Part shown: positions 1 to 51,075 of the stretch, in pieces
Numbering within the stretch: position 1 is the first letter of the stretch
Layout of the letters: each line of letters starts with the position of its first letter
Sequence record: PZ871099.1
Origin: a phage
Reading direction: 5' to 3' (one strand)
Length of the DNA stretch: 51,075 bases
The notes under the pieces: generated by a model
What the model was told of the DNA's origin: nothing
Database searches by the model: none
What the model saw: the letters and a program-made list of their open reading frames with translations, nothing else
Program-made: the position numbers and the translations under genes

Positions 1-528
1 ATGGCTAAAAATGTTGAGCCTGCTGTAAAGGCATTAAATTTCAAAGAGTTATACAATAAAACTTATGGCGATATTGTTACGCTAAACAACCGCCACAAGT
101 ACACGCCGGAACAGGTTTTTGATATGGCGATCCGCTATTTCACTTGGGCCGAAGAGAATCACATCCAGGCGGCTGAAACTGCTTCCTTTCAGGGTGACGT
201 GTACGAGAGCAGAGTTTACAAGCCTCGCGTTTTCACGGTTAACGGATTCAGCTTGTATCTCGGCGTGACTGAGGCAGCCGTAAGCAAATGGCGTAAAGAG
301 CCTGGATTCTGCGATGTGATGGAGTTTGTTGATAAAGTAATTTACGAGCAAAAATTCCAGCTTGCGGCAAATAACATGATTAATGCTGGATTCATCGGTA
401 AAGAGATCGGAGTAGAGAAGCCAGCAACAGTGAGCGTTGAAGCGAGCGCGGCAGCTAATGCAAGCATTGACGCAGTAACTGCCGATGAGGTGAAAGAGGC
501 TGTGATTGATATTCTGGAGCAACTTTAA
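1..528 (+). CDS. terS: terminase small subunit
   Basis: 175 aa; HTH-like segment GFSLYLGVTEAAVSKWRK; stop overlaps start of the large terminase; RBS AAGGAGG lies at the window end, consistent with permuted ends. Confidence 0.7.
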   Translation: MAKNVEPAVKALNFKELYNKTYGDIVTLNNRHKYTPEQVFDMAIRYFTWAEENHIQAAETASFQGDVYESRVYKPRVFTVNGFSLYLGVTEAAVSKWRKEPGFCDVMEFVDKVIYEQKFQLAANNMINAGFIGKEIGVEKPATVSVEASAAANASIDAVTADEVKEAVIDILEQL

Positions 529-2096
529 TGATCATATGGGAAGATTTGACGGCGGCGCAAAAGCGAGCCATTAAAGAAATCAGTGAGCATTCATTCGAAA
601 AGATGATCAGAATCTGGTTCCAATTATTGCAGGGGCAAAAATTCCAGAGCAACTGGCATTTTAGCTTATTGTGCAGTGAGGTAGAGAAGATCATCAATGG
701 AGAGTCGCAGAATGTGATTTTCAACATTACGCCAGGTAGCGGCAAGACTGAGATTTTCTCGATCCACATGTCACCCTACGCGTCATTGAAAAGCCGGAAA
801 GTGAGAAACCTTAACCTTTCGTTTAGTGATGGCCTTGTGCAGCAAAACAGCAACCGGATAAAGGAGATTATTGGTTCTCCTGAGTGGCAAGAGCTATGGC
901 CTGGAAAACTGGCAAAGGCGAGCGCTAAAGATCTGATAGTCACCGAAGGCGGCAAGGTTAAATTGCAGGTTAACTCACGTTCTATTGGCGGCCAGGTAAC
1001 AGGTTTGCGTGGCGGCTATATGGATGATGGTTTTACTGGTATGCTGGTTCTTGACGATCCAGACAAGCCGGATGATATGCTTTCTAAGGTCAAGCGCGAG
1101 GCTATTCACATGCGGTTAAAAAACACAGTGCGATCGCGTCGAATGAAAGACACCACGCCAATTGTTATGGTGCAACAGCGACTACACGTTAATGATTCCA
1201 CCTGGTTCATGCTTAATGGCGGGATGGGTGGTATTGAGTTTAAAGTCGTGAGCATTCCGGCGCTGGTTACAAAAGAATACCGCGAAACACTTCCTGATTG
1301 GTTGAAGCCTGAATTTGATCGTGATGTTCTGTCAAGTAAGCCAGTGATGATAGATGGCGTTGCTCATTATTCATTTTGGCCTGCGAAGGAAAGCGCGGAG
1401 GAGTTGCTTGCATTGCGCAATGCAGATCCTTACACGTTCGCCAGCCAATACCAACAGCAACCAATCGCGCTTGGCGGGAACGTGTTTAAAACAGAGTGGT
1501 TCCAGTATTACGGCAGCGGCGAAAAGTGCGCACTACCAAAACCGGATCGCTTTGAATACACATTTATTACTGGAGATACCGCGCAGAAGGCCGGAGAGCT
1601 TAACGACTATTCGGTTTTTTGTTATTGGGGGATGTATAAGAATCGCGTTTACTTCATTGATGGCATTCGCGGAAAGTGGGAAGCGCCGGATCTTGAATTA
1701 AATTTTATTGCCTTCGTTAACCAGTGCTGGAAGCGCAATAAGGAGTGTGGCAGCTTGCGACGTATCCACATTGAGGATAAGGCCAGCGGCACGGGTTTGA
1801 TTCAGGGGGCCAAAAAGAAGATCCCGATTGATATAAATCCCGTTCAGCGAAGCAATGACAAGGTGACGCGAGCAATGGACGCCGCGCCAGTAATGAGGGC
1901 CGGACGTGTGGCGCTGCCAGAAAATCACCCCATGCTGCCTGAGATACTGGCAGAGGTTGCAGCATTCACTTTTGATGATTCTCATCCCCATGATGATATT
2001 GTCGATAATATAGTTGATGCTGTTAACGTCGAAATGAATTTGGCAGATGATCCGGTAGCAAGGATGAAAAAGCTGGCAGGTCTACGCAATAAATAG
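528..2096 (+). CDS. terL: terminase large subunit
   Basis: 522 aa; Walker A-like ITPGSGKTE; acidic C-terminal nuclease-like region; sits between terS and portal. Confidence 0.85.
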   Translation: MIIWEDLTAAQKRAIKEISEHSFEKMIRIWFQLLQGQKFQSNWHFSLLCSEVEKIINGESQNVIFNITPGSGKTEIFSIHMSPYASLKSRKVRNLNLSFSDGLVQQNSNRIKEIIGSPEWQELWPGKLAKASAKDLIVTEGGKVKLQVNSRSIGGQVTGLRGGYMDDGFTGMLVLDDPDKPDDMLSKVKREAIHMRLKNTVRSRRMKDTTPIVMVQQRLHVNDSTWFMLNGGMGGIEFKVVSIPALVTKEYRETLPDWLKPEFDRDVLSSKPVMIDGVAHYSFWPAKESAEELLALRNADPYTFASQYQQQPIALGGNVFKTEWFQYYGSGEKCALPKPDRFEYTFITGDTAQKAGELNDYSVFCYWGMYKNRVYFIDGIRGKWEAPDLELNFIAFVNQCWKRNKECGSLRRIHIEDKASGTGLIQGAKKKIPIDINPVQRSNDKVTRAMDAAPVMRAGRVALPENHPMLPEILAEVAAFTFDDSHPHDDIVDNIVDAVNVEMNLADDPVARMKKLAGLRNK

Positions 2097-2113
2097 CACT
2101 AATTGCTAAAAAG
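2092..2113 (+). promoter_or_regulatory. conserved intergenic motif copy, degenerate (AATAGCACTAATTGCTAAAAAG)
   Basis: Overlaps terL stop; followed by TATATAAT and a terminator hairpin. Confidence 0.5.
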
Positions 2114-2125
2114 TTATATAATCAA

Positions 2126-2150
2126 GGCTGGATTTTTCCAGCCTTTTTTA
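2126..2150 (+). terminator. rho-independent terminator after terL
   Basis: GGCTGGAtttttCCAGCC plus T-run. Confidence 0.7.
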
Positions 2151-2166
2151 TTATGGAGATTTGACT

Positions 2167-3459
2167 ATGAGCGAAAAAACAAGGCTAGTTAAGGCCGATG
2201 GATACAACGAGATTTTCAAGGGTAGCAAGGGCAATGGGCGTGTGGAGTTGCCTTTCTTTATGCAAGGGTTCGAATACACCACGCACGCTGATTTTTACAT
2301 TCGCGACGGCCTAGCGAAACGAATCATCGACGTTGTTCCAGAAGAAATGGTGACACCTGGATTTAATATTGATGGCGTGGAAGATGAGGAGAGTTTTAGA
2401 TCTTTGTGGGATGAGAAGCGACTAAACGATAAAATCATTGATGCGCTTTGCTGGTCGCGTCTTTTTGGTGGCGCTGCAATCGTGGCAATCGTTCAGGATG
2501 GCAGGGCATTAAAGTCACCTGTAGCGCCTGGTGCAATCCTTGAAGATGTTCGCGTTTACGATCGCTTTCAGGTTCGCGTAGAAAAGCGAGAAACTAATCC
2601 ACGCAAGGTGCGATATGGTGAGCCATTAATTTACACCATTTCACCTGGTGCGGACTTGCCAGAATATCAGGTTCACTATTCGCGAGTCTGTATTATCGAC
2701 GGTGAGCGGCTACCAAATCAGCGACGTCAGTCAAATGATGGTTGGGGTGAGTCAATCCTGAATAAGCGATTGGTTGAGGCTATTTGTGATTACAACTACT
2801 GCGAAAACTTAGCAACTCAATTGTTGCGACGTAAGCAACAGGCAGTATGGAAAGCTAAAGGACTTGCCGATCTTTGTGATGATGATGATGGTGTTAACGC
2901 CGCACGTTTGCGCCTTGCTCAAGTTGATGATGAGGGTGGCGTGGGCCGTGCGATCGGCATTGATGCGGAAGATGAGGAATATGATGTTTTAAATTCTGAT
3001 ATTTCCGGCGTCGATTCATTTCTGGAAAAGAAGATGGATCGCATTGTATCTCTTTCCGGTATCCATGAAATCATCCTCAAAAACAAGAACGTTGGCGGTG
3101 TTAGCGCGAGCCAAAACACGGCGCTTGAAACCTTCTACAAGCTGATCGACCGAAAGCGAAAGGAAGAATACAAACCAATCCTTGAATTTCTGATCCCGTT
3201 CCTGATTCAAGAGCAAGAATGGAGTATTCAGTTTGCGCCGTTAAGCGTTCCCAGCGAAAAGGACCAGGCCGAGATCTTGAACAAGAATATTGATTCTTTG
3301 AGCAAGGCTATTGACGGTCAATTCATGGATACAGAGGAGGCGCGCGACACATTGCGAGCCATTGCGCCTAACGTTAAACTAAAAGACGGCAATAACATTA
3401 AATTACCTGAGCAGGACGTAGAGCCGGAGCCAGGAACAACCGAGGGTAACGATCAATGA
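2167..3459 (+). CDS. portal protein
   Basis: about 430 aa directly after terL; ATG at 2167 follows RBS GGAG (the track start at 2161 is TTG); acidic C-terminus. Confidence 0.7.
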   Translation: MSEKTRLVKADGYNEIFKGSKGNGRVELPFFMQGFEYTTHADFYIRDGLAKRIIDVVPEEMVTPGFNIDGVEDEESFRSLWDEKRLNDKIIDALCWSRLFGGAAIVAIVQDGRALKSPVAPGAILEDVRVYDRFQVRVEKRETNPRKVRYGEPLIYTISPGADLPEYQVHYSRVCIIDGERLPNQRRQSNDGWGESILNKRLVEAICDYNYCENLATQLLRRKQQAVWKAKGLADLCDDDDGVNAARLRLAQVDDEGGVGRAIGIDAEDEEYDVLNSDISGVDSFLEKKMDRIVSLSGIHEIILKNKNVGGVSASQNTALETFYKLIDRKRKEEYKPILEFLIPFLIQEQEWSIQFAPLSVPSEKDQAEILNKNIDSLSKAIDGQFMDTEEARDTLRAIAPNVKLKDGNNIKLPEQDVEPEPGTTEGNDQ

Positions 3460-4211
3460 TAGTGAAAGGCGTCGTTAAACAATGGCGCTTTCCTGAAGCA
3501 AGCGAGCGGCAATTGCGCCGCTCAATTCAGGAGGCGATAAGGGATCTTGTTGTGCTGATGCGCAGCAAAACAAAGGAAATGAAATTTGACGCGGACACCG
3601 AAGAAATCAACGCCGCAGAGGATGAGATTAGTAGCTTCGCGTTAAAGCTAATAGCTGGCATCGCCGCATCACTTCCGGTTATCGGCCTTGCTGTTTATAA
3701 ATTCAACGCAAAGCAATTTATTAACGTAGCGAAATCAACGGGAGGCAAGTCAAATTCCGCCGTTATCATCCTTATGGCTATTGGGGTCAATGCGAATGAG
3801 AGTTGGTATAGGACGCTATACGGTCAATGGCATGACATGACGATCGCATCTCTTCAAAAACTATTTGGAAACATCGTGTCTGACTGGTCAACCAATATTA
3901 GATCGGCAAACTTTCGCGGAATGAGAGATAGTCAGGTTAATGAATTGGCTGGTAAGAGATTTGCAGTGTATAGCTCTTGGGGTAAGACAAGGGCTGAAAA
4001 TATCATAGGTGCTTGGAATAGTAGACTCATGCGCCAGCGTCTTTATGATGCAAAAGTAACTCATTATTTTTGGCATGGTATGCTTGATGACAGAGAACGA
4101 TTGCAGCATGTACAATGGGAGGGTAAGCGCATTGCGCTAGATTCTGAACATGATTTTCCTGGTGAGCCTTTCGGTTGTCGTTGTTGGGCCATACCAGATT
4201 GGAACAGTTAA
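3456..4211 (+). CDS. minor head / head morphogenesis protein (SPP1 gp7 / Mu F-like, putative)
   Basis: 251 aa, ATGA overlap with portal stop; position typical of this family. Confidence 0.5.
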   Translation: MIVKGVVKQWRFPEASERQLRRSIQEAIRDLVVLMRSKTKEMKFDADTEEINAAEDEISSFALKLIAGIAASLPVIGLAVYKFNAKQFINVAKSTGGKSNSAVIILMAIGVNANESWYRTLYGQWHDMTIASLQKLFGNIVSDWSTNIRSANFRGMRDSQVNELAGKRFAVYSSWGKTRAENIIGAWNSRLMRQRLYDAKVTHYFWHGMLDDRERLQHVQWEGKRIALDSEHDFPGEPFGCRCWAIPDWNS

Positions 4212-4221
4212 GAGGTGTTAA

Positions 4222-5337
4222 ATGAAGGCAAAACAAAGATTTGATAGCGCCAAAGTAAAGGCGCACTTTGATGATAACGGGTTTTTAGTTGATCGCCCTA
4301 TCGTGGCGCGAATTGGTTTGCAAGTCTATCAGACTCCTTTCGGTGAGCGCAGAGAATTTCGTCCGGCGTCCGAAGTATTCAAGGCAGACTCACTCGTCAC
4401 CTTCGCAGGGAAGCCAGTCACGGTTGGTCACGTCACGGTAACGCCAGAAAACGCAGAAAAGGTTGTGGTTGGTTCTTGTGCTGGCGCTGGCGTGCCGAAC
4501 GGGATCGGCGTAGAGGTTCCGTTAAGCATTTACTCAAAACGAGCAATCGAAAGCGCGAAGAAGCGAGACACGGCGGAAATTTCAGTTGGTTACACATCGG
4601 TTGATATTGATAAACCAGGCTGGGGCAATAATAAAACTGGTGAGTACGTTTTCGATGAGGATGTTAGCGAAGACTGGAAGCCTGATTCTCCTGATTGGGT
4701 TAAGTTTGATGCAATCCAGACTGAAATCAAGGTAAACCACATCGCGTTAGTTTTCCGAGGTCGAGCTGGCATTGCAAAATTAAACCTTGATAGCCAGCAA
4801 GATTTTCCGTATAGTGACGATGTTATTAACAACAAAGAGGATCAAATCATGACTGTAAAAATTAAACTGGATGGCGCTGTAGAATTTGATGTGCCGAAAG
4901 CAGTTGCGGATCACATTGAAACGCTTAAAGCTGATGCCAAAGCACAGAAAGAAAAGGCGGATGGCCTGGAAGCTGAGCGCGATGCGCTGCAAACCAAAGT
5001 AGATGGCATTCAGGATCAGATTGATGCCGCAGTCAAGAAGGCCAAAGAAGATGCCGAGCAATATGCTCAATTAGTGGCAGACGCTAAAGAGTTAGGCATC
5101 AAGTGCGACGGCCTGGATGCGAAAGCAATCAAGGTTGCATACATCAAAGAAGTTATGGGCAATGACGTTTCCGATAAAACTGATGCCTATATCGAAACAG
5201 CTTTCGACATCGCCAAAAACTCTGATAAAATGGCGGCGCAGCGTAAGAGCATTAAGGGTGACTCTTTCGCGAATGAAAAACAGGATGAAGCAGGTTCTAA
5301 GCTGAATCCTAACGCTCGTTTTGAGAAACTGAAATAA
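4222..5337 (+). CDS. scaffolding-like protein (possible prohead protease/scaffold)
   Basis: 371 aa; C-terminal half is charged coiled-coil-like (KADAKAQKEKADGLEAERDALQTK...); precedes capsid genes. Confidence 0.45.
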   Translation: MKAKQRFDSAKVKAHFDDNGFLVDRPIVARIGLQVYQTPFGERREFRPASEVFKADSLVTFAGKPVTVGHVTVTPENAEKVVVGSCAGAGVPNGIGVEVPLSIYSKRAIESAKKRDTAEISVGYTSVDIDKPGWGNNKTGEYVFDEDVSEDWKPDSPDWVKFDAIQTEIKVNHIALVFRGRAGIAKLNLDSQQDFPYSDDVINNKEDQIMTVKIKLDGAVEFDVPKAVADHIETLKADAKAQKEKADGLEAERDALQTKVDGIQDQIDAAVKKAKEDAEQYAQLVADAKELGIKCDGLDAKAIKVAYIKEVMGNDVSDKTDAYIETAFDIAKNSDKMAAQRKSIKGDSFANEKQDEAGSKLNPNARFEKLK

Positions 5338-5349
5338 GGAGTAATTAAA

Positions 5350-5859
5350 ATGGCTAAAATTGGAGCAAGTTATTTTGACACTATGGCGCGTGCGCTTCCT
5401 GGTCAGGTATCCGACACGTCAGCATATAACATCGACGGCGCTTACGTTCTTGACAAGGAAGACGGCATCCCAATCCTGGTTGGCGTGGCTGTTAAGCTAA
5501 AAGGCGTTGACTCAATGGGTAATAAGCTGATCGACGCTATTTCTGGTGGTGGTGATGTTCCTTATGGCGTTGGCGTTCGTTCGCACTTTCAAACTACGGC
5601 TGATAATGGTCGAATGGTTTATGAGGCTGGCGGCGGAATCAACGTTATGACTGAGGGCCGTGTCTGGATGATTGGCGATGATTCCGATAAAAGCAAAAAG
5701 CCAGAATATCGTGAGCCTGTAAAAATTGATGAAAACTCTGGCAAGGTGAAAAGTGCTGGCGCTATCAATACAAACTGGGTTTACACTGGCGATAAAACCA
5801 CTTTTGGAACTGGCAATAATATGTTGACTTTGTTTGAAGTTCAGGTCTTCCCAAGCTAA
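5350..5859 (+). CDS. capsid-associated structural protein (decoration-like, putative)
   Basis: 169 aa; shares YNIDG / GVAV / VW segments with next gene; strong terminator follows. Confidence 0.35.
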   Translation: MAKIGASYFDTMARALPGQVSDTSAYNIDGAYVLDKEDGIPILVGVAVKLKGVDSMGNKLIDAISGGGDVPYGVGVRSHFQTTADNGRMVYEAGGGINVMTEGRVWMIGDDSDKSKKPEYREPVKIDENSGKVKSAGAINTNWVYTGDKTTFGTGNNMLTLFEVQVFPS

Positions 5860-5865
5860 AATCAA

Positions 5866-5890
5866 GGCGCTCACTTGAGCGCCTTTTTTA
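5866..5890 (+). terminator. rho-independent terminator
   Basis: GGCGCTCActtGAGCGCC plus TTTTTT. Confidence 0.75.
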
Positions 5891-5909
5891 TTATGTAAGG
5901 AGAAATGAA

Positions 5910-6692
5910 ATGGCTAAAGATTATTCATCTGTTATGGGTCTTTCTTGCCCTGGTTGTTTGGTTGATTCTACTCGCTACAATATTGATGGTACTGGCGTTT
6001 GTGGTTCTGAATCGATCATTGCTGGTAAGGTTGTTTTCTTTAAGGAGAGAATCGGCGGTTACAACATATTTGTTGACCACAAAGAGGAGGGCGCTGTGGT
6101 TGCGGGTGTTGCGCTAAGGAGCAACATAACAACGACAGTTAACGAGGAAGACGGGTATTCCGACTACAAGGAAGGAGACGCCATCAACATTTTGACAAGA
6201 GGTGTTGTATGGTGTGTAACTCAAACAATTGAATCTCCCCCTGAGCATGGGGATCTTGTTTATGTTAACAATGATGGTTTTGTAGCAAAGAGTGATGGCG
6301 ATGAAATCGTCGATGGCTGGATTTTTACTGGTGACTTCTACAAGTTTGATGAAACAATAAACATAGTCGGAGTCAGAATAACGCCGCTTTATCATAGAAA
6401 ATATCTTCTCACTGGTGCGATCATTGAGGCTGAAAATGGATACATAGAGGGAACAGAGACGATCAATAACGTTCAATTAAAGGTAACAGTTGTTCCGACT
6501 TGGGCTGATGACAAAACGGGTCAGTGGACAATTACAAATCCACAAGATCCAAGTGTTGCCAGTGTTAGCCGCACAGGTCTTGTTGTTCCTACTGGTGTAG
6601 GAGGCAGAGTTAACGTCAACTGGACTGCTAATGATGGTTCTGGAGTTGCTAACCAGTTTGATATTGTATTTACGAAAACCGCTGGCGAATAA
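5910..6692 (+). CDS. capsid-associated structural protein with Ig-like C-terminal domain (paralog of previous)
   Basis: 260 aa; N-terminal part similar to 5350..5859; C-terminus beta-rich Ig-like (VTVVPT...VNVNWTANDGSG). Confidence 0.35.
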   Translation: MAKDYSSVMGLSCPGCLVDSTRYNIDGTGVCGSESIIAGKVVFFKERIGGYNIFVDHKEEGAVVAGVALRSNITTTVNEEDGYSDYKEGDAINILTRGVVWCVTQTIESPPEHGDLVYVNNDGFVAKSDGDEIVDGWIFTGDFYKFDETINIVGVRITPLYHRKYLLTGAIIEAENGYIEGTETINNVQLKVTVVPTWADDKTGQWTITNPQDPSVASVSRTGLVVPTGVGGRVNVNWTANDGSGVANQFDIVFTKTAGE

Positions 6693-6718
6693 CTAATAGC
6701 ATAAAAAAACATTGCACG

Positions 6719-6737
6719 TTTAACAAAAAGTGCTATC
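6719..6737 (-). promoter_or_regulatory. conserved intergenic motif copy (plus strand reads TTTAACAAAAAGTGCTAT)
   Basis: Upstream of the capsid gene. Confidence 0.5.
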
Positions 6738-6742
6738 ATCTA

Positions 6743-6769
6743 GGCCGTTACATTTAACGGCCTTTTTTA
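6743..6769 (+). terminator. rho-independent terminator
   Basis: GGCCGTTAcattTAACGGCC plus TTTTTT. Confidence 0.75.
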
Positions 6770-6782
6770 TGGAGGAAGCAAA

Positions 6783-7754
6783 ATGGCTAAAAAATATGAT
6801 GAACTAGATGCTACGATTGTAGCGAATCATTTGCAGATTCAGGGTGTTAAGACCGACGCTTCTGATATGGGTATTTGGACCGCTCAAGAGCTACACAAGA
6901 TCCGCTCTACCGCATACGAGAAAGAGTATCCGGCAGGTTCCGCGCTTCGCGTATTCCCTGTAACAAACGAGCTTTCTGATACTGACAAGACTTTCGAATA
7001 TCAGACTTTTGATAAGGTTGGCTACGCGAAAATTATCGCCGACTACACCGATGATCTGCCGACTGTGGACGCGTTGATGACTTCTGAGTTTGGCAAAGTG
7101 TTCCGCCTGGGTAACGCTTATCTGATCTCCATTGATGAGATTAAAGCAGGTCAGCGAACTGGCAAGAGCCTGTCAACTCGCAAGGCTAACGCTGCGCAAA
7201 ATGCACATGATCAGTTGATTAACTTCCTGGTGTTCAAAGGTTCCAAGCCTCACAAGATCGTTTCCGTTTTCGATCATCCTAACCTTGCGAAAATTGTTTC
7301 TGAAGGCTGGATGAGCAAGGACGGCAATACCAAGTTCCCGGAAGTGGCAAGCGATGAACTGGAGGCCGCAATCGAAACGATCGAGGAAGTAACCAAAGGT
7401 CAGCACCGCGCGACCAACATCCTGATCCCGCCGTCCATGCGTAAAGTCCTAACGGTTCGAATGGAAAATACCACTGAAAGTTATCTGGAATACTTCCAGA
7501 AGCAAAACGGCGGTATCACTATCGACTCTATCGCAGAGCTTGAGGATATTGACGGCAAAGGTACGAAAGGTTGCTTGGTTTACGAAAAAGATCCAATGAA
7601 CATGAGCATTGAGATTCCAGAAGCGTTTAACATGCTTCCGGCGCAGCCAAAAGACCTGCATTTCAAAGTTCCTTGCACTTCCAAGTGTACTGGCCTTACG
7701 ATTTATCGTCCGTTTACGATGGTGCTTATTACTGGCTTGAAAAAGTCAGCTTAA
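6783..7754 (+). CDS. major capsid protein (putative)
   Basis: 323 aa, size and position typical of an HK97-fold capsid protein; strong RBS and terminator. Confidence 0.55.
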   Translation: MAKKYDELDATIVANHLQIQGVKTDASDMGIWTAQELHKIRSTAYEKEYPAGSALRVFPVTNELSDTDKTFEYQTFDKVGYAKIIADYTDDLPTVDALMTSEFGKVFRLGNAYLISIDEIKAGQRTGKSLSTRKANAAQNAHDQLINFLVFKGSKPHKIVSVFDHPNLAKIVSEGWMSKDGNTKFPEVASDELEAAIETIEEVTKGQHRATNILIPPSMRKVLTVRMENTTESYLEYFQKQNGGITIDSIAELEDIDGKGTKGCLVYEKDPMNMSIEIPEAFNMLPAQPKDLHFKVPCTSKCTGLTIYRPFTMVLITGLKKSA

Positions 7755-7765
7755 TCAGATAACAT

Positions 7766-7794
7766 GGGGAGCCTTAAGGGTTCCCCTTTTTTTA
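7766..7794 (+). terminator. rho-independent terminator after the capsid gene
   Basis: GGGGAgccttaagggTTCCCC plus T7. Confidence 0.75.
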
Positions 7795-7811
7795 TTTATG
7801 GAGTACACAAA

Positions 7812-8078
7812 ATGAGCAAAACTTTAAAACTTAAAGTAACTGGCATTTGCATGATTATTATGGACGGTAAGCGTTATCATCCTGGTGATGAAATTGAAAT
7901 TGAATCTGAACGCATTAATGATTCCGCAATTGAATACCTGATCGCTCGCGGTGATGTGGAAGTTAAAGACAATTCCGAAATTAACGAGCAAATCAAGGCG
8001 AAAGCGGAGAAGAAGCGCAAAAAAGATCCTACCGAGGGCAAGAGCCGCAAAGAGCTAGAGGACGGCGGCGAATATTAA
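7812..8078 (+). CDS. hypothetical structural protein
   Basis: Track start 7764 lies inside the upstream terminator hairpin; ATG at 7812 follows RBS GGAG; lysine-rich C-terminus. Confidence 0.35.
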
Positions 8079-8124
8079 TAATTGGGGCGCTTATGCGCCC
8101 TTTGTCACATCTGGAGAAAACAAA

Positions 8125-8544
8125 ATGGTAGATGAATTTTACACAGACGCTGAAATCATGCAGCAAATCGTAAAGTTAGCGCCGCCAATGCAACAAGTTG
8201 ATCCCGATTTAATTGTGGCATGGATTGAGCTTGCTAAAGAGTTTGTTTGCAAAAAACGGTTTAAAAACTCATATCCTAAAGCGGTTGCGCTTTACACTCT
8301 TCACCTTATGACCTTAGACGGGGCAATGAAACAGGAAGGTGAAAGCGTAGAAAGCTACTCCCGCCGCGTCGCCTCGTTCACTCTGACTGGTGAGTTTAGT
8401 CAGACGTTTGATCGAATCTCTTCCGATACAAGCGGAAAGCAGATCCGACAAACGCCGTGGGGCAAAATGTACGAAGTGTTAAACCGTAAGCACGGTGGCG
8501 GCTTTGGCCTTGTGACTGGATTGCGCCGGAGATGCTGCCGATGA
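8125..8544 (+). CDS. head-tail connector / adaptor (putative)
   Basis: 139 aa, in the head-tail joining block. Confidence 0.4.
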
Positions 8545-8912
8545 ACTACAATGAGATTGCAAGAATGGCTACGGCTGGGATTAACTTTTTCAGCGACGCT
8601 AACGGTATGTTTAAGTGCATCACGCAGCAGGGAGGGGTTGAGATTATCGGCGGAGAGGAAGTTACCAAGCCGGAGATTTCAGTGATGATAAAGGGGCTTG
8701 TTAGATCTCCGAGGACTAGAGAGGTTGACGGTGAAACAATCCGAGTAACAGACAAGTTGGGGATATTCACCAATGAAACTGAGATCAAAAATGGTTATCA
8801 GATTGAAATTGATGGCGAACGTTATGTTGTCGTTGAAGCAAGGCCAGTCAGGCAGACTAACATCACGGCGGCTTATCGTCCGATATTAAGGAGGATTGCT
8901 GTGCATGGCTGA
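8532..8912 (+). CDS. head-tail joining protein (putative)
   Basis: 126 aa, overlaps neighbours, position. Confidence 0.35.
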
Positions 8913-9348
8913 TAACTATAAGATCAGGGAATTTCACGGTGATATAAGCAGGTGGATTGATTCAGTAAGCAGCGGCCTTGTTGATTGCGTTGAAATGTTC
9001 GCGACAAACGTCCACGAGGATCTTGTAAATCGCTCGCCAGTTGATACGGGCCGATATAAAGCCAACTGGCAGATAACAGCAAACAAGCCGCCGCTATATG
9101 CGCTCAACCAATACGATCGCGATGGTAGTAAAACCATTGCAGAAGGTAAGCGAGCAATATATGCAATTATGCGTGGCGGTGGCGCTGTGCGGTCAATCTA
9201 TTTTTCAAACATGCTCATTTACGCAAACGCGCTTGAATACGGGCATTCAAAACAAGCGCCGTCCGGCGTACTTGGAATCGTGGCGGTAAAGCTGCGATCT
9301 TATATGGCTAAGGCAATAAAGGATTCGAGGGCAAAAAATGCACTATGA
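8905..9348 (+). CDS. neck / tail-terminator-like protein (putative)
   Basis: about 147 aa from MADNYK; position. Confidence 0.35.
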   Translation: MADNYKIREFHGDISRWIDSVSSGLVDCVEMFATNVHEDLVNRSPVDTGRYKANWQITANKPPLYALNQYDRDGSKTIAEGKRAIYAIMRGGGAVRSIYFSNMLIYANALEYGHSKQAPSGVLGIVAVKLRSYMAKAIKDSRAKNAL

Positions 9349-9739
9349 TTTAATGTTGGCGGCAAGAAAGGCGCTGGCGGCTGAATATGAATCACGATTT
9401 AAGATAGCCTATGAAAACGTTGATTTTGTGCCGCCTGGAGATGGTTCTATGTGGTTAAAATTTAACTACATGGAAGCGGACACGGATCGCATATCTCTTG
9501 ATAGAAAATGTGTTTCTTACATCGGTTTGGTTCAGGTTGGAATTGTTATTCCTCCTGGTGGTGGCACTGATAAAGCGCGTTTGCTGGCTAAAGAGATTGC
9601 GAGATTTTTCTATGATGGTAGAATGTTTGAAACTGGCTATATTAGCGAGGGAGCAAACGTCCACGCATTACTAAAAAGTGAAACAGGTTGGTTCTTGCCG
9701 ATCCGTTTCAGTGTTAGGCTTGACACAAAGGAGGAATAA
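9338..9739 (+). CDS. tail completion protein (putative)
   Basis: 133 aa, immediately upstream of the major tail gene. Confidence 0.35.
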   Translation: MHYDLMLAARKALAAEYESRFKIAYENVDFVPPGDGSMWLKFNYMEADTDRISLDRKCVSYIGLVQVGIVIPPGGGTDKARLLAKEIARFFYDGRMFETGYISEGANVHALLKSETGWFLPIRFSVRLDTKEE

Positions 9740-9741
9740 TC

Positions 9742-10404
9742 ATGCACTTGCCTAATGGTTCTCAAATTTTCATCGGCGTTAATATGGGTGAGCCAATTAG
9801 CGCGACTCAAATCAGCAATGCTGATAATCCTGTTTTTACAACCAAAAACACTCAAAGCATCAAAAAAGGCGCTTATGTTCTTATTGAAACATCTTCTTGG
9901 GGAAAACTTGTTAGTCGAGTGCTTCGAGTTAAGGAAGTATCAGATAATGTAAGTGTTACTCTTGAGGGTGTTAGCACTAAAGATACAAACGTATTTCCAG
10001 AAGGACAGAACACAGCAACTTTCCGAGAAGTGAAATCTTGGGTAGAGGTTCCTTGCGTACAGGATCTTGCGCAGGACGGCGGCGAGCAACAGTATTACAC
10101 TTATCAGTGTTTGGCTGATGACCAGGAACAGCAGTTGCCGACCTACAAGAGCGCCGTTTTTCTTACCTATACTTTCGCGCATGAATATGATAATCCGATT
10201 TATCCGATCTTGCGCGAGGCTGAGGAATCCGGCGACGTAACCGCTTTGCGTATGTACGTGCCGAAAGCTAAAGAGATGCGTTGCTGGGCTGGCGTATTGT
10301 CTTTTAATGACATTCCGCAAACCACTATGAACGAAATGGAAACTGTTTCCCTTTCCGTATCTCTGAAAGGTCGATTCACGTTCTTACCTTCTGACGTTAA
10401 GTAA
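9742..10404 (+). CDS. major tail protein (putative)
   Basis: 220 aa, RBS AAGGAGG, strong terminator after it, directly upstream of the G/GT chaperone and tape measure. Confidence 0.55.
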   Translation: MHLPNGSQIFIGVNMGEPISATQISNADNPVFTTKNTQSIKKGAYVLIETSSWGKLVSRVLRVKEVSDNVSVTLEGVSTKDTNVFPEGQNTATFREVKSWVEVPCVQDLAQDGGEQQYYTYQCLADDQEQQLPTYKSAVFLTYTFAHEYDNPIYPILREAEESGDVTALRMYVPKAKEMRCWAGVLSFNDIPQTTMNEMETVSLSVSLKGRFTFLPSDVK

Positions 10405-10409
10405 AACAA

Positions 10410-10431
10410 GGGGCGTTGCGCCCCTTTTTTC
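10410..10431 (+). terminator. rho-independent terminator after the major tail gene
   Basis: GGGGCGttGCGCCCC plus TTTTTT. Confidence 0.8.
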
Positions 10432-10470
10432 ATTCCTGTAAAATCAATCTATCAAATAAATTAATTCCAC

Positions 10471-10490
10471 TTTTAACAAAAAGTGCTATA
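10471..10490 (-). promoter_or_regulatory. conserved intergenic motif copy (plus strand reads TTTTAACAAAAAGTGCTATAAGGAG)
   Basis: Abuts the RBS of the tail chaperone gene; contains TGcTATAAG. Confidence 0.5.
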
Positions 10491-10503
10491 AGGAGATCTT
10501 GAG

Positions 10504-10821
10504 ATGGCAAAGATGAAACTAACGTTAGGCCCACTGCCTGATTTTAAACTGCCTGTTTCTTTCGTGCTTCCAAATGGTGATGAGCAAGTTATTGTTTTCA
10601 CTGTGCGCCACAAGAAGGCAAGCGAGATTCACGAACGATACACGGCAGAAAAGCCGATGAGCGACGTAGAAATGATCACCTTCCTTGCTTCCGGTTGGGA
10701 TCTGGAAGATGAATTTAACGAGGAAAACGTTGCTAAATTGCTGGATTATTACCCTTCTGCGTCATTATCGCTGACTGGTCATTATATGAAAGCACTTGCG
10801 GGGCAGCGGGTAAAAAACTAA
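10504..10821 (+). CDS. tail assembly chaperone (lambda G-like)
   Basis: 105 aa, ends at slippery site A AAA AAC immediately before the stop; precedes tape measure. Confidence 0.7.
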   Translation: MAKMKLTLGPLPDFKLPVSFVLPNGDEQVIVFTVRHKKASEIHERYTAEKPMSDVEMITFLASGWDLEDEFNEENVAKLLDYYPSASLSLTGHYMKALAGQRVKN

Positions 10822-11138
10822 AGCGGGCGGTTTACCTGTTTTACCTCAAGCCGCCAACTGACGCACAATTAGAGGCCGTCGGCCTATCCCGTTCAGACTA
10901 CGAAGGGGAGGAGCCGCCGGAGGTAATTTTTGATGAATCAATGTTTCAATCTTGGGATCTGTTTTGCGCCATGCAGACGCAATGGAGATCGACTAGCGGC
11001 AGCGTGTATGGGTTCGACTATAACGTTTTGCCCATGCTTTTTGACATTTACAAGATTGATGATCGTGAGATGGCGCTAAATGATTTGCGCATCATGGAAC
11101 AAAAGGCGCTAGAAATGATTCATTCAAACAAAACATAA
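10504..11138 (+). CDS. tail assembly chaperone frameshift product (lambda GT-like, -1 PRF)
   Basis: The -1 frame from 10818 is open and continues into ORF 10941..11138 (frame checked base by base). Confidence 0.6.
10812..10818 (+). promoter_or_regulatory. -1 programmed ribosomal frameshift slippery heptamer AAAAAAC
   Basis: Codons GTA AAA AAC TAA; heptamer fits X XXY YYZ in the zero frame. Confidence 0.6.
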
Positions 11139-11159
11139 GCGCCGCGAGGCGCTTTTTTA
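11139..11159 (+). terminator. terminator-like hairpin after the GT frame
   Basis: GCGCCgcgaGGCGC plus TTTTTT. Confidence 0.6.
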
Positions 11160-11177
11160 ATATCTGGAGGTTTTAAA

Positions 11178-13859
11178 ATGGCTGAAAAATACGCTGGCCT
11201 AACGCTAGGCGTTGACGTGTCGCAGGTCAACAATGCTGTTAAATCATTGCAGCAATTCAAGAAGGCAAACGACGACGCAAAAAAAAGCGTTAATGAATTT
11301 GTTGATTCTGAGGTTGTTGCCCGACAGCAAGCAAAACAGCTTGCCGAAGAACTGGCGCGCCAGAAAGCAGAATTTAAGAAAATCCAGGAGTCAATTGATC
11401 CCACTGCATCAAAGATGGATAAGCTGCGAAAGGCAGCGACACAGCTTGATGCGCTATGGAAAAAGGGCGTTGTTCCTGATCAGACTTTTTTTGAGCTTGG
11501 GGCAATTCTTGAGACGCAGCAAAACAAGCTGATCGCAACCAAAAAAGCGATGACAGAGGAAGGTCGCGCGGCGCTTGAGGAATCAAAGAACAAGGCGCGT
11601 GCAGCGGAAGAGGCTAAAAAATTCATCCAGGCTTTGCGTGAGCAGGAAGAAGCAGCCGGAAAAAGCAAGTCTGAATTGCTGGAAATGAAAGCGGCACAGC
11701 TTGGAGTTAGCCAGGAGGCAGCACCTTACATCGCAAGGCTGAAAGAGCAGGAAAAGCAGATCCAGAAACTTGGGATTTCTACAGGCCAATACAAACAAGC
11801 AATGGCGCAATTGCCAATGCAGATCACAGACGTGGTGACTTCACTTGCTTCTGGTATGCCCGTTTGGTTGGTCGCAGTCCAGCAGGGTGGACAGATCAAG
11901 GATTCTTTTGGTGGCGCATCCAATGCTTTAAAAGCGTTGCTATCTTTCCTGAATCCGGTAAACGTGGCGTTTGGTTTGCTTTCCGGCACGCTGGCAATTG
12001 CTGCATATAATGCCCACAAAGCACAGACAGAGCTTGAAGCAATTAAAAAAACCGTTCAGGAAACAACTGGCTTGAGTGGTGAGTTTGCCGAAAAGATTGC
12101 TATAGGAATCCAGGAGCTTTCCGACAAGACAGGCGAAAGCGCCGAAGATCTGGCAAAGGCTTACATCACCACGAAAGACGGCGCGAGCGAGGCGATTAAA
12201 AAACTGGTTGACGTTGGAATGACTTATGATGACGCGAAAAAGAAAGTCAACGAGTACAAGGGCGCGTCTAGCTTTGTCAGCTTGAATAACGAAATTGCAA
12301 ACCACAAAAACAAAGTCCTTGAGTTGGGCGAGTCGTGGTATGAAGTTTTGAAAGCTAAGCGTGATTACGCTTCCCCGTCCGGCGGCCTGTTAGGTAAAGA
12401 GCTTGGCTATGTTAATCCTATGCTTAAGTTTGCACTTAACACTTATGAAGACATTGGAAAGGTCGTAAAAGATGCGAATAAGGACATGGCGGAGCGAGCG
12501 GAGCGAATCGACAAAGAAAACCTGTCATTAAACAGAGTGAGAGCGGCGCAAGAGGCTTTAAACAAAGCCATTGAGGATCAGAAGGGCGTGGCGCGTTCGG
12601 CTGATGAAGAACTGAAAAAGCGCGCGGCTGAAAACGTGGAGTTCAGACGCAAAGAGCTTGAGGAGATCAAGAAGCAGGAGCAGAAAAAGAAAGAGGCTAA
12701 AGGGGGAATAGTTCGCGGCCCTACTGAGCAGCTTGATAAAGAGTTGTACGTTTTAAAAGCGCAACTGGAAACTCTTAAAGAGCATCGCACTGTTAACGAT
12801 GTTATTTCTCGCCAGCGTAAATCTTTATGGAGCATCGAAAAGCAAATCGAGATCCTGGAGAATGCGCAGAGCAAGCGTAAATTGACCGGAGCGGAACAGG
12901 CGCTACTAAACGAGCAAAAAGCCGTTCTTGAAATGGCAAGACAAAAAGCGGAGCTAGGGGATCAGATTGTTTTGCAGGAGCGCAAAAACAAGCTGGAGCA
13001 AGATAGTCTTAAGTTTATCCGTGAAACGGAGGCGGCTATTGATGCGATTGGCCTTAAGCAACTTGGCTACACTGAAAAGCAGATCGAGCGTGAGCTAGAG
13101 TTGCGCAAGCTGCGCACCGACTACGAGGCGCAAGGCGGAAGCGTTAGCGACGAAGTTTTTCAGCAAATGGAGACGAAACTTAAGCTGTATTACCAGGCAC
13201 AAGACGAGGCGCAAGGCAACTGGTTAGCCGGAGCAAAGAACGCATGGGAGCTATTCGCGGAAGATGCAAACAATGCCTATGGCAATGTTCAGCAGATCGC
13301 AAGCGAGGCGTTAAACGGCCTTACAAACCAATTAGCGAATTTTATCGCTACTGGCAAGGCAAACTTTAAAGACTTCTCGACTGCTATCATCAAAATGATT
13401 ATTCAGATGATCACGAAAATGGTTGTCTTTAATGCGTTATCTGGCCTGATGGGTGGTCAAACCTGGACGATGGGGAGCTTGCTTAAGAATATTGGCGGAT
13501 TTGCTGGCGGTGGATACACTGGCGACGGCGGGAAGTATGAGCCAGCCGGAATTGTTCATAAGGGTGAATTTGTCATGACGAAGGAGGCAACGCAGCGTAT
13601 CGGAGTAGGCAACTTGTACCGCATGATGCGAGGCTATGCTAACGGCGGCGTTGTTGGTGGTTCCGGCTATACTGGCGGTGGCACTGTCACTGGTGGAGCA
13701 CCTCAATTTAACATCGGTGGGATTGATGTTAGCATCAATAACGGCAATGATCCGAAGGGTATCGAAACTGGTGTTAAGATGATCTTTACTGATATGATTA
13801 GACGTTCCTGTATGCAGGGCGGGGAGGTTTACGAATTTGTTATGAGCAAGCGAGGTTGA
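11178..13859 (+). CDS. tail tape measure protein
   Basis: 893 aa, extensive coiled-coil, Gly-rich C-terminal region, directly after G/GT. Confidence 0.9.
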   Translation: MAEKYAGLTLGVDVSQVNNAVKSLQQFKKANDDAKKSVNEFVDSEVVARQQAKQLAEELARQKAEFKKIQESIDPTASKMDKLRKAATQLDALWKKGVVPDQTFFELGAILETQQNKLIATKKAMTEEGRAALEESKNKARAAEEAKKFIQALREQEEAAGKSKSELLEMKAAQLGVSQEAAPYIARLKEQEKQIQKLGISTGQYKQAMAQLPMQITDVVTSLASGMPVWLVAVQQGGQIKDSFGGASNALKALLSFLNPVNVAFGLLSGTLAIAAYNAHKAQTELEAIKKTVQETTGLSGEFAEKIAIGIQELSDKTGESAEDLAKAYITTKDGASEAIKKLVDVGMTYDDAKKKVNEYKGASSFVSLNNEIANHKNKVLELGESWYEVLKAKRDYASPSGGLLGKELGYVNPMLKFALNTYEDIGKVVKDANKDMAERAERIDKENLSLNRVRAAQEALNKAIEDQKGVARSADEELKKRAAENVEFRRKELEEIKKQEQKKKEAKGGIVRGPTEQLDKELYVLKAQLETLKEHRTVNDVISRQRKSLWSIEKQIEILENAQSKRKLTGAEQALLNEQKAVLEMARQKAELGDQIVLQERKNKLEQDSLKFIRETEAAIDAIGLKQLGYTEKQIERELELRKLRTDYEAQGGSVSDEVFQQMETKLKLYYQAQDEAQGNWLAGAKNAWELFAEDANNAYGNVQQIASEALNGLTNQLANFIATGKANFKDFSTAIIKMIIQMITKMVVFNALSGLMGGQTWTMGSLLKNIGGFAGGGYTGDGGKYEPAGIVHKGEFVMTKEATQRIGVGNLYRMMRGYANGGVVGGSGYTGGGTVTGGAPQFNIGGIDVSINNGNDPKGIETGVKMIFTDMIRRSCMQGGEVYEFVMSKRG

Positions 13860-14212
13860 TAATGAAGCTGGATCAGTTTAAGTGGTGTACGCAGGTTCAG
13901 AACGGCGGCGGGGCAATGACGTCATCGAATAACGATCGAGAGATTGCATTCGGTAACGGATACACACAGGTAGCATCTGGAGGTTTTAACACAATCCGGC
14001 GAGAGTTTAGCATTGTTTACGCTGGGCTTGATTACAGAGATGTTGTCAAGTTCCTGAATGAGCACAGGCTAAAGCCTTTCTTGTGGATCATGCCTGATGG
14101 AAGCCCTGGATTGTTCAGGGTGAAAAGCGGCAGCGTCGGCCTTACTCCACTGTCGCCAACCGTTCAGGAAGTAAAAGCCACTTTTACGGAGCAATTTACA
14201 TCAATGCAATAA
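13856..14212 (+). CDS. minor tail protein (lambda M-like)
   Basis: 118 aa, ATGA overlap with tape measure stop. Confidence 0.55.
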   Translation: MIMKLDQFKWCTQVQNGGGAMTSSNNDREIAFGNGYTQVASGGFNTIRREFSIVYAGLDYRDVVKFLNEHRLKPFLWIMPDGSPGLFRVKSGSVGLTPLSPTVQEVKATFTEQFTSMQ

Positions 14213-14216
14213 TTTA

Positions 14217-14241
14217 AAGCCGCCTTTGTGCGGCTTTTTTC
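14217..14241 (+). terminator. rho-independent terminator
   Basis: AAGCCGCctttgtGCGGCTT plus T-run. Confidence 0.7.
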
Positions 14242-14274
14242 TTGATGTTACAATGAGCAAAAAGGAGGTAGAAA

Positions 14275-15036
14275 ATGGCTAATAAAGAATCAGGTAGAGT
14301 TGAATTTGAGAACTGCCTACAAAGTTTATACCCAGGCGAAATTATAACGCTCGTAGAGATTGATGGGACGAAGTTCGGAGCAAGTATTTACCGATTTCAC
14401 AATGAGAACATCTCTTATACTGCCGAAGAATTAATGCAAGCGCAGCAAACCGGAATCTTGCCGCCGAAAGATATTATTTTTCAGGGTGAGGTTTACGGAG
14501 CGCGGCCTTTCGGTGTGAGCGGGATTAACTTCACAAGTAACGGCAGGGCAGATAAGCCTCAGCTTATAGTGTCAAACCTTGACAGCAGGGTTAGCGCCAT
14601 GATCAGAAATTACAATGGCATGATGCAAGCAAAGGTGACTTTCTGGATTACGGCAAAGGAATTTATAGGAGAAGGCGGAGCAATCAAAGATGGCGCTTAC
14701 AGAAAATTGGTTTATTACATTGAGCGCCCAAGCCAGTATAATAGAGAGGTGGCGAAATTTGATCTGACATCGCCTTACGATATGGATGGATTAATGATCC
14801 CGCCGCGCATCACTCAAAGCGTTTGCTATTGGGCGCAAAGGGGGTGGTACAGGAGCGGAAAGGGTTGCTCTTATAACGGATCGGCAATGTTCGATAAAGA
14901 CAATAAGCCAGTAACAGATCCATCACAAGACTATTGCGCCGGAACTGTAACGGCTTGCAAATTGAGATTCGGTCAGCAAAACGAGTTGGATTTCGGCGGT
15001 TGCGCGGTGGCGTCACTGCTACGGAGGAATCAATAA
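14275..15036 (+). CDS. minor tail protein (lambda L-like)
   Basis: 253 aa; C-terminal cysteine cluster as in gpL-type proteins; position. Confidence 0.6.
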   Translation: MANKESGRVEFENCLQSLYPGEIITLVEIDGTKFGASIYRFHNENISYTAEELMQAQQTGILPPKDIIFQGEVYGARPFGVSGINFTSNGRADKPQLIVSNLDSRVSAMIRNYNGMMQAKVTFWITAKEFIGEGGAIKDGAYRKLVYYIERPSQYNREVAKFDLTSPYDMDGLMIPPRITQSVCYWAQRGWYRSGKGCSYNGSAMFDKDNKPVTDPSQDYCAGTVTACKLRFGQQNELDFGGCAVASLLRRNQ

Positions 15037-15767
15037 TGATTAGTGCAAAAATTAAACTTGAAATAATGCAGCACGTTAAAGAGGAATACCCTAAAGAGGC
15101 TTGCGGTGTCATAACTCAAAAGTCACGGGTACAGAAATATCACCGCATAACCAACGTGCATGATGATCCAGAAAATCATTTTGAAATGGACGCCGTAGAA
15201 TACGCTGAATCGCTCGACAAAGGCGAATTAATCGCGGTGGTGCATTCCCATTGCGGGGATGGTGCTAGCACGATACCGAGCGCGCACGACTCATGTATGT
15301 GCGATGAAATGGGTGTGTCGTGGATTATAGTGTCATGGCCAGAAGGTGATATGAGAATTGTCGAGCCGCAGGAGAGGCCGCTTATCGGTCGCCCGTGGTC
15401 GCTGGGGTCGTTCGATTGCTGGGGTCTTATCATGGCATGGCATAAACAGCACGGAGTAGTATTGAATGACTTCCGAAAGCCTTACGAGTGGTGGAAGTCA
15501 GAATATGGTGAAAATCTTTACCAGGATAATTATTTGAAAGAGGGATTTGTTGAAACTAACGAGCCTCCAAAACCTGGTGATATGGTGATTATGCAGCTAT
15601 CATCGCCAGTCTGGAATCATGCGGGGATTTATTTGGGTAACAATCAGCTATTACATCATGCGTTTGGAAAGCTATCTCGCATTGACTTGTATTCTGGATG
15701 GTATCAGGAGCACACTGTAAAAATTTGCCGACATAAGGATCTGAAATATGACATTGAAAGTAATTAA
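15037..15767 (+). CDS. tail assembly protein (lambda K-like, MPN/JAB + NlpC/P60)
   Basis: JAMM-like HSH...S..D segment (VVHSHCGDGASTIPSAHD) and NlpC/P60-like Cys (FDCWGLI); start at MISAKIK. Confidence 0.7.
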
Positions 15768-16344
15768 GCTATCTGGTTCCCTGGGGCGTAGATTTGGCGT
15801 CTTTCACAAAATGGCGGTTGACTCATACCCCGAAGCAATACGCGCGTTATCTTCCCAGGTTGAAGGGTTCAAAGACTACATGCAAAGCGAAGTTGGATCG
15901 CGCATGAAGTATGCTATATTCGTTGACGGTAAAAACATTGGTCAGCATGATGAAAAATCATGGAAGTGCGCGCGAGAGGTTAGAATAGTTCCTGTTCCAA
16001 CTGGTTCTAAGTCCGGCGGCCTGTTCAATGTTGTTTTTGGTGCTGTAATTATGGCTACTGCGTTCATTACTGGCGGTGCAAGCCTGGCGGCTATGGGCGC
16101 TTTTGCATCTTCCGCATTTATGATGGGTGGTGCTATCGCGCTTGGCGGTGTCATGCAAATGATCTCTCCGCAGCAGGGCGGAATGAAACTGCAAAGCCAA
16201 TCAGCAGAAAACAAGCCTTCTTACGCTTTCGGCGGTGCAGTAAATACCACGGCGGCAGGCTATCCGGTTCCTTTGCCATATGGATATAGGACAGTAGGCG
16301 GCGCGATCTGGTCGGCTGGCAGCTACGCAGAGGACAAAGCATAA
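15748..16344 (+). CDS. tail assembly protein (lambda I-like)
   Basis: 198 aa, Gly/Ala-rich hydrophobic C-terminal half, position between K-like and J-like. Confidence 0.55.
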   Translation: MTLKVIKLSGSLGRRFGVFHKMAVDSYPEAIRALSSQVEGFKDYMQSEVGSRMKYAIFVDGKNIGQHDEKSWKCAREVRIVPVPTGSKSGGLFNVVFGAVIMATAFITGGASLAAMGAFASSAFMMGGAIALGGVMQMISPQQGGMKLQSQSAENKPSYAFGGAVNTTAAGYPVPLPYGYRTVGGAIWSAGSYAEDKA

Positions 16345-16364
16345 ATAGCACAATATGTTAAAGC
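16344..16364 (+). promoter_or_regulatory. conserved intergenic motif copy, degenerate (AATAGCACAATATGTTAAAG)
   Basis: Starts at the stop of the I-like gene, upstream of the HNH gene. Confidence 0.45.
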
Positions 16365-16405
16365 GAAAACGGATTTTCGCTTTACAATTAATTAAGGAGG
16401 TGATC

Positions 16406-16882
16406 ATGTGGCGTGATATTTTTTATTATAATGACGGTAAGTTATTTTGGGCTGTAGACGTAGGAAGAAGGATAAAGAAAGGAAGTGAGGCAGGAAGCGT
16501 AAGCAAAAGCAAGAAGAGTGGAGAAAGGGTTAGAATATCAATTGATGGAGAAAGATACTACAGGAGCAGGATAGTTTGGGAAATTCATAATGGAGAAATA
16601 CCGCATGGAATGCAAGTTGATCACATAGATCACAACACAATGAACGACAATATTTCAAACTTAAGACTTGTTAGAATGAGTGTTAACAACAAGAATAAGT
16701 CGCTTTACAGGAACAGCAAGACGGGAATTACTGGGGTAAACTTTAGTCGCGGAAAATGGATTGCAAGAGCAAAGATTGATGGTGTTAGGCATGAATTTTA
16801 CTTTGATTCATTTCAGGATGCGGCAGAAAAGAGGATAGAGATTGAAGTTTTAAACAAATTCCACATAAACCACGGAAAGTAG
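16406..16882 (+). CDS. HNH homing endonuclease with AP2-like DNA-binding domain
   Basis: HNH segment DHIDHNTMNDNISNLRLV; AP2-like GVNFSRGKWIARAKIDGVRHEFYFDSF; flanked by terminators; RBS AAGGAGG before ATG 16406. Confidence 0.7.
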   Translation: MWRDIFYYNDGKLFWAVDVGRRIKKGSEAGSVSKSKKSGERVRISIDGERYYRSRIVWEIHNGEIPHGMQVDHIDHNTMNDNISNLRLVRMSVNNKNKSLYRNSKTGITGVNFSRGKWIARAKIDGVRHEFYFDSFQDAAEKRIEIEVLNKFHINHGK

Positions 16883-16888
16883 ATTTAA

Positions 16889-16911
16889 CCAGCATTGCGC
16901 TGGTTTTTTTG
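16889..16911 (+). terminator. rho-independent terminator after the HNH gene
   Basis: CCAGCattGCGCTGG plus T7. Confidence 0.75.
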
Positions 16912-16959
16912 TGCCTTTATAATGTGCAAACCAAGAAACAGCACAAAGGGTTAAAAGTC

Positions 16960-19900
16960 ATGGCTAAATATATGATAAGCGGCAGTAAGGGCGGAAGCAA
17001 AAAGCCATACGTGCCAAAAGAGATGGAAGATAACCTGATCTCGATAAACAAGATTAAAGTTTTGCTGGCTGTATCTGATGGCGAGTGCGATCCAAATTTC
17101 ACGTTGCGCGATCTTTATCTTGATGATGTTCCGGTTATTGCCAGCGATGGCACTGTTAACTACGAGGGAGTTACGGCTGAATATCGACCAGGTACGCAGA
17201 CGCAAGATTACATCCAGGGGTTTACTGACACATCAAGCGAGGTGACAGTTTCGCGAGATATTACAGCAGACAATCCCTATATTATCTCTGTAACAAACAA
17301 AAATCTTTCCGCAATCAGAATCAAGATTCTGATGCCAACTGGCATAAAGCAGGAGGATAACGGCGATCTTGTTGGTGTAAGGGTTCAATATGCCGTAGAT
17401 ATGGCTGTTGATGGCGGTTCTTATAGCGAGGTTATGAGAGATGTAATTGACGGCAAGACAAGATCAGGATATGACCGCAGCAGAAGGATTGATCTTCCTA
17501 AGTTTGATGAGCGCGTTTTAATCAGGGTCAAGCGACTGACTCCAGACAGCACATCTTCAAAGGTGACTGATAAAATCAAACTGCAAAGTTACGCTGAGGT
17601 TGTGGATGCAAAATTCCGTTATCCTCTGACTGGCCTTGTATTCGTAGAATTTGACAGCGAATTGTTTCCTACGCAAATCCCTAACATTTCTATAAAAAAG
17701 AAATGGAAGATTATTAACGTGCCAAGCAACTACGATCCAATATCAAGAGAATATCACGGGTCATGGGATGGTACTTTTAAAAAAGCGTGGTCAAATAATC
17801 CTGCTTGGGTGCTTTATGATCTGGTAACGAATCAGCGTTATGGGCTTGACCAGCGAGAGCTAGGAATACAGATCGACAAGTGGAGCTTATATGAGGCAGG
17901 AGTTTACTGTGATCAGAAAGTTCCAGACGGTAAAGGCGGTACAGAGCCTCGCTACCTATGCGATGTTGTGATTCAGAATCAAGTTGAGGCTTATCAGCTA
18001 ATCCGTGACATTTGCTCAATCTTTCGCGGAATGAGCTTTTGGAATGGTGAGAGCTTATCAATCGTGATTGATAAGCCGCGCGATCCATCATACGTGTTTA
18101 CTAATGAAAACGTCATCAACGGTGATTTTCAGTACACAACCGCAAGCGAAAAAAGCATGTACACGCAGTGTAACGTGACGTTTGACGACGAACAAAACAT
18201 GTATCAACAGGACGTAGAGGGGGTTTTTGATACTGAGGCGGCATTACGATTTGGATACAATCCAACAAGCATTACAGCGATCGGGTGTACACGCAGGAGC
18301 GAAGCGAATCGTCGCGGTCGGTGGGTTTTGAAAACAAACCTTAGAAGCACTACTGTAAACTTTGCTACTGGACTGGAGGGGATGATTCCATCAATAGGTG
18401 ATGTGATTGCTATCGCCGATAATTTTCAGAGCAGCAACCTAACGTTAAACCTATCGGGCCGAGTGATGGAAGTTTCAGGATTGCAGGTTTTCGTTCCGTT
18501 TAAGGTTGATGCTCGTCCTGGTGATTTTATTATCATCAACAAGCCGGACGGCAAGCCAGTTAAGCGCACGATTTCAAAGGTGAGCGCAGACGGAAAAACC
18601 ATTGAGTTAAATATTGGATTTGGTTTTGATGTTAAGCCTGATACTGTTTTTGCGATTGACCGTACTGACCTTGCGTTGCAGCAATACGTTGTGACAACTA
18701 TCAGCAAGGGTGATGACGAAAATGAGTTTACCTATTCAATAACGGCTGTAGAGTACGATCCGAACAAATACGACGAGATTGATTATGGAGTAAACATTGA
18801 TGACAGGCCGACTTCAATTGTTCAGCCTGACGTAATGGCAGCGCCTGAGAACGTGCAAATCTCATCTTATTCTCGCGTCGTGCAGGGTGTCAGCGTTGAG
18901 ACTATGGTTGTGTCGTGGGAAAAAGTGCCTTATGCGTCACTGTATGAAATGCAATGGCGAAAAGGTGATGGCAACTGGCTGAATACGCCGCAGACAGCTA
19001 ACAAAGAGATAGAGGTAGAAGGAATTTATTCTGGTAACTACCAAGTAAGGGTTAGATCTGTTTCTGCAAGCGGTAACACTTCCCCGTGGTCAAAGATTGC
19101 AACCGCAACCCTGACAGGTAAAGTTGGCGAGCCAGGAGCGCCGATTAATCTTACAGCTTCTGATAATGAAGTTTTTGGCATTCGTGTTAAATGGGGTATG
19201 CCGGAAGGATCAGGCGATACGGCTTACATTGAGCTTCACCAATCGCCAGACGGAACGGTTGAAAACTCAAGCCTGCTTACGCTGATTCCATATCCTCAAT
19301 ATGAGTATTGGCATAGCACGTTACCAGCGGGTCAAGTTGTATGGTATAGAATCCGTAGCGTTGACAGGATCGGCAATGTTTCCGGCTGGACTGACTTTGT
19401 TCGCGGCATGGCGTCAGATGATGTTGAATCTGTTTTAGGCGACATTCTGGACAAGATTTTTGATACCGAAGCGGGTCAAGAAATCAAAGAGAACGCCATA
19501 GACAGTGCCAACAAAATCAAAGACCAGGCGCAATCAATCATCCAGAACGCATTGGCAAACGATGCTGATGTGAAATGGACGAGAGTACAAAACGGAAAGC
19601 GAAAGGCTGAATATGGTCACGCTCTTGAGCTTATCGCCAACGAAACGGAGGCGCGAGTAACTCAAATCGAAGAGTTAAAGGCTTCAATTGATGACGATAT
19701 AGTTTCAAGTATCAAAACCGTTCAGGAAGCGATTGCCAACGAATCAGAGACGCGAGCTACTCAAGTTCAGCAGCTTGATTCTAAATTTACGAAGGAAATA
19801 GACGGCGTAAAACGAGATACGGCTGCAAGCATTGGCGAGGTAAGGCAAACCATTACCAATGAATCAGAAGCGCGCGCTCAGGCCGTTCAGCAGCTTGACG

Positions 19901-20538
19901 CTAAGTTCACGAAAGAGATAAACGACCTTGACGGAGTTATCAAAACAGAAGTCGAGGCTAACATCTCAGAAGTGAAACAGGCGATCGCCAATGAGACAGA
20001 GGCAAGGGTTCAGGCTGACCAGGCTTTAACAGCTAAATTCGGAGACGTTGAGTCAGCACTAGCAGAAAAACTTGATTCGTGGGCTAACGTTGATTCGGTT
20101 GGCGCTAAGTACGCTATGAAATTGGGCCTTAATTACAAGGGGCAGAAGTACAGCGCAGGAATGGTAATGCAGCTATCGCAATCGTCGCAGGGGTTGATCT
20201 CACAAATCCTTTTCGATGCTAACCGATTTGCAATTATGACCAGTTCGGCAGGTGGCGTTTACACATTGCCGTTTGTAGTAGAAAATAACCAGGTGTTTAT
20301 CAACAGTTTGTTGGTGAAAAACGGGTCCATTACTAACGCAATGATTGGTAACGTGATTCAGTCAAATAACTTTGTTCAGAATCAGCAAGGATGGAGGCTT
20401 GATAAAAATGGTAACTTTGAGAACTACGGAACGAGAGCTGGGGAAGGAGCTACAAAATTCAATAACGAAGGCTTAAAAGTGAAAGATGCAAATGGACGAT
20501 TGAGAGTTGAGATAGGGAGAATAACCGGAAGTTGGTAA
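16960..20538 (+). CDS. tail tip / host specificity protein (lambda J-like)
   Basis: about 1190 aa after L/K/I; C-terminal tandem repeats; start moved to MAKYM at 16960. Confidence 0.8.
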   Translation: MAKYMISGSKGGSKKPYVPKEMEDNLISINKIKVLLAVSDGECDPNFTLRDLYLDDVPVIASDGTVNYEGVTAEYRPGTQTQDYIQGFTDTSSEVTVSRDITADNPYIISVTNKNLSAIRIKILMPTGIKQEDNGDLVGVRVQYAVDMAVDGGSYSEVMRDVIDGKTRSGYDRSRRIDLPKFDERVLIRVKRLTPDSTSSKVTDKIKLQSYAEVVDAKFRYPLTGLVFVEFDSELFPTQIPNISIKKKWKIINVPSNYDPISREYHGSWDGTFKKAWSNNPAWVLYDLVTNQRYGLDQRELGIQIDKWSLYEAGVYCDQKVPDGKGGTEPRYLCDVVIQNQVEAYQLIRDICSIFRGMSFWNGESLSIVIDKPRDPSYVFTNENVINGDFQYTTASEKSMYTQCNVTFDDEQNMYQQDVEGVFDTEAALRFGYNPTSITAIGCTRRSEANRRGRWVLKTNLRSTTVNFATGLEGMIPSIGDVIAIADNFQSSNLTLNLSGRVMEVSGLQVFVPFKVDARPGDFIIINKPDGKPVKRTISKVSADGKTIELNIGFGFDVKPDTVFAIDRTDLALQQYVVTTISKGDDENEFTYSITAVEYDPNKYDEIDYGVNIDDRPTSIVQPDVMAAPENVQISSYSRVVQGVSVETMVVSWEKVPYASLYEMQWRKGDGNWLNTPQTANKEIEVEGIYSGNYQVRVRSVSASGNTSPWSKIATATLTGKVGEPGAPINLTASDNEVFGIRVKWGMPEGSGDTAYIELHQSPDGTVENSSLLTLIPYPQYEYWHSTLPAGQVVWYRIRSVDRIGNVSGWTDFVRGMASDDVESVLGDILDKIFDTEAGQEIKENAIDSANKIKDQAQSIIQNALANDADVKWTRVQNGKRKAEYGHALELIANETEARVTQIEELKASIDDDIVSSIKTVQEAIANESETRATQVQQLDSKFTKEIDGVKRDTAASIGEVRQTITNESEARAQAVQQLDAKFTKEINDLDGVIKTEVEANISEVKQAIANETEARVQADQALTAKFGDVESALAEKLDSWANVDSVGAKYAMKLGLNYKGQKYSAGMVMQLSQSSQGLISQILFDANRFAIMTSSAGGVYTLPFVVENNQVFINSLLVKNGSITNAMIGNVIQSNNFVQNQQGWRLDKNGNFENYGTRAGEGATKFNNEGLKVKDANGRLRVEIGRITGSW

Positions 20539-20568
20539 AAAAAAGGGGGCATAGCCCCCTTTAATTTT
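20537..20568. terminator. bidirectional terminator between the J-like gene and the convergent minus cassette
   Basis: A-run, GGGGGCataGCCCCC, T-rich. Confidence 0.75.
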
Positions 20569-21181
20569 AATCATAGTGTGATGAATTTATAACCAAAACA
20601 GATGAAGCCGTGTAAATACCAACAGGACCAGAAGTTTGTGCAACCTGCCTAGATAAAGAATATACCCCGTTGCCATACGCGGCAGCTTGAGACTCAAATA
20701 TCATGAATCCACCTAAAGACGGATTACGCACAGAGTTTAAAGCTGTTAGTGATGGCATGATGGCGCAAGGGTATCCCAAGTTAACGTCAAAAGTGATCCC
20801 GCTTACAGATACAAGTTTTGCATCCAAAGGCTTCATCTTTCCATGATAAACCATCTCACCATTAGCATTATAAAAAGCTATTCCGTGACTACCAGGAGGA
20901 GTAACCATATTGCTAAAAGCATAAACAAATACCTCACCTTGATTGTCGGACTTTTCTATCTTTATTGCGTGCTTCCCACCATTATTAAACTGAGTAAATG
21001 CTATGTATGATTTTGATGTTAATCTTACAAAAAAGAAGCACGGTCTATTTATTGGTATAGAAGTATTAAAAACGGTTCCTGTTTTTGCTGATATTTTACC
21101 TTTATCTATAAGGTTAACAGGAGTGAAATCTGGACTTAACCACAATGATCCGTCTGGTTTTTTTATGCTCATCCCGTACAT
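20567..21181 (-). CDS. hypothetical protein (candidate receptor-binding or tail accessory protein)
   Basis: about 204 aa from ATG 21181 (track start 21193 is TTG); last gene of a three-gene minus cassette ending at a bidirectional terminator. Confidence 0.3.
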   Translation of the reverse strand: MYGMSIKKPDGSLWLSPDFTPVNLIDKGKISAKTGTVFNTSIPINRPCFFFVRLTSKSYIAFTQFNNGGKHAIKIEKSDNQGEVFVYAFSNMVTPPGSHGIAFYNANGEMVYHGKMKPLDAKLVSVSGITFDVNLGYPCAIMPSLTALNSVRNPSLGGFMIFESQAAAYGNGVYSLSRQVAQTSGPVGIYTASSVLVINSSHYD

Positions 21182-21183
21182 TA

Positions 21184-21462
21184 TTACCCCCAAAAAGTAT
21201 ATATATATCTTGAGTCAGATCCAGAAAGTCCGCTCCATGTAACGGTATCACCACTTACACCTAAACTTGGAGCGCCAGGATCTCCTCCGCGCCACGAATT
21301 CATTCCAACATATATTGCTTTCAACGACTTACCTGGCGGCCTGTTTGAGTAGGTCTTACTGCCAGATGATTGAGTAAATTTATCCAAGAAAAAAACTGGA
21401 GTTAAAAGGCCAGTAACATTTCTACCTTGCTCATCATATATTGCATACCCATATTCAGCCAT
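21184..21462 (-). CDS. hypothetical protein
   Basis: 92 aa; shares G(Y/I)A(I/F)Y motif with the downstream gene; stop 2 nt before the next ATG. Confidence 0.3.
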   Translation of the reverse strand: MAEYGYAIYDEQGRNVTGLLTPVFFLDKFTQSSGSKTYSNRPPGKSLKAIYVGMNSWRGGDPGAPSLGVSGDTVTWSGLSGSDSRYIYTFWG

Positions 21463-21736
21463 TTTTGCACCTCAAATCAATGAATTTTCTTTCATCTTGC
21501 CAACGGTTGATAAATTTAACTTCTTTATTGTCAACGCTCAACCTGTATTGCTTTTGGCTGAATCTGTTTTCGCGTACCGCATTAATTTTAACTTCATGGA
21601 ATCCGTTAACAGGGAATGTTTTAACGTTAAATTTTGCCGTGCAATCGATCTCCTTGAAGTTGCCAGTAGGCGAAGAAGAACATCCGGTCAGGGCGGCTAC
21701 GGTGGCGATAACTGCGATTAATTTTTTCATCTTCAA
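21455..21736 (-). CDS. lipoprotein (candidate Cor/Llp-like superinfection exclusion protein)
   Basis: Signal peptide with lipobox LTGC (MKMKKLIAVIATVAALTGCSS); own upstream motif copy. Confidence 0.5.
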   Translation of the reverse strand: MKMKKLIAVIATVAALTGCSSSPTGNFKEIDCTAKFNVKTFPVNGFHEVKINAVRENRFSQKQYRLSVDNKEVKFINRWQDERKFIDLRCKNG

Positions 21737-21787
21737 TACTCCTTAGTTGTTGTTGGCTGTAACTATACACGATCCGGCAAGCCGAGT

Positions 21788-21806
21788 TTAGCAAAAAGTG
21801 CTACTT
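21788..21806 (-). promoter_or_regulatory. conserved intergenic motif copy, degenerate
   Basis: Minus strand reads AGTAGCACTTTTTGCTAAAC, then TATAGT, upstream of the lipoprotein gene. Confidence 0.5.
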
Positions 21807-21879
21807 GTTATTTTTTGTTTTACGGTGTTATCGGATTTAAGACGGCGTAAATTTAGCGCAAATTTTATCCAACATAAGA

Positions 21880-22170
21880 ACAATAAATAATCAATAAAAT
21901 AGGTATATACATATAAAATCAATAGTTTATTTATTTATGTATGTATATTTGTTTTTTCTTGTTATCTGTGTTTCTTGTGGTTTTGGTTGTTTGTGGTGAT
22001 TTTTCTTTCTGAGTATCTGTATGTGCCATCATTCATGTGTATGTATATAATCCGGCGTATATGAGAGAACAAGGGAACAAGAAAAATAACACATATTAAT
22101 CATTAACTTACGCGTCAAATTTGTTTTATTGCCATCTGAGAACGTTTAGAAAACAGAAAAAACAAAACAA
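21880..22170. repeat. GT/AT-rich non-coding module, copy A
   Basis: Shares TTATTTATTTAT, GTTTTTTCTTGTT, TGGTTTTGGTTGTTTGTGGTG, TGTATGTATATAAT, AAAAATAACA with copy B. Confidence 0.6.
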
Positions 22171-22173
22171 CTA

Positions 22174-22201
22174 TTGACTAAATCAACCAAATGGCTACAA
22201 T
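22174..22201 (+). promoter_or_regulatory. canonical sigma70 promoter (TTGACT-16-TACAAT)
   Basis: Read directly; about 30 nt upstream of the recombination module start. Confidence 0.6.
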
Positions 22202-22231
22202 GCACACACAAAGCAACGAGGAGCATTAAAG

Positions 22232-23287
22232 ATGAGTGATTTTAACGCCTATACTAGCGAAGAAATGAGCAATGAGCTTTATCATGATCCTAACGCGTGG
22301 ACGGCTGAATACGTCAGCGGTTCCAGCTTGGCGGAGATTTACAGCACTTGCCCGGCGTACTGGAAGTACAAGCCTCGCCAGGAAACCAAAGCACTTGTTT
22401 TCGGTACGCAGTCGCATACCAATTTTGAAAGCAAGGAGTTATTCGAAAAAACATATCGCCGCGCACCGTCGCAGGATGATTTTAAAGATCTGATCACAAG
22501 TCAAACGGCGTTGGCCTCAAAGCTGAAATCTTTTGGCCTGAAAGGTACGACGGGTAAGCAATACCCCGAATTGCTGGAAATGCTGTACAAGTGCGGTGAG
22601 GATCTCAATGTATGGTGGCTTATCGAAATGATGGCAGAATGCCAGGCCGCAGCGGACGGCGTGCAGCTAATCGACGCGAAAGATTATGATGCCTGTGTAG
22701 CGATGCGGCGCGTACTTGAGGCAATACCTGAGCATAATGCTTGCATGAATAGCCCAACCGCGCAGCGTGAAATGTCAATATTCGGGATCATCAATGGCGT
22801 AAAAGTTAAAGTGCGCCTTGATCACGTTGACGTAAACAAGGATGTAAAGGCCACAATCATTAACGGTTACGACGAAAAAGGCCGACCGATTTATGAAGAA
22901 GTCATCTATCCAGAAGCTGTGATTATCACTGACTATAAAACAACGGTTAGCGCAAATCCTGTTGACTTCCAGCGCCTGGCTTACAATCACGGCTATTATC
23001 TCAAAATGGCTTTGCAGCATGATTTATTTAAAAAGGCGTATCCAGACGAGGAAAGACCAGTAATTGTGAGATTGCTTGCTCAAGAGAAGAAAGAGCCTTA
23101 CTTGCCGCTCGCATTCCGCATGAACATTGAGCAATTGAAGATCGGGCGTATCCAGTACATGAGCGTGATCAACAAGTTCAACGTTTGCCAGCAGTTAGAT
23201 GAATGGCCTTCGTATGCAAACGGACAACCAGAAATTGATCTTGATACTCCTGATTGGGTCCGCGCTCAATTCAGGCAGTATCTATGA
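22232..23287 (+). CDS. PD-(D/E)XK family exonuclease (RecB/RecE-like)
   Basis: 351 aa; RecB-type motif III-like IITDYKTT; first gene of nuclease-annealase-SSB module. Confidence 0.55.
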   Translation: MSDFNAYTSEEMSNELYHDPNAWTAEYVSGSSLAEIYSTCPAYWKYKPRQETKALVFGTQSHTNFESKELFEKTYRRAPSQDDFKDLITSQTALASKLKSFGLKGTTGKQYPELLEMLYKCGEDLNVWWLIEMMAECQAAADGVQLIDAKDYDACVAMRRVLEAIPEHNACMNSPTAQREMSIFGIINGVKVKVRLDHVDVNKDVKATIINGYDEKGRPIYEEVIYPEAVIITDYKTTVSANPVDFQRLAYNHGYYLKMALQHDLFKKAYPDEERPVIVRLLAQEKKEPYLPLAFRMNIEQLKIGRIQYMSVINKFNVCQQLDEWPSYANGQPEIDLDTPDWVRAQFRQYL

Positions 23288-23348
23288 CAAACCAAACAAA
23301 TAGCTAAACTTTTATAATGGTTGGTGATATAATTCGCCAACCAGATAA

Positions 23349-24017
<669 letters not shown>

Positions 24018-24022
24018 TAAAC

Positions 24023-24044
24023 GGGGCGCTTGCGCCCCTTTTGT
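24023..24044 (+). terminator. terminator-like hairpin between annealase and ssb
   Basis: GGGGCGCttGCGCCCC plus TTTTG. Confidence 0.6.
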
Positions 24045-24060
24045 CATAGGAGAAAACAAA

Positions 24061-24513
24061 ATGCACGTTATTACAGGTGAGATCCGAAAAGAGCCAAAAG
24101 TAAAGCAAATGCCTAACGGCAGCACGCTATATATTGTTGAGCTTTCAGAACGATATAAAGACCGTGAAGGCAATTGGCAGTATACAAACTATGTATTTTT
24201 CTTTAACGCGAAAACAGACGGCCTGAATGGTTGGTATGCTGAGGCTTTCCAAGTAGGAAAGGTTATTTCTGTTTCCTGCGATACCTTGCGAGTTGAAACG
24301 CGAGAATACAACGGAAAGATTTACAGCACCGTGCAGCCTGGCGGATTTGCAAACCTGATATTTAGCCAGCGCGGAGAAAGCCAGCAACAATATCAGCAGC
24401 GAACGCAAGGAGGCTGGGGGCAACCACAACAGCAACAGCAACAAAATACTCAACAGCAGCCACAGCAAAGCAATCAGCCGCCGATTGACTTTGACGATGA
24501 TATACCATTCTAA
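24061..24513 (+). CDS. ssb: single-stranded DNA-binding protein
   Basis: OB-fold-like N-terminus, Gln/Gly-rich linker, acidic tail DFDDDIPF; start moved to 24061 because the track extension covers a terminator hairpin. Confidence 0.85.
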   Translation: MHVITGEIRKEPKVKQMPNGSTLYIVELSERYKDREGNWQYTNYVFFFNAKTDGLNGWYAEAFQVGKVISVSCDTLRVETREYNGKIYSTVQPGGFANLIFSQRGESQQQYQQRTQGGWGQPQQQQQQNTQQQPQQSNQPPIDFDDDIPF

Positions 24514-24514
24514 T

Positions 24515-24550
24515 AACAAAAAGCCCCGCATATGCGGGGCATTTTTATTT
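24515..24550. terminator. bidirectional terminator between ssb and the convergent tail fiber gene
   Basis: AAAAAGCCCCGCatatGCGGGGCATTTTT. Confidence 0.8.
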
Positions 24551-27163
24551 GAGATCAACAAGTTTTGCAACCATCGACTTTAATTCGTCAACCTCACTTC
24601 TTAGCGATCGCAATTCCTCCTCCTGCTCTTTGCAAACTTGCAATATGTATGCAGTTACCGCTGAGTAGTCAACTTGTAGAAATCTTTCCTTCCCAATAAG
24701 TTCGCTACCGTCTTTTGTTGGGCCATGCAATTGCTGATAATCCTCAAAAGAACTAATAGCCTCCGGCACAACCTCCATGATCTCTTGAGCTATAACTCCA
24801 GCATAAGGCATACCATCTTTCTTTAACGTGTATGTATACCCACTAACTTTCTCAAGACCTAGCCTTGCATTTTCAATTGGTTTAATGTCAGTTTTCAAAT
24901 CTCTGTCTGACCCCTGGTTAAATGCTGTTGCGTTCACAGGTCCGTTAACTTGCAGGTGTTTAGAGTTATTTGAGTTTAACTGAGCATAGAACACCCACCC
25001 AGGGCCGTTATCAAAACCCCACTCAATAACCGACGCCCTATCAGACCCGTTACCCCATAATTTGAATGTTGCAGGGTGCGACGAGTTGCCGTCGTTAAGC
25101 ATTTTGAAATACTTGCCACTCGGACGGTCGATCTCTAAACTTGCGGCCTGTACATATGCTTTCCCCGCGAAATTCTTAGTTCCGAGTACGACGCCGTCGG
25201 TGATCAATTCAACCTTAGAAGACGTGATGTTGTTCATAAACAGGGCGCCCGTTCCGGTGTCCTTCCCTAAAAACCAAAGACGCGTTCCTGCGGAGTTGTA
25301 CCCTGTTACATGCAGTGGTTGGTTGTTTGTTGACGCCGTTCCGTCGATACGAAAACCGCCATTGGCTGTTGTAACTTTAAGGCTGGGTACGGTCATAGCG
25401 AATGCGCCACTGGCCGCAAGGCCGTTATACGCGATCAGCTTGTTGTCATACGCAAACTCACCATTGTCGCGCATTTGTAGCACTTTCTGCGACGTCCTGT
25501 TGCGAATGCCAACATCAGATCCGCCAACAAACATCTCAACAATTCTAGACCCGCTTTTAGCTCTTACATAAGCATTAAATTCAGGAGATGACCCCGCGTT
25601 ATACAACTCGTACCATTGCGACCAGTTGCCAGTAGCAGCGTTACTAAGCCATCGCATAAAACGACGCCCGCTGCTGAATGTTGTATACGTCTGTATGCAG
25701 CTTTTAGGATCGTTAGCGCCAGTGCGCTGAACAAGTAGGCAGCCTGCCTCCTGAATGGGATAATTACGCTCCGGCGTTGCGCTGGCAGACGTGCTAGTAT
25801 AATAAAATCCAGCCTTATCGCCCTGAAGAACGTTAAGATCTTCGCTTACCAACGATGCCTGTCGCTCGTGCATTACCTGAAGGTTTTTTCTCGCTCCCTG
25901 GTCGTTCGATGCTCCTGTCCCGCCGTCCCCGATCGCCACGTCACCGTTAGCACCCAGCTTCGCCAGTTCAATAGCGCCCACATTTCCAGATGAGCCGTTA
26001 ATCGCGGCATTGTTTCCAGCGAAAACCTTCACGCGAGATGTCTGGTAGTCAACGTTAAACGCAAAAAATGTGTCACCAGCCCCGCCGCACACCCCTGGAC
26101 CATACCTGAACGGCGTCATCTCGCCAGAAGGGAACTGCGTAATATCATGGACGCGCCAGAATCCTCCTTTGACAGTATCGCGCAACCGCTTGAGCATATC
26201 CCTTACGCCAGTAGGCGCAGGTAATGTTACACCAGCATACGGCACTCTATTCTGAGCCTCTGAGCTTCCAGCAGCAGCCGCTGCGCGATCAGCCTCTGTT
26301 TTAGCCTTGTTTGCACTGTTTGCAGCATTAGTTTCAGATGTCTTGGCGTTTGTCTCAGAAGTCTTCGCGGCACTAGCCGAGTTAGCAGCATTAGTTTCCG
26401 ATGTTTTAGCCGCATTCTTACTTGCATTAGCTGCATTTTCAGATGCTTTGGCATTAGTTTCCGATGTTTTAGCAGCAGATGCAGAATTAGCAGCAGCAGC
26501 CTTGTTTGCGCTTGAGTTTGTCTCTGATTCCTTTGCGTTAGCTGCCGCGGCTGAAGCCTCATTCCTGAAATTTTCAGACTCGTATCTATACCTTTGGGCG
26601 TCTGTTTTGCTGGCATTTGCTGAAGTTTCAGATGCTTTTGCATTAGTTTCCGATGTTTTAGCCGCATTCTTACTTGCATTGGCTGCATTTTCAGATGCTT
26701 TGGCATTAGTTTCCGATGTTTTAGCGTTTGTTTCAGAAGTCTTTGCAGCACTAGCGCTTTGTTTTGCTGATTCAGCGCCTTGTTTCACCTGATTTACAAG
26801 ATCTTTCAACCCATCAAGATCGAAATCTCTAAAAAATTCAAGTGCGTCAGCGATCTCCGTTTCCTTGCTTTGATAGTAACGCAGTGTTTCCGCTACGTCC
26901 TGCGCCAGCCCGTCAACCGTTAACGAGTCATGAAGCAAGATCAGGTAATTTGTCTTTTGGACTGCCGCGCCGCCAGTAGTAATTGCGCGAATGCTTGTAT
27001 CGCTAATCACCTCTGTAATCACAGCAGCTTGCAAAGGTTGAGTAAGAAAGAAAATAGTTGCACCTGGGCGAATCAAGGTTAATTGCTCACGCCATTTTGT
27101 ATCGTAACCAGTTACATAACCTTGCGCGTCCATAGACGCTTGGCCTTGTCTGTAAATCGCCAT
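24545..27163 (-). CDS. tail fiber protein with C-terminal intramolecular chaperone (S74-like) domain
   Basis: About 870 aa; Ala/Ser/Thr/Asn-rich repeats ([21 protein letters not shown]...); C-terminal chaperone-like region (...[16 protein letters not shown]...); RBS AGGAGG before ATG 27163. Confidence 0.8.
26388..26725 (-). repeat. direct repeats inside the tail fiber gene (two 86-bp copies differing at one position, plus partial copies)
   Basis: Copies begin near 26388 and 26640 (GCATTAGTTTCCGATGTTTTAGCCGCATTCTTACTTGCATT...); encode the Ala/Ser/Thr/Asn-rich region. Confidence 0.8.
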
Positions 27164-27179
27164 TTGTAAAATCCTCCTA

Positions 27180-27200
27180 AATAGCACTTTTTGCTAATGA
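27180..27200 (+). promoter_or_regulatory. conserved intergenic motif copy, degenerate (AATAGCACTTTTTGCTAATG)
   Basis: Its complement TTAGCAAAAAGTGCTATTTAGGAGG abuts the tail fiber RBS. Confidence 0.45.
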
Positions 27201-27228
27201 CAATGCAGATAATAGCATTTTCAAGTGC

Positions 27229-27254
27229 AAAAAAAAACCCCGCATAAGCGGGGC
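27229..27254 (-). terminator. rho-independent terminator after primase
   Basis: On minus: CCCCGCttatGCGGGG plus T8. Confidence 0.75.
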
Positions 27255-27269
27255 AATACTAGCGGAGTT

Positions 27270-28199
27270 TTATAGCAGTGATTCGGGCTTGTAGAGTTTT
27301 CTTTCTACGCCCTGTTTAAAATTATCGTTAACAGGCATCATTATGTCAAGACCTCTTTCCTCTGCCGCGATTATCACATCACGATCATCTTTCCGGCAGA
27401 CTACGCGCATTCTTCTTTCTCCTTTATATCTATGCGCAACCATTTCAAGATTTGAAGGAGTAAAACAGGCCCACACCTCTTGACCAGTTGATAAATGAAC
27501 GTGTTGGGAGTCAACCCAATCAAGGCACAAATAGATCGTCTTATCCGTGCTACCTGTTTTAACAACAGATCCGCGCGTGTAGTCGCGAGCTAAAAACCAA
27601 TCCTTTCCATCCTCATCAATGAAAAGCACGTTACACATTTCATCATCCAGCCCGTCATCATGCACCAGGTGACAAGGTAGCGCGTGAATGTATCGACCAT
27701 CCTTGACGCCGCAATCATAATAACAATCTTCCGGCGGATATATCCCCTCATAAACGCTTAAGGGTGTGCGATCGAATTTTAATGTTTTTGCCATCACTTT
27801 TTCGCAGCATTCATGACTTGCCTGTTTCCCGAACGAGTAGCCAGAAGAACGTGAAGCGCGCTTGTTTGCTCTGATCCTGTAATCTTGTGGCACTTTGCCG
27901 AGGAAGCGGCCCAAAATGTTGATGGCCTCGCTGTAAGGTTCGCCAGTTAATTTCATTAACCAACCGATTCCAGTGTCGTTACCGCACACGTTGCAGATCG
28001 CGCCGCCGTCGCCCTCTTCATTTAGCTTATCAGTCCATCTAAAACGATCCTTACCGCCGCAGTGTGGGCAAGGCTGATGCTTTTTGTTGAAAACATCGCT
28101 ATGCAGTCCGCAAATGCTTTGTAGTGCTTCACGCCATAACCCCTTCATATATGGCAAAACATCTTCTTTCTGATAGGTCATAAAGTTTTCAGTATTCAT
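27270..28199 (-). CDS. DNA primase (zinc-binding, putative)
   Basis: Cys motif CPHCGG...CNVCGN, acidic DEDG/DD segments; start trimmed to MNTENF because the track start 28277 lies beyond a terminator hairpin. Confidence 0.5.
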   Translation of the reverse strand: MNTENFMTYQKEDVLPYMKGLWREALQSICGLHSDVFNKKHQPCPHCGGKDRFRWTDKLNEEGDGGAICNVCGNDTGIGWLMKLTGEPYSEAINILGRFLGKVPQDYRIRANKRASRSSGYSFGKQASHECCEKVMAKTLKFDRTPLSVYEGIYPPEDCYYDCGVKDGRYIHALPCHLVHDDGLDDEMCNVLFIDEDGKDWFLARDYTRGSVVKTGSTDKTIYLCLDWVDSQHVHLSTGQEVWACFTPSNLEMVAHRYKGERRMRVVCRKDDRDVIIAAEERGLDIMMPVNDNFKQGVERKLYKPESLL

Positions 28200-28212
28200 G
28201 GCAAACCTCAAT

Positions 28213-28247
28213 AAAAAAGCCCAGCAAATATTATCATTTCGCTGGGC
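28213..28247 (-). terminator. terminator-like hairpin after the HTH gene
   Basis: On minus: GCCCAGCgaaatgataatatttGCTGGGC plus T6; lies inside the track N-terminus of primase. Confidence 0.55.
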
Positions 28248-28254
28248 CTTATCA

Positions 28255-28731
28255 TTAGCTATTCGTGCTGTTATCACCTTTGTAGAATCTTCCGCCTGGT
28301 TCGTAGTCTGAATTTTTGACTACGCGCAACATTTCGTATTTGTCGCAACGGGTAGTAAGAGGCTTGCCGTTAGAATCAAACCGCAGATCTGGACGACAAA
28401 ACGAGGCGCGGTATCCTTTGCATCCATTATATTTGTAGTCGTTATGCACCTTTTGTGCTCCAGCGGCTGAAATCATACCACGCTTTCGCCATTGGTTAAC
28501 TACTTGCTGAGATACGCGTAGACGTCGAGCCATAGCAGGAACACCGCCGTAATACTCGATCAGAATGTCAAGGCGAGATTTCAGGCTTGCTTTTACCTCA
28601 TCTCGCAGGATAAGAAATCCGGTTCGGTGTTTTCGTGGCTTTTTGTCTTTACCTCGTCGCGTTCCGTTGTTACCGTTAATAATGCGCTTGTCGATCTCAC
28701 CCGTAGATACTGCAATTCGTGCATCTTTCAT
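28255..28731 (-). CDS. HTH DNA-binding protein (putative transcription regulator)
   Basis: HTH-like segment MARRLRVSQQVVNQWRKRGMIS; Cys-containing C-terminus. Confidence 0.45.
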   Translation of the reverse strand: MKDARIAVSTGEIDKRIINGNNGTRRGKDKKPRKHRTGFLILRDEVKASLKSRLDILIEYYGGVPAMARRLRVSQQVVNQWRKRGMISAAGAQKVHNDYKYNGCKGYRASFCRPDLRFDSNGKPLTTRCDKYEMLRVVKNSDYEPGGRFYKGDNSTNS

Positions 28732-28742
28732 CTAGTCACCTC

Positions 28743-28763
28743 ATAGCATTTTTTGTTAAAACA
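28743..28763 (+). promoter_or_regulatory. conserved intergenic motif copy between divergent genes
   Basis: ATAGCATTTTTTGTTAAAAC, then 22 nt, then TATTAT before the helicase; complement abuts the RBS of the minus HTH gene. Confidence 0.55.
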
Positions 28764-28818
28764 GTTTATTGTAATGAGTCTATTATATACTCCAAATGGC
28801 ATTTTTTAAAGGTTTAAG

Positions 28819-30816
28819 ATGATTCCAAATATCGAAAAACAAATATCAGCGTTAGGCGAGGCAGTAATAAAAAGCATCCAAGAGCGATTCACTGTTGGCA
28901 ATATAGTGCCATATCCTTATCAGTGCGTTGCGTATGCCGAGATCGCAAAGCGCATGAAAAACTATGAGCATCCTTTCTTCGTTAAGGCTTCTGTGTCGGC
29001 TGGCAAAACTTTGATGTTTGCAATGGTTGCGGCGCAATGCCGCAAAATGGGGTTGAAAATGATGGTCCTTGCTCGCCAGGCTGAAATTGTTGATCAGGAT
29101 TCGGAAGAGATCAGCAATCTTGGCGTGCCAAACTCAATCTATTGCGCAGGACTGAAAACAAAAAGCGCATACTTTCCGATCGTAGTCGGTTCTGAGGGCA
29201 CTGTAGTAAACGGATTGTTTAAGTCGTTAGGTGACTATGTTCCGCACGTTATCGGTATTGATGAATGTCACCAGGTGGATTGGGAGGATCTCGCGGACGC
29301 GATAGAAAATAATGAATCTTACCAGCAGATGACCACTAAGAAGGATTTGCCTGTACTGATTGGAGAAGAACAGCAATTTGATTCCAATGGCGATCCAATG
29401 TTCGGAACAGGGCGCACACAGTACACCGTAATAATCATGGAAATGATGCGCAGGTGTCGCGAGGCATACGGGCACGAATTGCGAATATTCGGTATGACTG
29501 GATCTGAGTTTCGCGGCGTGGTTCCAATACTGGTTGAAGATAAGAACAAAAAGGGATTCTGGCGTGAGCAGGTGACTAACATAGACACAAACTACTTAAT
29601 AAAATTCGGTTCGGTAGTGCCAACAAATTTCGGCGACGTAGGCGACCTGGGGTATGACCTTTCAGAGTTCGAAGCCAGTAGCGAGGATGGCGTTTCAGAC
29701 TTTGACGCTAAAACATTGCGCAAGATGGAAGAAAAGATCCATCAAGACGCAACAATGACACAGAAAATCATGGCTAAAGTCCATGAGATATGCAAAGACA
29801 GGAACGGAGTTTTAGTTACATGCGCAGGGGAAAGACACTGCAAGGAGGCCGCCGCCGCACTGCCGCAAGGCGTTGAATACAGGATCATAACTGGAAAAAC
29901 TGGAGATAATCAGCGTAAAGAGTGGCTGAGGGAGGCATACGAGGGGAAAGTAAAATACATCTTCCAGGTACAGGCGCTTACCACTGGCGTTAACGTTCCG
30001 TTTTGGGATACTTCGGTAATACTTAGAAAGATAGGATCTCTAACATTGCTTATCCAGCTTTTGGGGCGCGGTATGCGACTGCTTAAGCAATGGCACATTG
30101 AGCAGGGATTCAAGAAAAAAGACCATCTTGTATTGGATTTTGCCGGTACTATGGATGAGTTAGGGGATTTGTATTTCGATCCAATCCTTGAGCAAGCGCA
30201 ATTCCAAAAGAGATTTACAAACGGGAAAGAGCCTAAGACTTGTCCGATATGTGGAACGCTAAACAGCTTTTACGCTCGCCGATGTATGCACGTAGACGAT
30301 AACGGGAAGAGATGCGAGCATTTTTGGACTTACAGAATTTGCGAGGACCAGGTAGATCCGAGAACGAAAAAGATAATCAAGCGCGGTTGCGGAACAAAAA
30401 ACGACGTGGTGGCGAGGGTGTGCCGTTGTTGCGATATTTCTCTTGTCGATCCTAACGAGAAGTTAAGCGGTAAGCACTACACCAAAAACGATTGGTGCAA
30501 CGTTAAATCTTTCCGCGTTGATATGACGAAAAATCAGAAAGGAATTGTTTTTTGCTATGAGCTTGAGGCCAACGGCGACACGTTCAAGGCATACGAAAGA
30601 TTTTTCCCTGAGTCAGAAAGCAACATTTGCCGGACGATATGGAGAAAAATAGCATTGCAGCACATACCGGATCGCAAGATTGCTGGTATGGTGGCGAGCT
30701 ATAGAAATGCGCGTAAAATAATGTCATACGCTCATCACATCATGCCGCCTGTACGCGTAACGCACCGCAAAAACGGCAAAGGTGAGGATAACATTGCAAA
30801 ACGGGAGTTTGTTTAA
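28819..30816 (+). CDS. SF2 DNA helicase (DEAD/DExH-like)
   Basis: Walker A SVSAGKTL, DExH-like GIDECHQV, Cys4 cluster near the C-terminus. Confidence 0.8.
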   Translation: MIPNIEKQISALGEAVIKSIQERFTVGNIVPYPYQCVAYAEIAKRMKNYEHPFFVKASVSAGKTLMFAMVAAQCRKMGLKMMVLARQAEIVDQDSEEISNLGVPNSIYCAGLKTKSAYFPIVVGSEGTVVNGLFKSLGDYVPHVIGIDECHQVDWEDLADAIENNESYQQMTTKKDLPVLIGEEQQFDSNGDPMFGTGRTQYTVIIMEMMRRCREAYGHELRIFGMTGSEFRGVVPILVEDKNKKGFWREQVTNIDTNYLIKFGSVVPTNFGDVGDLGYDLSEFEASSEDGVSDFDAKTLRKMEEKIHQDATMTQKIMAKVHEICKDRNGVLVTCAGERHCKEAAAALPQGVEYRIITGKTGDNQRKEWLREAYEGKVKYIFQVQALTTGVNVPFWDTSVILRKIGSLTLLIQLLGRGMRLLKQWHIEQGFKKKDHLVLDFAGTMDELGDLYFDPILEQAQFQKRFTNGKEPKTCPICGTLNSFYARRCMHVDDNGKRCEHFWTYRICEDQVDPRTKKIIKRGCGTKNDVVARVCRCCDISLVDPNEKLSGKHYTKNDWCNVKSFRVDMTKNQKGIVFCYELEANGDTFKAYERFFPESESNICRTIWRKIALQHIPDRKIAGMVASYRNARKIMSYAHHIMPPVRVTHRKNGKGEDNIAKREFV

Positions 30817-31235
30817 TGGCTATAACTGATAAAGGCGATTATCTTGAGTTTTACGAAAGAGATCCAACCGACACTAGAAAGGAAGTTAATCACCAGATAG
30901 ATAGTTTTCAGTGGTTGACTTATGCTCATCCTTATTTGCTGGCGTGGCATACGGTAAACGAGAATGAGAAGTCTAAAGCAACGGCGATGATTGATCAGCA
31001 GTCCGGCTTGGTTAAGGGAGTAAGCGATTTCATCATCCTGATTGGTTTAAACGGAAAATACCCCTTTGCAGCGATTGAGATCAAACGAGTTAATAAATCA
31101 GGCAAGGGGAAAGCATCACCAGTCAGCGATGAACAAAAGGCTTTTTTGCGTCGAGTTCGCAGCTTAGGAGGATTCGCTGCGGTCGCCTACGGATTTAATC
31201 AGTTTAAGTTGGCTATTGAATACATGCTTAAATAG
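30816..31235 (+). CDS. VRR-NUC domain nuclease
   Basis: 139 aa; PD-(D/E)XK-like core GVSDFIILIGLNGKYPFAAIEIK...DEQKAFLRRVRSLGGFAAVAY. Confidence 0.65.
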   Translation: MAITDKGDYLEFYERDPTDTRKEVNHQIDSFQWLTYAHPYLLAWHTVNENEKSKATAMIDQQSGLVKGVSDFIILIGLNGKYPFAAIEIKRVNKSGKGKASPVSDEQKAFLRRVRSLGGFAAVAYGFNQFKLAIEYMLK

Positions 31236-31251
31236 CACTTTTTGTTAAAAC
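31231..31251 (+). promoter_or_regulatory. conserved intergenic motif copy
   Basis: Stop TAG of upstream gene embedded; 22-nt spacer with inverted repeat; CATAAT; upstream of dam. Confidence 0.6.
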
Positions 31252-31314
31252 TGGCGCGATGGATTGCGCCATAATTCAATAACACGAGATAACTTTTAAT
31301 AGCGGAGAAATGAA

Positions 31315-32040
31315 ATGGCTAAAGATATTTTAGATAAAGACACCCATGACGCATTCGTTAGCTTTGAGCAGTTGGAGAGAGAAACATTTATAGGGAATGC
31401 CCTTGCAACTGGAGGCCATTACCAGGCAGTAAAGCCAAATCAATATTATAAGGTAAGCGGCAACCGATACGCTGGAAGCACCACGCCGGACGTTGTGCGC
31501 GATATGTGGAGCACGCCTCAAGAGATTGTGGAGTGGATGGAATCAGAATTTGGTGAATACGATCTCGACGCGGCAGCAAGCCAGGAAAACGCAGTTTGCG
31601 AGAAGTTCTATAGCAAGAAAACAAACTGCTTAAAGCGTTGGTGGGGTAGCAACAAGCACGTATGGCTTAACCCGCCGTACATCAACCCAACTCCATTTAT
31701 CAAGAAAGCAATTGAGCAAATGGAGCACAACAACCAAATTGATGTTTTGTTGCCAGCCGACAACTCTACAGCATGGTTTTATGAGGCGCAGAAAAACGCG
31801 GCTGAAATCATCTGGATCACTGGTGAGGTTTACGAAGAGGGTGGAGTAGAATACTCCCGCACCGGAAGAATCGCCTTTGTGTCTGGATTGACTGGCGAGC
31901 CTGTACAGGGCAACAACAAGGGGAGCGTGATTTTTGTCATGCGAAAACTTAAAGAAGGCGAGGAGCAGAAAACGCGATACGTTAAGATCAGCGATATTTG
32001 CCCTTCTGTAACCGAACGCCGCGCGCGCAAACGGAGCTAA
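31315..32040 (+). CDS. dam: DNA N6-adenine methyltransferase (Dam-like)
   Basis: 241 aa; catalytic NPPY motif (HVWLNPPYINP). Confidence 0.8.
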   Translation: MAKDILDKDTHDAFVSFEQLERETFIGNALATGGHYQAVKPNQYYKVSGNRYAGSTTPDVVRDMWSTPQEIVEWMESEFGEYDLDAAASQENAVCEKFYSKKTNCLKRWWGSNKHVWLNPPYINPTPFIKKAIEQMEHNNQIDVLLPADNSTAWFYEAQKNAAEIIWITGEVYEEGGVEYSRTGRIAFVSGLTGEPVQGNNKGSVIFVMRKLKEGEEQKTRYVKISDICPSVTERRARKRS

Positions 32041-32044
32041 CACG

Positions 32045-32302
32045 ATGAAAAAAGAGAGAAGCGTTTATTTAAATGAAACTGGCGAATGGTTGTTATTTCG
32101 CGCTATGGTGTGCGATGCACTTGATAAAAATCCTAACGTGAAAAAGATGATTGATTGCGATCCGTGGGAATTTTCAAGCGCATTAGATATGAGCTTTGAG
32201 GAGACAAGAAAACTCCCGCTTGAAAAATGGCACGAACAAATCAGAAATGACATGCAAGAGTTTGTCGATTCGTGGAATTTTCAGCACGGAATGATCCACT
32301 AA
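32045..32302 (+). CDS. hypothetical protein
   Basis: 85 aa; stop runs into a motif copy. Confidence 0.3.
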   Translation: MKKERSVYLNETGEWLLFRAMVCDALDKNPNVKKMIDCDPWEFSSALDMSFEETRKLPLEKWHEQIRNDMQEFVDSWNFQHGMIH

Positions 32303-32321
32303 TAGCACTTTTTGTTAAAAC
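32301..32321 (+). promoter_or_regulatory. conserved intergenic motif copy
   Basis: Followed by hairpin GCCCGGCCTAGTGTCGGGC and CATAAT. Confidence 0.6.
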
Positions 32322-32377
32322 GCCCGGCCTAGTGTCGGGCATAATTATTTCAACGAAGCAAACATGAGGAAATAAAA

Positions 32378-32557
32378 ATGGTGGTATTCGATAAACGCGC
32401 TTTTAATCTTGCTCAAGAAGTAGCAAAAGGTTCAGTGGATGGCGGTTCAAAGGAAGGATTTCAGTTTGATTGGGAGATCGCAATGTTTTTACTGAAAGTT
32501 GCATACGGTCACGCACCAATTGAACAAGCGGAGGCATATTATAAGCATGAAGGTTGA
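32378..32557 (+). CDS. hypothetical small protein
   Basis: 59 aa ORF not in the track; preceded by motif copy, -10-like box and RBS GAGGAAA. Confidence 0.3.
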   Translation: MVVFDKRAFNLAQEVAKGSVDGGSKEGFQFDWEIAMFLLKVAYGHAPIEQAEAYYKHEG

Positions 32558-32789
32558 GCAAGGAAGAGATGCGGTATGGAATCACGCTAAAGAATGCGGT
32601 ATTGCCGACGATATAAAGAAGATCGCGCAATACTTTGATATTGCAGATGTGAGCATAATTAGCGGCGACAAGATGACTTTCCTCAAGGAAAGGCCGCGAA
32701 AAATGGTAAGAGTTCCAGCAGTTCCAACAAAAATTGATTTCAAAGAGGCAATGGCTAAAATCCGAGAGCCTCGCAAATATTATAAATGA
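32547..32789 (+). CDS. hypothetical protein
   Basis: Start moved to MKVEQGRD. Confidence 0.3.
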   Translation: MKVEQGRDAVWNHAKECGIADDIKKIAQYFDIADVSIISGDKMTFLKERPRKMVRVPAVPTKIDFKEAMAKIREPRKYYK

Positions 32790-32883
32790 GGATAGTTATC
32801 ATGTGGCGCTTGTTTGTTCTACCGTTACCAGTTATCATCGCTGTTACAGTTATGTACCATATAGTGATGAGATAGGTAGCAGA

Positions 32884-33999
32884 ATGAAAAATGTAAAAAT
32901 TACAGATGAGCAATTCAAGATCGAACGGGCGGCAGGTAAGACATATAAACAGATCGCTCAAGAGTACGGAATGAATGTGAGAAGCGTCGAGCGTCGCGCG
33001 GCGCGTCTTGCAAAGCAAGGACAGTTATCGACCATCGGAGCGCCTGGTTTTGGTGTTCATGGTGAGTCAGTAATGACTGACAAAGAAGGAAATATAATCC
33101 TCAAGTGGACCAAAACCAGCAAGGATAAAGAGCAATTAGAGGCACTGATGCGCGCAGCTATGGAGGCGTTTAGCGAGGAAGTGCCGCGATTAGATCCAGT
33201 TCCATTGCAGGAGCGTAATTATAATGAAACGCTTTCATTGTATCCGATCTTTGACATGCACTTAGGCGCTATGGCCCATAAGCACGAATGCGGCGAAAAT
33301 TGGGATACTGCGACGGCAGAGCGCGTTATGAATAACTTTATCGACTATGCTTTGATGTGCGCGCCGGACAGCGAAAAGGCTGTTATCCTGATTGGTGGCG
33401 ATATGCTTCATAGCGATGGCCTGGAGGCTGTGACACCTGCAAGCGGTCACGTACTTGATCAAGATAGCCGATATGCAAAATTGGTTTACGTTGCAATCCG
33501 TGCAATGCGTCGCGCAATTAATAAAATGCTGTTAAAGCATAAACATGTTGAGGTTCAGGTCGTTGAGGGCAATCACGACCAATCAGGAATGATTTGGCTA
33601 CGCGCAGCAATGGCGTCAGCATATGAGAACGAGCCGCGCGTTTACGTTGATGTTTCTCCTCGCGTTGTTCACCACACGCAATACGGAAAAACTTTCCTTG
33701 CGTACCATCACGGGCACACAGTGCGCAAACCTGAAACTTTGCTAATGATGTGCGCGTCCGATTGGCGGGAGGACTTCGGAAACTCAAAAACGATGTATGC
33801 GCACGTAGGGCATTGGCATCACCAGACCGTAACGGAAACGTCGCTTGGCATCGTGGAAGTACATAGCACCCTGGCGGCAAAAGACGCATACGCCGCGCGC
33901 GGTGGCTGGCGATCTCGACGCCGTGCGGCGGTTATCATTTACGACAAAGAGCATGGAGAAGTCGGGCGATTTGTTCACTATCCAGAAATGATGAATTGA
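32884..33999 (+). CDS. calcineurin-like metallophosphoesterase with N-terminal HTH-like region
   Basis: Motifs DMH, GGDMLHSDG, EGNHDQ, HHGH, GHWHH in canonical order; N-terminal YKQIAQEYGMNVRSVERRAARLAKQG. Confidence 0.65.
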   Translation: MKNVKITDEQFKIERAAGKTYKQIAQEYGMNVRSVERRAARLAKQGQLSTIGAPGFGVHGESVMTDKEGNIILKWTKTSKDKEQLEALMRAAMEAFSEEVPRLDPVPLQERNYNETLSLYPIFDMHLGAMAHKHECGENWDTATAERVMNNFIDYALMCAPDSEKAVILIGGDMLHSDGLEAVTPASGHVLDQDSRYAKLVYVAIRAMRRAINKMLLKHKHVEVQVVEGNHDQSGMIWLRAAMASAYENEPRVYVDVSPRVVHHTQYGKTFLAYHHGHTVRKPETLLMMCASDWREDFGNSKTMYAHVGHWHHQTVTETSLGIVEVHSTLAAKDAYAARGGWRSRRRAAVIIYDKEHGEVGRFVHYPEMMN

Positions 34000-34143
34000 T
34001 GAATTTTTATTTAAATCAATGACAAATTAAATCAAAAACTTGCAAAGGGGCGGCGTTTGTCGCCTCTTTTTTTGTTTAATTTTTTACCATGTGCGTTTAT
34101 CATGCGATCAATATATTGACTTTAATTAATATGGAGAATAAAA

Positions 34144-34359
34144 ATGAAAGATTTTATTAACGCAGCTACCGCCGGATCTGGCGGTTCATCTATCGCAAGC
34201 GCCGCTACAGGGCAGTTAACCATTGCTATTGCCAGTTTTATTTTAATGGCTGCATTCGGTGCGTGGGGCGCTTACCTTCGCTGGCGTGATAGTAAAAAAT
34301 TCCACGAGGCGATCGAAAAAGGTGATATTCAAAAAGCTATTGAGATCAGGGGCAAGTAA
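34144..34359 (+). CDS. holin (pinholin-like, putative)
   Basis: 71 aa, hydrophobic core [21 protein letters not shown], charged C-terminus, immediately upstream of endolysin. Confidence 0.55.
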
Positions 34360-34850
34360 TGAGCATAAAGAACAGGGTAGCGGCTGCGGCCTTTGGCGTT
34401 GCGGTTGCCTTGACTTCTCCACTTCTTGAAGAGATCGAAGGGGTAAGATACAAGCCATACAAAGATATTGCGGGGGTATGGACGGTTTGCGCAGGAATCA
34501 CCGGACCCGATGTTATCCTGGGGAAAACGTACACTAAAAAAGAGTGTGATGCTTTGTTGGCTAAGCATATCCAGGTTGCCAAAAAGGAAGTTGACAAGCA
34601 AGTTAAGGTTGACATTCCTGATAGTATGCGTGCAGCAATGTACTCATTCACTTACAATGCAGGTGTGGGAGCTTTCAGAAATTCAACAATGCTTAAACTC
34701 ATCAACCAGGGGAAACTAAAAGATGCTTGCGATCAGCTTTATCGTTGGACGTATTACCACAACCCCAAAACAGGAAGGCGCGAGAAGTCTAAAGGCTTAC
34801 TTAACAGGCGCAAGGTCGAATACAAATATTGCACAATGGATCTGAAATGA
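34359..34850 (+). CDS. SAR endolysin (phage lysozyme)
   Basis: N-terminal Ala/Gly-rich signal-anchor-release-like segment, then lysozyme-like [23 protein letters not shown]. Confidence 0.8.
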
Positions 34851-35242
34851 TGAAGAAATTTTTACTTACACCAATCGCAATGGCGGTGATCTTGTCTGGA
34901 TGTTCAAGCGTTACGCCACTGACAGGATTAATCGGCAGTAAGCCGGAAATCACAGCACAGGCTGGCGCGGAGAACGTGAAGCAGACAGTTGGCATTACAG
35001 CAAAGCAGGACGCCAGCACAAAACAGAAAACCACAATAAAGGAATCTGCGGTTGACAAGGTGGACACGTCCAGCAAGAAGGATTTCACAACATCAACCAT
35101 TCAGGCCAATACCATCAAGGCAGACAAAATTCAGGTCGTGCAGGGTAATAACGGCAGATGGTACGATCCAATAATCATATGCGTGGTTGTGTTAATTGTG
35201 CTGATTTGTCTTTACTGGAGGGAAAAGAAAAAGGAGGCTTAA
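34847..35242 (+). CDS. unimolecular spanin (T1 gp11-like)
   Basis: Lipobox LSGC plus C-terminal transmembrane helix [16 protein letters not shown]; ATGA overlap with endolysin stop. Confidence 0.6.
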
Positions 35243-35260
35243 TGCCTCCTTTATTTTTAT
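35232..35260 (+). terminator. rho-independent terminator after the spanin gene
   Basis: AGGAGGCttaatGCCTCCT plus T-rich. Confidence 0.7.
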
Positions 35261-35481
35261 GCGTCGGGCCACATATGAGTTTCGTTTGTTGGCTTGTTCG
35301 ATTCGTCGTACTGCCTTACTTCAATGCTGCAAGTGTCGCCGTACAGTTCTGCAATCTTGCGCTCATTTTCAACCGCCGATTGCTCACTCCATCCAAAATC
35401 CCTGTCGTAAATTGTCGGTATTTCAGCAGAAGATCCGTTGTCATGATTATATACGCGAACTACTAAAAACTTGCTGGACAT
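35257..35481 (-). CDS. hypothetical protein
   Basis: 74 aa, own upstream motif copy at 35543. Confidence 0.3.
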   Translation of the reverse strand: MSSKFLVVRVYNHDNGSSAEIPTIYDRDFGWSEQSAVENERKIAELYGDTCSIEVRQYDESNKPTNETHMWPDA

Positions 35482-35542
35482 AATTTTACCTTTTGGTTGT
35501 TTCGTTTCGATGAAACAAATATACCCGACACTAGGCCGGGCG

Positions 35543-35563
35543 TTTTAACAAAAAATGCTATTC
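35543..35563 (-). promoter_or_regulatory. conserved intergenic motif copy
   Basis: Same hairpin as the 32301 copy, inverted; TATATT box. Confidence 0.6.
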
Positions 35564-35678
35564 CATACGCTTTACCGTAACCAGTAATACACCATCATCA
35601 TTGCATAAAACATGTTCAGTGGTGCTAAAAGCGCGCATATCTGAATAAAGCAGTGTAAGTAACGCATGAATAAAATCC

Positions 35679-36074
35679 TCATGTGATATTGAATTTACGG
35701 CGCAGTGCTTCAAGATCTTGTCTATTAGCTTTTGCCTGGAACAATTCATCATCGCCCATCTCCCCTATTCTAGCCATATCCCTGATCCAGTCGTTGCGCA
35801 TACCATCCAGGCTATACAATTCGAATCCGAAAGGCCGCTTTGACGATCCTTTGGACCAGTATTTACCGCATACCCCATCTATATAGCCAGCCGTCATCAT
35901 TCTTGCGCAAAATTCCTTAGATGCAAGGCTGGCGAACATTCGCGGCGTAAGTCCGGCGGCACGTGCGAGCCGCTCGCATTCTCTATGCTGATAGATAAAT
36001 TTGGCTATGTGCTGCCTGTTAAACCAGTCGTATGACTCACACCATTTATACAGATCAAGCAAAAACATAATCAT
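35679..36074 (-). CDS. hypothetical protein (translationally coupled to upstream ATPase)
   Basis: 131 aa, ATGA overlap with the stop of 36071..37651. Confidence 0.4.
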   Translation of the reverse strand: MIMFLLDLYKWCESYDWFNRQHIAKFIYQHRECERLARAAGLTPRMFASLASKEFCARMMTAGYIDGVCGKYWSKGSSKRPFGFELYSLDGMRNDWIRDMARIGEMGDDELFQAKANRQDLEALRRKFNIT

Positions 36075-37651
36075 CCCAGCAGTATTGGATTTACAAAAAT
36101 AACACCATTAATCACACAAACATAATTTCTCTCTTCCAGCATTGGCAGCAAGTGCCCTTCTATCCTCTTCATTACGCCAGCTTGACCAACGAAAGGTTTT
36201 ACCTTTCTCGCTGATTCGTACAGGGCGCGGATATTCAGAATCCCTTTATTAGCCTTGCCGTGTCTAGTGATCAATTCAATCAATTTACCCATTTCAGCAT
36301 CATCACCAGCATAACCAGAAGCATTGGCGGCGCTAATGTATGTTTTGCTCAATTCCTGAAACATGATCAGCGCCTCTTGCATTGTTTCCACGTCGATCTC
36401 TTTCGACTTCTGCGGGTATCCAGCAGGATTAAACCAGTTGCGGATAACATGCAGGACGGAAGCAAGCCTGATCACCTGTTTATCCATTTTACCCAGCGCA
36501 CCGCGTAACATTGTATGAGAATACTTTCCGCCGTCTGCAAGATGCGGTTCCATATCCTGGCGAGCAATGTTGAGCACTCGCATAGCTGAACGGCTTATTT
36601 TCAGCGATACATTTGATTCGCTCATGATGTTATGCACCAATTGATAATATTGGGCCTTCAATTCAGAATCCACCGCCTCATAGGTAGAATCACCATTTTC
36701 ATCAATGAATGAGCGACGGCCTAAGAATGATTCCTCGCGGACCAACAAAAAGCGCTCACTAACACCGATACCGCGCGATCCAGCGTCCATGATTCCGCTT
36801 ATCGTTTCATCCTGGGCTATAACGCTCATACATCCAAGCGCGCGAAAACTCATGTTATTGTCAGCATTAGCACGGGCAATTGATACGTGACCATTATCCC
36901 ACGCCTTAAGCACTAGCTCACTGTTAGTCTTCCTTTCGCTATTTGCATAGGTCAAGCCTAACAAACTGTTAATACTTGTTGCTTCGTCAGATATTACGGC
37001 AAAGTTACCTTGCTTGTTGTTGATTTTCGCCAGGCCTTCTGGAGTTGTATCTGAAACAGGGAAAGTTATATCACACATCTTTTCCAGCTTCTCCTCCAGA
37101 TCCTCTTTTTCCTGGTATAGAGATTCCATATCAGCGCCTGATCTTTCGCTTTTCATCTCCTTTGCAAGACCTGCCAACTTTGCCTGTATTTTCTTTCTTT
37201 CCTTGCGGCGTTGCTCGTTGATCTTCTCAACTTCCGCAATCATCGGAGCAATAGCCATACTGTTGATCGCAGATTTACCAGTTGACGGCGGCTGGCTTGT
37301 AACGACGTAAAGCGCAGTCGGCTGATCGGTCCCGTGATAGTCAACCGTAAAGCGTCCAAGCATGGCGGCAGAAATGCAGCCGATAAAGTGCATGTAAGCC
37401 GATGATTCAGGGAATTGAACGGATCGCGCAATACTGCGTGATAACTTTCCGACAACATCAATATCATTACCAAGAGAAATTACGGGGTAGCGATCGTGAC
37501 CGCTATTTACATCTTTCACTTCGCCCCAAAAGCTGGACGACTGGCGATAGCCGTTAGCCTGAATTGATACGCGAACTGGCGAAAGGTTCTGGCTTTCAGC
37601 CATAGCGATTATTTGCTGTGGAGTTAATTTGTTCGTTTCTAATGAAAACAT
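36071..37651 (-). CDS. P-loop NTPase of unknown function
   Basis: 526 aa; Walker A QPPSTGKSA, Walker B-like FAVISDEA; family not assignable by eye. Confidence 0.5.
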   Translation of the reverse strand: MFSLETNKLTPQQIIAMAESQNLSPVRVSIQANGYRQSSSFWGEVKDVNSGHDRYPVISLGNDIDVVGKLSRSIARSVQFPESSAYMHFIGCISAAMLGRFTVDYHGTDQPTALYVVTSQPPSTGKSAINSMAIAPMIAEVEKINEQRRKERKKIQAKLAGLAKEMKSERSGADMESLYQEKEDLEEKLEKMCDITFPVSDTTPEGLAKINNKQGNFAVISDEATSINSLLGLTYANSERKTNSELVLKAWDNGHVSIARANADNNMSFRALGCMSVIAQDETISGIMDAGSRGIGVSERFLLVREESFLGRRSFIDENGDSTYEAVDSELKAQYYQLVHNIMSESNVSLKISRSAMRVLNIARQDMEPHLADGGKYSHTMLRGALGKMDKQVIRLASVLHVIRNWFNPAGYPQKSKEIDVETMQEALIMFQELSKTYISAANASGYAGDDAEMGKLIELITRHGKANKGILNIRALYESARKVKPFVGQAGVMKRIEGHLLPMLEERNYVCVINGVIFVNPILLG

Positions 37652-37704
37652 TCGTTAGCTTCTCCTTTGTGGGCCGTAAATTTTAACGGCCCAATACTAC
37701 CCCG

Positions 37705-37726
37705 TTTTGTCAAAAAGTGCTATTTG
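37705..37726 (-). promoter_or_regulatory. conserved intergenic motif copy (TTGACA variant)
   Basis: AAATAGCACTTTTTGACAAAAC, 22 nt, TAAAAT inside a hairpin; upstream of the ATPase gene. Confidence 0.6.
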
Positions 37727-37941
37727 ATCCGCTCTATTGCAACCAGAAGTCGATCAGGCTGGCGGTCGCTGTAGCATTCTCCTGTAATCCCATCCTTAAA
37801 CGTAAAGTAAAGCGCCTTATGATATGAAAAACCAATCAGCCAACCTACCGCCGTTTTTTTGATGGGCCTGACTATATCGCCAGGCTTGAAAGTCTTTGTG
37901 GTAGAATGCGTTACTTTGTAACGGTTTTCACTGTTTATCAC
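37720..37941 (-). CDS. hypothetical protein
   Basis: 73 aa. Confidence 0.3.
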   Translation of the reverse strand: MINSENRYKVTHSTTKTFKPGDIVRPIKKTAVGWLIGFSYHKALYFTFKDGITGECYSDRQPDRLLVAIERIK

Positions 37942-38324
37942 AGATATTTGCCCTCAAAAAGATAACAGCCGCCAGCAGAGAATCCGACCTCTTCACGGTA
38001 CAGGTTCCAGCGGTCGCCGCACTCATCAAAAACATAACCCGCAACGCTTCCAAGCGGTCGCCCTTTCTCGATCTGGTATCTCTTGCCCTGCTTAAAGTGC
38101 TTTTTGCACGGCATGTTATGATCTACAAACGTGCAAAGAACGGTTTTTGTGTTAATGGCGCGGTAATCATCTCGGTTTGCTGGAAGCCAGCGGCTACCCT
38201 TAACAAGCGTCTTAACCTGGAATTCTTCCACCTCGATCACATCATTACTTCCTGCAATCTTCTGATAAACCGTTTTAAAACGGCCTTTCATCAATACGTT
38301 GGTTTCATTACAGATAACATTCAT
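37938..38324 (-). CDS. hypothetical protein
   Basis: 128 aa; own motif copy, hairpin and CATAAT upstream. Confidence 0.35.
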   Translation of the reverse strand: MNVICNETNVLMKGRFKTVYQKIAGSNDVIEVEEFQVKTLVKGSRWLPANRDDYRAINTKTVLCTFVDHNMPCKKHFKQGKRYQIEKGRPLGSVAGYVFDECGDRWNLYREEVGFSAGGCYLFEGKYL

Positions 38325-38377
38325 GATCAGATCTCCTTTGTTTGTTCGATGTGATTATGCCAGGTTTTTACACCTGG

Positions 38378-38400
38378 CTTTTAACAAAAAGTGCTATTTT
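38378..38400 (-). promoter_or_regulatory. conserved intergenic motif copy
   Basis: Hairpin CCAGGTgtaaaaaCCTGG then CATAAT. Confidence 0.6.
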
Positions 38401-39110
38401 GAGTTTGACTCAAAGACGGCGCGAGCAAATCCGCGCGGAGTGAGGGAGCGGATCATCTTTGTGCGCGATGACTTGCCGCCAGTTTTGGCCCATCCTGGAT
38501 TATCTTTGTCTTCCTCTTTCGGCAGGATTAAAGCGCGCGGAGGAATAACAAAGCCGTTGCCAGTCCAGAGGCACGTTTTCTTAAAATAGCGATCCCGTGC
38601 CGGAATAATATCAGGGAAGTCGGGATGTTTATCATCTTCCGGCAGATAGCCAGCGTAATCGCACGGATGGAACGTATAATCAGGCTTTCGCCATAACGTT
38701 GACAACTTGCCAACCGGATTTTCGATCATGTAAGGAACACCGAAATAATCAGCTATATCAGCCGCGATTCTGCAAGTGTCGGCGGCCTCATCTTGGAACG
38801 ATGGATTCTCAAGGCGTTTTTTGGCCCAATGGCGAGATCCGCTATTTGCAAGGTCGGTGCATGGTGGGAAGGCCATAATAAAATCAGGATTGCCCCACTC
38901 ATTATTGATTGCCTTAACATAAAAAGCATCATCAATCCAGACGTTAACGTATTCGATATTCTCATGCTGTATGCGCACTGACTGGTAATCACCGTGATCG
39001 CCGCCGTCAGCATTAAAGCAAATGCACTTATAGCCATTATCAGCCCAATCTTTAACGGCCTTACCAGATCCATCAAATAGGGAGAATATTAAACCTTTAT
39101 ACATCGTCAT
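38394..39110 (-). CDS. compact DNA cytosine-C5 methyltransferase-like protein (putative)
   Basis: Motif I-like FSLFDGSG, motif IV-like AFPPCTD, motif VI-like IENPVG in the expected order; no obvious target recognition domain. Confidence 0.45.
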   Translation of the reverse strand: MTMYKGLIFSLFDGSGKAVKDWADNGYKCICFNADGGDHGDYQSVRIQHENIEYVNVWIDDAFYVKAINNEWGNPDFIMAFPPCTDLANSGSRHWAKKRLENPSFQDEAADTCRIAADIADYFGVPYMIENPVGKLSTLWRKPDYTFHPCDYAGYLPEDDKHPDFPDIIPARDRYFKKTCLWTGNGFVIPPRALILPKEEDKDNPGWAKTGGKSSRTKMIRSLTPRGFARAVFESNSK

Positions 39111-39114
39111 TACC

Positions 39115-39339
39115 TCAAAACGGAAAACAGCGCGCACAACCAGGATCGAAATCGCATCCACAATCATTAACAATCATAGTGGGATCTGCAAATATTGCGC
39201 TTGATTCAAGATCCATATCCATATCACCTAAAGCCTCATCAAGAGTCTTAATTTTATATGCCACTTCAAGCGCCGACTCTTTATTTAGTCCGGCATCTTC
39301 TGCCATTTGAAGGCGCTCAAAAAAACCGTCTTGACTCAT
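39115..39339 (-). CDS. hypothetical acidic protein with C-terminal Cys cluster
   Basis: 74 aa; CGCDFDPGCARC near the C-terminus. Confidence 0.3.
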   Translation of the reverse strand: MSQDGFFERLQMAEDAGLNKESALEVAYKIKTLDEALGDMDMDLESSAIFADPTMIVNDCGCDFDPGCARCFPF

Positions 39340-39450
39340 CGCATAATCCCCTTAATAACAGCCAAGATAATAGCCAGACCAGCAGCAGTAACCAAAAAAC
39401 CAACCGCGCCAATAATAGAATAAAAAAAGAAATCAATAGCTTTATCTATC
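39337..39450 (-). CDS. small hydrophobic protein (single transmembrane helix, putative)
   Basis: 37-aa ORF MIDKAIDFFFYSIIGAVGFLVTAAGLAIILAVIKGIMR, not in the track; stop overlaps next ATG. Confidence 0.3.
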
Positions 39451-39494
39451 ATTTTCCACCTCATTTAAAAGGCGGCAAAACGCCGCCAGATTAA

Positions 39495-39722
39495 TTAAAG
39501 AGCGCGCCAACTTTGAATATAGAAAGCGTTTTCTTCCAGTAATTCTTTTACCTGATCTTTATTGTATTTGCGCACCTTACCGCCTGGATGGATACCAATA
39601 AGATAGCCTCCTTTGCCCTCGGTGATAGTGATTTGGCTAATTCCGCAGGACTTATCAAGTTTTACAGCCACGCGGTGATGAGCGTCAATAGTTGCCATAA
39701 TGTTTAAAACTTTTGCTTTCAT
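39495..39722 (-). CDS. hypothetical protein
   Basis: 75 aa. Confidence 0.3.
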   Translation of the reverse strand: MKAKVLNIMATIDAHHRVAVKLDKSCGISQITITEGKGGYLIGIHPGGKVRKYNKDQVKELLEENAFYIQSWRAL

Positions 39723-39830
39723 TTAAATATCCTCAATTGAAATATGAATGACGTGGCGCTCTTTTTCCGTCGCCGCCGTAATGGTCATTTGCAACCGCCA
39801 CCATCCAGGCATTTTTGAAAATAAATAGCC

Positions 39831-40043
39831 TCATTTCTTATTTTTCAGCTTAAATTTATGACCTGGAACACCAGCGCCAATATAGCCATCGTTGTATTCC
39901 ATCAAATAAAGGTGAAGACCATTATCTGAAATTACATGAGGATCTTCTTTGAGATTTCCCATTAGTGGATATTCTTTTCCGCGCGTAAATTTCCAAATTG
40001 AGTTATAAGTTTCTACGCATTTAAGTTTTAATTGCTTTGCCAT
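39831..40043 (-). CDS. hypothetical protein
   Basis: 70 aa. Confidence 0.3.
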   Translation of the reverse strand: MAKQLKLKCVETYNSIWKFTRGKEYPLMGNLKEDPHVISDNGLHLYLMEYNDGYIGAGVPGHKFKLKNKK

Positions 40044-40240
40044 TAAATGATCTCCATGTATGTTTCAAAGCCATTTAACTTGAACAGGCCGTTTTCACAT
40101 TTGCGCACGTTCCAAGTTAGCCCTGAGTGGTACGCATCCATATCATCAAGGTCAATGGTGATTTCAGCGCCTTTCTTAAACAAACCTTTTTCGTGAGACT
40201 TGTCGCGCTTAACAACTTTAACATCAACTTGATTTTCCAT
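40043..40240 (-). CDS. hypothetical protein
   Basis: 65 aa; motif copy and conserved leader upstream. Confidence 0.35.
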   Translation of the reverse strand: MENQVDVKVVKRDKSHEKGLFKKGAEITIDLDDMDAYHSGLTWNVRKCENGLFKLNGFETYMEII

Positions 40241-40295
40241 CTTTAAATCCTAGTTCGTTGTCGATGGGTGTAATATACCATTCAGGCGCACATCG

Positions 40296-40316
40296 TTTTT
40301 AACAAAAAGTGCTATT
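40296..40316 (-). promoter_or_regulatory. conserved intergenic motif copy
   Basis: 22 nt then TATATT, then conserved leader ACACCCATCGACAACGAA. Confidence 0.6.
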
Positions 40317-40602
40317 CAACAACTTTTCCAGTTAAAGAGATAAGTTGCCTTGTAATCTTGTGGCGGCGATACTTACGCGCAACAACAGGAAGGCTTTCAC
40401 CGCTTTGATGACCAAAGCAGATCGGCAATTCACCTTCAATGGAGCGGAAGCCACCAAATTCAAGATCCCGCACTGGCTTAGCGCGCCAGGCTTCAATAAA
40501 TCCGCGCTCGTCACGAGTGATGTAGCGGTATATGTTCGGGAGGGGCAATTGTATCCCCTCAAAATCCACGGTATCGGTATAGCTATAAAACTTAGAACTC
40601 AT
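40312..40602 (-). CDS. hypothetical protein
   Basis: Start trimmed to MSSKFYS. Confidence 0.3.
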   Translation of the reverse strand: MSSKFYSYTDTVDFEGIQLPLPNIYRYITRDERGFIEAWRAKPVRDLEFGGFRSIEGELPICFGHQSGESLPVVARKYRRHKITRQLISLTGKVVE

Positions 40603-40744
40603 AGTCAACAACTCCAAACTCGTTAACGATTTGCGCCTTATAGAAGCCACCATTTTTCGCCAGGTTGTAACAAGCGGCTACGGTTTCAAATTCGCGCGCT
40701 TCCGGCTGGCTGTTTTCGTGTTCCCAGGTAATCAGAGTAACCAT
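40592..40744 (-). CDS. hypothetical small protein
   Basis: About 50 aa ORF (MVTLITWEHENSQPEAREFETVAACYNLAKNGGFYKAQIVNEFGVVDYEF) not in the track; sits after the 40802 motif copy and conserved leader. Confidence 0.3.
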   Translation of the reverse strand: MVTLITWEHENSQPEAREFETVAACYNLAKNGGFYKAQIVNEFGVVDYEF

Positions 40745-40800
40745 TTTCAAATCCTCGCATTCGTTGTCGATGCGTGTAATGTACAGGAATGCGAGGATTG

Positions 40801-40823
40801 AGTTTTAACAAAAAGTGCTATTT
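40801..40823 (-). promoter_or_regulatory. conserved intergenic motif copy
   Basis: 22 nt then TACATT, then leader ACACGCATCGACAACGAA. Confidence 0.6.
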
Positions 40824-41085
40824 AGTCCAGGAATTCGATTTCACGCTCGCCAGTTAACGGATCCACAAGCCAGAATCCGAGCGGTTCGCCGTGAACACCG
40901 CCATAGAATCCAAGCGCCGTCAGATCTTCACCTTTAACGAATACCAGGTTTCCGCTACGGCTTACGTGAGACACGTTAACGATAACCGGAAATGTGCGAT
41001 CCTTAAATGCGGGCCGCAGGGCGTAACATCCGTTATTGAGCAAACGTGCTTTGCGCTTAACTGGAATAGGTGCATTAATTTTCAT
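40822..41085 (-). CDS. hypothetical protein
   Basis: 87 aa. Confidence 0.3.
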   Translation of the reverse strand: MKINAPIPVKRKARLLNNGCYALRPAFKDRTFPVIVNVSHVSRSGNLVFVKGEDLTALGFYGGVHGEPLGFWLVDPLTGEREIEFLD

Positions 41086-41097
41086 GGTTATTACTCC

Positions 41098-41310
41098 TTA
41101 TCGTAAAGATTTAAAGACGTATAGTTTATTGCGGTAACTATATATCCGCATTGTTATTTCCCGCAGTGCAATATATTCCTTCCTGTTTTCCGGCATCCTG
41201 GCGAGCAATAACAGGCAGTATTTATAAGCGCGGTCAAGATTCCTTTCCGTGCCCCTGCAATATCCCTTGTTGCGCCTGGAGCGGTACAGCAATAACAATT
41301 TCTTGAACAT
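41098..41310 (-). CDS. hypothetical basic protein
   Basis: Start trimmed to MFKKLLLL, 2 nt after upstream stop. Confidence 0.25.
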   Translation of the reverse strand: MFKKLLLLYRSRRNKGYCRGTERNLDRAYKYCLLLLARMPENRKEYIALREITMRIYSYRNKLYVFKSLR

Positions 41311-41311
41311 T

Positions 41312-41521
41312 TCAGATACGCCCATACAGATCACAGACTTCGTTGATAAAATTGCTTTGCGCCCCTTTGTTGTCACGCTCAAGAATTGCGCGGCATTCAA
41401 ACTTATGATTATGCACGATGACTACAACCATGTTTTCAGGCATTGAGCGGTTATAGCGTTGCGCATCACTGATTGAAACGTCCATACCCATTTCATGTGC
41501 CTTCTTGATCACATCCAACAT
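41312..41521 (-). CDS. hypothetical protein (paralog of 41509..41775)
   Basis: Shares FINEVCDLYG vs FINDVCLLQ with neighbour; RBS AGGAGA. Confidence 0.35.
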   Translation of the reverse strand: MLDVIKKAHEMGMDVSISDAQRYNRSMPENMVVVIVHNHKFECRAILERDNKGAQSNFINEVCDLYGRI

Positions 41522-41775
41522 TTTTTCTTCTCCTGCAATAAGCAAACATCATTGATAAAATCAGCACGGCCCTTAATGTTGCTGATGTGGAACGTCTTTT
41601 CAGCGTACAGGCCATCACCTTCAATCACGATCATTACGCGAGTCGGTTTATTCACGGGCGCACATGAAAAGAGTGGGCGCGCCGGAAGAAATTTAGTAGC
41701 CACATCCAGGTTAGCCCTGGCGGCCCTGCAAAACGCCTCCGCCAGATCCAAATCATTTTCGGTAATCACCGCCAT
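41509..41775 (-). CDS. hypothetical protein (paralog of 41312..41521)
   Basis: 88 aa. Confidence 0.35.
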   Translation of the reverse strand: MAVITENDLDLAEAFCRAARANLDVATKFLPARPLFSCAPVNKPTRVMIVIEGDGLYAEKTFHISNIKGRADFINDVCLLQEKKKCWM

Positions 41776-42047
41776 TACTTCTTGATCTCCTCACTGATAA
41801 ATTTCAGCACCTGACGCAAGAAAACCTCGTTGTTGATAGTCGCTGGCAATTCTTCTTTCACTTCTTGCGGCAGATAGATATTGCCGTGCCAGGTCAAGCA
41901 ATCGTAGTTGATACGATAAGAGCAAAGCCACTCGCAATCGTTATCTGCTTCCCAAATGCAGAGTTGCAGAACATCGCCGAAGTCTTCAACAGTCAGATCC
42001 AGACCGTGACGCTTAGCGAAGTTGAAAGTGGTTTTGCTGATGTTCAT
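41775..42047 (-). CDS. hypothetical protein
   Basis: 90 aa; first gene after the 42106 motif copy. Confidence 0.35.
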   Translation of the reverse strand: MNISKTTFNFAKRHGLDLTVEDFGDVLQLCIWEADNDCEWLCSYRINYDCLTWHGNIYLPQEVKEELPATINNEVFLRQVLKFISEEIKK

Positions 42048-42105
42048 TGCTATCTCCTGAGCGGTTCGTTTCGATGTGTGTAATGTACCCGATCAGACGG
42101 CCTGA

Positions 42106-42127
42106 GTTTTAACAAAAAGTGCTATTT
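42106..42127 (-). promoter_or_regulatory. conserved intergenic motif copy
   Basis: 22 nt then TACATT, then leader ACACACATCGAAACGAA. Confidence 0.6.
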
Positions 42128-42149
42128 GACGGTTAGCGCCAGGATTGCG

Positions 42150-42250
42150 ATCGAAATAATCAAAAGTAATCATTCGTAATCAAATCACGTCAAAATGATG
42201 ATTGCCTTTGCAAATTTGATGAGAAAAGTAATCACGTTTAATCATTGGTT
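42150..42250. repeat. iteron-like array of TAATCA repeats
   Basis: AATAATCAAAAGTAATCATTCGTAATCAAATCACG ... AAAGTAATCACGTTTAATCATTGG; five copies spaced about 10 bp. Confidence 0.5.
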
Positions 42251-42399
42251 GCAGGGGAGATAGTGAAACCCTCCCCTCTTGCCTCACTTTTCCGCCTGGC
42301 TGTCAGTGGTTGTTGTCTTTTGTTCACCCCTGTTACCGATTTCAGGCGGCGTGTTTCCGCGCGGTTTTCCGGTGTAGCGAAAACGGAAAAAACAAAGAA

Positions 42400-42680
42400 A
42401 ATCCTCTATAATACATTGAAAATAAAGATTATTTATTTATATATATCTATAATGTTTTCTTTTTGTTCTCACTGTTACAGTGCTTTTTGTTGGTTATGGT
42501 GTGGTTGTGTGTGGGCATATATGGATAGTTGCGCGCGCGGCGGATTGCATATGTATATATACTTTTTCCGGCGGATTGCGTTAACAGCGTGAACAGAAAA
42601 ATAACAGCCCTGAAATCAACAACTTGCGCATGATTTTGTAGTTTTTCGATATTGGTAACGTTTTGAATACAACAAAAACA
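42400..42680. repeat. GT/AT-rich non-coding module, copy B
   Basis: Same blocks in the same order as copy A; spurious ORF 42245..42592 overlaps it. Confidence 0.6.
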
Positions 42681-42708
42681 TTGACACGCACCAAATAGCT
42701 TTTATAAT
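42681..42708 (+). promoter_or_regulatory. canonical sigma70 promoter (TTGACA-16-TATAAT)
   Basis: Read directly; start of the plus-strand early cluster; track ATG at 42707 lies in the -10 box so the gene start is placed at 42740. Confidence 0.65.
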
Positions 42709-42739
42709 GAGCCAACAGTCAACAACTGGAGGAAAGGAA

Positions 42740-43204
42740 ATGGAACAGAAAACCACTAAGGACTATTGCGATTGGCTTCGCGAGCTTGGTCGCCGCCTGG
42801 CTAGTGGCGATATTGAAGAGTATAAAATGTCACTAATTGACCTGGCCGGAATGTTAAGCGGTGACGACTGCTACAAGATCACGCGCAGTTCATCCTACAG
42901 CCGGACCATTATCAACCGCGTTCCAGAAGTAAGGGCCGCAGGTCGGGTAAGCATCAAGGTAGAGGAAACGGAAGATGATAAATTTTACGTTTTCCGCATG
43001 GTCCGCGAATCGAAAAGGAAAATCATCACACCCGAAGAATTGCCAGCCATCAAGGCAAGGGCGATCAAAAAGTTTGCCGATCGCTTACTGGCAGCAATCC
43101 CGAACATCGTGGACCTGGAAGGGGATAAACTGGCTGGAGCTTGTGAGGGCGTAAGCCGCTACCAGGATATGATCCGAGAAATCATCAAAGAGGAGGAGCA
43201 ATAA
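42740..43204 (+). CDS. hypothetical early protein
   Basis: RBS GGAGGAAAGG before ATG 42740. Confidence 0.35.
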   Translation: MEQKTTKDYCDWLRELGRRLASGDIEEYKMSLIDLAGMLSGDDCYKITRSSSYSRTIINRVPEVRAAGRVSIKVEETEDDKFYVFRMVRESKRKIITPEELPAIKARAIKKFADRLLAAIPNIVDLEGDKLAGACEGVSRYQDMIREIIKEEEQ

Positions 43205-43464
43205 TGAAAAAGGCATTAATCGGCGTTTTGGCGGCAATGACACTCCTGACCGGATGCGAAAAGGCATCAGAATCAACTGTTGTCGTAGGCGTGGAGTCAG
43301 ATTTCAAAGTCGGCCGCCTGTTCACTGTTGACGGATGCACAGCATACAGATTCTATGATAACGGTCGCGCGATCTATTACACCAACTGCAAAGGCGCAAC
43401 GGATAGCACGTACAACAGCGGAAAGAACGTAATGCACCAGCAAGTCACAACAGATATTAAATAG
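43204..43464 (+). CDS. lipoprotein (putative)
   Basis: Signal peptide with lipobox LTGC (MKKALIGVLAAMTLLTGCEK). Confidence 0.5.
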   Translation: MKKALIGVLAAMTLLTGCEKASESTVVVGVESDFKVGRLFTVDGCTAYRFYDNGRAIYYTNCKGATDSTYNSGKNVMHQQVTTDIK

Positions 43465-43480
43465 CACTTTTTGTTAAAAC
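43460..43480 (+). promoter_or_regulatory. conserved intergenic motif copy
   Basis: Stop TAG embedded; hairpin GCCAGGCgcaaaGCCTGGC; CATAAT; leader CATCGAAACGA. Confidence 0.6.
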
Positions 43481-43536
43481 GCCAGGCGCAAAGCCTGGCA
43501 TAATAGCCTCATCGAAACGAGATTGAGGAAACAAAA

Positions 43537-43722
43537 ATGGCACGTCGCATCACCAAAGACCTTAAAGTCCTGAACAAAGAAAACGTAGTTAAAATCCTGG
43601 TTATCTGGGGCTACAACGAAGAAACAGCAAAGCAGAAGGTCGAGGCGGGTTACGACCTGGCTGTAAAAGCAATGCCAAACGACGACGCAAAAGGCATTGC
43701 AAACTATGTGGCTTTCTTTTAA
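43537..43722 (+). CDS. hypothetical protein
   Basis: 61 aa, motif copy upstream. Confidence 0.3.
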   Translation: MARRITKDLKVLNKENVVKILVIWGYNEETAKQKVEAGYDLAVKAMPNDDAKGIANYVAFF

Positions 43723-43737
43723 TTAGCGGGTGAATAA

Positions 43738-43923
43738 ATGAAAACGAAATTAGTCCATAAATCAGAAATCAAGATCGGCGATACTGTGATTCACAACGGA
43801 GAGCTTAGAACGGTTGGCAAAGAGTCAATAAGCCACGATGAATTTATGGGGATCTTGTTGTTCGGTGACTCTTATCGTCTTGGTTACAAGATGGTTGAGC
43901 TTGTGGAAGAAGTAAAATTCTAA
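43738..43923 (+). CDS. hypothetical protein
   Basis: 61 aa. Confidence 0.3.
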   Translation: MKTKLVHKSEIKIGDTVIHNGELRTVGKESISHDEFMGILLFGDSYRLGYKMVELVEEVKF

Positions 43924-43943
43924 ATAGCACTTTTTGTTAAAAC
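43923..43943 (+). promoter_or_regulatory. conserved intergenic motif copy
   Basis: 22 nt then CATAAT. Confidence 0.55.
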
Positions 43944-44021
43944 TCGAAAACGATAACCAGACATAATAAATCACATAGGGCGGCACGGCGTCGCCCACAA
44001 AACCAATCAGGAGAAATCACC

Positions 44022-44915
44022 ATGTTAAAACTTGCTGACATTAAATTCCCGATCACCTTCGAATCTCGCGGCATTGGTCATTACATTTTTACCGATGAAA
44101 AAACATGCCATAAGGTTGATATGAATAGCGACAAACTAAGCCCATCAACAATGGAGATTGAACACTTTATTGATGCGCACAATACGCATTACAACGCACT
44201 TAAAGACTATGGCTACGCAATGCCAGGCTACACATGCTTGCACTACAAACCATATAAGGGCCAAGTGTTACCAGTGCGCTCACCGGAACGCGCAGAGATT
44301 CCGATGGTCAATATGAAAACCTGCGACTACAAAAAGCTGTGGTGCTTAAGTCTGGACAATATCAAGTATCCGATCACGTTCCACACGACTGGTAAGTCAA
44401 CGATTCGCTACACATCGCGCGACAATGGCGTTTATAGCGATGGTACGAAATCAGAGTTGAAAGTTGATTTCTTTGTCAACGGTCACAACAAATTCAATCC
44501 GCACAACGAAGAGGATAAAGTGTATTACGTGGAAGACATTACAAAACACTTGTTTGGAGAAACACCATTCGGCGGCGGAAAGACGTCAATTCAAAAAATC
44601 ATTGGCGAGGAGATCCACAAAGCGGCTACCGAAATGAAAGCGCCTGGAGGATGGCGTATTGATAAGAGCGCCTTTGCAAATCAAGAAATCGTAACGCAGG
44701 GCGCAATTGAAGATATTCCAGTTGCAGCCACGCTAAAAGGAGTCCGGCTTGATGATGGCACCTGGTATGAACTAACAGCGAAACCAAAGACGATCGAAAT
44801 TCATGATGACGTTGTTATCCTCCTGCTTCACTATGGCAGCACAAAAAACCGTACCGTTGCGGGTGAGATCAACATCAAGCGCGGAACGATGGTTAAGTGG
44901 AAGGTCAAAGTGTAA
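44022..44915 (+). CDS. hypothetical protein with internal tandem duplication
   Basis: Two related segments LADIKFPITFESRG... and LDNIKYPITFHTTG... Confidence 0.4.
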   Translation: MLKLADIKFPITFESRGIGHYIFTDEKTCHKVDMNSDKLSPSTMEIEHFIDAHNTHYNALKDYGYAMPGYTCLHYKPYKGQVLPVRSPERAEIPMVNMKTCDYKKLWCLSLDNIKYPITFHTTGKSTIRYTSRDNGVYSDGTKSELKVDFFVNGHNKFNPHNEEDKVYYVEDITKHLFGETPFGGGKTSIQKIIGEEIHKAATEMKAPGGWRIDKSAFANQEIVTQGAIEDIPVAATLKGVRLDDGTWYELTAKPKTIEIHDDVVILLLHYGSTKNRTVAGEINIKRGTMVKWKVKV

Positions 44916-44935
44916 ATAGCACGAATTGTTAAAAC
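44915..44935 (+). promoter_or_regulatory. conserved intergenic motif copy, GAATTG variant
   Basis: AATAGCACGAATTGTTAAAAC, then TATAAT inside a hairpin loop. Confidence 0.55.
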
Positions 44936-44988
44936 TCAAATGTGGGGCCAGGTATAATGGCCTCACTTTCAACGAGAGGGGAAACGCG

Positions 44989-45216
44989 ATGGAAAGTTTA
45001 ATCATCCAGAAGAAAATGAAGTGCGTCAGTGTAGCGCCAGGTTGCGGCTTTATGTTCACGGTGGGAAATATCTACTCCGCGCAGAAGATGAGAACATCAA
45101 CCGGATCGTTTTACGTCAATAATAATCAGGGATTCCGCATGTTCCTGAACGGTCAAAGTGGCAACGAAATTTGCGCTTACGCCGACCTTATCGCAACCTT
45201 TGAGGAAGTGAAATAA
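44989..45216 (+). CDS. hypothetical protein
   Basis: Start at MESLIIQ after motif copy and RBS. Confidence 0.3.
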   Translation: MESLIIQKKMKCVSVAPGCGFMFTVGNIYSAQKMRTSTGSFYVNNNQGFRMFLNGQSGNEICAYADLIATFEEVK

Positions 45217-45218
45217 TC

Positions 45219-45428
45219 ATGGACCAGAACAAAACAGCAAAATATAAATTCACTGACGACTACGGAGACGCTATCGACGTTTATCAGCGTGGGAATCAGA
45301 TCTTCATAGATGGCACTTTCGAATATGGGCGGATGCCAGACTTTCGGGGAATACTTTCGGCAGAGAGCGCTCGCCGCATGGCGAACGTGTTAAATAAACT
45401 GGCGGCAAAGATTGAGCAATTGCAATAA
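45219..45428 (+). CDS. hypothetical protein
   Basis: 69 aa. Confidence 0.3.
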   Translation: MDQNKTAKYKFTDDYGDAIDVYQRGNQIFIDGTFEYGRMPDFRGILSAESARRMANVLNKLAAKIEQLQ

Positions 45429-45449
45429 AATTTAACAAGCGAGAATGCA

Positions 45450-45629
45450 ATGGAAGATTTTACTATTATTGTGTTGTGCTGGGCGTTATTCATTTTTACA
45501 TGGCTTATCCACGCGGCGCGGCATAGATTCCTGCTGAATTACGACAATTCGTTTGCGGAAGTGTTTTGGAGCATTCCAGCATTTTCCTTGCTAATAGTTA
45601 TCACGGCTGAATATATCCATAGAGCATAA
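45450..45629 (+). CDS. small membrane protein (putative)
   Basis: 59-aa ORF not in the track; two hydrophobic segments. Confidence 0.3.
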   Translation: MEDFTIIVLCWALFIFTWLIHAARHRFLLNYDNSFAEVFWSIPAFSLLIVITAEYIHRA

Positions 45630-45641
45630 CAGGGGCGATAG

Positions 45642-46181
45642 ATGAAAAAGTATACTTTTGAACTGTGGGGAAAGAAGTACGAATTAATAACCAGCAAGCC
45701 GATTGTTATCGTTGACCTGGACGGCACATTATCGGACGGATCGCATCGTTTGCACTTGCTGCCAACTGAAGACTTGCACCTTACGGAATCGTGGAGCGAA
45801 TTTAACAGGGCCGCCGCCGGAGATTCACCGATTAAAAGCACTATCGCGGTTATTAACGGTTTATGGGTGTCGGGATTTGCCATCGTCATCTTGACCGGAC
45901 GCAGCGACGAGGTGCGCTATGAAACCTGCAAATGGTTGAACGAGAACGGCGTGAAGTTTGACGAAATCATCATGCGCCGCCAGGAGGACAACCGAAAGGA
46001 TACGGTTATTAAAGAAGAAGCCTTGCGCGCTATTGGCCTGGACAACATTGTTTGCGCCTTTGACGATTCGCCGAACGTGGTTAAGCACTTCCGCAGCTTG
46101 GGGATCACAACCTATCAGGTCACGGAATACGACAAGCCACACGCTCACCTGCAATCTCACGGCGTGGAGTGTTTAAAATGA
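45642..46181 (+). CDS. HAD-superfamily phosphatase (nucleotidase or polynucleotide 3-phosphatase-like)
   Basis: HAD motif I IVDLDGTLSDG; later DD segment. Confidence 0.55.
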   Translation: MKKYTFELWGKKYELITSKPIVIVDLDGTLSDGSHRLHLLPTEDLHLTESWSEFNRAAAGDSPIKSTIAVINGLWVSGFAIVILTGRSDEVRYETCKWLNENGVKFDEIIMRRQEDNRKDTVIKEEALRAIGLDNIVCAFDDSPNVVKHFRSLGITTYQVTEYDKPHAHLQSHGVECLK

Positions 46182-46337
46182 CTTGGTTGCTTTTAATCTT
46201 TGTCACAAGTTACAACTCCGCAGCTATTGAGTCGCAGGAGTTCCACGGCGAATCAAGATGCCAGGAAGCGCGAAAGCAAGTTATTCTCCACATGTCAGAT
46301 AGCGGGAAGGATGTAACAGCGTTATGCGTTCGTAAAT
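46178..46337 (+). CDS. small secreted/membrane protein (putative)
   Basis: About 52 aa ORF not in the track, hydrophobic N-terminus; ATGA overlap with HAD gene stop. Confidence 0.25.
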
Positions 46338-46355
46338 AGCACTTTTTGCAAAAAC
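46335..46355 (+). promoter_or_regulatory. conserved intergenic motif copy, variant
   Basis: AATAGCACTTTTTGCAAAAAC, then a hairpin with TATAGT in the loop. Confidence 0.5.
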
Positions 46356-46410
46356 AGATTATCGGGCTTGCGGTATAGTAAGCCCATCAACAACAAACGA
46401 GGATTAAATC

Positions 46411-46674
46411 ATGGCTAACAAGATCGAATTTTTTAAAGCGGTAGACATTATTGATGGCGCTCCGAGCTTCTTTGCGATCCATTCTATTGACGGCAAGGAT
46501 ATTGGGTATAACGTTATCCTTAGCGATGGAGTATCAAAACTTAGTGACCTGGTGGGTCGAGTTGCGTCAGACGGCAAATGCTCATGCCCCGATTCGCAAC
46601 GAGAGCCACGCCGCCGCGACATGGTAGAGCCTGTTCTGCTTTACACCCTGGTAGTAGAAGGAGAAAATAAATGA
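46411..46674 (+). CDS. hypothetical protein
   Basis: 87 aa. Confidence 0.3.
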   Translation: MANKIEFFKAVDIIDGAPSFFAIHSIDGKDIGYNVILSDGVSKLSDLVGRVASDGKCSCPDSQREPRRRDMVEPVLLYTLVVEGENK

Positions 46675-46856
46675 TTTGGTTACTTGCTTTTTTGGTTGTT
46701 TTTCTTTACATTTCAGGCTTGTTTACGTTCCGCGCGTTGGTGAAATATTCTGACGCGACAGACAAAGACGATAAAATCGTTCTCGCTTTCTGGTTTGTTT
46801 GGGTGTGGTTAGCAATTTACGAGATCATCAGAGACAAACAGAAATTTGAGTGGTGA
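46671..46856 (+). CDS. small membrane protein (putative)
   Basis: 61 aa, two hydrophobic helices. Confidence 0.3.
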   Translation: MIWLLAFLVVFLYISGLFTFRALVKYSDATDKDDKIVLAFWFVWVWLAIYEIIRDKQKFEW

Positions 46857-46865
46857 TTCTTGCTA

Positions 46866-46892
46866 TGGCGCATTCATGCAGTGCGCCATTTT
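46866..46892 (+). terminator. terminator-like hairpin
   Basis: ATGGCGCAttcatgcagTGCGCCAT plus TTTTG. Confidence 0.5.
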
Positions 46893-46912
46893 GAGAAAAC
46901 CTAAAGGGGGAA

Positions 46913-47065
46913 ATGATGCGTAACTTTGAAAAAATCATTACCAAAAAGAAGCGTCGCGGGTACGATGAGCATGTGGAGCTTGTGAAAAAGCAACGCAAGA
47001 AGCGCAACGAAGACAAGAAGCGTGGGAAAAAATTTAATGCGATTTTTCGCTATGGAGATCATTAA
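46913..47065 (+). CDS. small highly basic protein (putative)
   Basis: 50-aa Lys/Arg-rich ORF not in the track. Confidence 0.25.
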   Translation: MMRNFEKIITKKKRRGYDEHVELVKKQRKKRNEDKKRGKKFNAIFRYGDH

Positions 47066-47067
47066 TC

Positions 47068-47658
47068 ATGAAACGAGACATTATCATCCTTAATGGGCCG
47101 CCAGGTTGCGGGAAGGACACTATTGCAGCTTACCTAACGGGCCATCGTTACCCTGCTGTAAAGGCGTCATTCAAACAGCCGATGTTCGATATTGCTTTTT
47201 CTATGCTTGGCGTGTACCGATACGATGAATTTATGGACCTGTACAACGACCGAGAGCAAAAAGAAAAGCCTCAAGTTATCTTGGGCGGCAAGTCACCTCG
47301 ACAATTCATGATCTGGATTAGCGAGGATGTAATGAAGCCAGTTTTTGGGGATCACTATTTCGGGCGTCGAATGGTTGAAGAGATTCACGAGATGTACCGA
47401 GATTTGGCGGTTGTGATCAGTGATGGCGGATTCCCCGAAGAAATCAAGCCGCTCGTTAAGGCGGGGCATGAGGTGCATATTTGCCGATTGCATCGCGACG
47501 GCTTCACGTTTGCTGGCGATTCGAGAGACTACATTGACCTGAGCGGTTATCACTATCGAATCCATCACTATGATTTCCACTTGCAGGACGGAAAGCCGGA
47601 ACTGGCTGTAAGCGAGATCGTCAATGCAGTCAAATGGAAGCACACACAGATTAAATAG
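47068..47658 (+). CDS. P-loop kinase (dNMP kinase-like, putative)
   Basis: Walker A ILNGPPGCGKDT at the N-terminus. Confidence 0.5.
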   Translation: MKRDIIILNGPPGCGKDTIAAYLTGHRYPAVKASFKQPMFDIAFSMLGVYRYDEFMDLYNDREQKEKPQVILGGKSPRQFMIWISEDVMKPVFGDHYFGRRMVEEIHEMYRDLAVVISDGGFPEEIKPLVKAGHEVHICRLHRDGFTFAGDSRDYIDLSGYHYRIHHYDFHLQDGKPELAVSEIVNAVKWKHTQIK

Positions 47659-47674
47659 CACGAATTGCTAAACG
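47654..47674 (+). promoter_or_regulatory. conserved intergenic motif copy, GAATTG variant
   Basis: AATAGCACGAATTGCTAAAC, hairpin GCGGGGttatcgGCCCCGC, then TATAAT. Confidence 0.55.
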
Positions 47675-47728
47675 CGGGGTTATCGGCCCCGCTATAATGC
47701 TTGCATCAACAATCAAGAGGAAATCACA

Positions 47729-48109
47729 ATGGTTAACATCCGAAAAATCCGCGTCGGCACTAAATTCTTAGTTACTTATGCCATTCCAGATAGCGGAATG
47801 AAGAAGGGCCAGATTGTTAAGGTTGATAGCAAAAGATTCGGAATCCCTGGTATCAATGGCTATCTAATCAATAAAGATCTTGGATTTGACGGATTCGCCA
47901 TCCGTGCGCTTGAGGGTATTGTTGCCACTCTTAAACGAATCACTAATCATCGCGGTTGTCCAATCAAGACGATTAAAGCGCCAATAAATTACGGCAAACT
48001 GGATAATCGTCGAATCCGCCGCCTGGCGCGTAACGCGTTAAAATTCCGTGGCGTAGGCGATGATTTCTACTATGGATACAAGAGGATTGCGCGCAATGCT
48101 GGGAAATAA
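47729..48109 (+). CDS. hypothetical protein
   Basis: 126 aa, basic C-terminus. Confidence 0.3.
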   Translation: MVNIRKIRVGTKFLVTYAIPDSGMKKGQIVKVDSKRFGIPGINGYLINKDLGFDGFAIRALEGIVATLKRITNHRGCPIKTIKAPINYGKLDNRRIRRLARNALKFRGVGDDFYYGYKRIARNAGK

Positions 48110-48208
48110 CAATAACGCAACGAATCCTAAGCCACCTTTTGATTTTCATTCCGCAATGATTGCGGTATTATCAATGCTACTTTTTCTTTATAGCATGAGG
48201 GCGCTACT

Positions 48209-48457
48209 ATGGTTTTTAACGCATTGAAACGACTGTTTAAGCCGGAATACCGGATCGTATTTTGCCGCGACTGTTCTACTTATCATGTGCAGCGACGCAG
48301 CTTAGGCGGCAATTGGCACTATGTTACAGACGACTTTTTCGGCATCATTGCCACTGAATTTAAGTATTACAGTGATGCTTATATGTACGTGAAGAAGCGC
48401 CACCGCTTACGCAAGTGTCGTTTTTCCGTGCTGATTCACGTTAATGATTGTTACTGA
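48209..48457 (+). CDS. hypothetical protein
   Basis: 82 aa, Cys-containing. Confidence 0.25.
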   Translation: MVFNALKRLFKPEYRIVFCRDCSTYHVQRRSLGGNWHYVTDDFFGIIATEFKYYSDAYMYVKKRHRLRKCRFSVLIHVNDCY

Positions 48458-48464
48458 GGTGAAA

Positions 48465-48647
48465 ATGAAAACTGGTATTATTATTCTTTTCCTGATCCTT
48501 TTCGGTAGCCATTTAACCATTAACTATGAGGGTATTATGGCCTTTTGGGGCAACTTGATGATTTTTGCCGCTGGTTCAATTACTGGCTACTCTGACGGGA
48601 AAAAGGACGGCGTTCGCAAGATGCTGATGGGACTTAAACAAAAATAA
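48465..48647 (+). CDS. small membrane protein (putative)
   Basis: Start at MKTGIIILF after RBS GAGGTGA. Confidence 0.3.
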   Translation: MKTGIIILFLILFGSHLTINYEGIMAFWGNLMIFAAGSITGYSDGKKDGVRKMLMGLKQK

Positions 48648-48658
48648 GGGGATCTGAA

Positions 48659-48949
48659 ATGGCAAACAAAACTTACCGCAAACTACTGGTTAACGCTTTT
48701 GAAAACATCGCGCAGTGTAACAAGTGGAACGACTCTAAACACTCGCCAGTCACAATGAAGCGCGCCGGATTCAAAAATGCTCGTTCATGGGCGAGAGCTT
48801 TCGCAGCTTGCTATATGCCGGATGGTGGACTAGGAGCGATGAACGATTTTTTGATCAACATGATAGAGGAAGCTGCGCGAGAGGATCGACCGCTGACACA
48901 GCGAGATTTTGATGATTTCGCGCGCGATGAGCTTTACTATCTGGGCTAA
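48659..48949 (+). CDS. hypothetical protein
   Basis: 96 aa. Confidence 0.3.
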   Translation: MANKTYRKLLVNAFENIAQCNKWNDSKHSPVTMKRAGFKNARSWARAFAACYMPDGGLGAMNDFLINMIEEAAREDRPLTQRDFDDFARDELYYLG

Positions 48950-48968
48950 TAGCACTTTTTGTTAAAAC
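48948..48968 (+). promoter_or_regulatory. conserved intergenic motif copy
   Basis: Hairpin AAGGGCAtttggtaaagTGCCCTT. Confidence 0.55.
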
Positions 48969-49024
48969 TTCCGCAAGGGCATTTGGTAAAGTGCCCTTAT
49001 TGAAGCGAAACAGAGGAAAGCGCA

Positions 49025-49237
49025 ATGAAAATCAAAATCACCAAAATCGACACTATCAACGGCGACGGATCAATCACTCTTGAGCAATGCGGTTTGGTTG
49101 TTGGTGATGTGCTGGAAGTTGACGGTCATTTCAGCGACGGATCTTATTGTGTTATTGCGCCGCGTAACAGCGAGTTTATCAAGGCTGGCGACAATATTAG
49201 TGTTAACCATGACGAATGCGAGGTAGTGGAAGAATGA
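49025..49237 (+). CDS. hypothetical protein
   Basis: 70 aa. Confidence 0.3.
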   Translation: MKIKITKIDTINGDGSITLEQCGLVVGDVLEVDGHFSDGSYCVIAPRNSEFIKAGDNISVNHDECEVVEE

Positions 49238-49497
49238 TCACGATTAACCTGTCAGAGCAGCAAGCGCGCATTATGTTAGCGGCCTTTGGCTGGCGAGATG
49301 ATGACGGCATCCAGGCAACGGTTAAAATTCCTGAGCCAGTGGCGCGTGAAGTTTTCAGCCAGCTAGAACACGCATTTGATCCTGCTGGGACTGAGCAAGC
49401 GGAAACTGCCGCATGGTTCGGAGAGAACGGATACAGAGATCAGCAAGTCGAAAACTGGAAGCGCATAAACGAGACTATGGAGGAATCAGGTTTATGA
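49234..49497 (+). CDS. hypothetical protein
   Basis: Start at MITINLS, ATGA overlap. Confidence 0.3.
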   Translation: MITINLSEQQARIMLAAFGWRDDDGIQATVKIPEPVAREVFSQLEHAFDPAGTEQAETAAWFGENGYRDQQVENWKRINETMEESGL

Positions 49498-49566
49498 TTT
49501 ACATTCACTACTACCAAATCGGAACTAACGAGAACAAAAAAAGAGCATCGTTTCATCCACGATGAT

Positions 49567-49809
49567 TTGGACAAGGCAAAGGCCCAGCAACAGGTTTTAG
49601 GCGGCGTCATTCAGGCTTTTGAGCCTGTAGAAGATATTGAGTACCGCGAGCATTTAAAAGATGTTGTTATTGATGAGATCTCTTGCTTGATTGATGATAT
49701 GACAAATCACGGCCCTGGTTCCCCGTGGGAAGATGCAGGATCTGTAACGTGGGATAAGGCCAAAGTTAAGACGCTAAACAACTTTCGAGAGATTCTCGAC
49801 GGTTTTTAA
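49567..49809 (+). CDS. hypothetical acidic protein
   Basis: 80 aa. Confidence 0.25.
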   Translation: MDKAKAQQQVLGGVIQAFEPVEDIEYREHLKDVVIDEISCLIDDMTNHGPGSPWEDAGSVTWDKAKVKTLNNFREILDGF

Positions 49810-49879
49810 TTAAAAACGCATAGCCGTTAGAGCGCCTCAATCGCATTCTAACGAGCTATTTTTCTGGTAAGGTGATTTA

Positions 49880-50008
49880 ATGGATGAGTACAAACAACCT
49901 TCGCAGTGGTGCAAAGAGAAGCAAGAAGAGGCACTGGAGCGCGGAGATGTGGAAGAAGCTATGAACTATTTCAAACTTGCGGAAGAATGGAAGGGGAGAG
50001 GATACTGA
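49880..50008 (+). CDS. hypothetical small protein
   Basis: 42-aa ORF not in the track; stop overlaps next ATG. Confidence 0.25.
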   Translation: MDEYKQPSQWCKEKQEEALERGDVEEAMNYFKLAEEWKGRGY

Positions 50009-50238
50009 TGTTCGGCATGAATGAGGCGCAATTCAACGCAGCTAAACGCCAGGCTAAAAAGTGCGGCGAGGCGATGAAAGCGGATGTGGAAAAGCGCGGG
50101 AAGTATGTTGATGAAGTAATGAAGGGCATCATTGCAGAACACTACCAGCCAATCGCGCCAATGTTGACGATCACTCAATTCATTTGGCTATGTGGTTACT
50201 TGCGTGGACGTTGGGGGAACGCTTTCGACAGGGAATGA
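50008..50238 (+). CDS. hypothetical protein
   Basis: Trimmed from track ORF 49906..50238 to MFGMNEAQ. Confidence 0.3.
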   Translation: MFGMNEAQFNAAKRQAKKCGEAMKADVEKRGKYVDEVMKGIIAEHYQPIAPMLTITQFIWLCGYLRGRWGNAFDRE

Positions 50239-50400
50239 TTAACAACTCTTTCCTGATTGGTTAGCATGGCGTCGTTTACATAAGAGCGGCTTAGTCCGAA
50301 CGCGTGACGCGATAGTCACACAACAACGGCGATATGCAGGAGGTTTTTGCAATGCAAAATAATCCGTAAGACGTATCGCCTTTTTTAATGGAGATCCAAA

Positions 50401-50634
50401 ATGATTAAATACAAATTAACCGTTTCTTTCCGTGATACCGTTATCCATCCTTTCTACAATAGCTTTGTTAACAGCTTTACAGTAGAAGCGACAGAGGATC
50501 AGCTAGACGGTGACGAAACTTGCATTTCTATTGGAAATGTTGCTTACCCGATTCACAACATTACCAGCATTAAGCGTGAGGTTGTCGCTGATGAATTACA
50601 AAGTGAAGATGACGATCCGGCGAATGGGGCGTAA
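50401..50634 (+). CDS. hypothetical protein
   Basis: 77 aa; terminator-like hairpin and RBS GGAG upstream. Confidence 0.3.
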   Translation: MIKYKLTVSFRDTVIHPFYNSFVNSFTVEATEDQLDGDETCISIGNVAYPIHNITSIKREVVADELQSEDDDPANGA

Positions 50635-50772
50635 TTGCCAATCATGCAAACAGGAATATGAATGCGTAGTTGATGCTCTTGATGAACTGGAAGCAGTAGC
50701 AAAAGCAAAAGAGCAATCGGGCGCTAATCCTGAAACACATCAATTTTCAATTAACCTTGTGAGGGCTTTACA

Positions 50773-50997
50773 ATGATCGCATTATCTTTCTGCATTGGTT
50801 TTATCATGGCTATCATTATCTTTTCCGTTGTCATGCGCTTTGCTTATAAGTTCGTTATTAATAAAGGCTGGTACGCTTCTGCAATCTGGAGCGAAAAACA
50901 AAAGAAATGGCTTGTACGTGGTCAATACCTGATGATCGGCAGCAAGATCCTAAATTCCATTCGAGCCAAAGATGGAAAAGTAAAATATACAGCTTAA
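50773..50997 (+). CDS. membrane protein (putative)
   Basis: N-terminal transmembrane helix; strong terminator follows. Confidence 0.3.
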   Translation: MIALSFCIGFIMAIIIFSVVMRFAYKFVINKGWYASAIWSEKQKKWLVRGQYLMIGSKILNSIRAKDGKVKYTA

Positions 50998-51002
50998 AAA
51001 TT

Positions 51003-51027
51003 ACCCGCCGCACGGCGGGTTTTTTAT
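51003..51027 (+). terminator. rho-independent terminator at the window end
   Basis: ACCCGCCGcacgGCGGGT plus TTTTTT. Confidence 0.8.
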
Positions 51028-51038
51028 TGCCCGTTGTC

Positions 51039-51047
51039 TGGTATAAT
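51039..51047 (+). promoter_or_regulatory. extended -10 promoter element (TGgTATAAT) upstream of terS across the permuted ends
   Basis: Read directly, followed by RBS AAGGAGG at the window end. Confidence 0.4.
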
Positions 51048-51075
51048 CAGGAATCTAACTAAAGGAGGATTAATA

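What the first reader, a model, noticed from the sequence alone, without database searches (positions are those of the whole stretch)
37720..42047. Minus-strand cluster of about 14 small genes, most with their own element copy: likely host-takeover or anti-defence region
Almost every gene or gene pair here has its own element, hairpin and -10 box. The cluster includes a paralog pair (41312..41521 and 41509..41775), an acidic protein with a CGCDFDPGCARC cluster, a hidden 37-aa transmembrane peptide (39337..39450) and a hidden 50-aa ORF (40592..40744). None has a recognisable function. This is the typical layout of phage early regions that encode host-takeover and anti-defence proteins.
Basis: inference. 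Interest (0 to 1): 0.6.

Follow-up and report, generated by a model that had tools for sequence, protein, structure and literature searches.

The report
T1-like phage early accessory gene arm
This is the leftward arm of small, mostly uncharacterised genes in a T1-like coliphage (genus Warwickvirus), built from swappable promoter-headed cassettes and probably expressed early; it holds a DNA methyltransferase and a homologue of a known immune trigger, so it is an ordinary kind of phage region but a good place to look for counter-defence genes.

Summary
The window is a complete Warwickvirus genome (Drexlerviridae), 96-98% identical here to phages tonijn, SECphi27 and FritzSarasin/Bas04.

**Observation, partly confirmed.**
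- The minus-strand cluster has 16 genes, not about 14. Substitutions against relatives fall mainly at codon position 3, the coding pattern; differences are few for the genus-restricted genes.
- Only four copies of the repeated element serve the cluster, and a fifth heads the helicase gene. The transcription units hold 5, 2, 7 and 2 genes.
- The g2/g3 paralogy is weak.
- "None has a recognisable function" is wrong:
  - g14 is a Dcm-like C5 methyltransferase.
  - g8 belongs to Pfam family Gp54, "phage antiviral trigger protein". It differs by one residue from the SECphi27 homologue, which does not activate the CapRelSJ46 defence protein.
  - g6 belongs to Pfam family DUF7170.

**Interpretation, partly supported.**
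- Gene content is highly variable between close relatives.
- Cassette junctions lie inside the elements, as with the PeSL promoter-terminator motifs of T4-type phages.
- The orthologous element in Bas11 sits just upstream of gene 54, whose native promoter drives expression in uninfected cells.
- Deletions of gene 54 and nearby genes in Bas11 are viable.
- Bas04 and Bas05, both Warwickviruses, are unusually restriction-resistant for unknown reasons.
- No anti-defence activity is shown for any open reading frame.

**Verdict:** a new member of a known kind; moderate-to-low interest.

The parts
42065..42126 (-). Element copy E1, heading unit 1 (g1-g5). 20-mer AATAGCACTTTTTGTTAAAA at 42107-42126; -10-like TACATT at 42082-42087; then CACACATCGAAACGAA.
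   Evidence: No significant hairpin (z +0.45).
41775..42047 (-). g1, 90 aa, acidic (pI 4.7), 4 Cys. First gene of the arm; unknown function.
   Evidence: phrog_6147, E=3e-44. Present in Tempevirinae and ESP2949-1. Codon-position substitutions 2/2/19 against G29-2.
41509..41775 (-). g2, 88 aa; found only in Warwickvirus; unknown function.
   Evidence: No family hit. Found in 65 phage records, all at least 90% identical. Present in Bas04 and Bas05.
41312..41521 (-). g3, 69 aa; restricted to Warwickvirus. Possible distant paralog of g2 through a shared C-terminal motif, (D/N)FIN(D/E)VC.
   Evidence: blastp E=0.004, 24% identity over 34 aa; phmmer E about 0.01. Intact in Bas05. A 1-nt deletion in Bas04 shifts it into the g4 frame.
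41098..41310 (-). g4, 70 aa, very basic (pI 10.4); Warwickvirus only and absent from Bas05.
   Evidence: Codon-position substitutions 1/1/3 to 1/1/5.
40822..41085 (-). g5, 87 aa; unknown function. Its stop codon TAA is the start of element E2.
   Evidence: phrog_9595, E=5e-15. A homologue in T1 lies on the other arm (ST71 region).
40761..40822 (-). Element copy E2, heading unit 2 (g6-g7). -10-like TACATT at 40778-40783. A long stem (core CCTCGCATTC / GAATGCGAGG) encloses the -10 box.
   Evidence: Fold z = -5.5. In Bas05 the deletion junction lies inside this element.
40592..40744 (-). g6, 50 aa, acidic; Pfam DUF7170. A widely mobile small gene.
   Evidence: PF23776, E=2.8e-28. Found in 464 phage records, including T4-like and large Vibrio phages. 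It is 90-92% identical in sampled Klebsiella phages; in TAH8, a Klebsiella Webervirus, the helicase is only 63% identical. Absent from Bas04, Bas05, tunzivis and SECphi27.
40312..40602 (-). g7, 96 aa, basic; overlaps the end of g6. Unknown function; not a supported helix-turn-helix protein.
   Evidence: phrog_1972, E=2e-15. HTH_38 scores only 13.9 bits against a cutoff of 27. The family profile has no PDB match.
40255..40316 (-). Element copy E3, heading unit 3 (g8-g14). -10-like TATATT at 40272-40277, preceded by TGG. Orthologous to the element upstream of Bas11 gene 54.
   Evidence: No significant hairpin (z -0.1).
40043..40240 (-). g8, 65 aa; Gp54 family (the Bas11 member is a six-stranded beta-barrel). 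Homologue of the CapRelSJ46 trigger Gp54 of Bas11; probably a non-activating variant.
   Evidence: PF25180, E=3.6e-38, 129.6 bits against a cutoff of 27. PDB 9axb/9erv, E=5.6e-17. One residue different from the SECphi27 homologue, which is inactive on CapRelSJ46. Found in 215 phage records.
39831..40043 (-). g9, 70 aa, basic; essentially Warwickvirus only. Related to the N-terminal half of bas04_0057.
   Evidence: Found in 70 records. blastp against bas04_0057 gives E=1.8e-5. No profile link to the Gp54 family.
39733..39834 (-). g10, 33 aa; ATGA overlap with the stop of g9.
   Evidence: phrog_32259, E=1e-19. Codon-position substitutions 0/1/6, summed over three relatives.
39495..39722 (-). g11, 75 aa, basic. 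Found across much of Drexlerviridae (T1 ST5); unknown function.
   Evidence: phrog_4344. Found in 685 phage records. Only 27 cluster representatives out of 1.84 billion proteins match.
39471..39487 (-). Intrinsic-terminator-like hairpin GGCGGCGTTTTGCCGCC followed by TTTT, inside unit 3 and without an element.
   Evidence: fold z = -3.0.
39336..39452 (-). g12, 38-aa single-pass membrane peptide (42 aa from the upstream ATG at 39464); Warwickvirus only. ATGA overlap with g13.
   Evidence: GRAVY 1.30. Annotated as bas04_0051. Codon-position substitutions 7/0/13, summed over three relatives.
39115..39339 (-). g13, 74 aa, acidic (pI 4.05). Conserved helical N-terminus, an acidic linker and a C-terminal CGCxFDPxCxRC knuckle.
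   Evidence: phrog_9323, E=1e-36. Found in 450 records. T1 ST6 shares only the N-terminal 62% and has an acidic tail in place of the Cys cluster. AF2 pLDDT 65.
38394..39110 (-). g14, 238-aa Dcm-like C5-cytosine DNA methyltransferase, an orphan with no partner endonuclease.
   Evidence: phrog_757 DNA methyltransferase, E=1e-85. Annotated as Dcm-like in Bas04, Bas05 and Bas11. Motifs FDGSG, PPCT and ENP are visible in the sequence. Weak alignment to DNMT3B motifs I and IV. No Pfam or NCBIfam hit.
38337..38398 (-). Element copy E4, heading unit 4 (g15-g16). Hairpin GCCAGGTGTAAAAACCTGGC in the spacer, whose last base is the first of the -10-like CATAAT (38354-38359).
   Evidence: Fold z = -3.2. 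The matching intergenic position downstream of the methyltransferase is annotated as a terminator in G29-2.
37938..38324 (-). g15, 128 aa, all-beta. Variable N-terminal domain plus a C-terminal domain of about 70 aa found in every Drexlerviridae genome sampled (T1 ST7).
37720..37941 (-). g16, 73 aa, GTG start, basic; found in Tempevirinae.
   Evidence: phrog_12725, E=6e-8. Codon-position substitutions 6/2/23 against G29-2.
37663..37724 (-). Element copy E5 (TTGACA variant), heading the DUF3987 helicase gene 36071-37651. An 8-bp stem encloses the -10-like TAAAAT (37680-37685).
   Evidence: Fold z = -2.8.

Best explanation
The region is the leftward, probably early, accessory-gene arm of a Warwickvirus (T1-like) genome.

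**Layout.** Sixteen real protein genes are organised in four transcription units. Each unit is headed by a conserved module of about 60 nt:
- the 20-mer AATAGCACTTTTTGTTAAAA, which usually contains the stop codon of the preceding gene;
- a variable spacer, often a hairpin;
- a G at -14;
- a TATAAT-like -10 box.

**How it works.** Host RNA polymerase reads these modules without phage factors (inferred from Bas11). Expression early after DNA entry is expected but not shown. The hairpins probably terminate or stabilise upstream transcripts (inferred).

**Recombination.** The modules also act as short homology sites where cassettes are gained, lost and swapped between related phages (shown by junction sequences).

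**Cargo.**
- A semi-conserved backbone of g11, g13, the C5 methyltransferase g14, g15 and g16, running into the replication helicase.
- Fast-turnover cassettes: g2-g4, g6-g7, g9 and g12.
- g8 is intermediate: a Gp54-family beta-barrel found in about a quarter of helicase-bearing records.

**Likely roles.**
- The methyltransferase most likely protects phage DNA from restriction.
- The small proteins most likely bind host or rival-phage targets, for counter-defence or takeover.
- g8 belongs to a family that one host defence protein (CapRelSJ46) has learned to sense.
- The individual targets remain unknown.
For: **Identity and synteny.** The region is 96-98% identical to tonijn, Bas04 and others. 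The order small genes, then methyltransferase, then two genes, then the DUF3987 helicase is shared with Bas11 and G29-2. T1, SH6 and TAH8 keep the small genes and the helicase but not the methyltransferase at that position.

**Real genes.** Third-position substitution bias in the genes with enough differences to judge; PHROG or Pfam hits for 12 of 16.

**Element.**
- 19 copies against 0.01 expected, and 11 copies in T1.
- In 85 unique copies from 14 genomes there is a fixed distance to G-14 (82%) and to a T64/A88/T69/A64/A52/T88 hexamer.
- The Bas11 copy lies immediately upstream of gene 54. The native promoter drives Gp54-Flag from pBR322 in uninfected MG1655, and escape mutations just upstream reduce expression (PMC11578894).

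**Accessory character.**
- Presence/absence matrix.
- Record counts: helicase 907, g11 685, g6 464, g13 450, g8 215, g9 70, g2 65.
- Cassette junctions lie inside the elements in Bas05, tunzivis and Bas04.
- Deletions of gene 54 and nearby genes in Bas11 are viable.

**Functions.** g14 is a methyltransferase. g8 is a Gp54-family member.

**Phenotypic context.** Bas04 and Bas05, both Warwickviruses, are the restriction-resistant exceptions among the BASEL Drexlerviridae, for "unknown factors" (PMC8594841).
Against: - No transcript data for any Drexlerviridae phage were found, so early timing is inferred.
- The geometry of the element is not a canonical sigma-70 promoter. TTGTTA lies 22 nt from the -10 box, and the consensus scan did not call it. 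A factor-dependent or weak promoter is therefore possible.
- I could not check how much upstream DNA the Bas11 plasmid construct carried.
- No ORF matches a characterised anti-defence protein, and no anti-defence HMM library was available.
- g11, g13 and g15 are conserved across much of the family, which fits core functions better than arms-race functions.
- Bas04 and Bas05 are restricted by many type I CBASS operons.
- The link between restriction resistance and the genus rests on a single clade, and genes specific to Warwickvirus elsewhere in the genome were not surveyed.
Confidence: 0.68

Rival explanations
1. The conserved part of the cluster (g11, g13, g15, perhaps g16 and g1) is not arms-race cargo. 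It encodes small accessory factors for phage DNA replication or recombination, or for shutting off the host, co-transcribed with the DUF3987 helicase. Only the variable cassettes would be true accessory genes.
For: - g11 is found in 685 and g13 in 450 of about 907 helicase-bearing records.
- The C-terminal domain of g15 is present in every Drexlerviridae genome sampled, including T1, TR3, C119 and TAH8, always just upstream of the helicase.
- All are transcribed in the same direction as the helicase, and the units abut.
Against: - There is no similarity to any replication protein in Pfam, NCBIfam or PDB.
- The fold of g15 is a generic small beta-barrel.
- Bas11 tolerates large deletions around gene 54, although their extent is not known to me.
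- g13 is absent from TAH8, TR3 and C119.
Confidence: 0.25
2. The small genes mainly serve competition between phages, through superinfection exclusion or defence carried by the phage, rather than counter-defence against the host. An example would be the g12 membrane peptide blocking DNA entry.
For: - g12 is a single-pass membrane peptide.
- T1-like phages are known to carry the Cor exclusion lipoprotein (PMC13164509).
- Accessory regions of phages often mix defence and counter-defence genes (10.1101/2023.04.06.535777).
Against: - No PADLOC defence model matches any of the 16 proteins.
- Most of the proteins are soluble and tiny.
- These are strictly lytic phages, for which exclusion genes are fewer.
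Confidence: 0.12
3. Several of the short ORFs (g4, g6, g10, g12) are chance reading frames, and the region is partly non-coding regulatory DNA.
For: - They are 33-70 aa long.
- g4 and g12 have no family hit.
- Annotations differ between records.
Against: - Substitutions against relatives are biased to codon position 3 in each of them, although the differences are few.
- g6 matches Pfam DUF7170 and g10 matches phrog_32259 at E<1e-19.
- Stops and starts are tightly coupled, with Shine-Dalgarno sequences.
Confidence: 0.03

Closest known systems
Hyperplastic regions of T4-type phages with PeSL (promoter-early stem-loop) composite promoter/terminator motifs (Arbiol et al. 2010, PMC2839356; Comeau et al. 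2014, PMC4122927)
   Same: - Arrays of small ORFs of unknown function.
- A short conserved promoter motif with an adjacent stem-loop, repeated between the ORFs.
- Insertions, deletions and swaps between close relatives whose junctions fall inside the motifs.
   Different: - The sequence is unrelated and the phage family is different (siphovirus, about 51 kb).
- The geometry differs: a 20-mer centred near -41.5, G-14 and a -10 box, with no canonical -35.
- Only 3 of the 5 local copies have a significant hairpin.
- Units hold up to 7 genes rather than 1 or 2.
- Recombination is inferred from junctions, not observed.
The gene 54 region of phage Bas11 (JohannLBurckhardt), which encodes Gp54, a direct activator of the CapRelSJ46 defence protein (Zhang et al. 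2024, PMC11578894; PDB 9axb, 9erv)
   Same: - It is the orthologous locus: the same arm, the same element upstream, and the same downstream order (g11-like, g13-like, Dcm-like methyltransferase, two genes, helicase).
- g8 is a full-length Gp54-family member.
   Different: - g8 is only about 53% identical to Gp54 of Bas11. It has V7 and A25 where A7 and I25 are needed for activation.
- It differs by one residue from the SECphi27 homologue, which does not activate CapRelSJ46.
- The window's arm has 16 genes against 9 in Bas11.
Phage accessory regions enriched in counter-defence genes (Silas et al., 10.1101/2023.04.06.535777). The early regions of T7 (Ocr) and T5 (pre-early genes) are further examples, cited from general knowledge.
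   Same: Small, fast-evolving genes that move horizontally and that limited evidence suggests are dispensable, sitting between conserved anchors and probably expressed early.
   Different: No gene here has a demonstrated counter-defence activity, and none is homologous to Ocr, Ral, Abc2, Gam or similar proteins (no hits).
acr-aca operons (an anti-CRISPR gene followed by a helix-turn-helix autorepressor)
   Same: The g6-g7 cassette is a small acidic protein followed by an overlapping basic protein, behind a strong promoter-like element, and it is mobile between phages.
   Different: The helix-turn-helix call for g7 is below threshold and is not borne out by its family profile. There is no link to any CRISPR system.

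Membership tests
Gp54 family (Pfam PF25180, 'Phage antiviral trigger protein Gp54'): g8 | Full-length match to the family HMM above the gathering score | tested here: met
   129.6 bits against a cutoff of 27; E=3.6e-38; residues 1-65 on profile positions 1-65 of 65.
Gp54 family: g8 | Sequence homology to the crystallised Gp54 of Bas11 (six-stranded beta-barrel) | tested here: met
   PDB 9axb/9erv, E=5.6e-17, end-to-end alignment. About 53% identity by tblastn.
Gp54 family: g8 | Same genomic position as Bas11 gene 54 (leftward arm, behind an element copy) | tested here: met
Gp54 family: g8 | Direct activation of CapRelSJ46 | not testable with these tools
   The literature points to no. The SECphi27 homologue, one residue different from g8, is inactive, and the A7V and I25V changes abolish activation. 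g8 has V7 and A25.
C5-cytosine DNA methyltransferase (Dcm-like): g14 | Catalytic motifs I (FxGxG), IV (PC) and VI (ENV) | tested here: met
   FDGSG, PPCT and ENP can be read in the translation. Motifs I and IV align weakly to DNMT3B (E=0.6).
C5-cytosine DNA methyltransferase: g14 | Match to a curated methyltransferase family model | tested here: inconclusive
   PHROG 757 'DNA methyltransferase', E=1e-85, but no Pfam or NCBIfam hit at E<=0.1 and 0.05.
C5-cytosine DNA methyltransferase: g14 | 5mC methylation of a defined motif in phage DNA | not testable with these tools
   Needs methylome sequencing of virion DNA.
PeSL-type composite promoter/terminator shuffling cassettes | A conserved promoter motif repeated between small ORFs of a variable region | tested here: met
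PeSL-type cassettes | An adjacent stem-loop or terminator | tested here: inconclusive
   Significant in 3 of the 5 local copies. The matching intergenic position in G29-2 is annotated as a terminator.
PeSL-type cassettes | Insertion, deletion and swap junctions between close relatives fall inside the motif | tested here: met
   Junctions in Bas05, tunzivis and Bas04.
PeSL-type cassettes | Sequence homology to the T4-type PeSL consensus | not tested
   The phage family and promoter layout are different. I treat this as an analogy, not as membership.
Known anti-defence proteins or anti-defence loci | Homology of any ORF to a characterised anti-defence protein | tested here: not met
   Nothing in Pfam, NCBIfam, PHROGs functional categories or PDB apart from the methyltransferase. 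No dedicated anti-defence library was available.
Known anti-defence loci (acr-aca type) | An adjacent helix-turn-helix regulator | tested here: not met
   g7 scores 13.9 bits for HTH_38 against a cutoff of 27. The family alignment and profile give no helix-turn-helix support.
Known anti-defence loci | Suppression of a defence system when expressed | not testable with these tools
   Requires experiment.
DUF7170 (Pfam PF23776): g6 | Full-length match above the gathering score | tested here: met
   98.2 bits against a cutoff of 27; residues 1-50 on profile positions 1-50 of 52.

The most novel reading that the evidence does not exclude
One or more of the cassette genes found only in Warwickvirus and shared by Bas04 and Bas05 (g2, g9 or the g12 membrane peptide), possibly acting together with the C5 methyltransferase, would be the "unknown factor" that makes this genus broadly resistant to restriction-modification systems. 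[quoted passage not shown] In parallel, the 60-nt promoter/terminator element would be a PeSL-like recombination module that I did not find described for T1-like phages, spreading such genes between them.
Probability: 0.2. Interest if true: 0.6.

Novelty: new member of a known kind. Interest (0 to 1): 0.35.

Why it matters
- **A short candidate list for an open question.** The BASEL authors asked why Bas04 and Bas05 resist restriction when their relatives do not. The candidates here are g2, g9, g12 and the allele of the methyltransferase.
- **Context for the Gp54 family.** The CapRelSJ46-trigger family sits inside a swappable, promoter-headed cassette system. That may explain how phages can lose or replace a sensed protein.
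- **A shared solution in unrelated phages.** T1-like phages seem to use short conserved promoter/terminator modules both as expression signals and as recombination sites. This is the same solution seen in T4-type phages.
- **What it does not change.** None of this alters current understanding of phage early regions, and no new mechanism is shown.

Tried and rejected
- **g6-g7 as an acr-aca-like pair.** The helix-turn-helix call for g7 is below threshold and unsupported. Rejected.
- **g13 as a fold-recognisable DNA mimic or zinc protein.** AF2 gave pLDDT 65 and pTM 0.35, too poor for a fold search. There is no PDB match by sequence or profile. Left open.
- **Defence cargo.** No PADLOC hits.
- **Non-coding RNA.** No Rfam family matches at a meaningful score.
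- **The element as a canonical sigma-70 promoter.** The consensus scan did not call it, and the TTGTTA to -10 spacing is 22 nt.
- **Literature searches.**
  - The element sequence: no papers.
  - Drexlerviridae transcriptomes: none found.
  - Classic work on T1 escape from restriction: not in the library.
  - T1-like entries in the accessory-gene screen of Silas et al.: none.
- **FritzSarasin 140-aa "fusion" (bas04_0060).** It results from a 1-nt deletion inside g3, not from a genuine longer gene.

Full report
**What the window is.** The 4.3-kb region is 96-98% identical to Escherichia phages tonijn, vB_Eco-B1.2, vB_EcoS-95 and FritzSarasin (Bas04). It has 240 matching phage records. These phages are Drexlerviridae, subfamily Tempevirinae, genus Warwickvirus. 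The window begins with the two ORFs that occupy the positions of the T1 terminase small and large subunit genes, so it looks like a complete genome of 51 kb (the ORFs themselves were not family-searched). The finding lies between a 580-bp non-coding divergent region (42127-42706) and the DUF3987 replicative helicase (36071-37651). In the T1 map this corresponds to genes ST1-ST9 at the right genome end.

**Checking the observation.**
- *Gene count.* Reading the minus strand with the ORF list gives 16 co-directional genes, g1 to g16; coordinates are in the parts list. Most abut or overlap (TAATG, ATGA).
- *Coding evidence.*
  - Differences from relatives fall mainly at codon position 3 wherever there are enough of them to judge, for example g1 2/2/19 and g13 6/6/32.
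  - The short ORFs show the same bias on fewer differences: g6 0/1/8, g10 0/1/6 and g12 7/0/13.
  - g3 shows no clear bias (8/7/12). Twelve of the 16 have a PHROG or Pfam family. I take all 16 as genes, with weaker support for the genus-restricted ones.
- *Confirmed details.* The 50-aa ORF, the membrane peptide (38 aa from the start with a Shine-Dalgarno sequence) and the acidic Cys-cluster protein are as described. All three are already annotated in GenBank relatives.
- *Element copies.*
  - The repeated 20-mer AATAGCACTTTTTGTTAAAA occurs 19 times in the window (0.01 expected) and 11 times in T1.
  - Only four copies head units inside the cluster, with a fifth before the helicase.
  - The units hold 5 genes (g1-g5), 2 (g6-g7), 7 (g8-g14, with an internal terminator-like hairpin at 39471-39487) and 2 (g15-g16). 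"Almost every gene or gene pair has its own element" is therefore overstated.
- *Hairpins.* They are significant in three of the five copies (z -5.5, -3.2, -2.8) and absent from two.
- *Paralogy.* The g2/g3 relationship rests on 24% identity over 34 residues (E=0.004; about 0.01 by phmmer).
- *Recognisable functions.* "None has a recognisable function" is wrong on three counts.
  - g14 is a 238-aa Dcm-like C5 methyltransferase: PHROG 757, E=1e-85; motifs FDGSG, PPCT, ENP; annotated as such in Bas04, Bas05 and Bas11.
  - g8 is a full-length member of Pfam PF25180, "Phage antiviral trigger protein Gp54" (E=3.6e-38; PDB 9axb/9erv, E=5.6e-17).
  - g6 belongs to Pfam DUF7170.

**What the element is.**
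- *Geometry.*
  - Across 85 unique copies from 14 genomes the layout is fixed: the 20-mer, 17 variable nt, G (82%) at the position equivalent to -14, then a T64/A88/T69/A64/A52/T88 hexamer, then a loosely conserved CA.C.AAAC.A before the ribosome-binding site.
  - TTGTTA lies 22 nt from the -10 box, so this is not a canonical -35/-10 promoter, and the consensus scan did not report it.
  - The 20-mer is centred near -41.5.
- *Stop codons.* The stop codon of the upstream gene is usually embedded in the 20-mer.
- *Evidence that it works as a promoter.* In Bas11 (JohannLBurckhardt) a copy sits immediately upstream of gene 54. Zhang et al. (PMC11578894) report three relevant results:
  - escape mutations "immediately upstream" of gene 54 lower its expression;
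  - that is the best available evidence that host RNA polymerase uses these elements without phage factors, which is consistent with early expression. I could not verify how much upstream DNA that construct carried, and I found no Drexlerviridae transcriptome.
- *Terminator annotation.* The annotators of G29-2 called a terminator in the intergenic position that corresponds to E4. The module therefore behaves as a composite terminator/promoter.

**Accessory character.**
- *Presence/absence in 13 relatives (tblastn).*
  - g2, g3, g4, g9 and g12 occur only in Warwickvirus.
  - g4 is missing from Bas05, and g3 is frameshifted in Bas04.
  - g6-g7 are absent from Bas04, Bas05, tunzivis and SECphi27 but present in B1.2 and in the Hanrivervirus G29-2.
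  - Bas04 and SECphi27 carry a different two-gene cassette in that slot.
  - Bas04 has an extra gene after g8.
  - Bas05 has an HNH-like gene inserted and a methyltransferase allele only 45% identical.
- *Genes on the other arm.* Homologues of g6 (in Bas11) and of g5 (in T1) lie on the opposite arm.
- *Record counts in the 50,697-record phage collection.* Helicase 907, g11 685, g6 464, g13 450, g8 215, g9 70, g2 65.
- *Mobility of g6.* It also occurs in T4-like and 112-kb Vibrio phages. It is 90-92% identical in sampled Klebsiella phages, whereas the helicase of the Webervirus TAH8 is only 63% identical, which points to horizontal spread.
- *Cassette junctions.* They fall inside the elements.
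  - In Bas05 the g6-type spacer and -10 box are joined directly to the ribosome-binding site of g8.
  - In tunzivis the stop of g5 and the 20-mer are joined to a g8-type spacer.
  - In Bas04 the alternative cassette is bracketed by two element copies.
- *Closest parallel.* This is the behaviour described for PeSL motifs in the hyperplastic regions of T4-type phages (PMC2839356, PMC4122927).
- *Dispensability.* Bas11 escape clones with large deletions of gene 54 and nearby genes are viable.

**What the proteins are.**
- *g8.* It is about 53% identical to Gp54 of Bas11. That protein is a 66-aa six-stranded beta-barrel of unknown native function that binds and activates CapRelSJ46.
  - g8 differs by one residue (D35E) from the SECphi27 homologue, which does not activate CapRelSJ46.
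  - It carries V7 and A25 where A7 and I25 are required.
  - Bas04 escapes CapRelSJ46 through its capsid allele, which again implies that its Gp54 homologue (98% identical to g8) is silent.
- *g14.* It is an orphan methyltransferase, and self-methylation against restriction is the obvious role. The BASEL authors, however, found no simple link between methyltransferase content and restriction resistance.
- *g13.* It has a conserved helical N-terminus, an acidic linker and a C-terminal Cys knuckle. In T1 the knuckle is replaced by an acidic tail. Its model is too poor to search.
- *g11.* Its family has only 27 cluster representatives among 1.84 billion proteins.
- *g7.* It is not a supported helix-turn-helix protein.
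- *Negative searches.* No protein hits PADLOC or NCBIfam, and no Rfam family is present.

**Phenotypic context.**
- Both are Warwickviruses. The genes specific to this genus that both share in this arm (g2, g9, g12) and the methyltransferase are therefore reasonable candidates.
- This is one clade, though, and I did not survey the rest of the genome.
- Against a broad anti-defence role, Bas04 and Bas05 are restricted by many type I CBASS operons and escape through prohead-protease mutations.

**Conclusion.**
The gene count, the element density and the "no recognisable function" statement need correction.
- The interpretation as an early accessory or counter-defence region is plausible. It is supported for "accessory, swappable, host-polymerase-driven", while "early" is inferred and dispensability is shown only for gene 54 and nearby genes in Bas11.
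- Anti-defence activity is not shown for any individual ORF. The conserved g11, g13 and g15 backbone may have core roles.
- In kind this is a known type of phage region. The specific leads are the PeSL-like use of the Drexlerviridae element, the placement of the Gp54 family in that system, and a short candidate list for restriction resistance in Warwickvirus.

Noticed in passing
window 42127-42706: A 580-bp non-coding divergent region lies between the two arms of small genes. It contains a perfect sigma-70 consensus promoter (TTGACA-16-TATAAT, 42681-42708, + strand) for the rightward arm. It also has two 21-nt direct repeats, AAAAGTAATCA..TAATCA (42162-42182 and 42224-42244), and AT-rich tracts. 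By position it corresponds to the T1 genome ends and terminal-repeat boundary, so it may hold pac or other cis sites.
   Followed up: partly
window 6718-6737 (-), 10471-10490 (-), 21786-21805 (-): Element copies lie on the minus strand inside, or at the edge of, the plus-strand structural gene block. The first two would drive antisense transcription into head and tail genes.
   Followed up: no
window 43204-43464 (+): An 86-aa ORF starts MKKALIGVLAAMTLLTGC, a lipoprotein signal with a lipobox. It lies just after the first gene of the rightward arm and may be a membrane or exclusion function. It was not tested against Cor or Llp.
   Followed up: no
L001 6881-7303 (FritzSarasin bas04_0060): The annotated 140-aa protein is an artefact of a 1-nt deletion in g3, which runs into the g4 frame. 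g3 is intact in Bas05, B1.2 and tunzivis, so it is either a pseudogene or a sequencing error in Bas04.
   Followed up: yes
L013 10895-11422 (PeterMerian bas05_0051): A 175-aa HNH/AP2-like homing-endonuclease-type gene is inserted between the g13 homologue and the methyltransferase. The methyltransferase allele there is only 45% identical to the one in the window.
   Followed up: partly
phage collection hits H35, H124 and others: About 20 GenBank records named "Campylobacter phage" (for example A127 and A118) carry a helicase 88% identical and a g11 homologue 64% identical to this coliphage. They look like T1-like coliphage genomes, and the host labels may be wrong or reflect contamination.
   Followed up: no
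window 40592-40744 (g6) and hits H105-H112: The DUF7170 protein is 90-92% identical in sampled Klebsiella phages, whereas the helicase of the Klebsiella Webervirus TAH8 is only 63% identical. It also occurs in a 164-kb T4-like phage and a 112-kb Vibrio phage. It is a promiscuously transferred 50-aa gene.
   Followed up: partly
JLBYU phage records (H8, H26-H28): Homologues of these small ORFs are annotated there as phosphoglucomutase, thiol:disulfide interchange protein and polyribonucleotide nucleotidyltransferase. These names are implausible for proteins of 65-128 aa and are likely annotation artefacts.
   Followed up: no

What the first reader, a model, noticed from the sequence alone, without database searches (positions are those of the whole stretch)
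38394..39110. Compact cytosine-C5 methyltransferase-like gene in the accessory cluster, in addition to Dam
The protein carries C5-methyltransferase motifs I, IV and VI in order, with a Pro-Cys catalytic dipeptide, but is only about 238 aa and lacks an obvious target recognition domain. Together with the Dam-like gene at 31315..32040 it would give the phage two DNA-modification activities, or it may act on a nucleotide or RNA substrate.
Basis: partly seen in the sequence, partly recalled or inferred. Interest (0 to 1): 0.6.

Follow-up and report, generated by a model that had tools for sequence, protein, structure and literature searches.

The report
Known phage Dcm-like cytosine methyltransferase
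This is a real but already described gene: a compact phage DNA cytosine-C5 methyltransferase whose 90%-identical twin in a sister phage puts 5-methylcytosine on DNA and sets off the bacterial retron Ec86/Eco1 defence.

Summary
A minus-strand ORF at 38394..39110 has motifs I (F12-D-G-S-G16), IV (P83-C84) and VI (E130-N131-P132) in order. The conserved start is more likely 39104, giving 236 aa. The window is a Warwickvirus-type T1-like coliphage (Drexlerviridae).

The identical 236-aa protein is already in NCBI as phage tonijn "DNA methyltransferase". It is 90% identical to the "Dcm-like C5 cytosine methyltransferase" of phage KarlJaspers, in the same gene order.

A KarlJaspers-like phage, K42, was studied experimentally (Wang et al., bioRxiv 2023; Cell Rep 2024). 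Its Dcm raises m5C in retron msDNA and triggers retron Ec86. Escape phages lose the gene. The residues mutated there are C84, E130, K177 and K178 here.

It is small because about 36 aa stand where the 100-116-aa target recognition domain normally sits, and nothing follows the motif IX-like segment.

Dam at 31315..32040 is confirmed. The CCWGG specificity was assumed from E. coli Dcm, not mapped, and remains open.

Verdict: already known, low interest.

The parts
38394..39104 (-). Dcm-like C5 cytosine DNA methyltransferase CDS. This is the likely true form: 236 aa, starting MYKGLIF, with stop TAG at 38394-38396.
   Evidence: ORF. The start is conserved in KarlJaspers. The exact 236-aa sequence equals tonijn YP_009901263.1. 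PHROG 757 matches at E 1e-85. It is 90% identical to KarlJaspers Dcm.
39105..39110 (-). Probably not translated.
   Evidence: This ATG lies only 2 nt after the GAGG. In KarlJaspers the equivalent upstream ATG is out of frame.
39113..39116 (-). Shine-Dalgarno GAGG, 8 nt upstream of the ATG at 39104. It overlaps the TGA stop (39115-39117) of the upstream 74-aa gene.
   Evidence: Sequence read. K42 escape mutants carry a point mutation 9 bp upstream of the dcm start. In KarlJaspers that position falls in this GAGG.
39063..39077 (-). Motif I, F12-D-G-S-G16 (FxGxG, AdoMet binding), following strand beta1.
   Evidence: D13, G14, S15 and G16 are invariant in 41 homologues. Strand 7-11 in the model.
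38859..38864 (-). Motif IV, P83-C84, the catalytic Pro-Cys. C84 corresponds to C82 of K42 Dcm.
   Evidence: C84 is invariant in 66 diverse family members. The flexible loop 86-88 has pLDDT <50, as expected for a catalytic loop. C82A is part of the inactive K42 mutant.
38715..38723 (-). Motif VI, E130-N131-P132 (an ENV variant). E130 corresponds to E128 of K42 Dcm.
   Evidence: Invariant or nearly invariant. Falls in strand 127-132.
38574..38588 (-). Motif VIII position, Y175-F-K177-K178-T179, in place of the canonical QxRxR and leading into strand 179-184. K177/K178 correspond to K175/K176 of K42 Dcm.
   Evidence: Y175, K177 and T179 are invariant. Canonical QHRER (Dcm) and QKRER (HhaI) are seen. 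The register is my inference.
38451..38558 (-). Residues 185-220, the short segment that occupies the TRD slot. Residues 191-210 are the most variable part of the family. Residues 211-220 (GGKSSRTKMI) are conserved and basic.
   Evidence: Column entropy and segment lengths: 27-47 aa, median 36. pLDDT 67 for block 201-210.
38427..38450 (-). Motif IX-like segment, R221-S-L-T-P-R-G-F228. The protein ends 10 residues later, with no separate motif X (GN[SA]V).
   Evidence: A statistically insignificant local BLASTP alignment places it against E. coli Dcm RRLTPRECAR. Dcm and HhaI motif X (FGNSVV) are seen.
31315..32040 (+). Dam-type N6-adenine DNA methyltransferase, the phage's other DNA-modification gene.
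   Evidence: Pfam PF05869, E 3.6e-60. PHROG 111. Same position as the KarlJaspers 'Dam-like N6-adenine methyltransferase'.
36071..37651 (-). DUF3987 helicase, the conserved downstream neighbour in the same leftward gene cluster. Used as the synteny anchor.
   Evidence: PF13148, E 5e-44. PHROG 2373. 42 of 45 helicase-anchored IMG/VR loci carry the dcm-like gene about 750 bp upstream.
37720..38324 (-). Two small conserved genes of unknown function (73 aa and 128 aa) between dcm and the helicase.
   Evidence: PHROG 12725 and 2684, no Pfam hit. Same order in KarlJaspers and FritzSarasin.
39115..39339 (-). Upstream 74-aa gene of unknown function whose stop overlaps the dcm Shine-Dalgarno, suggesting co-transcription.
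   Evidence: PHROG 9323. Sequence.

Best explanation
The gene encodes an orphan, SAM-dependent DNA cytosine-C5 methyltransferase. It belongs to the compact phage 'Dcm-like' family (PHROG 757) and is the counterpart of the Dcm of phage K42/KarlJaspers.

Inferred mechanism, from the family chemistry:
- AdoMet is held by motif I (F12-x-G-x-G16) and the acidic/polar ends of strands beta2 and beta3.
- The target cytosine is flipped out. Cys84 attacks C6, Glu130 protonates N3, methyl is transferred to C5, and beta-elimination releases the enzyme.
- DNA is gripped by the invariant Y175/K177/T179 segment and by the basic C-terminal stretch GGKSSRTKMIRSLTPRG.
- A roughly 36-residue variable loop stands in for the usual large target recognition domain.

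Inferred biology:
- The gene sits in the leftward cluster of small genes upstream of the DUF3987 helicase.
- Together with the phage Dam, it would methylate replicating phage DNA, and host DNA as a by-product.
- The presumed benefit is protection from cytosine-sensitive restriction, probably at CCWGG.
- The reported cost is that the same activity methylates the stem-loop of retron Ec86/Eco1 msDNA and switches on that abortive-infection system.
For: Shown here:
- The ORF is conserved. PHROG 757 matches at E 1e-85. tblastn finds it in 1499 phage records, many annotated as a cytosine methylase.
- The exact protein equals the tonijn 'DNA methyltransferase', and KarlJaspers Dcm is in the same 90% cluster.
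- It is 90% identical to KarlJaspers Dcm over 236 aa, with no gaps, in identical gene order.
- The AF2 model has pLDDT 88.4 and pTM 0.88, with seven strands in class I MTase order.
- C84 is invariant; E130, N131 and K177 are nearly so across 66 diverse members.

From the literature:
- All four K42 escapers of retron Ec86 have lesions in or just upstream of the 711-bp dcm gene.
- Dcm expression is toxic only when Ec86 is present.
- LC-MS shows raised m5C in msDNA with wild-type Dcm, but not with the C82A/E128A/K175A/K176A mutant. Those residues are C84, E130, K177 and K178 here.
- Changing the msDNA CCTGG abolishes defence.
- 34 of 35 Ec86-sensitive phages encode Dcm.

Circumstantial:
- CCWGG and GATC are not avoided in this genome (z -0.7 and +0.1), although many other palindromes are strongly avoided.
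- A relative whose dcm-like gene is a pseudogene has 0 CCWGG where 26.5 are expected.
Against: - Pfam PF00145 and NCBIfam give no hit at E<=1. Only 6 of 66 family members touch PF00145, best E 0.0039.
- Profile comparison with E. coli Dcm is not significant.
- Motif VIII is YxKxT rather than QxRxR. No motif X is recognisable. The TRD slot is only about 36 aa.
- No methylation data exist for this phage's own DNA.
- The CCWGG specificity was taken over from E. coli Dcm in the K42 study, not mapped. The host used there, MG1655, is itself dcm+, yet the vector control showed low m5C. This leaves the true site or substrate preference open.
- The BASEL study found no simple link between methyltransferase genes and restriction resistance in Drexlerviridae.
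- Some dcm-like+ phages are mildly CCWGG-depleted (z about -3.5).
Confidence: 0.85

Rival explanations
1. It is a DNA m5C methyltransferase, but its recognition site is not E. coli Dcm's CCWGG. With such a small recognition loop it could read a shorter or relaxed site, or prefer hairpin or single-stranded DNA such as the msDNA stem-loop.
For: - There is no sequence relationship to E. coli Dcm or its TRD.
- The TRD slot is only 27-47 aa and is the most variable part of the family.
- The closest structures are DNMT3A/B, which read CpG with a small TRD.
- CCWGG was assumed, not mapped.
- The host dcm+ background did not give high msDNA m5C in the controls.
- Some dcm-like+ phages show CCWGG depletion (L087, L101, L129).
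Against: - All three msDNA CCTGG mutants (AATGG, ACTGG, CATGG) lost defence.
- CCWGG is never avoided in the 42 helicase-anchored dcm+ relatives, O/E 0.82-1.37.
- The relative with a decayed gene has zero CCWGG.
- T1 and Rtp, which lack the gene, are mildly CCWGG-depleted.
Confidence: 0.3
2. It acts on RNA or a free nucleotide rather than DNA, like DNMT2 on tRNA.
For: - The best profile hit to a solved C5-MTase by sequence is DNMT2, at an insignificant E 0.37.
- The protein has no large DNA-reading domain.
Against: - The K42 protein raises m5C in purified msDNA, and its effect depends on a DNA sequence motif in the DNA stem-loop.
- Nucleotide-level C5 modification in phages normally uses thymidylate-synthase-fold enzymes, not this fold (established knowledge).
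Confidence: 0.03
3. It transfers a group other than methyl, for example carboxymethyl from Cx-SAM, like the phage enzyme CmoX. That would start a hypermodification pathway.
For: - E. coli makes Cx-SAM through its own CmoA, and that can feed a heterologous CmoX.
Against: - LC-MS of the K42 orthologue's product matched a 5mC standard.
- CmoX systems come with phage cmoA and a ligase cmoY. None is among the neighbours here, and none is annotated in KarlJaspers.
- CmoX is a full-size, 333-372-aa HhaI-like enzyme.
Confidence: 0.03
4. It is an active DNA m5C methyltransferase, but anti-restriction is not its main selective role. It might instead tune phage or host gene expression, replication or packaging, or counter a defence other than classical restriction-modification.
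For: - BASEL found no pattern linking methyltransferase genes to restriction resistance. Most Drexlerviridae remain very restriction-sensitive.
- Laboratory K-12 hosts already methylate CCWGG.
- The genome still avoids many palindromes heavily, so methylation is not its general answer to restriction.
Against: - The gene is kept in 42 of 45 related loci despite being a retron trigger, which implies a real benefit.
- Protection of one site class is the simplest benefit. E. coli B-type hosts lack Dcm (established knowledge).
- The pseudogene/zero-CCWGG relative fits site protection.
Confidence: 0.15

Closest known systems
Dcm of Escherichia phage K42 / KarlJaspers (Bas06, QXV82308.1), the published trigger of retron Ec86/Eco1 (Wang et al., bioRxiv 10.1101/2023.08.16.553469; Cell Rep 2024;43:114857)
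   Same: - 90% identity over all 236 residues with no gaps, and the same 90% cluster.
- Same length, same start context and same neighbours.
- The mutated residues C82, E128, K175 and K176 are all conserved.
   Different: - 24 substitutions, mostly in residues 33-75.
- The host phage is in a different genus (Warwickvirus versus Hanrivervirus).
- Nothing has been measured for this particular allele.
E. coli Dcm (M.EcoKDcm, 472 aa, CCWGG) and other EcoRII-type methyltransferases
   Same: - Same enzyme class and chemistry.
- Motifs I, IV, VI and a motif IX-like RxLTPR are present.
- Presumed same target site.
   Different: - No significant sequence similarity (BLASTP E 2; hhalign probability 0.3%).
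- Half the size, with 36 aa in place of a 116-aa TRD.
- YxKxT instead of QxRxR, and no motif X.
- No adjacent vsr gene.
- The name 'Dcm-like' is an analogy, not orthology.
Catalytic domain of mammalian DNMT3A/DNMT3B
   Same: - The only weak sequence hit in the PDB, E 0.6 over motifs I-IV.
- Both have unusually small recognition loops.
   Different: - 13-18% identity and TM only about 0.5.
- DNMT3 enzymes work as oligomers with regulatory domains and read CpG.
- The resemblance may simply reflect that both are minimal versions of the fold.
M.HhaI and typical bacterial type II C5 methyltransferases (Pfam PF00145)
   Same: - Class I methyltransferase fold with the same strand order.
- Comparable spacing of motifs I, IV, VI and VIII: 72, 46 and 45 residues here, against about 63, 38 and 42 in HhaI.
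   Different: - Below Pfam detection.
- The TRD slot is about 36 aa against about 100 aa.
- The protein ends just after the motif IX-like segment.
- No partner restriction enzyme.
CmoX, the phage DNA cytosine C5-carboxymethyltransferase (PDB 8yf3)
   Different: - CmoX is full size and HhaI-like.
- It uses Cx-SAM through a key Arg.
- It is encoded next to cmoA and cmoY, none of which is seen here.

Membership tests
DNA cytosine-C5 methyltransferases (class I AdoMet MTases, Pfam PF00145) | Motif I FxGxG (AdoMet binding) after strand beta1 | tested here: met
   F12-D-G-S-G16 is present. D13, G14, S15 and G16 are invariant in 41 homologues. Strand 7-11 in the model.
DNA cytosine-C5 methyltransferases (class I AdoMet MTases, Pfam PF00145) | Motif IV catalytic Pro-Cys | tested here: met
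   P83-C84 is present. C84 is invariant in 66 diverse members.
DNA cytosine-C5 methyltransferases (class I AdoMet MTases, Pfam PF00145) | Motif VI ENV with the catalytic Glu | tested here: met
   E130-N131-P132 is present, with Pro in place of Val. P132 is invariant; E130 and N131 are conserved in at least 90%.
DNA cytosine-C5 methyltransferases (class I AdoMet MTases, Pfam PF00145) | Motif VIII QxRxR | tested here: not met
   The position before strand 179-184 reads Y175-x-K177-x-T179, invariant in the close family. E. coli Dcm has QHRER and HhaI has QKRER. The register is inferred, not superposed.
DNA cytosine-C5 methyltransferases (class I AdoMet MTases, Pfam PF00145) | Motifs IX (RxxTxRE) and X (GN[SA]V) at the C-terminus | tested here: inconclusive
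   R221-S-L-T-P-R-G-F resembles motif IX of Dcm (RRLTPRECAR), on the basis of an insignificant local alignment. No GN[SA]V follows, and the protein ends 10 residues later.
DNA cytosine-C5 methyltransferases (class I AdoMet MTases, Pfam PF00145) | Sizeable target recognition domain between motifs VIII and IX | tested here: not met
   36 residues here, and 27-47 across the family. The gap is 116 residues in E. coli Dcm and about 100 in HhaI.
DNA cytosine-C5 methyltransferases (class I AdoMet MTases, Pfam PF00145) | Score above the PF00145 gathering threshold | tested here: not met
   No hit at E<=1 for this protein. 6 of 66 family members hit weakly, best E 0.0039.
DNA cytosine-C5 methyltransferases (class I AdoMet MTases, Pfam PF00145) | C5-MTase three-dimensional fold | tested here: met
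   [not shown]
DNA cytosine-C5 methyltransferases (class I AdoMet MTases, Pfam PF00145) | AdoMet-dependent formation of 5-methylcytosine in DNA | not testable with these tools
   Reported for K42 Dcm (the KarlJaspers counterpart is 90% identical to this protein) by LC-MS of msDNA, and lost in the C82A/E128A/K175A/K176A mutant.
Phage Dcm-like methyltransferases that trigger retron Ec86/Eco1 (K42/KarlJaspers Dcm; PHROG 757) | Close sequence relationship to the characterised protein | tested here: met
   90% identity over 236 aa. Same 90% cluster. PHROG 757 at E 1e-85.
Phage Dcm-like methyltransferases that trigger retron Ec86/Eco1 (K42/KarlJaspers Dcm; PHROG 757) | Conservation of the residues whose mutation abolishes activity (C82, E128, K175, K176) | tested here: met
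   C84, E130, K177 and K178 are identical in the pairwise alignment.
Phage Dcm-like methyltransferases that trigger retron Ec86/Eco1 (K42/KarlJaspers Dcm; PHROG 757) | Same genomic position: 74-aa gene, dcm, 128-aa gene, 73-aa gene, DUF3987 helicase | tested here: met
   Window ORFs compared with KarlJaspers bas06_0052-0056 and FritzSarasin. 42 of 45 helicase-anchored loci show it.
Phage Dcm-like methyltransferases that trigger retron Ec86/Eco1 (K42/KarlJaspers Dcm; PHROG 757) | Activation of retron Ec86/Eco1 by msDNA methylation | not testable with these tools
   Predicted from the 90% identity. Not measured for this allele.
E. coli Dcm / EcoRII-type CCWGG methyltransferases | Sequence homology including the CCWGG-reading TRD | tested here: not met
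   BLASTP E 2. hhalign probability 0.3%.
E. coli Dcm / EcoRII-type CCWGG methyltransferases | Methylation of the inner C of CCWGG | tested here: inconclusive
   Only composition could be examined.
- CCWGG is not avoided here: 125 observed against 131 expected.
- It is not avoided in the 42 dcm+ relatives.
- It is absent in the pseudogene relative L051.
- It is mildly depleted in some other dcm-like+ phages.
- The literature assumed the site.
E. coli Dcm / EcoRII-type CCWGG methyltransferases | Linked vsr very-short-patch repair gene | tested here: not met
   dcm overlaps vsr in K-12. The window's neighbouring genes have no Pfam match at all.
CmoX-type cytosine C5-carboxymethyltransferases | Phage-encoded cmoA (Cx-SAM synthase) and cmoY ligase nearby | tested here: not met
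   The neighbours are small unknown proteins and a helicase. None is annotated in KarlJaspers. The system is described. I did not scan the whole window for cmoA.

The most novel reading that the evidence does not exclude
The 'Dcm-like' label may be hiding a distinct, minimal clade of C5 methyltransferases. Its features:
- About 210-260 aa and invisible to PF00145.
- YxKxT in place of QxRxR, and no motif X.
- A roughly 36-aa variable loop in place of the TRD.
- Structurally nearest to DNMT3.

Its real specificity has never been mapped. It might be relaxed, non-CCWGG, or structure-dependent (hairpin or single-stranded DNA). That would explain why it methylates retron msDNA that host Dcm in MG1655 apparently leaves largely unmethylated.
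Probability: 0.25. Interest if true: 0.5.

Novelty: already known. Interest (0 to 1): 0.2.

Why it matters
- For this window it settles the annotation. The phage carries two orphan DNA methyltransferases, Dam and a Dcm-like enzyme.
- It gives one concrete, testable prediction: like its close relatives, this phage should be sensed and aborted by retron Ec86/Eco1 through this gene.
- The family is very common. It appears in about 1500 phage records across Escherichia, Klebsiella, Salmonella, Shigella and Vibrio phages, and is near-universal in this branch of Drexlerviridae. Yet Pfam and NCBIfam miss it.
- Its recognition site and the structural basis of DNA reading without a normal TRD are still not established.
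- These open points matter for phage-therapy host-range prediction and for understanding how retrons sense phages. They are open questions about a known protein, not a new discovery in this window.

Tried and rejected
1. **Sequence-profile route.** Pfam, NCBIfam and a family profile against PDB sequences gave nothing significant. hhalign against E. coli Dcm was also not significant. Only structure comparison worked.

2. **CCSGG avoidance as a clue to specificity.** CCSGG is strongly avoided in the window (4 observed against 20 expected) and in KarlJaspers, but enriched in T1, which lacks the gene. I tested whether this reports on the enzyme's specificity. It does not. Among 42 dcm+ relatives the avoidance is bimodal (O/E 0-0.4 or 0.95-1.9). 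Phages with nearly identical Dcm recognition loops fall on both sides: L016, L029 and L032 against L025 and L028. It is a separate trait.

3. **Inferring CCWGG specificity from site composition.** Inconclusive. Most dcm-like+ loci sit near O/E 1, which is also the default expectation. A few are depleted. Only the single pseudogene case is suggestive.

   - The afdb50 fold library was not available.
   - The diverse alignment A2 had no stretch conserved enough for a locus scan, so I used A1 instead.
   - The published Cell Reports version and the Rtp genome paper are not in the held library. Experimental claims therefore rest on the 2023 preprint and on how later papers summarise it.

5. **Literature search for mapped methylation.** I looked for mapped methylation motifs of this family in T1-like or Klebsiella phages and found none.

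6. **Longer ORF form.** The 259-aa TTG-started ORF is annotated at 257 aa in several records. I rejected it because the N-terminal extension is not conserved and overlaps the upstream gene.
Full report
**1. What is at the coordinates**

The span 38394..39110 is an open reading frame on the minus strand. It runs from ATG to TAG and encodes 238 aa. A longer TTG-started version reaches 39173.

- Motif I, F12-D-G-S-G16.
- Motif IV, P83-C84. I read 38859..38864 directly as CCA TGC.
- Motif VI, E130-N131-P132. I read 38715..38723 as GAA AAT CCG.

The start codon needs a small correction:
- On the coding strand the upstream sequence reads TTTTGAGGTAATGACGATGTAT.
- The GAGG at 39113..39116 lies 8 nt before the second ATG (39104), but only 2 nt before the first (39110).
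- In phage KarlJaspers the equivalent upstream ATG is out of frame, so only the MYKGLIF start works.
- The likely CDS is therefore 38394..39104, 236 aa.
- The TGA stop of the upstream 74-aa gene overlaps the Shine-Dalgarno, which suggests co-transcription.

**2. Where the window comes from, and whether the gene is known**

- The window is a T1-like siphovirus of the Drexlerviridae (Tempevirinae, Warwickvirus). It is 97-98% identical over 25 kb to phages such as tonijn, vB_Eco-B1.2 and Poky.
- The gene is 98-99% identical at the DNA level to genes annotated 'DNA methyltransferase', 'dcm: DNA-cytosine methylase' or 'Dcm-like C5 cytosine methyltransferase' in dozens of records.
- The exact 236-aa sequence is tonijn YP_009901263.1.
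- tblastn finds the family in 1499 phage records from Escherichia, Klebsiella, Salmonella, Shigella, Vibrio and other hosts.
- An exhaustive HMMER search finds 1194 clusters at 50% identity, nearly all 210-260 aa. PHROG 757 matches at E 1e-85.

**3. Is it really a C5 methyltransferase?**

Sequence profiles do not show it:
- Pfam and NCBIfam give no hit at E<=1.
- Only 6 of 66 diverse family members touch PF00145 weakly.
- The best PDB sequence hit is DNMT3B at E 0.6.
- Comparison with E. coli Dcm is not significant.

Structure does show it:
- An AlphaFold2 model built from 41 homologues has pLDDT 88.4 and pTM 0.88. It has seven strands in class I methyltransferase order, and its only very-low-confidence segment is residues 86-88, just after the Pro-Cys, as expected for a mobile catalytic loop.
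- Foldseek agrees, with DNMT3B/3A at E 5e-8.
- The viral structure library returns family members and other phage cytosine methylases.

**4. Why it is small**

The catalytic core has normal motif spacing. Values for Dcm and HhaI are counted.

| Interval | This protein | E. coli Dcm | M.HhaI |
|---|---|---|---|
| Motif I to IV | 72 | about 85 | about 63 |
| Motif IV to VI | 46 | about 48 | about 38 |
| Motif VI to VIII | 45 | about 50 | about 42 |
| Motif VIII strand to RxLTPR (TRD slot) | 36 | 116 | about 100 |

The missing mass lies in two places:
- **The TRD slot.** Only 36 residues separate the motif VIII strand from the motif IX-like R221-S-L-T-P-R. Across the family this gap is 27-47 residues. 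Within it, residues 191-210 are the most variable part of the family, and residues 211-230 are among the most conserved.
- **The C-terminus.** The protein ends 10 residues after the motif IX-like segment. No GN[SA]V motif X follows.

The motif VIII position reads Y175-x-K177-x-T179, invariant in close relatives, instead of QxRxR. I inferred this register from sequence and could not confirm it by superposition.

**5. What is known experimentally**

The key source is the preprint by Wang et al. (bioRxiv 10.1101/2023.08.16.553469), published as Cell Rep 2024;43:114857 (reference seen). It studied phage K42, a KarlJaspers-like Drexlerviridae phage. Its findings:
- All four escapers of retron Ec86 had lesions in or just upstream of a 711-bp dcm gene. 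Two had a point mutation 9 bp upstream of the start, which in KarlJaspers falls in the GAGG I identify as the Shine-Dalgarno.
- Dcm expression was toxic only in the presence of the retron.
- LC-MS showed raised m5C in msDNA with wild-type Dcm, but not with a C82A/E128A/K175A/K176A mutant.
- Mutating the CCTGG in the msDNA stem-loop abolished defence.
- 34 of 35 Ec86-sensitive phages encoded Dcm.

Later papers restate this as accepted.

The link to the window protein is direct:
- I fetched KarlJaspers. Its Dcm is 90% identical to the window protein over 236 residues, without gaps.
- The four mutated residues correspond to C84, E130, K177 and K178 here.
- The gene order is the same: 74-aa gene, dcm, 128-aa gene, 73-aa gene, DUF3987 helicase.

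The BASEL paper already named these genes. It noted that no simple pattern links them to restriction resistance.

**6. Best explanation and what remains open**

The gene encodes an orphan, AdoMet-dependent DNA m5C methyltransferase. With the Dam-type enzyme at 31315..32040 (PF05869, E 3.6e-60), it gives the phage two DNA methylation activities. Its known liability is that it triggers retron Ec86/Eco1.

What each part of this rests on:
- The catalytic mechanism, with Cys84 as nucleophile and Glu130 as proton donor, is inferred from the family.
- The anti-restriction benefit is inferred.
- The CCWGG specificity is the weakest link. The K42 study took it from E. coli Dcm, a protein with which this one shares no detectable sequence similarity. 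The host used there, MG1655, is itself dcm+, yet the control msDNA had low m5C.

**7. An attempt to get at specificity from composition**

- The window avoids many palindromes strongly: TCCGGA 0 observed against 20 expected, AAGCTT 0 against 16, GATATC 0 against 14, and GGCC, AGCT, CATG and CTAG at z about -4.5. GATC (z +0.1) and CCWGG (z -0.7) are not avoided. CCSGG is (4 against 20, z -4.2).
- T1, which has Dam but no dcm-like gene (best tblastn E 0.41), shows the opposite CCSGG pattern and mild CCWGG depletion.
- I fetched 45 helicase-anchored relatives. 42 carry the gene. In those, CCWGG is never avoided (O/E 0.82-1.37).
- CCSGG avoidance in the same set is bimodal and independent of the Dcm recognition-loop sequence, so it is an unrelated trait.
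- One relative, L051, has a decayed dcm-like gene: in-frame stops, two frameshifts and PPC changed to PDC. It has no CCWGG at all in 21 kb, where 26.5 are expected. That fits CCWGG being the protected site.
- In a wider set of 46 dcm-like+ loci, most sit at O/E about 1, but a few are depleted at z about -3.5.
- Overall this is suggestive but not decisive.

**8. Rivals**

- **RNA or nucleotide substrate.** DNMT2 ranks below the DNA enzymes, and the literature effect is on DNA. I give it about 3%.
- **CmoX-like carboxymethyl transfer.** CmoX is a close structural neighbour, but the reported product matched 5mC and no cmoA/cmoY partners are present. About 3%.
- **A DNA m5C methyltransferase with a site other than CCWGG.** This is the only serious alternative, at about 30%. 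It is a refinement of the main explanation rather than a contradiction.

**9. Verdict**

Novelty: already known. Interest: 0.2. What interest remains lies in the unmapped specificity and the unusual minimal architecture of the family.

Noticed in passing
whole window; e.g. CCSGG sites only at 7337, 22351, 32323, 35536: The genome shows strong palindrome avoidance: TCCGGA 0 observed against 20 expected, AAGCTT 0 against 16, GATATC 0 against 14, GCCGGC 0 against 11, ATGCAT 0 against 11, and CCSGG 4 against 20. The Dam and Dcm sites GATC and CCWGG are at expectation. Among 42 related dcm+ loci, CCSGG avoidance is bimodal (O/E 0-0.4 or 0.95-1.9) and does not follow the Dcm sequence. This points to a separate selective pressure, such as a CCSGG-cutting host enzyme.
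   Followed up: partly
L051:11806-12586 (minus strand; IMGVR_UViG_2974632794_000001): A related phage carries a decayed dcm-like gene, with in-frame stops, two frameshifts and PPC changed to PDC. Its 21-kb locus contains no CCWGG where 26.5 are expected (z -6.6).
   Followed up: partly
L006 (phage T1, NC_005833) and L036 (46,219-bp contig IMGVR_UViG_638275560_000001; I take it to be phage Rtp from its length alone, not checked): T1, the type phage, has Dam but no dcm-like gene. L036 also lacks it. Both are mildly CCWGG-depleted (O/E 0.83 and 0.63) and strongly GATC-depleted (z -5.2 and -6.7), T1 despite having Dam.
   Followed up: partly
L087, L089, L097, L101, L103, L109, L129: A group of loci, six of the seven from contigs of 35-45 kb (L129 is a 9.6-kb contig), carries the dcm-like gene and has almost no GATC (3-10 observed against about 38-74 expected, z -7 to -11). 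Several also show mild CCWGG depletion.
   Followed up: no
proteins P0239, P0199, P0217, P0227; BFVD A0A6J5SE15 and A0A6J5NPY6: The compact Dcm-like domain also occurs in fusions. One is joined to a C-terminal DPPY-type adenine methyltransferase (P0239, 563 aa). Others sit behind long low-complexity N-terminal extensions of 170-200 aa that look eukaryote-like. It also occurs inside 1100-1400-aa helicase-containing phage proteins.
   Followed up: no
window 38577..38712 (residues 133-178 of the methyltransferase): The stretch between motifs VI and VIII (consensus WRKPD..F.P..YGGYLPEDD.HP.FP..IPARDAY.K) is among the best-conserved parts of the family. The model shows only short helices in it rather than a long one. 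Its role is unknown.
   Followed up: no
window 42681..42708 (+): There is a perfect sigma-70 consensus promoter (TTGACA, 16 nt, TATAAT; 12 of 12 matches) on the plus strand, at the boundary where the leftward small-gene cluster containing dcm ends.
   Followed up: no
window 39471..39487 (-) and 35230..35252 (both strands): A GC-rich terminator-like hairpin (GGCGGCGTTTTGCCGCC followed by TTTT) lies on the minus strand, two genes upstream of dcm. A two-way terminator-like hairpin lies at the end of the lysis genes.
   Followed up: no
window 38394..39173 and public records: Public records annotate the same gene with three different starts, giving 236, 238 and 257 aa. The 257-aa form overlaps the upstream gene by about 50 nt, and its extension is not conserved.
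   Followed up: yes
L007 / L052 (IMGVR_UViG_3300045988_032316, 51,944 bp): This IMG/VR contig has 100% identical helicase and methyltransferase genes. It is probably the window's source or a near-clone.
   Followed up: no

What the first reader, a model, noticed from the sequence alone, without database searches (positions are those of the whole stretch)
42150..42250. Iteron-like array of TAATCA repeats at helical-turn spacing
Five TAATCA copies at roughly 10-bp spacing (near 42157, 42166, 42176, 42229, 42239) plus a TGATGATTG inverted element lie in the gap between the divergent early clusters. This is the layout expected for cooperative binding of a regulator or initiator, so it is a candidate operator or replication origin. 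No canonical DnaA box was seen.
Basis: seen in the sequence. Interest (0 to 1): 0.55.

Follow-up and report, generated by a model that had tools for sequence, protein, structure and literature searches.

The report
Packaging-site repeat array of T1-like phage
The five evenly spaced TAATCA repeats are real and non-random, but they sit right beside the point where phages of this family cut their DNA to start filling capsids, so they are most likely the recognition site for the packaging enzyme, not a replication origin or gene switch.

Summary
TAATCA occurs at 42157, 42167, 42177, 42229 and 42239 (spacings 10, 10, 52, 10), with an extra AATCA at 42183 and an inverted TGATTG at 42199. No simulated genome reached such a cluster.

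The window is a T1-like coliphage (Drexlerviridae, Warwickvirus). The array lies in the 692-bp gap between divergent operons, inside a 175-bp cassette (42126-42300) that ends in a conserved G-rich block.

That block coincides with mapped or deposited genome ends in relatives:
- the MSK PhageTerm peak and the SU57 end lie within 17 bp of each other;
- the XY3 record opens at 42262|42263;
- haarsle and PHB17 end within about 12 bp of the same block;
- T1 position 1 lies inside its own array.

TGATT/AATCA arrays at this position occur in many, not all, lineages of the family. The AATCA cores are invariant in 12 close relatives while the spacers vary.

Best reading (confidence 0.55): this is the recognition half of the pac site, bound by the P22-gp3-type small terminase, with cutting about 10-25 bp to the right. 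TerS binding is inferred, not shown. Rivals are an operator for the leftward promoter (0.2) and a replication origin (0.07).

It is a new member of a known kind. Side finding: the family's 21-nt repeats match the host marbox.

The parts
42157..42162 (+). TAATCA copy 1
   Evidence: AATCA core invariant in 12 type-A sequences
42167..42172 (+). TAATCA copy 2
42177..42182 (+). TAATCA copy 3
42183..42187 (+). extra, degenerate AATCA copy abutting copy 3; its last base varies in relatives
   Evidence: the segment 42190-42217 is invariant in 12 sequences
42202..42213 (.). TTGC-N4-GCAA small palindrome in the 52-bp spacer; counterpart of the TTGCA..TGCAA palindromes in T1, PaulSarasin and MSK
42229..42234 (+). 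TAATCA copy 4 (CAATCA in three relatives; AATCA core kept)
42239..42244 (+). TAATCA copy 5, the copy next to the G-rich block; every lineage examined has a TGATTR or TAATCA copy at this position
42254..42269 (+). Conserved G-rich block GGGGAGATAGTGAAAC; putative pac cleavage zone
   Evidence: The XY3 record opens at 42262|42263. The haarsle and PHB17 records end within about 12 bp of the homologous block. The MSK PhageTerm peak and the SU57 end lie just past the analogous purine-rich block. The sequence is conserved across lineages. The apparent hairpin is not significant.
42126..42300 (.). The whole pac cassette (array plus G-rich block), bounded on the left by the 21-nt repeat and on the right by the start of the AT-rich hub
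   Evidence: It is absent from the paralogous hub at 21.8-22.1 kb. It is present at 95% identity or more in 61 GenBank records. It is replaced by other motif sets in other lineages. Mosaic breakpoints fall at about 42300.
42107..42125 (-). T1-family 21-nt repeat (marbox-like) of the leftward promoter; left boundary of the cassette
1..528 (+). terS, small terminase of the P22 gp3 family; proposed reader of the array
   Evidence: allele distribution; hypervariable segment at residues 84-100
528..2096 (+). terL, large terminase; proposed nuclease that cuts at the G-rich block

Best explanation
The TAATCA array is the recognition part of this phage's pac site, the place where headful DNA packaging starts.

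Proposed mechanism:
1. Subunits of the ring-shaped small terminase (TerS, gene 1-528, P22 gp3 family) bind the AATCA cores. All the cores face one side of the helix: three at 42157-42182 and two at 42229-42244, with an inverted TGATTG and a TTGC/GCAA palindrome between them.
2. This holds the large terminase over the adjacent conserved block GGGGAGATAGTGAAAC (42254-42269), where the first cut is made.
3. DNA is then packaged rightward, towards 42740 and on to terS/terL, in successive headfuls.

Shown: the array is real, unique in the genome and conserved at its cores; genome ends of relatives map beside the homologous arrays; the phage has a gp3-type TerS.

Inferred: that TerS is the protein that binds, that the cut in this phage is at 42254-42269, and that the DNA wraps or bends.
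For: 1. Position of genome ends in relatives.
- T1 RefSeq position 1, the start of the annotated 2.8-kb terminal repeat, lies in the homologous gap inside T1's own TGATTG/TTGCA array, about 55 nt left of its G-rich block.
- The SU57 paper places the pac site of T1 and T1-like phages in this untranslated region.
- The MSK paper reports a forward PhageTerm peak at 36,862. That maps into the homologous gap about 45 bp right of MSK's array.
- It lies within 17 bp of the independently determined SU57 record end.
- The type-A record XY3 opens at 42262|42263, 18 bp right of the fifth TAATCA. haarsle and PHB17 end within about 12 bp of the same block.

2. The cassette 42126-42300 is the one part that distinguishes this gap from its paralogue at 21.8-22.1 kb.

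3. Occurrence across the family.
- TGATT/AATCA arrays of 5-9 copies per 120 bp, 8.4-9.8 kb upstream of terS, are the densest such cluster in 16 of 26 loci.
- Every lineage examined has one copy next to the G-rich block.

4. Conservation. None of the 22 variable columns among 12 type-A sequences falls in the 25 AATCA core positions; about 3 would be expected, P about 0.03.

5. TerS.
- It belongs to the P22 gp3 family.
- Exactly 61 GenBank records carry this TerS at 95% identity or more, with none between 80 and 95%. Exactly 61 carry this cassette, and the two lists match.
- TerS is far more diverged between lineages (49-74% identity) than TerL (65-93%), most of all in residues 84-100.
Against: - No binding data exist.
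- The 61/61 co-occurrence is confounded by common descent: all 61 are Warwickvirus, and atuna is 97-99% identical genome-wide.
- The AATCA/TGATT core is shared by lineages whose TerS variable segments differ. So there is no clean specificity co-variation, and a conserved host or other phage protein could be the binder.
- In several lineages TGATT counts at pac are low (2-4) and other motifs dominate there: TATTCC/GGAATA, TTGCA palindromes, TGTCA.
- The TATTCC palindromes occupy the position of TAATCA copies 1-3 and are shared by four different TerS types. So the left sub-array may serve another function.
- Some deposited record starts may have been set by homology to T1, not from read data (one search shows that practice).
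- In P22 itself the pac site lies inside the terS gene, not 9 kb away (established knowledge).
- A review notes that most TerS proteins bind DNA weakly and that the wrapping model is disputed.
Confidence: 0.55

Rival explanations
1. The array is an upstream regulatory site (operator or activator site) for the leftward promoter. A phage or host DNA-binding protein, for example an OmpR/PhoB-type response regulator that reads direct repeats one helical turn apart, would bind the array centred about -81 to -168. It would tune transcription of the leftward early or middle operon.
For: - The array lies directly upstream of the leftward promoter element (21-nt repeat at 42107-42125, -10 TACATT at 42082-42087).
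- In lineages B, B', T1 and L016 the same position holds a symmetric set, TATTCC x2 then GGAATA x2, that looks like an operator and does not track the TerS type.
- Three of the five copies read GTAAT-N5-GTAAT, one base off the CpxR box GTAAA-N5-GTAAA (recalled from memory, not tested).
Against: - Twenty other copies of the same promoter element in this genome have 0-2 AATCA/TGATT in their upstream 150 bp. The paralogous hub at 21.8 kb has no array.
- No regulator gene that co-varies with the motif type was found within the 10-kb flanks. The one candidate failed in L012 and L014.
- Neither flanking gene has a recognisable DNA-binding domain.
- This reading does not explain why genome ends map beside the arrays.
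Confidence: 0.2
2. The array is a set of replication-origin iterons, bound by a phage initiator, for example the Cro/YdaS-like HTH protein encoded next to the primase at 28255-28731. Binding would melt the AT-rich block at 42400-42452.
For: - An AT-rich block lies about 160 bp to the right, flanked by TGTTnnC direct repeats and inverted AACA repeats.
- The site is a switch point of divergent transcription with a local minimum of cumulative GC skew near 42 kb.
- The T1-family origin is unknown.
Against: - The AT-rich hub exists twice (21.8 and 42.3 kb), and only the TGTT/AACA repeats are shared. The TAATCA array belongs to the copy-specific cassette.
- The motif is 5-6 bp, not 17-22 bp.
- There is no DnaA box in the gap and no initiator gene nearby.
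- GC skew here simply follows gene orientation.
Confidence: 0.07
3. The array is an architectural element only. Phased short A-tracts and AATCA steps would give a bent or easily bent stretch, possibly bound by host IHF, Fis or HU, that helps whatever complex forms here without sequence-specific reading of TAATCA. Alternatively it is a neutral remnant of 10-bp tandem duplication.
For: - TRF sees a period-10 unit TAATCAAAAG.
- A-runs precede most copies.
- In pSf-1 the homologous TAATCAAGTGATTA fits the IHF consensus (read). An IHF consensus site is present in the gap at 42614.
Against: - None of the window's copies fits WATCAANNNNTTR.
- The cores are invariant while the spacers vary. That argues for base-specific reading and against simple duplication decay.
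- The motif recurs in lineages whose arrays are not alignable.
Confidence: 0.1

Closest known systems
Phage P1 pac site (recalled from memory: Sternberg and Coulby; Skorupski et al.)
   Same: Both use clusters of a hexamer on either side of a central region: TGATCA/G 4+3 in P1, TAATCA (= TGATTA) 3+2 here. In both the motif is read by the small packaging subunit, the cut lies close by and is spread over about a helical turn, and the phage packages by headfuls.
   Different: - The P1 hexamers carry GATC and are regulated by Dam methylation; TAATCA has no GATC.
- P1 cuts between the two clusters. Here the ends map to the right of both clusters.
- P1 PacA is unrelated to gp3-type TerS.
- No binding has been shown here.
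Bacillus phage SPP1 pac (pacL / pacC / pacR) (recalled from memory: Chai et al. 1995; footprinting discussed in PMC9611059)
   Same: Both have TerS-binding boxes on the non-encapsidated side of the cut, short phased repeats with bendable DNA, and unidirectional packaging from the cut.
   Different: SPP1 G1P has an N-terminal HTH and a different fold family. A right-hand (pacR-like) element has not been identified here. The review questions how specific the SPP1 footprints were.
Lambda cosB (R3-I1-R2-R1) (recalled from memory)
   Same: Both have several TerS (gpNu1) binding sites in mixed orientation next to the nicking site, with a bend between them.
   Different: Lambda is a cos phage with precise staggered nicks, 16-bp R sites and an essential IHF site. 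Here packaging is headful, the motif is 5-6 bp and no IHF consensus lies inside the array.
P22 pac site, same TerS family (gp3); the 22-bp site is quoted in PMC11447400
   Same: The TerS proteins are homologous: residues 34-144 align to gp3 23-133 with E = 2e-15. Both phages package by headfuls from one pac site.
   Different: P22 pac is a single asymmetric 22-bp site inside gene 3. Here the candidate site is a repeat array about 8.9 kb upstream of terS in a non-coding gap.
T1-family pac region as described so far (T1 RefSeq NC_005833; SU57, MSK and TLS papers)
   Same: It is the same intergenic gap and the same direction of packaging.
   Different: The literature places pac only roughly, by restriction mapping, a PhageTerm peak, or a guess from P22 similarity (AGATTT in TLS). 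None of the papers read here describes the TGATT/AATCA arrays or the conserved G-rich block.

Membership tests
pac site with small-terminase recognition repeats | Lies at or beside the physical end produced by the first packaging cut | tested here: met
   The test is indirect, through relatives. The MSK PhageTerm peak and the SU57 end lie within 17 bp of each other just right of the homologous array. T1 position 1 is inside its array. The ends of the XY3, haarsle and PHB17 records fall at the G-rich block. This phage's own ends were not measured.
pac site with small-terminase recognition repeats | The phage packages by the headful mechanism with TerS and TerL | tested here: met
   TerS is of the gp3 family and terL follows at 528-2096. 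Headful packaging of T1, TLS, SU57 and MSK is reported.
pac site with small-terminase recognition repeats | Unique site in the genome | tested here: met
   It is the only 100-bp stretch with 5 or more AATCA/TGATT: 7 copies, next best 4.
pac site with small-terminase recognition repeats | Recognition sequence changes together with TerS specificity | tested here: inconclusive
   The 61 records with this TerS are the 61 records with this cassette, but all are one genus. Across lineages the motif sets differ and the TerS segment 84-100 differs, yet the TGATT core is shared.
pac site with small-terminase recognition repeats | TerS binds the repeats specifically, and the site is required in cis for packaging | not testable with these tools
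   This needs EMSA or footprinting and a plasmid-transduction or mutant-phage assay.
Iteron-type replication origin | Several 17-22 bp direct repeats bound by an initiator that is usually encoded next to them | tested here: not met
   The motif core is 5-6 bp. The flanking genes are phrog_6147 and DUF7174, with no initiator or DNA-binding domain.
Iteron-type replication origin | Adjacent AT-rich unwinding element and host-factor sites (DnaA, IHF) | tested here: inconclusive
   The AT-rich block at 42400-42452 is about 160 bp away, but it belongs to a hub that is duplicated at 21.8 kb without the array. There is no DnaA box. One IHF consensus site lies at 42614.
Iteron-type replication origin | Replication starts here | not testable with these tools
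   This needs marker-frequency or 2D-gel mapping.
Operator array at divergent promoters | Sites overlap or abut core promoter elements | tested here: not met
   The array is 437 bp or more from the rightward consensus promoter at 42681-42708. It lies 31-119 bp beyond the leftward 21-nt promoter element. No sigma-70-like promoter lies inside the array.
Operator array at divergent promoters | A cognate regulator gene is present and co-varies with the operator type | tested here: inconclusive
   None was found within the 10-kb flanks. Genes further away were not compared across lineages, for example the HTH protein at 28255-28731.

The most novel reading that the evidence does not exclude
The helically phased AATCA/TGATT array would be the sequence code of the T1-family pac site, read by successive subunits of a gp3-type small-terminase ring as the DNA bends around it. 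It sits in a swappable 175-bp cassette inserted into one of two paralogous AT-rich hubs. If so, this is the first sequence-level definition of a Drexlerviridae pac site, and a natural case in which the disputed wrap-around model of TerS recognition is written into the DNA as one-turn-spaced half-sites.
Probability: 0.35. Interest if true: 0.6.

Novelty: new member of a known kind. Interest (0 to 1): 0.45.

Why it matters
T1-like phages are common laboratory and industrial contaminants, are generalized transducers, and are used in phage collections and therapy work. Their pac site has so far been placed only roughly, and in TLS it was guessed from a 6-bp similarity to P22.

A defined recognition array with a nearby cut zone would have four uses:
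- genomes could be opened at the true end;
- packaging specificity and transduction could be predicted;
- pac could be moved onto plasmids or removed;
- how gp3-type small terminases read DNA could be tested.

It also warns that iteron-like arrays in phage intergenic gaps need not be origins.

Tried and rejected
- Rfam scan of 41500-43300: only a chance snoRNA-like match far below threshold.
- Sigma-70 promoter and terminator scan: nothing inside the array. My own reading of TAATCA as a -10 hexamer fails at 2 of 6 positions.
- Scan of viral contigs for TAATCA-N4-TAATCA-N4-TAATCA: 120 or more unrelated tandem repeats, uninformative.
- Hairpin at 42251-42282: folding energy no better than shuffles, z = -0.65. 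The block is conserved as sequence without compensatory changes, so the structure idea was dropped.
- Search for a phage gene that co-occurs with the motif type. Window genes present only in type A (41098-41545, 39831-40043) are small proteins with no family match in either library, where scanned. The 41509-41775 gene is missing from type-A locus L006. A 77-aa ORF shared by L010, T1 and L016 is absent from type-B loci L012 and L014.
- atuna as a diverged background for testing TerS/array linkage: it is 97-99% identical overall, so it gives no test.
- IHF and DnaA consensus: none inside the array.
- Literature check that P22 gp3 pac-specificity mutations (recalled as E81K) fall in the segment aligned to the hypervariable TerS stretch: no paper found. 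It stays a lead from memory only.
- Contigs carrying the neighbouring gene: the long contigs are arbitrary circular permutations and say nothing about ends.
- One search was an aborted script.

Full report
**What the window is.** The window is a complete-length T1-like coliphage that starts at terS. The 3 kb around the finding is 96-98% identical to Escherichia phages vB_EcoS-95, FritzSarasin, tonnikala and others. These are classified as Drexlerviridae, Tempevirinae, Warwickvirus.

The finding lies in a 692-bp non-coding gap (42048-42739).
- To the left is a leftward operon whose first gene is 41775-42047 (phrog_6147).
- To the right is a rightward operon whose first gene is 42740-43204 (DUF7174).
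- The rightward operon is served by a perfect TTGACA-16-TATAAT promoter at 42681-42708.

**The observation.**
- TAATCA occurs on the + strand at 42157, 42167, 42177, 42229 and 42239.
- Spacings are 10, 10, 52 and 10 bp, so all copies face one side of the helix. Random placement gives that phasing 0.06% of the time.
- No non-low-complexity hexamer reached five copies per 100 bp in 200 Markov simulations.
- This is the only spot in the genome with 5 or more AATCA/TGATT per 100 bp: 7 copies against a mean of 0.5.

**Anatomy of the gap.** From left to right:
1. A -10-like TACATT (42082-42087, minus strand). About 19 nt upstream of it lies one of 21 copies of the T1-family 21-nt repeat ATAGCACnnnTTGnTAAAA (42107-42125, minus strand). 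The TLS paper describes this repeat as of unknown function.
2. A 175-bp stretch (42126-42300) holding the TAATCA array and then the block GGGGAGATAGTGAAAC (42254-42269).
3. A roughly 320-bp complex element: TGTTnnC x3 at 10-bp spacing, an AT-rich core, more TGTT repeats, and inverted AACA repeats.
4. The consensus rightward promoter.

Element 3 has a paralogue in the other divergent gap of the genome (21790-22110), in the same orientation. That copy also follows a minus-strand 21-nt repeat and also precedes a good sigma-70 promoter. The AT-rich core is found in 205 phage records, often twice per record.

The TAATCA array plus G-rich block is exactly what the 42-kb copy has and the 21-kb copy lacks.

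**Relatives.** The cassette 42126-42300 is present at 95% identity or more in 61 GenBank records.

Among 12 sequences of this type, 22 of 175 columns vary. None falls in the 25 AATCA core positions of the five copies; about 3 would be expected, P about 0.03. One variable column falls on the first T of copy 4. The spacers next to the copies do vary.

In other lineages the stretch between the 21-nt repeat and the G-rich block has a similar length but is not alignable. Each lineage carries its own short repeats:
- TATTCC x2 then GGAATA x2 in pSf-1-like phages, BEBK14, T1 and L016;
- TTGCA..TGCAA palindromes in PaulSarasin, T1 and MSK;
- TGTCA repeats in L016 and L046.

Every lineage examined has a TGATT(G/A) or TAATCA copy just before the G-rich block. 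It is a palindrome, TGATTAATCA, in BEBK14 and TTAATCAagTGATTAA in pSf-1.

In a wider sample, arrays of 5-9 TGATT/AATCA per 120 bp lying 8.4-9.8 kb upstream of terS were the densest such cluster in 16 of 26 loci. One locus (L216) has 12 copies in 175 bp.

**The key context: genome ends.**
- T1 RefSeq position 1 starts the annotated 2.8-kb terminal repeat. It lies in the homologous gap, inside T1's TGATTG/TTGCA array, about 55 nt left of its G-rich block.
- The SU57 paper states that the pac site of T1 and T1-like phages lies in this untranslated region. It chose the SU57 end from PhageTerm plus a coverage step.
- The MSK paper reports a forward PhageTerm peak at 36,862, P = 1.6e-9. In the MSK record this is about 45 bp right of its motif array, just past the purine-rich block.
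- The SU57 record ends 17 bp from the equivalent position.
- Among Tempevirinae, the type-A record XY3 is opened at ...GGGGAGATA|GTGAAACC..., which is 42262|42263. haarsle ends just before GAGGGG, and PHB17 ends at GGGGAATC.
- Some authors orient genomes on T1 by homology, so the three record ends count for less than the two PhageTerm results.

Together they place the first packaging cut at or just right of the G-rich block, with packaging going rightward.

**The small terminase.**
- Gene 1-528 encodes a TerS of the P22 gp3 family: Pfam GP3_package, PHROG 606, and E = 2e-15 to PDB 3P9A over residues 34-144.
- In GenBank, 61 records carry it at 95% identity or more. None falls between 80 and 95%, and the next group is at about 72%.
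- The 60 listed accessions match the cassette list except for one on each side, and each list has one unlisted record.
- TerL is much less diverged: 91-93% identity to BEBK14 and pSf-1, where TerS is 66-74%.
- The least conserved core segment of TerS is residues 84-100 (…LYLGVTEAAVSKWRK…). It aligns to gp3 residues 73-89.

This fits a TerS-pac specificity module, but it is not proof. The 61 phages are one genus, and atuna is 97-99% identical genome-wide apart from swapped blocks. The TGATT core is also shared by lineages with different TerS segments.

**Interpretation.** The best-supported reading is that the array is the recognition half of pac. TerS subunits would bind the phased AATCA cores, TerL would cut in the adjacent G-rich block, and packaging would run rightward.
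- Shown: the array is real, unique and conserved at its cores; it sits beside mapped ends of relatives; analogous arrays recur in many lineages of the family.
- Inferred: the identity of the binding protein, the exact cut in this phage, and bending or wrapping. A review notes that the wrap model is disputed.
- Confidence: 0.55.

**Rivals.**
- *Upstream regulatory site for the leftward promoter (0.2).* In favour: its position, and the operator-like TATTCC/GGAATA set that occupies the place of TAATCA copies 1-3 in four lineages with different TerS types. Against: 20 other copies of the promoter element lack any such array, and no co-varying regulator gene was found.
- *Replication origin (0.07).* Against: the motif is short, there is no DnaA box and no nearby initiator gene, and the AT-rich hub is duplicated without the array. 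GC skew only mirrors gene orientation. If an origin is in this gap, the shared TGTT/AACA repeats and AT-rich core are better candidates than TAATCA.
- *Purely architectural or host-factor element, or duplication remnant (0.1).* Against: cores are invariant while spacers vary.

**Comparison with known systems.** The layout works like P1 pac (hexamer clusters TGATCA/G, 4+3), SPP1 pacL and lambda cosB; these comparisons are recalled from memory. It differs from P22, the closest TerS relative, whose pac is a single 22-bp site inside gene 3 (quoted).

The rough location of T1-family pac is already in the literature. The motif array and the conserved cut block are not described in the papers read here. 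I therefore file it as a new member of a known kind.

**Side observation worth following.**
- All 20 perfect matches in the window to the published marbox definition gcannwwntgnnaaa are the T1-family 21-nt repeats. About 1.7 matches are expected by chance.
- Most are followed about 19 nt later by a -10-like hexamer. That places the marbox core near -40 in forward orientation, which is the class II geometry given.
- No MarA homologue was found in the phage.
- The TLS paper lists the function of these repeats as an open question.
- Dependence of T1-family promoters on host Rob, MarA or SoxS would be a testable and possibly new idea.

Noticed in passing
window, 20 sites, e.g. 42108-42122 (-), 43464-43478 (+), 2096-2110 (+): The T1-family 21-nt repeat (21 copies) matches the published E. 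coli marbox definition gcannwwntgnnaaa perfectly at 20 sites, against 1.7 expected. Most are followed about 19 nt later by a -10-like hexamer, which puts the marbox core near -40 in forward orientation (class II geometry). No MarA homologue was found in the phage. The repeats' function is listed as an open question in the 2024 TLS paper. Possible dependence on host Rob, MarA or SoxS.
   Followed up: partly
window 21790-22110 and 42300-42610: Two paralogous complex elements of about 320 bp lie in the two divergent gaps, in the same orientation. Each has TGTTnnC direct repeats about 10 bp apart, a GGCGGCGT-like box, an AT-rich core (…AAAGATTATTTATTTATATATATC), more TGTT repeats, inverted AACA repeats, and then a strong sigma-70 promoter. 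The AT-rich core is conserved in 205 phage records, often twice per record. They are candidates for origins or early-promoter enhancers.
   Followed up: partly
window 42321-42328: One of the TGTTnnC repeats reads TGTTCACC, which I recall as the phage P4 type I ori/crr iteron bound by the alpha protein. The T1 record annotates its primase as similar to P4-type alpha proteins. This may be coincidence.
   Followed up: no
relatives: L005 (pSf-1) 1295-1336; L003 (BEBK14) 1294-1337; T1 record 48763-48802; L016: At the position of TAATCA copies 1-3, four other lineages carry a symmetric set: TATTCC x2 (9 bp apart) then GGAATA x2. This set is shared by phages with different TerS variable segments, so it probably serves a different binder than terminase.
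   Followed up: partly
window 1-528, TerS residues 84-100: The least conserved core segment of TerS across lineages (LYLGVTEAAVSKWRK here) aligns to P22 gp3 residues 73-89. I recall that P22 pac-specificity (high-transducing) mutations map near residue 81, but I could not confirm this in the library.
   Followed up: partly
window 41098-41545 (-): FritzSarasin annotates one 140-aa gene here. In the window the same DNA reads as two ORFs in different frames (41312-41521 and about 41098-41320). The upstream ORF is paralogous to the neighbouring 88-aa gene (shared …FINDVC/FINEVC tail). This is either an annotation error or a frameshift difference.
   Followed up: partly
window, spacers after the 21-nt repeats, e.g. 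43480-43498, 32321-32340, 47674-47692: The roughly 19-nt spacer between many 21-nt repeats and their -10 hexamers is a GC-rich inverted repeat (e.g. GCCAGGCGCAAAGCCTGGC). Terminator-like hairpins therefore sit inside the promoters.
   Followed up: no
window 21917-21929 and 42614-42626: Each of the two AT-rich hubs contains one exact IHF consensus site (WATCAANNNNTTR). There are only six in the whole window.
   Followed up: no
GenBank records MG0656xx: About 20 records labelled 'Campylobacter phage', with host Campylobacter jejuni, are T1-like Drexlerviridae close to coliphages. The neighbouring 90-aa gene is found in 1022 sample blocks of public assemblies. This suggests widespread contamination or mislabelling.
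   Followed up: no

What the first reader, a model, noticed from the sequence alone, without database searches (positions are those of the whole stretch)
44022..44915. 297-aa early protein built from an internal tandem duplication
Two segments of about 110 residues start with closely related sequences (LADIKFPITFESRGIGHYIFTDEK... and LDNIKYPITFHTTGKSTIRYTSRDNG...), indicating a duplicated domain of unknown function. It is the largest unassigned protein in the plus-strand early cluster.
Basis: seen in the sequence. Interest (0 to 1): 0.45.

Follow-up and report, generated by a model that had tools for sequence, protein, structure and literature searches.

The report
Two-module variant of phage T1 gp70
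This 297-residue protein of a T1-like coliphage really does carry two diverged copies of a small ~68-residue domain, followed by an unrelated small beta-barrel domain; it belongs to an uncharacterised accessory family found only in T1-like phages, and its function is still unknown.

Summary
The ORF (44022..44915, +, 297 aa) is real and under purifying selection. The repeat is significant, but the homologous unit is about 65-70 residues (aa 1-69 and 108-175), not 110. The last 77 residues (221-297) are an unrelated small beta-barrel domain.

The window is a near-complete Warwickvirus (Drexlerviridae) genome. The protein is the two-module form of the T1 gp70 / TLS gp06 / phrog_7116 family, whose usual form has one N-module plus the C-domain. 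Copy number runs from 1 to 3 among close relatives. Phage JLBYU16 has a one-module gene whose junction lies in the shared PITF-coding microhomology. Both modules also occur apart or fused to other partners.

The gene sits between two copies of a 19-nt promoter-like repeat. My best guess (about 0.4) is a non-enzymatic, modular host-interaction or counter-defence binder. The result is a well-defined but ordinary uncharacterised phage gene.

The parts
43924..43942 (+). Upstream copy of the 19-nt direct repeat ATAGCACTTTTTGTTAAAA. It starts 1 nt after the stop codon of the preceding gene.
   Evidence: 21 copies in the window against 0.3 expected. The same element precedes the orthologues in other phages. 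It was described in phage TLS as a 21-nt direct repeat of unknown role (PMC11447400).
43962..43967 (+). -10-like hexamer CATAAT, 19 nt after the repeat. Together with the repeat it is the putative promoter of this gene.
   Evidence: Nearly every copy of the repeat is followed 18-20 nt later by a (C/T)ATAAT-like hexamer. Coordinates were read. Promoter function is inferred, not shown.
43978..43996 (+). 7-bp G+C-rich hairpin (GGGCGGC-ACGGC-GTCGCCC) in the presumed 5' UTR, with no T-tract after it.
   Evidence: RNA fold -14.1 kcal/mol, z = -2.2 against shuffles. Its role is unknown.
44010..44013 (+). Ribosome-binding site GGAG, 8 nt before the ATG.
   Evidence: Read directly from the sequence.
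44022..44915 (+). Whole ORF, 297 aa plus stop. It is the two-module member of the T1 gp70 / phrog_7116 family.
   Evidence: dN/dS is 0.16-0.25 over 10 full-length orthologues plus a truncated 51-aa copy (L013).
44022..44228 (+). N-module copy 1 (aa 1-69), of the 'HN-HY' subtype. Predicted four-strand sheet followed by a helix.
   Evidence: HMM hit on aa 1-56 at 1.6e-13. hhalign covers aa 1-69. AF2 pLDDT is 74-89.
44100..44147 (+). Fastest-evolving loop of copy 1 (aa 27-42).
   Evidence: Highest column entropy among 120 orthologues. Highest dN/dS of any region, 0.29-0.51, still below 1.
44229..44342 (+). Linker 1 (aa 70-107). It is modelled as disordered, yet it is the most constrained segment of the protein.
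   Evidence: pLDDT is 29-44, but entropy is 0.12. dN/dS is 0.05-0.11 with normal dS, so the constraint acts on the protein.
44343..44546 (+). N-module copy 2 (aa 108-175), of the canonical 'HN..NP.N' subtype.
44547..44681 (+). Linker 2 (aa 176-220). Low-confidence helical segment, variable in length and sequence across the family.
   Evidence: pLDDT is 37-44. This region is gapped and variable in alignment A1.
44682..44912 (+). C-terminal domain (aa 221-297), a six- or seven-strand small beta-barrel with the motifs IEDMPxGA, IEVHDD and ExNIKRGT.
   Evidence: AF2 pLDDT is 82-96. Conserved columns are listed. Only weak SH3/chromo-barrel-like Foldseek hits were found (E 0.19, probability 0.94). 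The domain also occurs alone or behind other N-termini.
44916..44934 (+). Downstream copy of the repeat (ATAGCACGAATTGTTAAAA). It starts 1 nt after the stop codon and is followed by TATAAT at 44953-44958, the putative promoter of the next gene.
   Evidence: The repeat takes the same position in the orthologous loci L003, L005, L009, L013 and L016.

Best explanation
**What is shown.** The gene encodes a soluble, cytoplasmic, modular accessory protein of T1-like phages. It is the two-module form of the T1 gp70 / TLS gp06 / phrog_7116 family.

The layout is: N-module 1 (aa 1-69), a constrained linker (70-107), N-module 2 (108-175), a variable linker (176-220), and an unrelated small beta-barrel C-domain (221-297).

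The number of N-modules changes between close relatives (1, 2 or 3). The junction in the one-module relative lies in the conserved IK(F/Y)PITF-coding stretch shared by the copies. The N-module and the C-domain also exist as independent, shuffled units in other Drexlerviridae proteins.

The gene lies between two copies of a 19-nt promoter-like repeat. It probably has its own host-RNA-polymerase promoter.

**What is inferred.** The protein is most likely not an enzyme. It more probably acts as a binder or adaptor made soon after infection. The N-modules, variable in number and with one fast-evolving loop, would recognise a host or host-defence component. The conserved C-barrel would supply a common partner-binding or oligomerisation function. 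That would make it a host-takeover or counter-defence accessory factor, dispensable in the laboratory.

My confidence in the architecture and family assignment is about 0.9. My confidence in this functional reading is about 0.4, which is the figure given below.
For: **Repeat and domain boundaries:**, with the AF2 models.

**Family and synteny.** T1 ST70 (161 aa) and TLS gp06 (188 aa) each have one N-module plus the C-domain, and each lies 0.6-1.6 kb upstream of the polynucleotide kinase gene. phrog_7116 models the one-module form.

**Copy number.**
- One module: JLBYU16, same genus, 190 aa. Its first 39 nt equal the start of repeat 1, and the sequence then continues as repeat 2. The crossover lies in CCGATCACnTTC.
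- Three modules: P0046, intact on a syntenic contig.
- Two modules have arisen in other lineages as well: P0143, P0145, P0149 and P0150.

**Module shuffling.** P0155 has an N-module with a different C-terminus. P0134 and P0160 have other N-termini followed by the C-domain. Stand-alone C-domains of 66-81 aa also exist.

**Selection.** dN/dS is 0.16-0.25 overall. Linker 1 is the lowest (0.05-0.11) and the repeat-1 loop the highest (0.29-0.51).

**Accessory and phage-only distribution.**
- The family is found in 227 phage records, against about 700 records whose large terminase is at least 60% identical to this phage's.
- No Klebsiella phage carries it.
- No close relative was found in one genome from each of 185,579 bacterial and archaeal species.

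**Arguments against an enzyme.** There is no catalytic family or fold match. The HDD motif is not invariant. The protein tolerates one to three modules.

**Neighbourhood.** The cluster is headed by a perfect TTGACA-16-TATAAT promoter. In TLS the family member lies between stp and pnkP. From knowledge of phage T4, those are anti-restriction and tRNA-repair functions.

**Physical properties.** The protein has no signal peptide or transmembrane segment, and its pI is 8.2.
Against: There is no direct functional evidence of any kind. No literature was found on any family member.

dN/dS never exceeds 1, so an arms-race interface is not demonstrated. All neighbouring genes are also of unknown function, so guilt by association is weak.

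Conserved glutamates in the C-domain (E230, E259, E282) and the HN..NP.N motif could mark a ligand or catalytic site in a fold not yet represented in the PDB. The AlphaFold database could not be searched, so a structural relative there may have been missed.
Confidence: 0.4

Rival explanations
1. It binds nucleic acid or the transcription or replication machinery. The small SH3/Tudor/Sm/KOW-like barrels would bind RNA, DNA or RNA polymerase and redirect host gene expression early in infection.
For: The weak structural neighbours of both domains are Tudor, chromo, Sm/LSm, KOW and NdhS-type small barrels. Many members of those fold classes bind nucleic acids or polymerases (general knowledge). 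The protein is mildly basic (pI 8.2; linker 1 pI 9.3). T1-like phages encode no RNA polymerase of their own and must use the host enzyme (PMC11447400).
Confidence: 0.15
2. It is an enzyme with a new fold. One candidate is the unidentified early function that degrades host DNA in T1 and TLS; another is a small-molecule or nucleotide-modifying enzyme.
For: Both T1 and TLS degrade host DNA, the responsible early gene is unknown (PMC11447400), and both carry a family member. Polar residues are conserved: HN..NP.N in the N-module, and E230, E259 and E282 in the C-domain.
Against: No catalytic fold or family matches. Each domain has only about 70 residues. HDD varies across the family (VDSE, VDGE, INGN, VSDG). 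Module number varies from 1 to 3, and the modules occur apart.
Confidence: 0.1
3. It is a virion or tail-fibre component, as one GenBank record annotates it.
For: The orthologue in phage phiE31-2 is labelled 'tail fiber protein'.
Against: Every other orthologue listed is annotated as hypothetical. The gene lies in the small-gene cluster upstream of the polynucleotide kinase gene and far from the tail genes. It has no similarity to fibre proteins in the PDB or BFVD. Its parts are small globular modules joined by flexible linkers, not a fibrous or trimeric fold.
Confidence: 0.03
4. The repeat is a chance similarity, or the ORF is not a real gene.
For: The identity between the two copies is only about 28-30%.
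Against: Profile statistics give E 4e-19 and HMM hits of 1e-13 and 1e-25. No shuffle reaches the observed score. dN/dS is 0.16-0.25. The ORF is conserved in more than 100 phage genomes.
Confidence: 0.01

Closest known systems
Phage T1 gp70 (ST70, YP_003874), TLS gp06 and SECphi27 gp30: the PHROG family phrog_7116, function unknown
   Same: It has the same N-module (MLKLxxIxFPITF...HN..NP.N) and the same C-terminal barrel (IEDMPxGA...IEVHDD...NIKRGT). It takes the same position upstream of the polynucleotide kinase gene in the small-gene cluster that runs towards the terminase genes.
   Different: T1 and TLS carry one N-module (161-188 aa). This protein has a second, diverged 'HN-HY' module at the N-terminus plus a strongly constrained 38-residue linker.
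Gp54 of phage Bas11, a small beta-barrel accessory protein of Drexlerviridae that triggers CapRelSJ46 (PMC11578894)
   Different: No sequence relationship was detected: profile searches of the PDB sequences did not recover it. Gp54 is a 66-residue single domain encoded elsewhere in the genome.
SH3, Tudor, chromo-barrel and Sm-like small beta-barrels
   Same: The C-domain and, more loosely, the N-module have the size and strand order of these barrels. The weak top hits are the Tip60 chromo-barrel, NdhS, Spindlin and LSm proteins.
Promoter/stem-loop-flanked mobile gene cassettes of T4-type phages (PeSLs; Arbiol et al. 2010, recalled from memory)
   Same: The gene is bracketed by identical promoter-like repeats that start right after stop codons. 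The repeat often has a hairpin between it and the -10 hexamer. The gene content between repeats differs between related phages.
   Different: Exchange of cassettes through these repeats was not tested here. The repeat sequence is specific to Drexlerviridae, and its role is still open in the literature.

Membership tests
T1 gp70 / phrog_7116 family | An N-terminal module of about 70 residues with FPITF and HN..NP.N | tested here: met
   An HMM built from single-module members hits aa 1-56 (1.6e-13) and aa 109-172 (1.3e-25). phrog_7116 matches at E 2.4e-76.
T1 gp70 / phrog_7116 family | A C-terminal barrel of about 75 residues with IEDMPxGA, IEVHDD and ExNIKRGT | tested here: met
   Alignments A1 and A3. 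The A3 HMM hits the ORF at 2e-32; this is partly circular because the query is in A3. T1 and TLS members align over the whole domain.
T1 gp70 / phrog_7116 family | Location in the Drexlerviridae small-gene cluster upstream of the polynucleotide kinase gene | tested here: met
   Seen in the window, JLBYU26, SH2, T1, SECphi27 and TLS.
SH3-like / chromo / Tudor barrel superfolds (C-domain) | Significant structural superposition on a known member | tested here: inconclusive
   The best Foldseek PDB hit is 4qqg (Tip60 chromo-barrel): E 0.19, probability 0.94, target TM-score 0.50. The C-domain was not searched on its own.
Tail fibre proteins | Similarity to known fibre or receptor-binding proteins, and a position in the tail module | tested here: not met
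   No fibre hits in the PDB or BFVD. The gene is not in the tail region. Only one record uses this label.
HNH / beta-beta-alpha-Me nucleases (prompted by the HN...N motif) | A match to HNH profiles, and a catalytic His at the end of strand 1 before the helix | tested here: not met
   No Pfam or NCBIfam hit at E up to 10. In the model the HN pair lies at the C-terminal end of the helix, not before it.
P22 coat protein I-domain | Significant sequence or fold match | tested here: not met
   phmmer gives only E 0.18 on aa 206-259. It is absent from the top 50 Foldseek PDB hits and from the profile searches.
Known anti-phage defence proteins (PADLOC) | A match to a PADLOC model | tested here: not met
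   No hits at E up to 1.
Known anti-defence proteins (Ocr-like DNA mimics, signal sponges, Acr) | Homology to a characterised inhibitor, or the strong negative charge of a DNA mimic | tested here: not met

The most novel reading that the evidence does not exclude
The roughly 68-residue FPITF/HN..NP.N module is a new fold family that T1-like phages use as a plug-in recognition unit. Recombination at the conserved PITF-coding stretch adds or removes copies (1 to 3). Exchange of cassettes bounded by the direct repeat swaps the module's partners. Together these would let the phage retune, within a genus, which host or defence proteins the shared C-terminal barrel is brought to. That would be a copy-number-variable counter-defence adaptor.
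Probability: 0.2. Interest if true: 0.55.

Novelty: new member of a known kind. Interest (0 to 1): 0.3.

Why it matters
T1-like phages are common laboratory and therapeutic coliphages, and about half of their genes have no assigned function (PMC13164509). This work turns one 'hypothetical protein' into a defined object:
- two independent domain families with exact boundaries;
- natural variants with one, two and three modules in otherwise about 90% identical proteins;
- a linker under very strong constraint;
- its own putative promoter.

The natural variants form a ready-made allelic series for genetics and pull-downs. If the protein proves to be a counter-defence factor, the gain and loss of modules by repeat recombination would be a neat example of how phages retune specificity. 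As it stands, it is an ordinary uncharacterised accessory gene.

Tried and rejected
**Searches that could not run or gave too little**
- Foldseek against afdb50 is not installed, so the AlphaFold database was never searched.
- A profile search with the C-domain alone returned only 13 short proteins and no informative fusions. I therefore did not spend the third large search on the N-module.

**Homology ideas tested and dropped**
- N-module against C-domain: not related (hhalign probability 0.3%).
- C-domain against the neighbouring 61-residue ORF: not related.
- P22 coat I-domain: E 0.18 by sequence and not supported by fold or profile searches.
- Nova-1 KH domain: E 0.087-0.87, treated as chance.
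- HNH and PD-(D/E)XK nucleases, prompted by the HN..N and HDD...E..K motifs: rejected on topology, on the lack of profile hits, and because HDD is not invariant.
- A link to the CapRel trigger Gp54 of Bas11: no sequence similarity.

**Artefacts set aside**
- P0151 and P0153, the multi-stretch hits of the representative search, are unrelated repetitive proteins.
- P0121 and locus L014 (375 aa, probably the Shigella phage 2019SD1 entry in BFVD) are frameshifted, duplicated assemblies, not true multi-module proteins.

**Other negatives**
- The window has no Stp-like peptide of the kind found next to TLS gp06.
- The genome has no second copy of either module.
- Four literature searches found no study of any family member.

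Full report
**Where the window comes from.** The 51,075-bp window is essentially a whole genome of a T1-like coliphage (Drexlerviridae, Tempevirinae, Warwickvirus). The stretch 43000-46500 is 92-97% identical to phages such as vB_EcoS-95, tunus, SECphi27 and JLBYU26. The window starts at the terminase genes. The plus-strand cluster from 42.7 to 51 kb therefore corresponds to the left-end small-gene cluster of T1 (ST77 to ST55), which runs into the terminase genes.

**The observation.** A GGAG ribosome-binding site lies 8 nt upstream.

The two N-terminal-like stretches are related well beyond chance:
- BLASTP of aa 1-107 against 108-297 aligns aa 2-54 with 109-156 at 30% identity, E 3e-5.
- The local alignment score of 60 is not reached in 5000 shuffles (mean 28, sd 4.6, maximum 57), nor in 300 whole-protein shuffles.
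- A profile of repeat 1 aligns to a profile of repeat 2 with probability 99.1%, E 4e-19, over 64 columns.
- As a non-circular test, an HMM built only from single-copy homologues of other phages hits the protein twice, at aa 1-56 (37 bits, 1.6e-13) and aa 109-172 (76 bits, 1.3e-25).

The homologous unit is thus about 65-70 residues, not 110.

**Anatomy.** AlphaFold2 gives three confident domains joined by two low-confidence linkers:

| Segment | Residues | pLDDT |
|---|---|---|
| N-module 1 | 1-64 | 74-89 |
| Linker 1 | 65-103 | below 50 |
| N-module 2 | 108-175 | 90-95 |
| Linker 2 | 180-218 | below 50 |
| C-domain | 221-297 | 82-96 |

- The two N-modules share one topology: four short strands followed by an 11-15-residue helix that ends in the conserved HN.
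- Modelled alone, N-module 2 reaches pLDDT 94.7 and pTM 0.84.
- The C-domain is an all-beta barrel of six or seven strands. It is not detectably related to the N-module.
- The protein has no signal peptide or membrane segment, and its pI is 8.2.

**Family.** phmmer against 1.84 billion cluster representatives found only 42 relatives. tblastn finds the family in 227 phage records, all T1-like phages of Escherichia, Shigella, Salmonella, Citrobacter and a few Vibrio and Cronobacter.

The usual form has 160-190 residues, with one N-module, a variable linker and the C-domain. It corresponds to aa 108-297 here. T1 gp70 (ST70, 161 aa) and TLS gp06 (188 aa) are such members, and both lie just upstream of the polynucleotide kinase gene. 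phrog_7116, of unknown function, models this one-module form.

The family is accessory:
- About 700 records hold a large terminase at least 60% identical to this phage's, including about 440 Klebsiella phages. No Klebsiella phage carries the gene.
- No close relative was found in one genome from each of 185,579 bacterial and archaeal species.

**Copy number and shuffling.**
- The metagenomic relative P0046 (374 aa) has three intact modules, and its contig has the same gene order.
- JLBYU16, of the same genus, has a 190-residue one-module gene. Its first 39 nt are identical to the start of repeat 1, after which it follows repeat 2. The junction lies in the shared CCGATCACnTTC (PITF) stretch. 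This is what a recombination event between the two repeats would leave, although the direction (loss or gain of a module) cannot be told.
- Two-module forms also occur in distant lineages: P0143, P0145, P0149 and P0150.
- Repeat 1 is closer to the single modules of other phages (46% to P0123) than to repeat 2 (about 28%). The pair is therefore old, or was assembled from diverged alleles.
- The N-module occurs with a different C-terminus in P0155.
- The C-domain occurs alone (66-81 aa) or behind other N-termini. In P0134 the N-terminus is half of a T1 ST71-like protein.

**Selection.** I compared 11 orthologous coding sequences; one of them, L013, is truncated to 51 residues and contributes only to the start of repeat 1. 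dN/dS is 0.16-0.25 overall, so this is a working gene.

The loop at aa 27-42 of repeat 1 evolves fastest, with dN/dS of 0.29-0.51, though never above 1. Linker 1, which the model leaves disordered, is the most constrained part: dN/dS is 0.05-0.11 with ordinary dS, so the constraint acts on the protein. Only four other sequences in the alignment used for the model cover repeat 1 and linker 1. The low pLDDT of that linker may therefore reflect shallow data rather than disorder.

**Comparison with known families.**
- Nothing matches in Pfam, NCBIfam or PADLOC.
- PDB sequence searches with the single protein or with profiles give no hit better than E 0.087.
- Foldseek against the PDB gives no hit below E 0.19. 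The top hits are chromo-barrel, NdhS, Tudor and SAWADEE barrels, and they cover about 60 residues, the size of a single domain. I attribute them to the all-beta C-domain, but the output does not give query coordinates.
- BFVD returns only uncharacterised Drexlerviridae proteins.
- The AlphaFold database library was not available.
- One GenBank record calls the orthologue a tail fibre protein. Nothing here supports that label.

**Regulatory context.** A 19-nt repeat, ATAGCACnnnTTGnTAAAA, occurs 21 times in the window against 0.3 expected, always on the strand of the local genes. One copy starts 1 nt after the stop of the upstream gene (43924-43942). Another starts 1 nt after the stop of this ORF (44916-44934). 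The orthologous loci show the same arrangement.

Nearly every copy is followed 18-20 nt later by a (C/T)ATAAT-like hexamer, often with a short hairpin in between. Together with the preceding TAA, the repeat closes all three reading frames in about half of the copies (11 of 21). The element was reported in TLS as a direct repeat of unknown role (PMC11447400). The fixed -10 spacing seen here argues that it is a promoter.

For this gene the -10 would be CATAAT at 43962-43967. A 7-bp GC hairpin follows at 43978-43996. The cluster as a whole is headed by a perfect TTGACA-16-TATAAT promoter at 42681-42708.

**Interpretation.** The architecture is solid. The function is not known, and I found no paper on any family member.

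Several features fit a non-enzymatic binder or adaptor used in host takeover or counter-defence better than they fit an enzyme or a structural protein:
- tolerance of one to three modules;
- independent occurrence of both domains;
- restriction to lytic phages of a few host genera;
- one fast-evolving loop;
- no catalytic signature;
- a neighbourhood that in TLS includes stp and pnkP.

I put this reading at about 0.4. The rivals are a nucleic-acid or RNA-polymerase binder (0.15), an enzyme with a new fold, such as the unidentified host-DNA degradation function of T1 and TLS (0.1), and a virion protein (0.03).

**Verdict.** The protein contains, rather than consists of, a diverged tandem pair of a domain of about 68 residues. 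It is the two-module variant of the uncharacterised T1 gp70 family. This is ordinary uncharacterised phage sequence, now well delimited, with a useful natural series of one-, two- and three-module variants. Interest is 0.3.

Noticed in passing
window, 21 sites, e.g. 2093-2111, 31232-31250, 43461-43479, 43924-43942, 44916-44934, 48949-48967: The 19-nt direct repeat ATAGCACnnnTTGnTAAAA occurs 21 times (0.3 expected), always on the strand of the local genes and usually starting right after a stop codon. A (C/T)ATAAT-like hexamer follows 18-20 nt later, often with a hairpin in the spacer. The repeat carries stop codons in two frames, and the preceding TAA closes the third in 11 of the 21 copies. 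It looks like a family-specific promoter and cassette boundary. TLS authors reported the repeat but left its role open.
   Followed up: partly
window 42681-42708 (+): A perfect sigma-70 consensus promoter (TTGACA, 16 nt, TATAAT) lies at the head of the plus-strand small-gene cluster, in the gap between the divergent minus- and plus-strand clusters.
   Followed up: no
window 40822-41085 (-); L004 (T1) 2344-2832: The 87-residue ORF is homologous to each half of T1 ST71 (E 9e-19 and 0.002), so ST71 is itself an internal duplication of a small 'LLSNGGY...FPVIV' domain. In P0134 one such half is fused to the C-domain of the gp70 family.
   Followed up: partly
L016 (phage JLBYU16) 1201-1773: This phage of the same genus carries a one-module, 190-residue version of the gene. 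Its junction lies exactly in the PITF-coding microhomology shared by the two repeats.
   Followed up: yes
L017 (phage TLS) 1865-2573: In TLS the family member gp06 lies 62 nt downstream of an stp gene. The peptide MSSWHNEHVMQFYRHRIKKMLNSTNC is annotated as an activator of the host PrrC anticodon nuclease. The window has no Stp-like peptide.
   Followed up: partly
window 43204-43464 (+): This 86-residue ORF has a lipoprotein-type signal sequence (LLTGC). It is annotated DUF4884 in relatives and lies inside the small-gene cluster.
   Followed up: no
GenBank records MG065671, MG065679, MG065681, MG065685 ('Campylobacter phage' A120, A13a, A139, A112a): These records, labelled as Campylobacter jejuni phages, encode proteins 79-86% identical to those of this E. 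coli T1-like phage. The host label looks doubtful and may reflect contaminating coliphages.
   Followed up: no
L014 1501-2820; P0121: In this record the gene is frameshifted and partly duplicated, giving an apparent 375-residue protein. It is most likely an assembly or sequencing artefact, not a multi-module variant.
   Followed up: partly
window 44343-44546 (repeat 2) compared with the rest of the gene: Among the five closest genomes, synonymous divergence in repeat 2 is about four times lower (dS 0.056) than in the flanking parts (0.2-0.33). This suggests recent recombination of that segment and a mosaic history within the gene.
   Followed up: no
window 42707-43204 and 43537-43722 (+): The neighbouring genes match only families of unknown function: DUF7174 (E 4e-51) and DUF7421 (E 4e-42). 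The other small ORFs of the cluster match PHROGs of unknown function.
   Followed up: no
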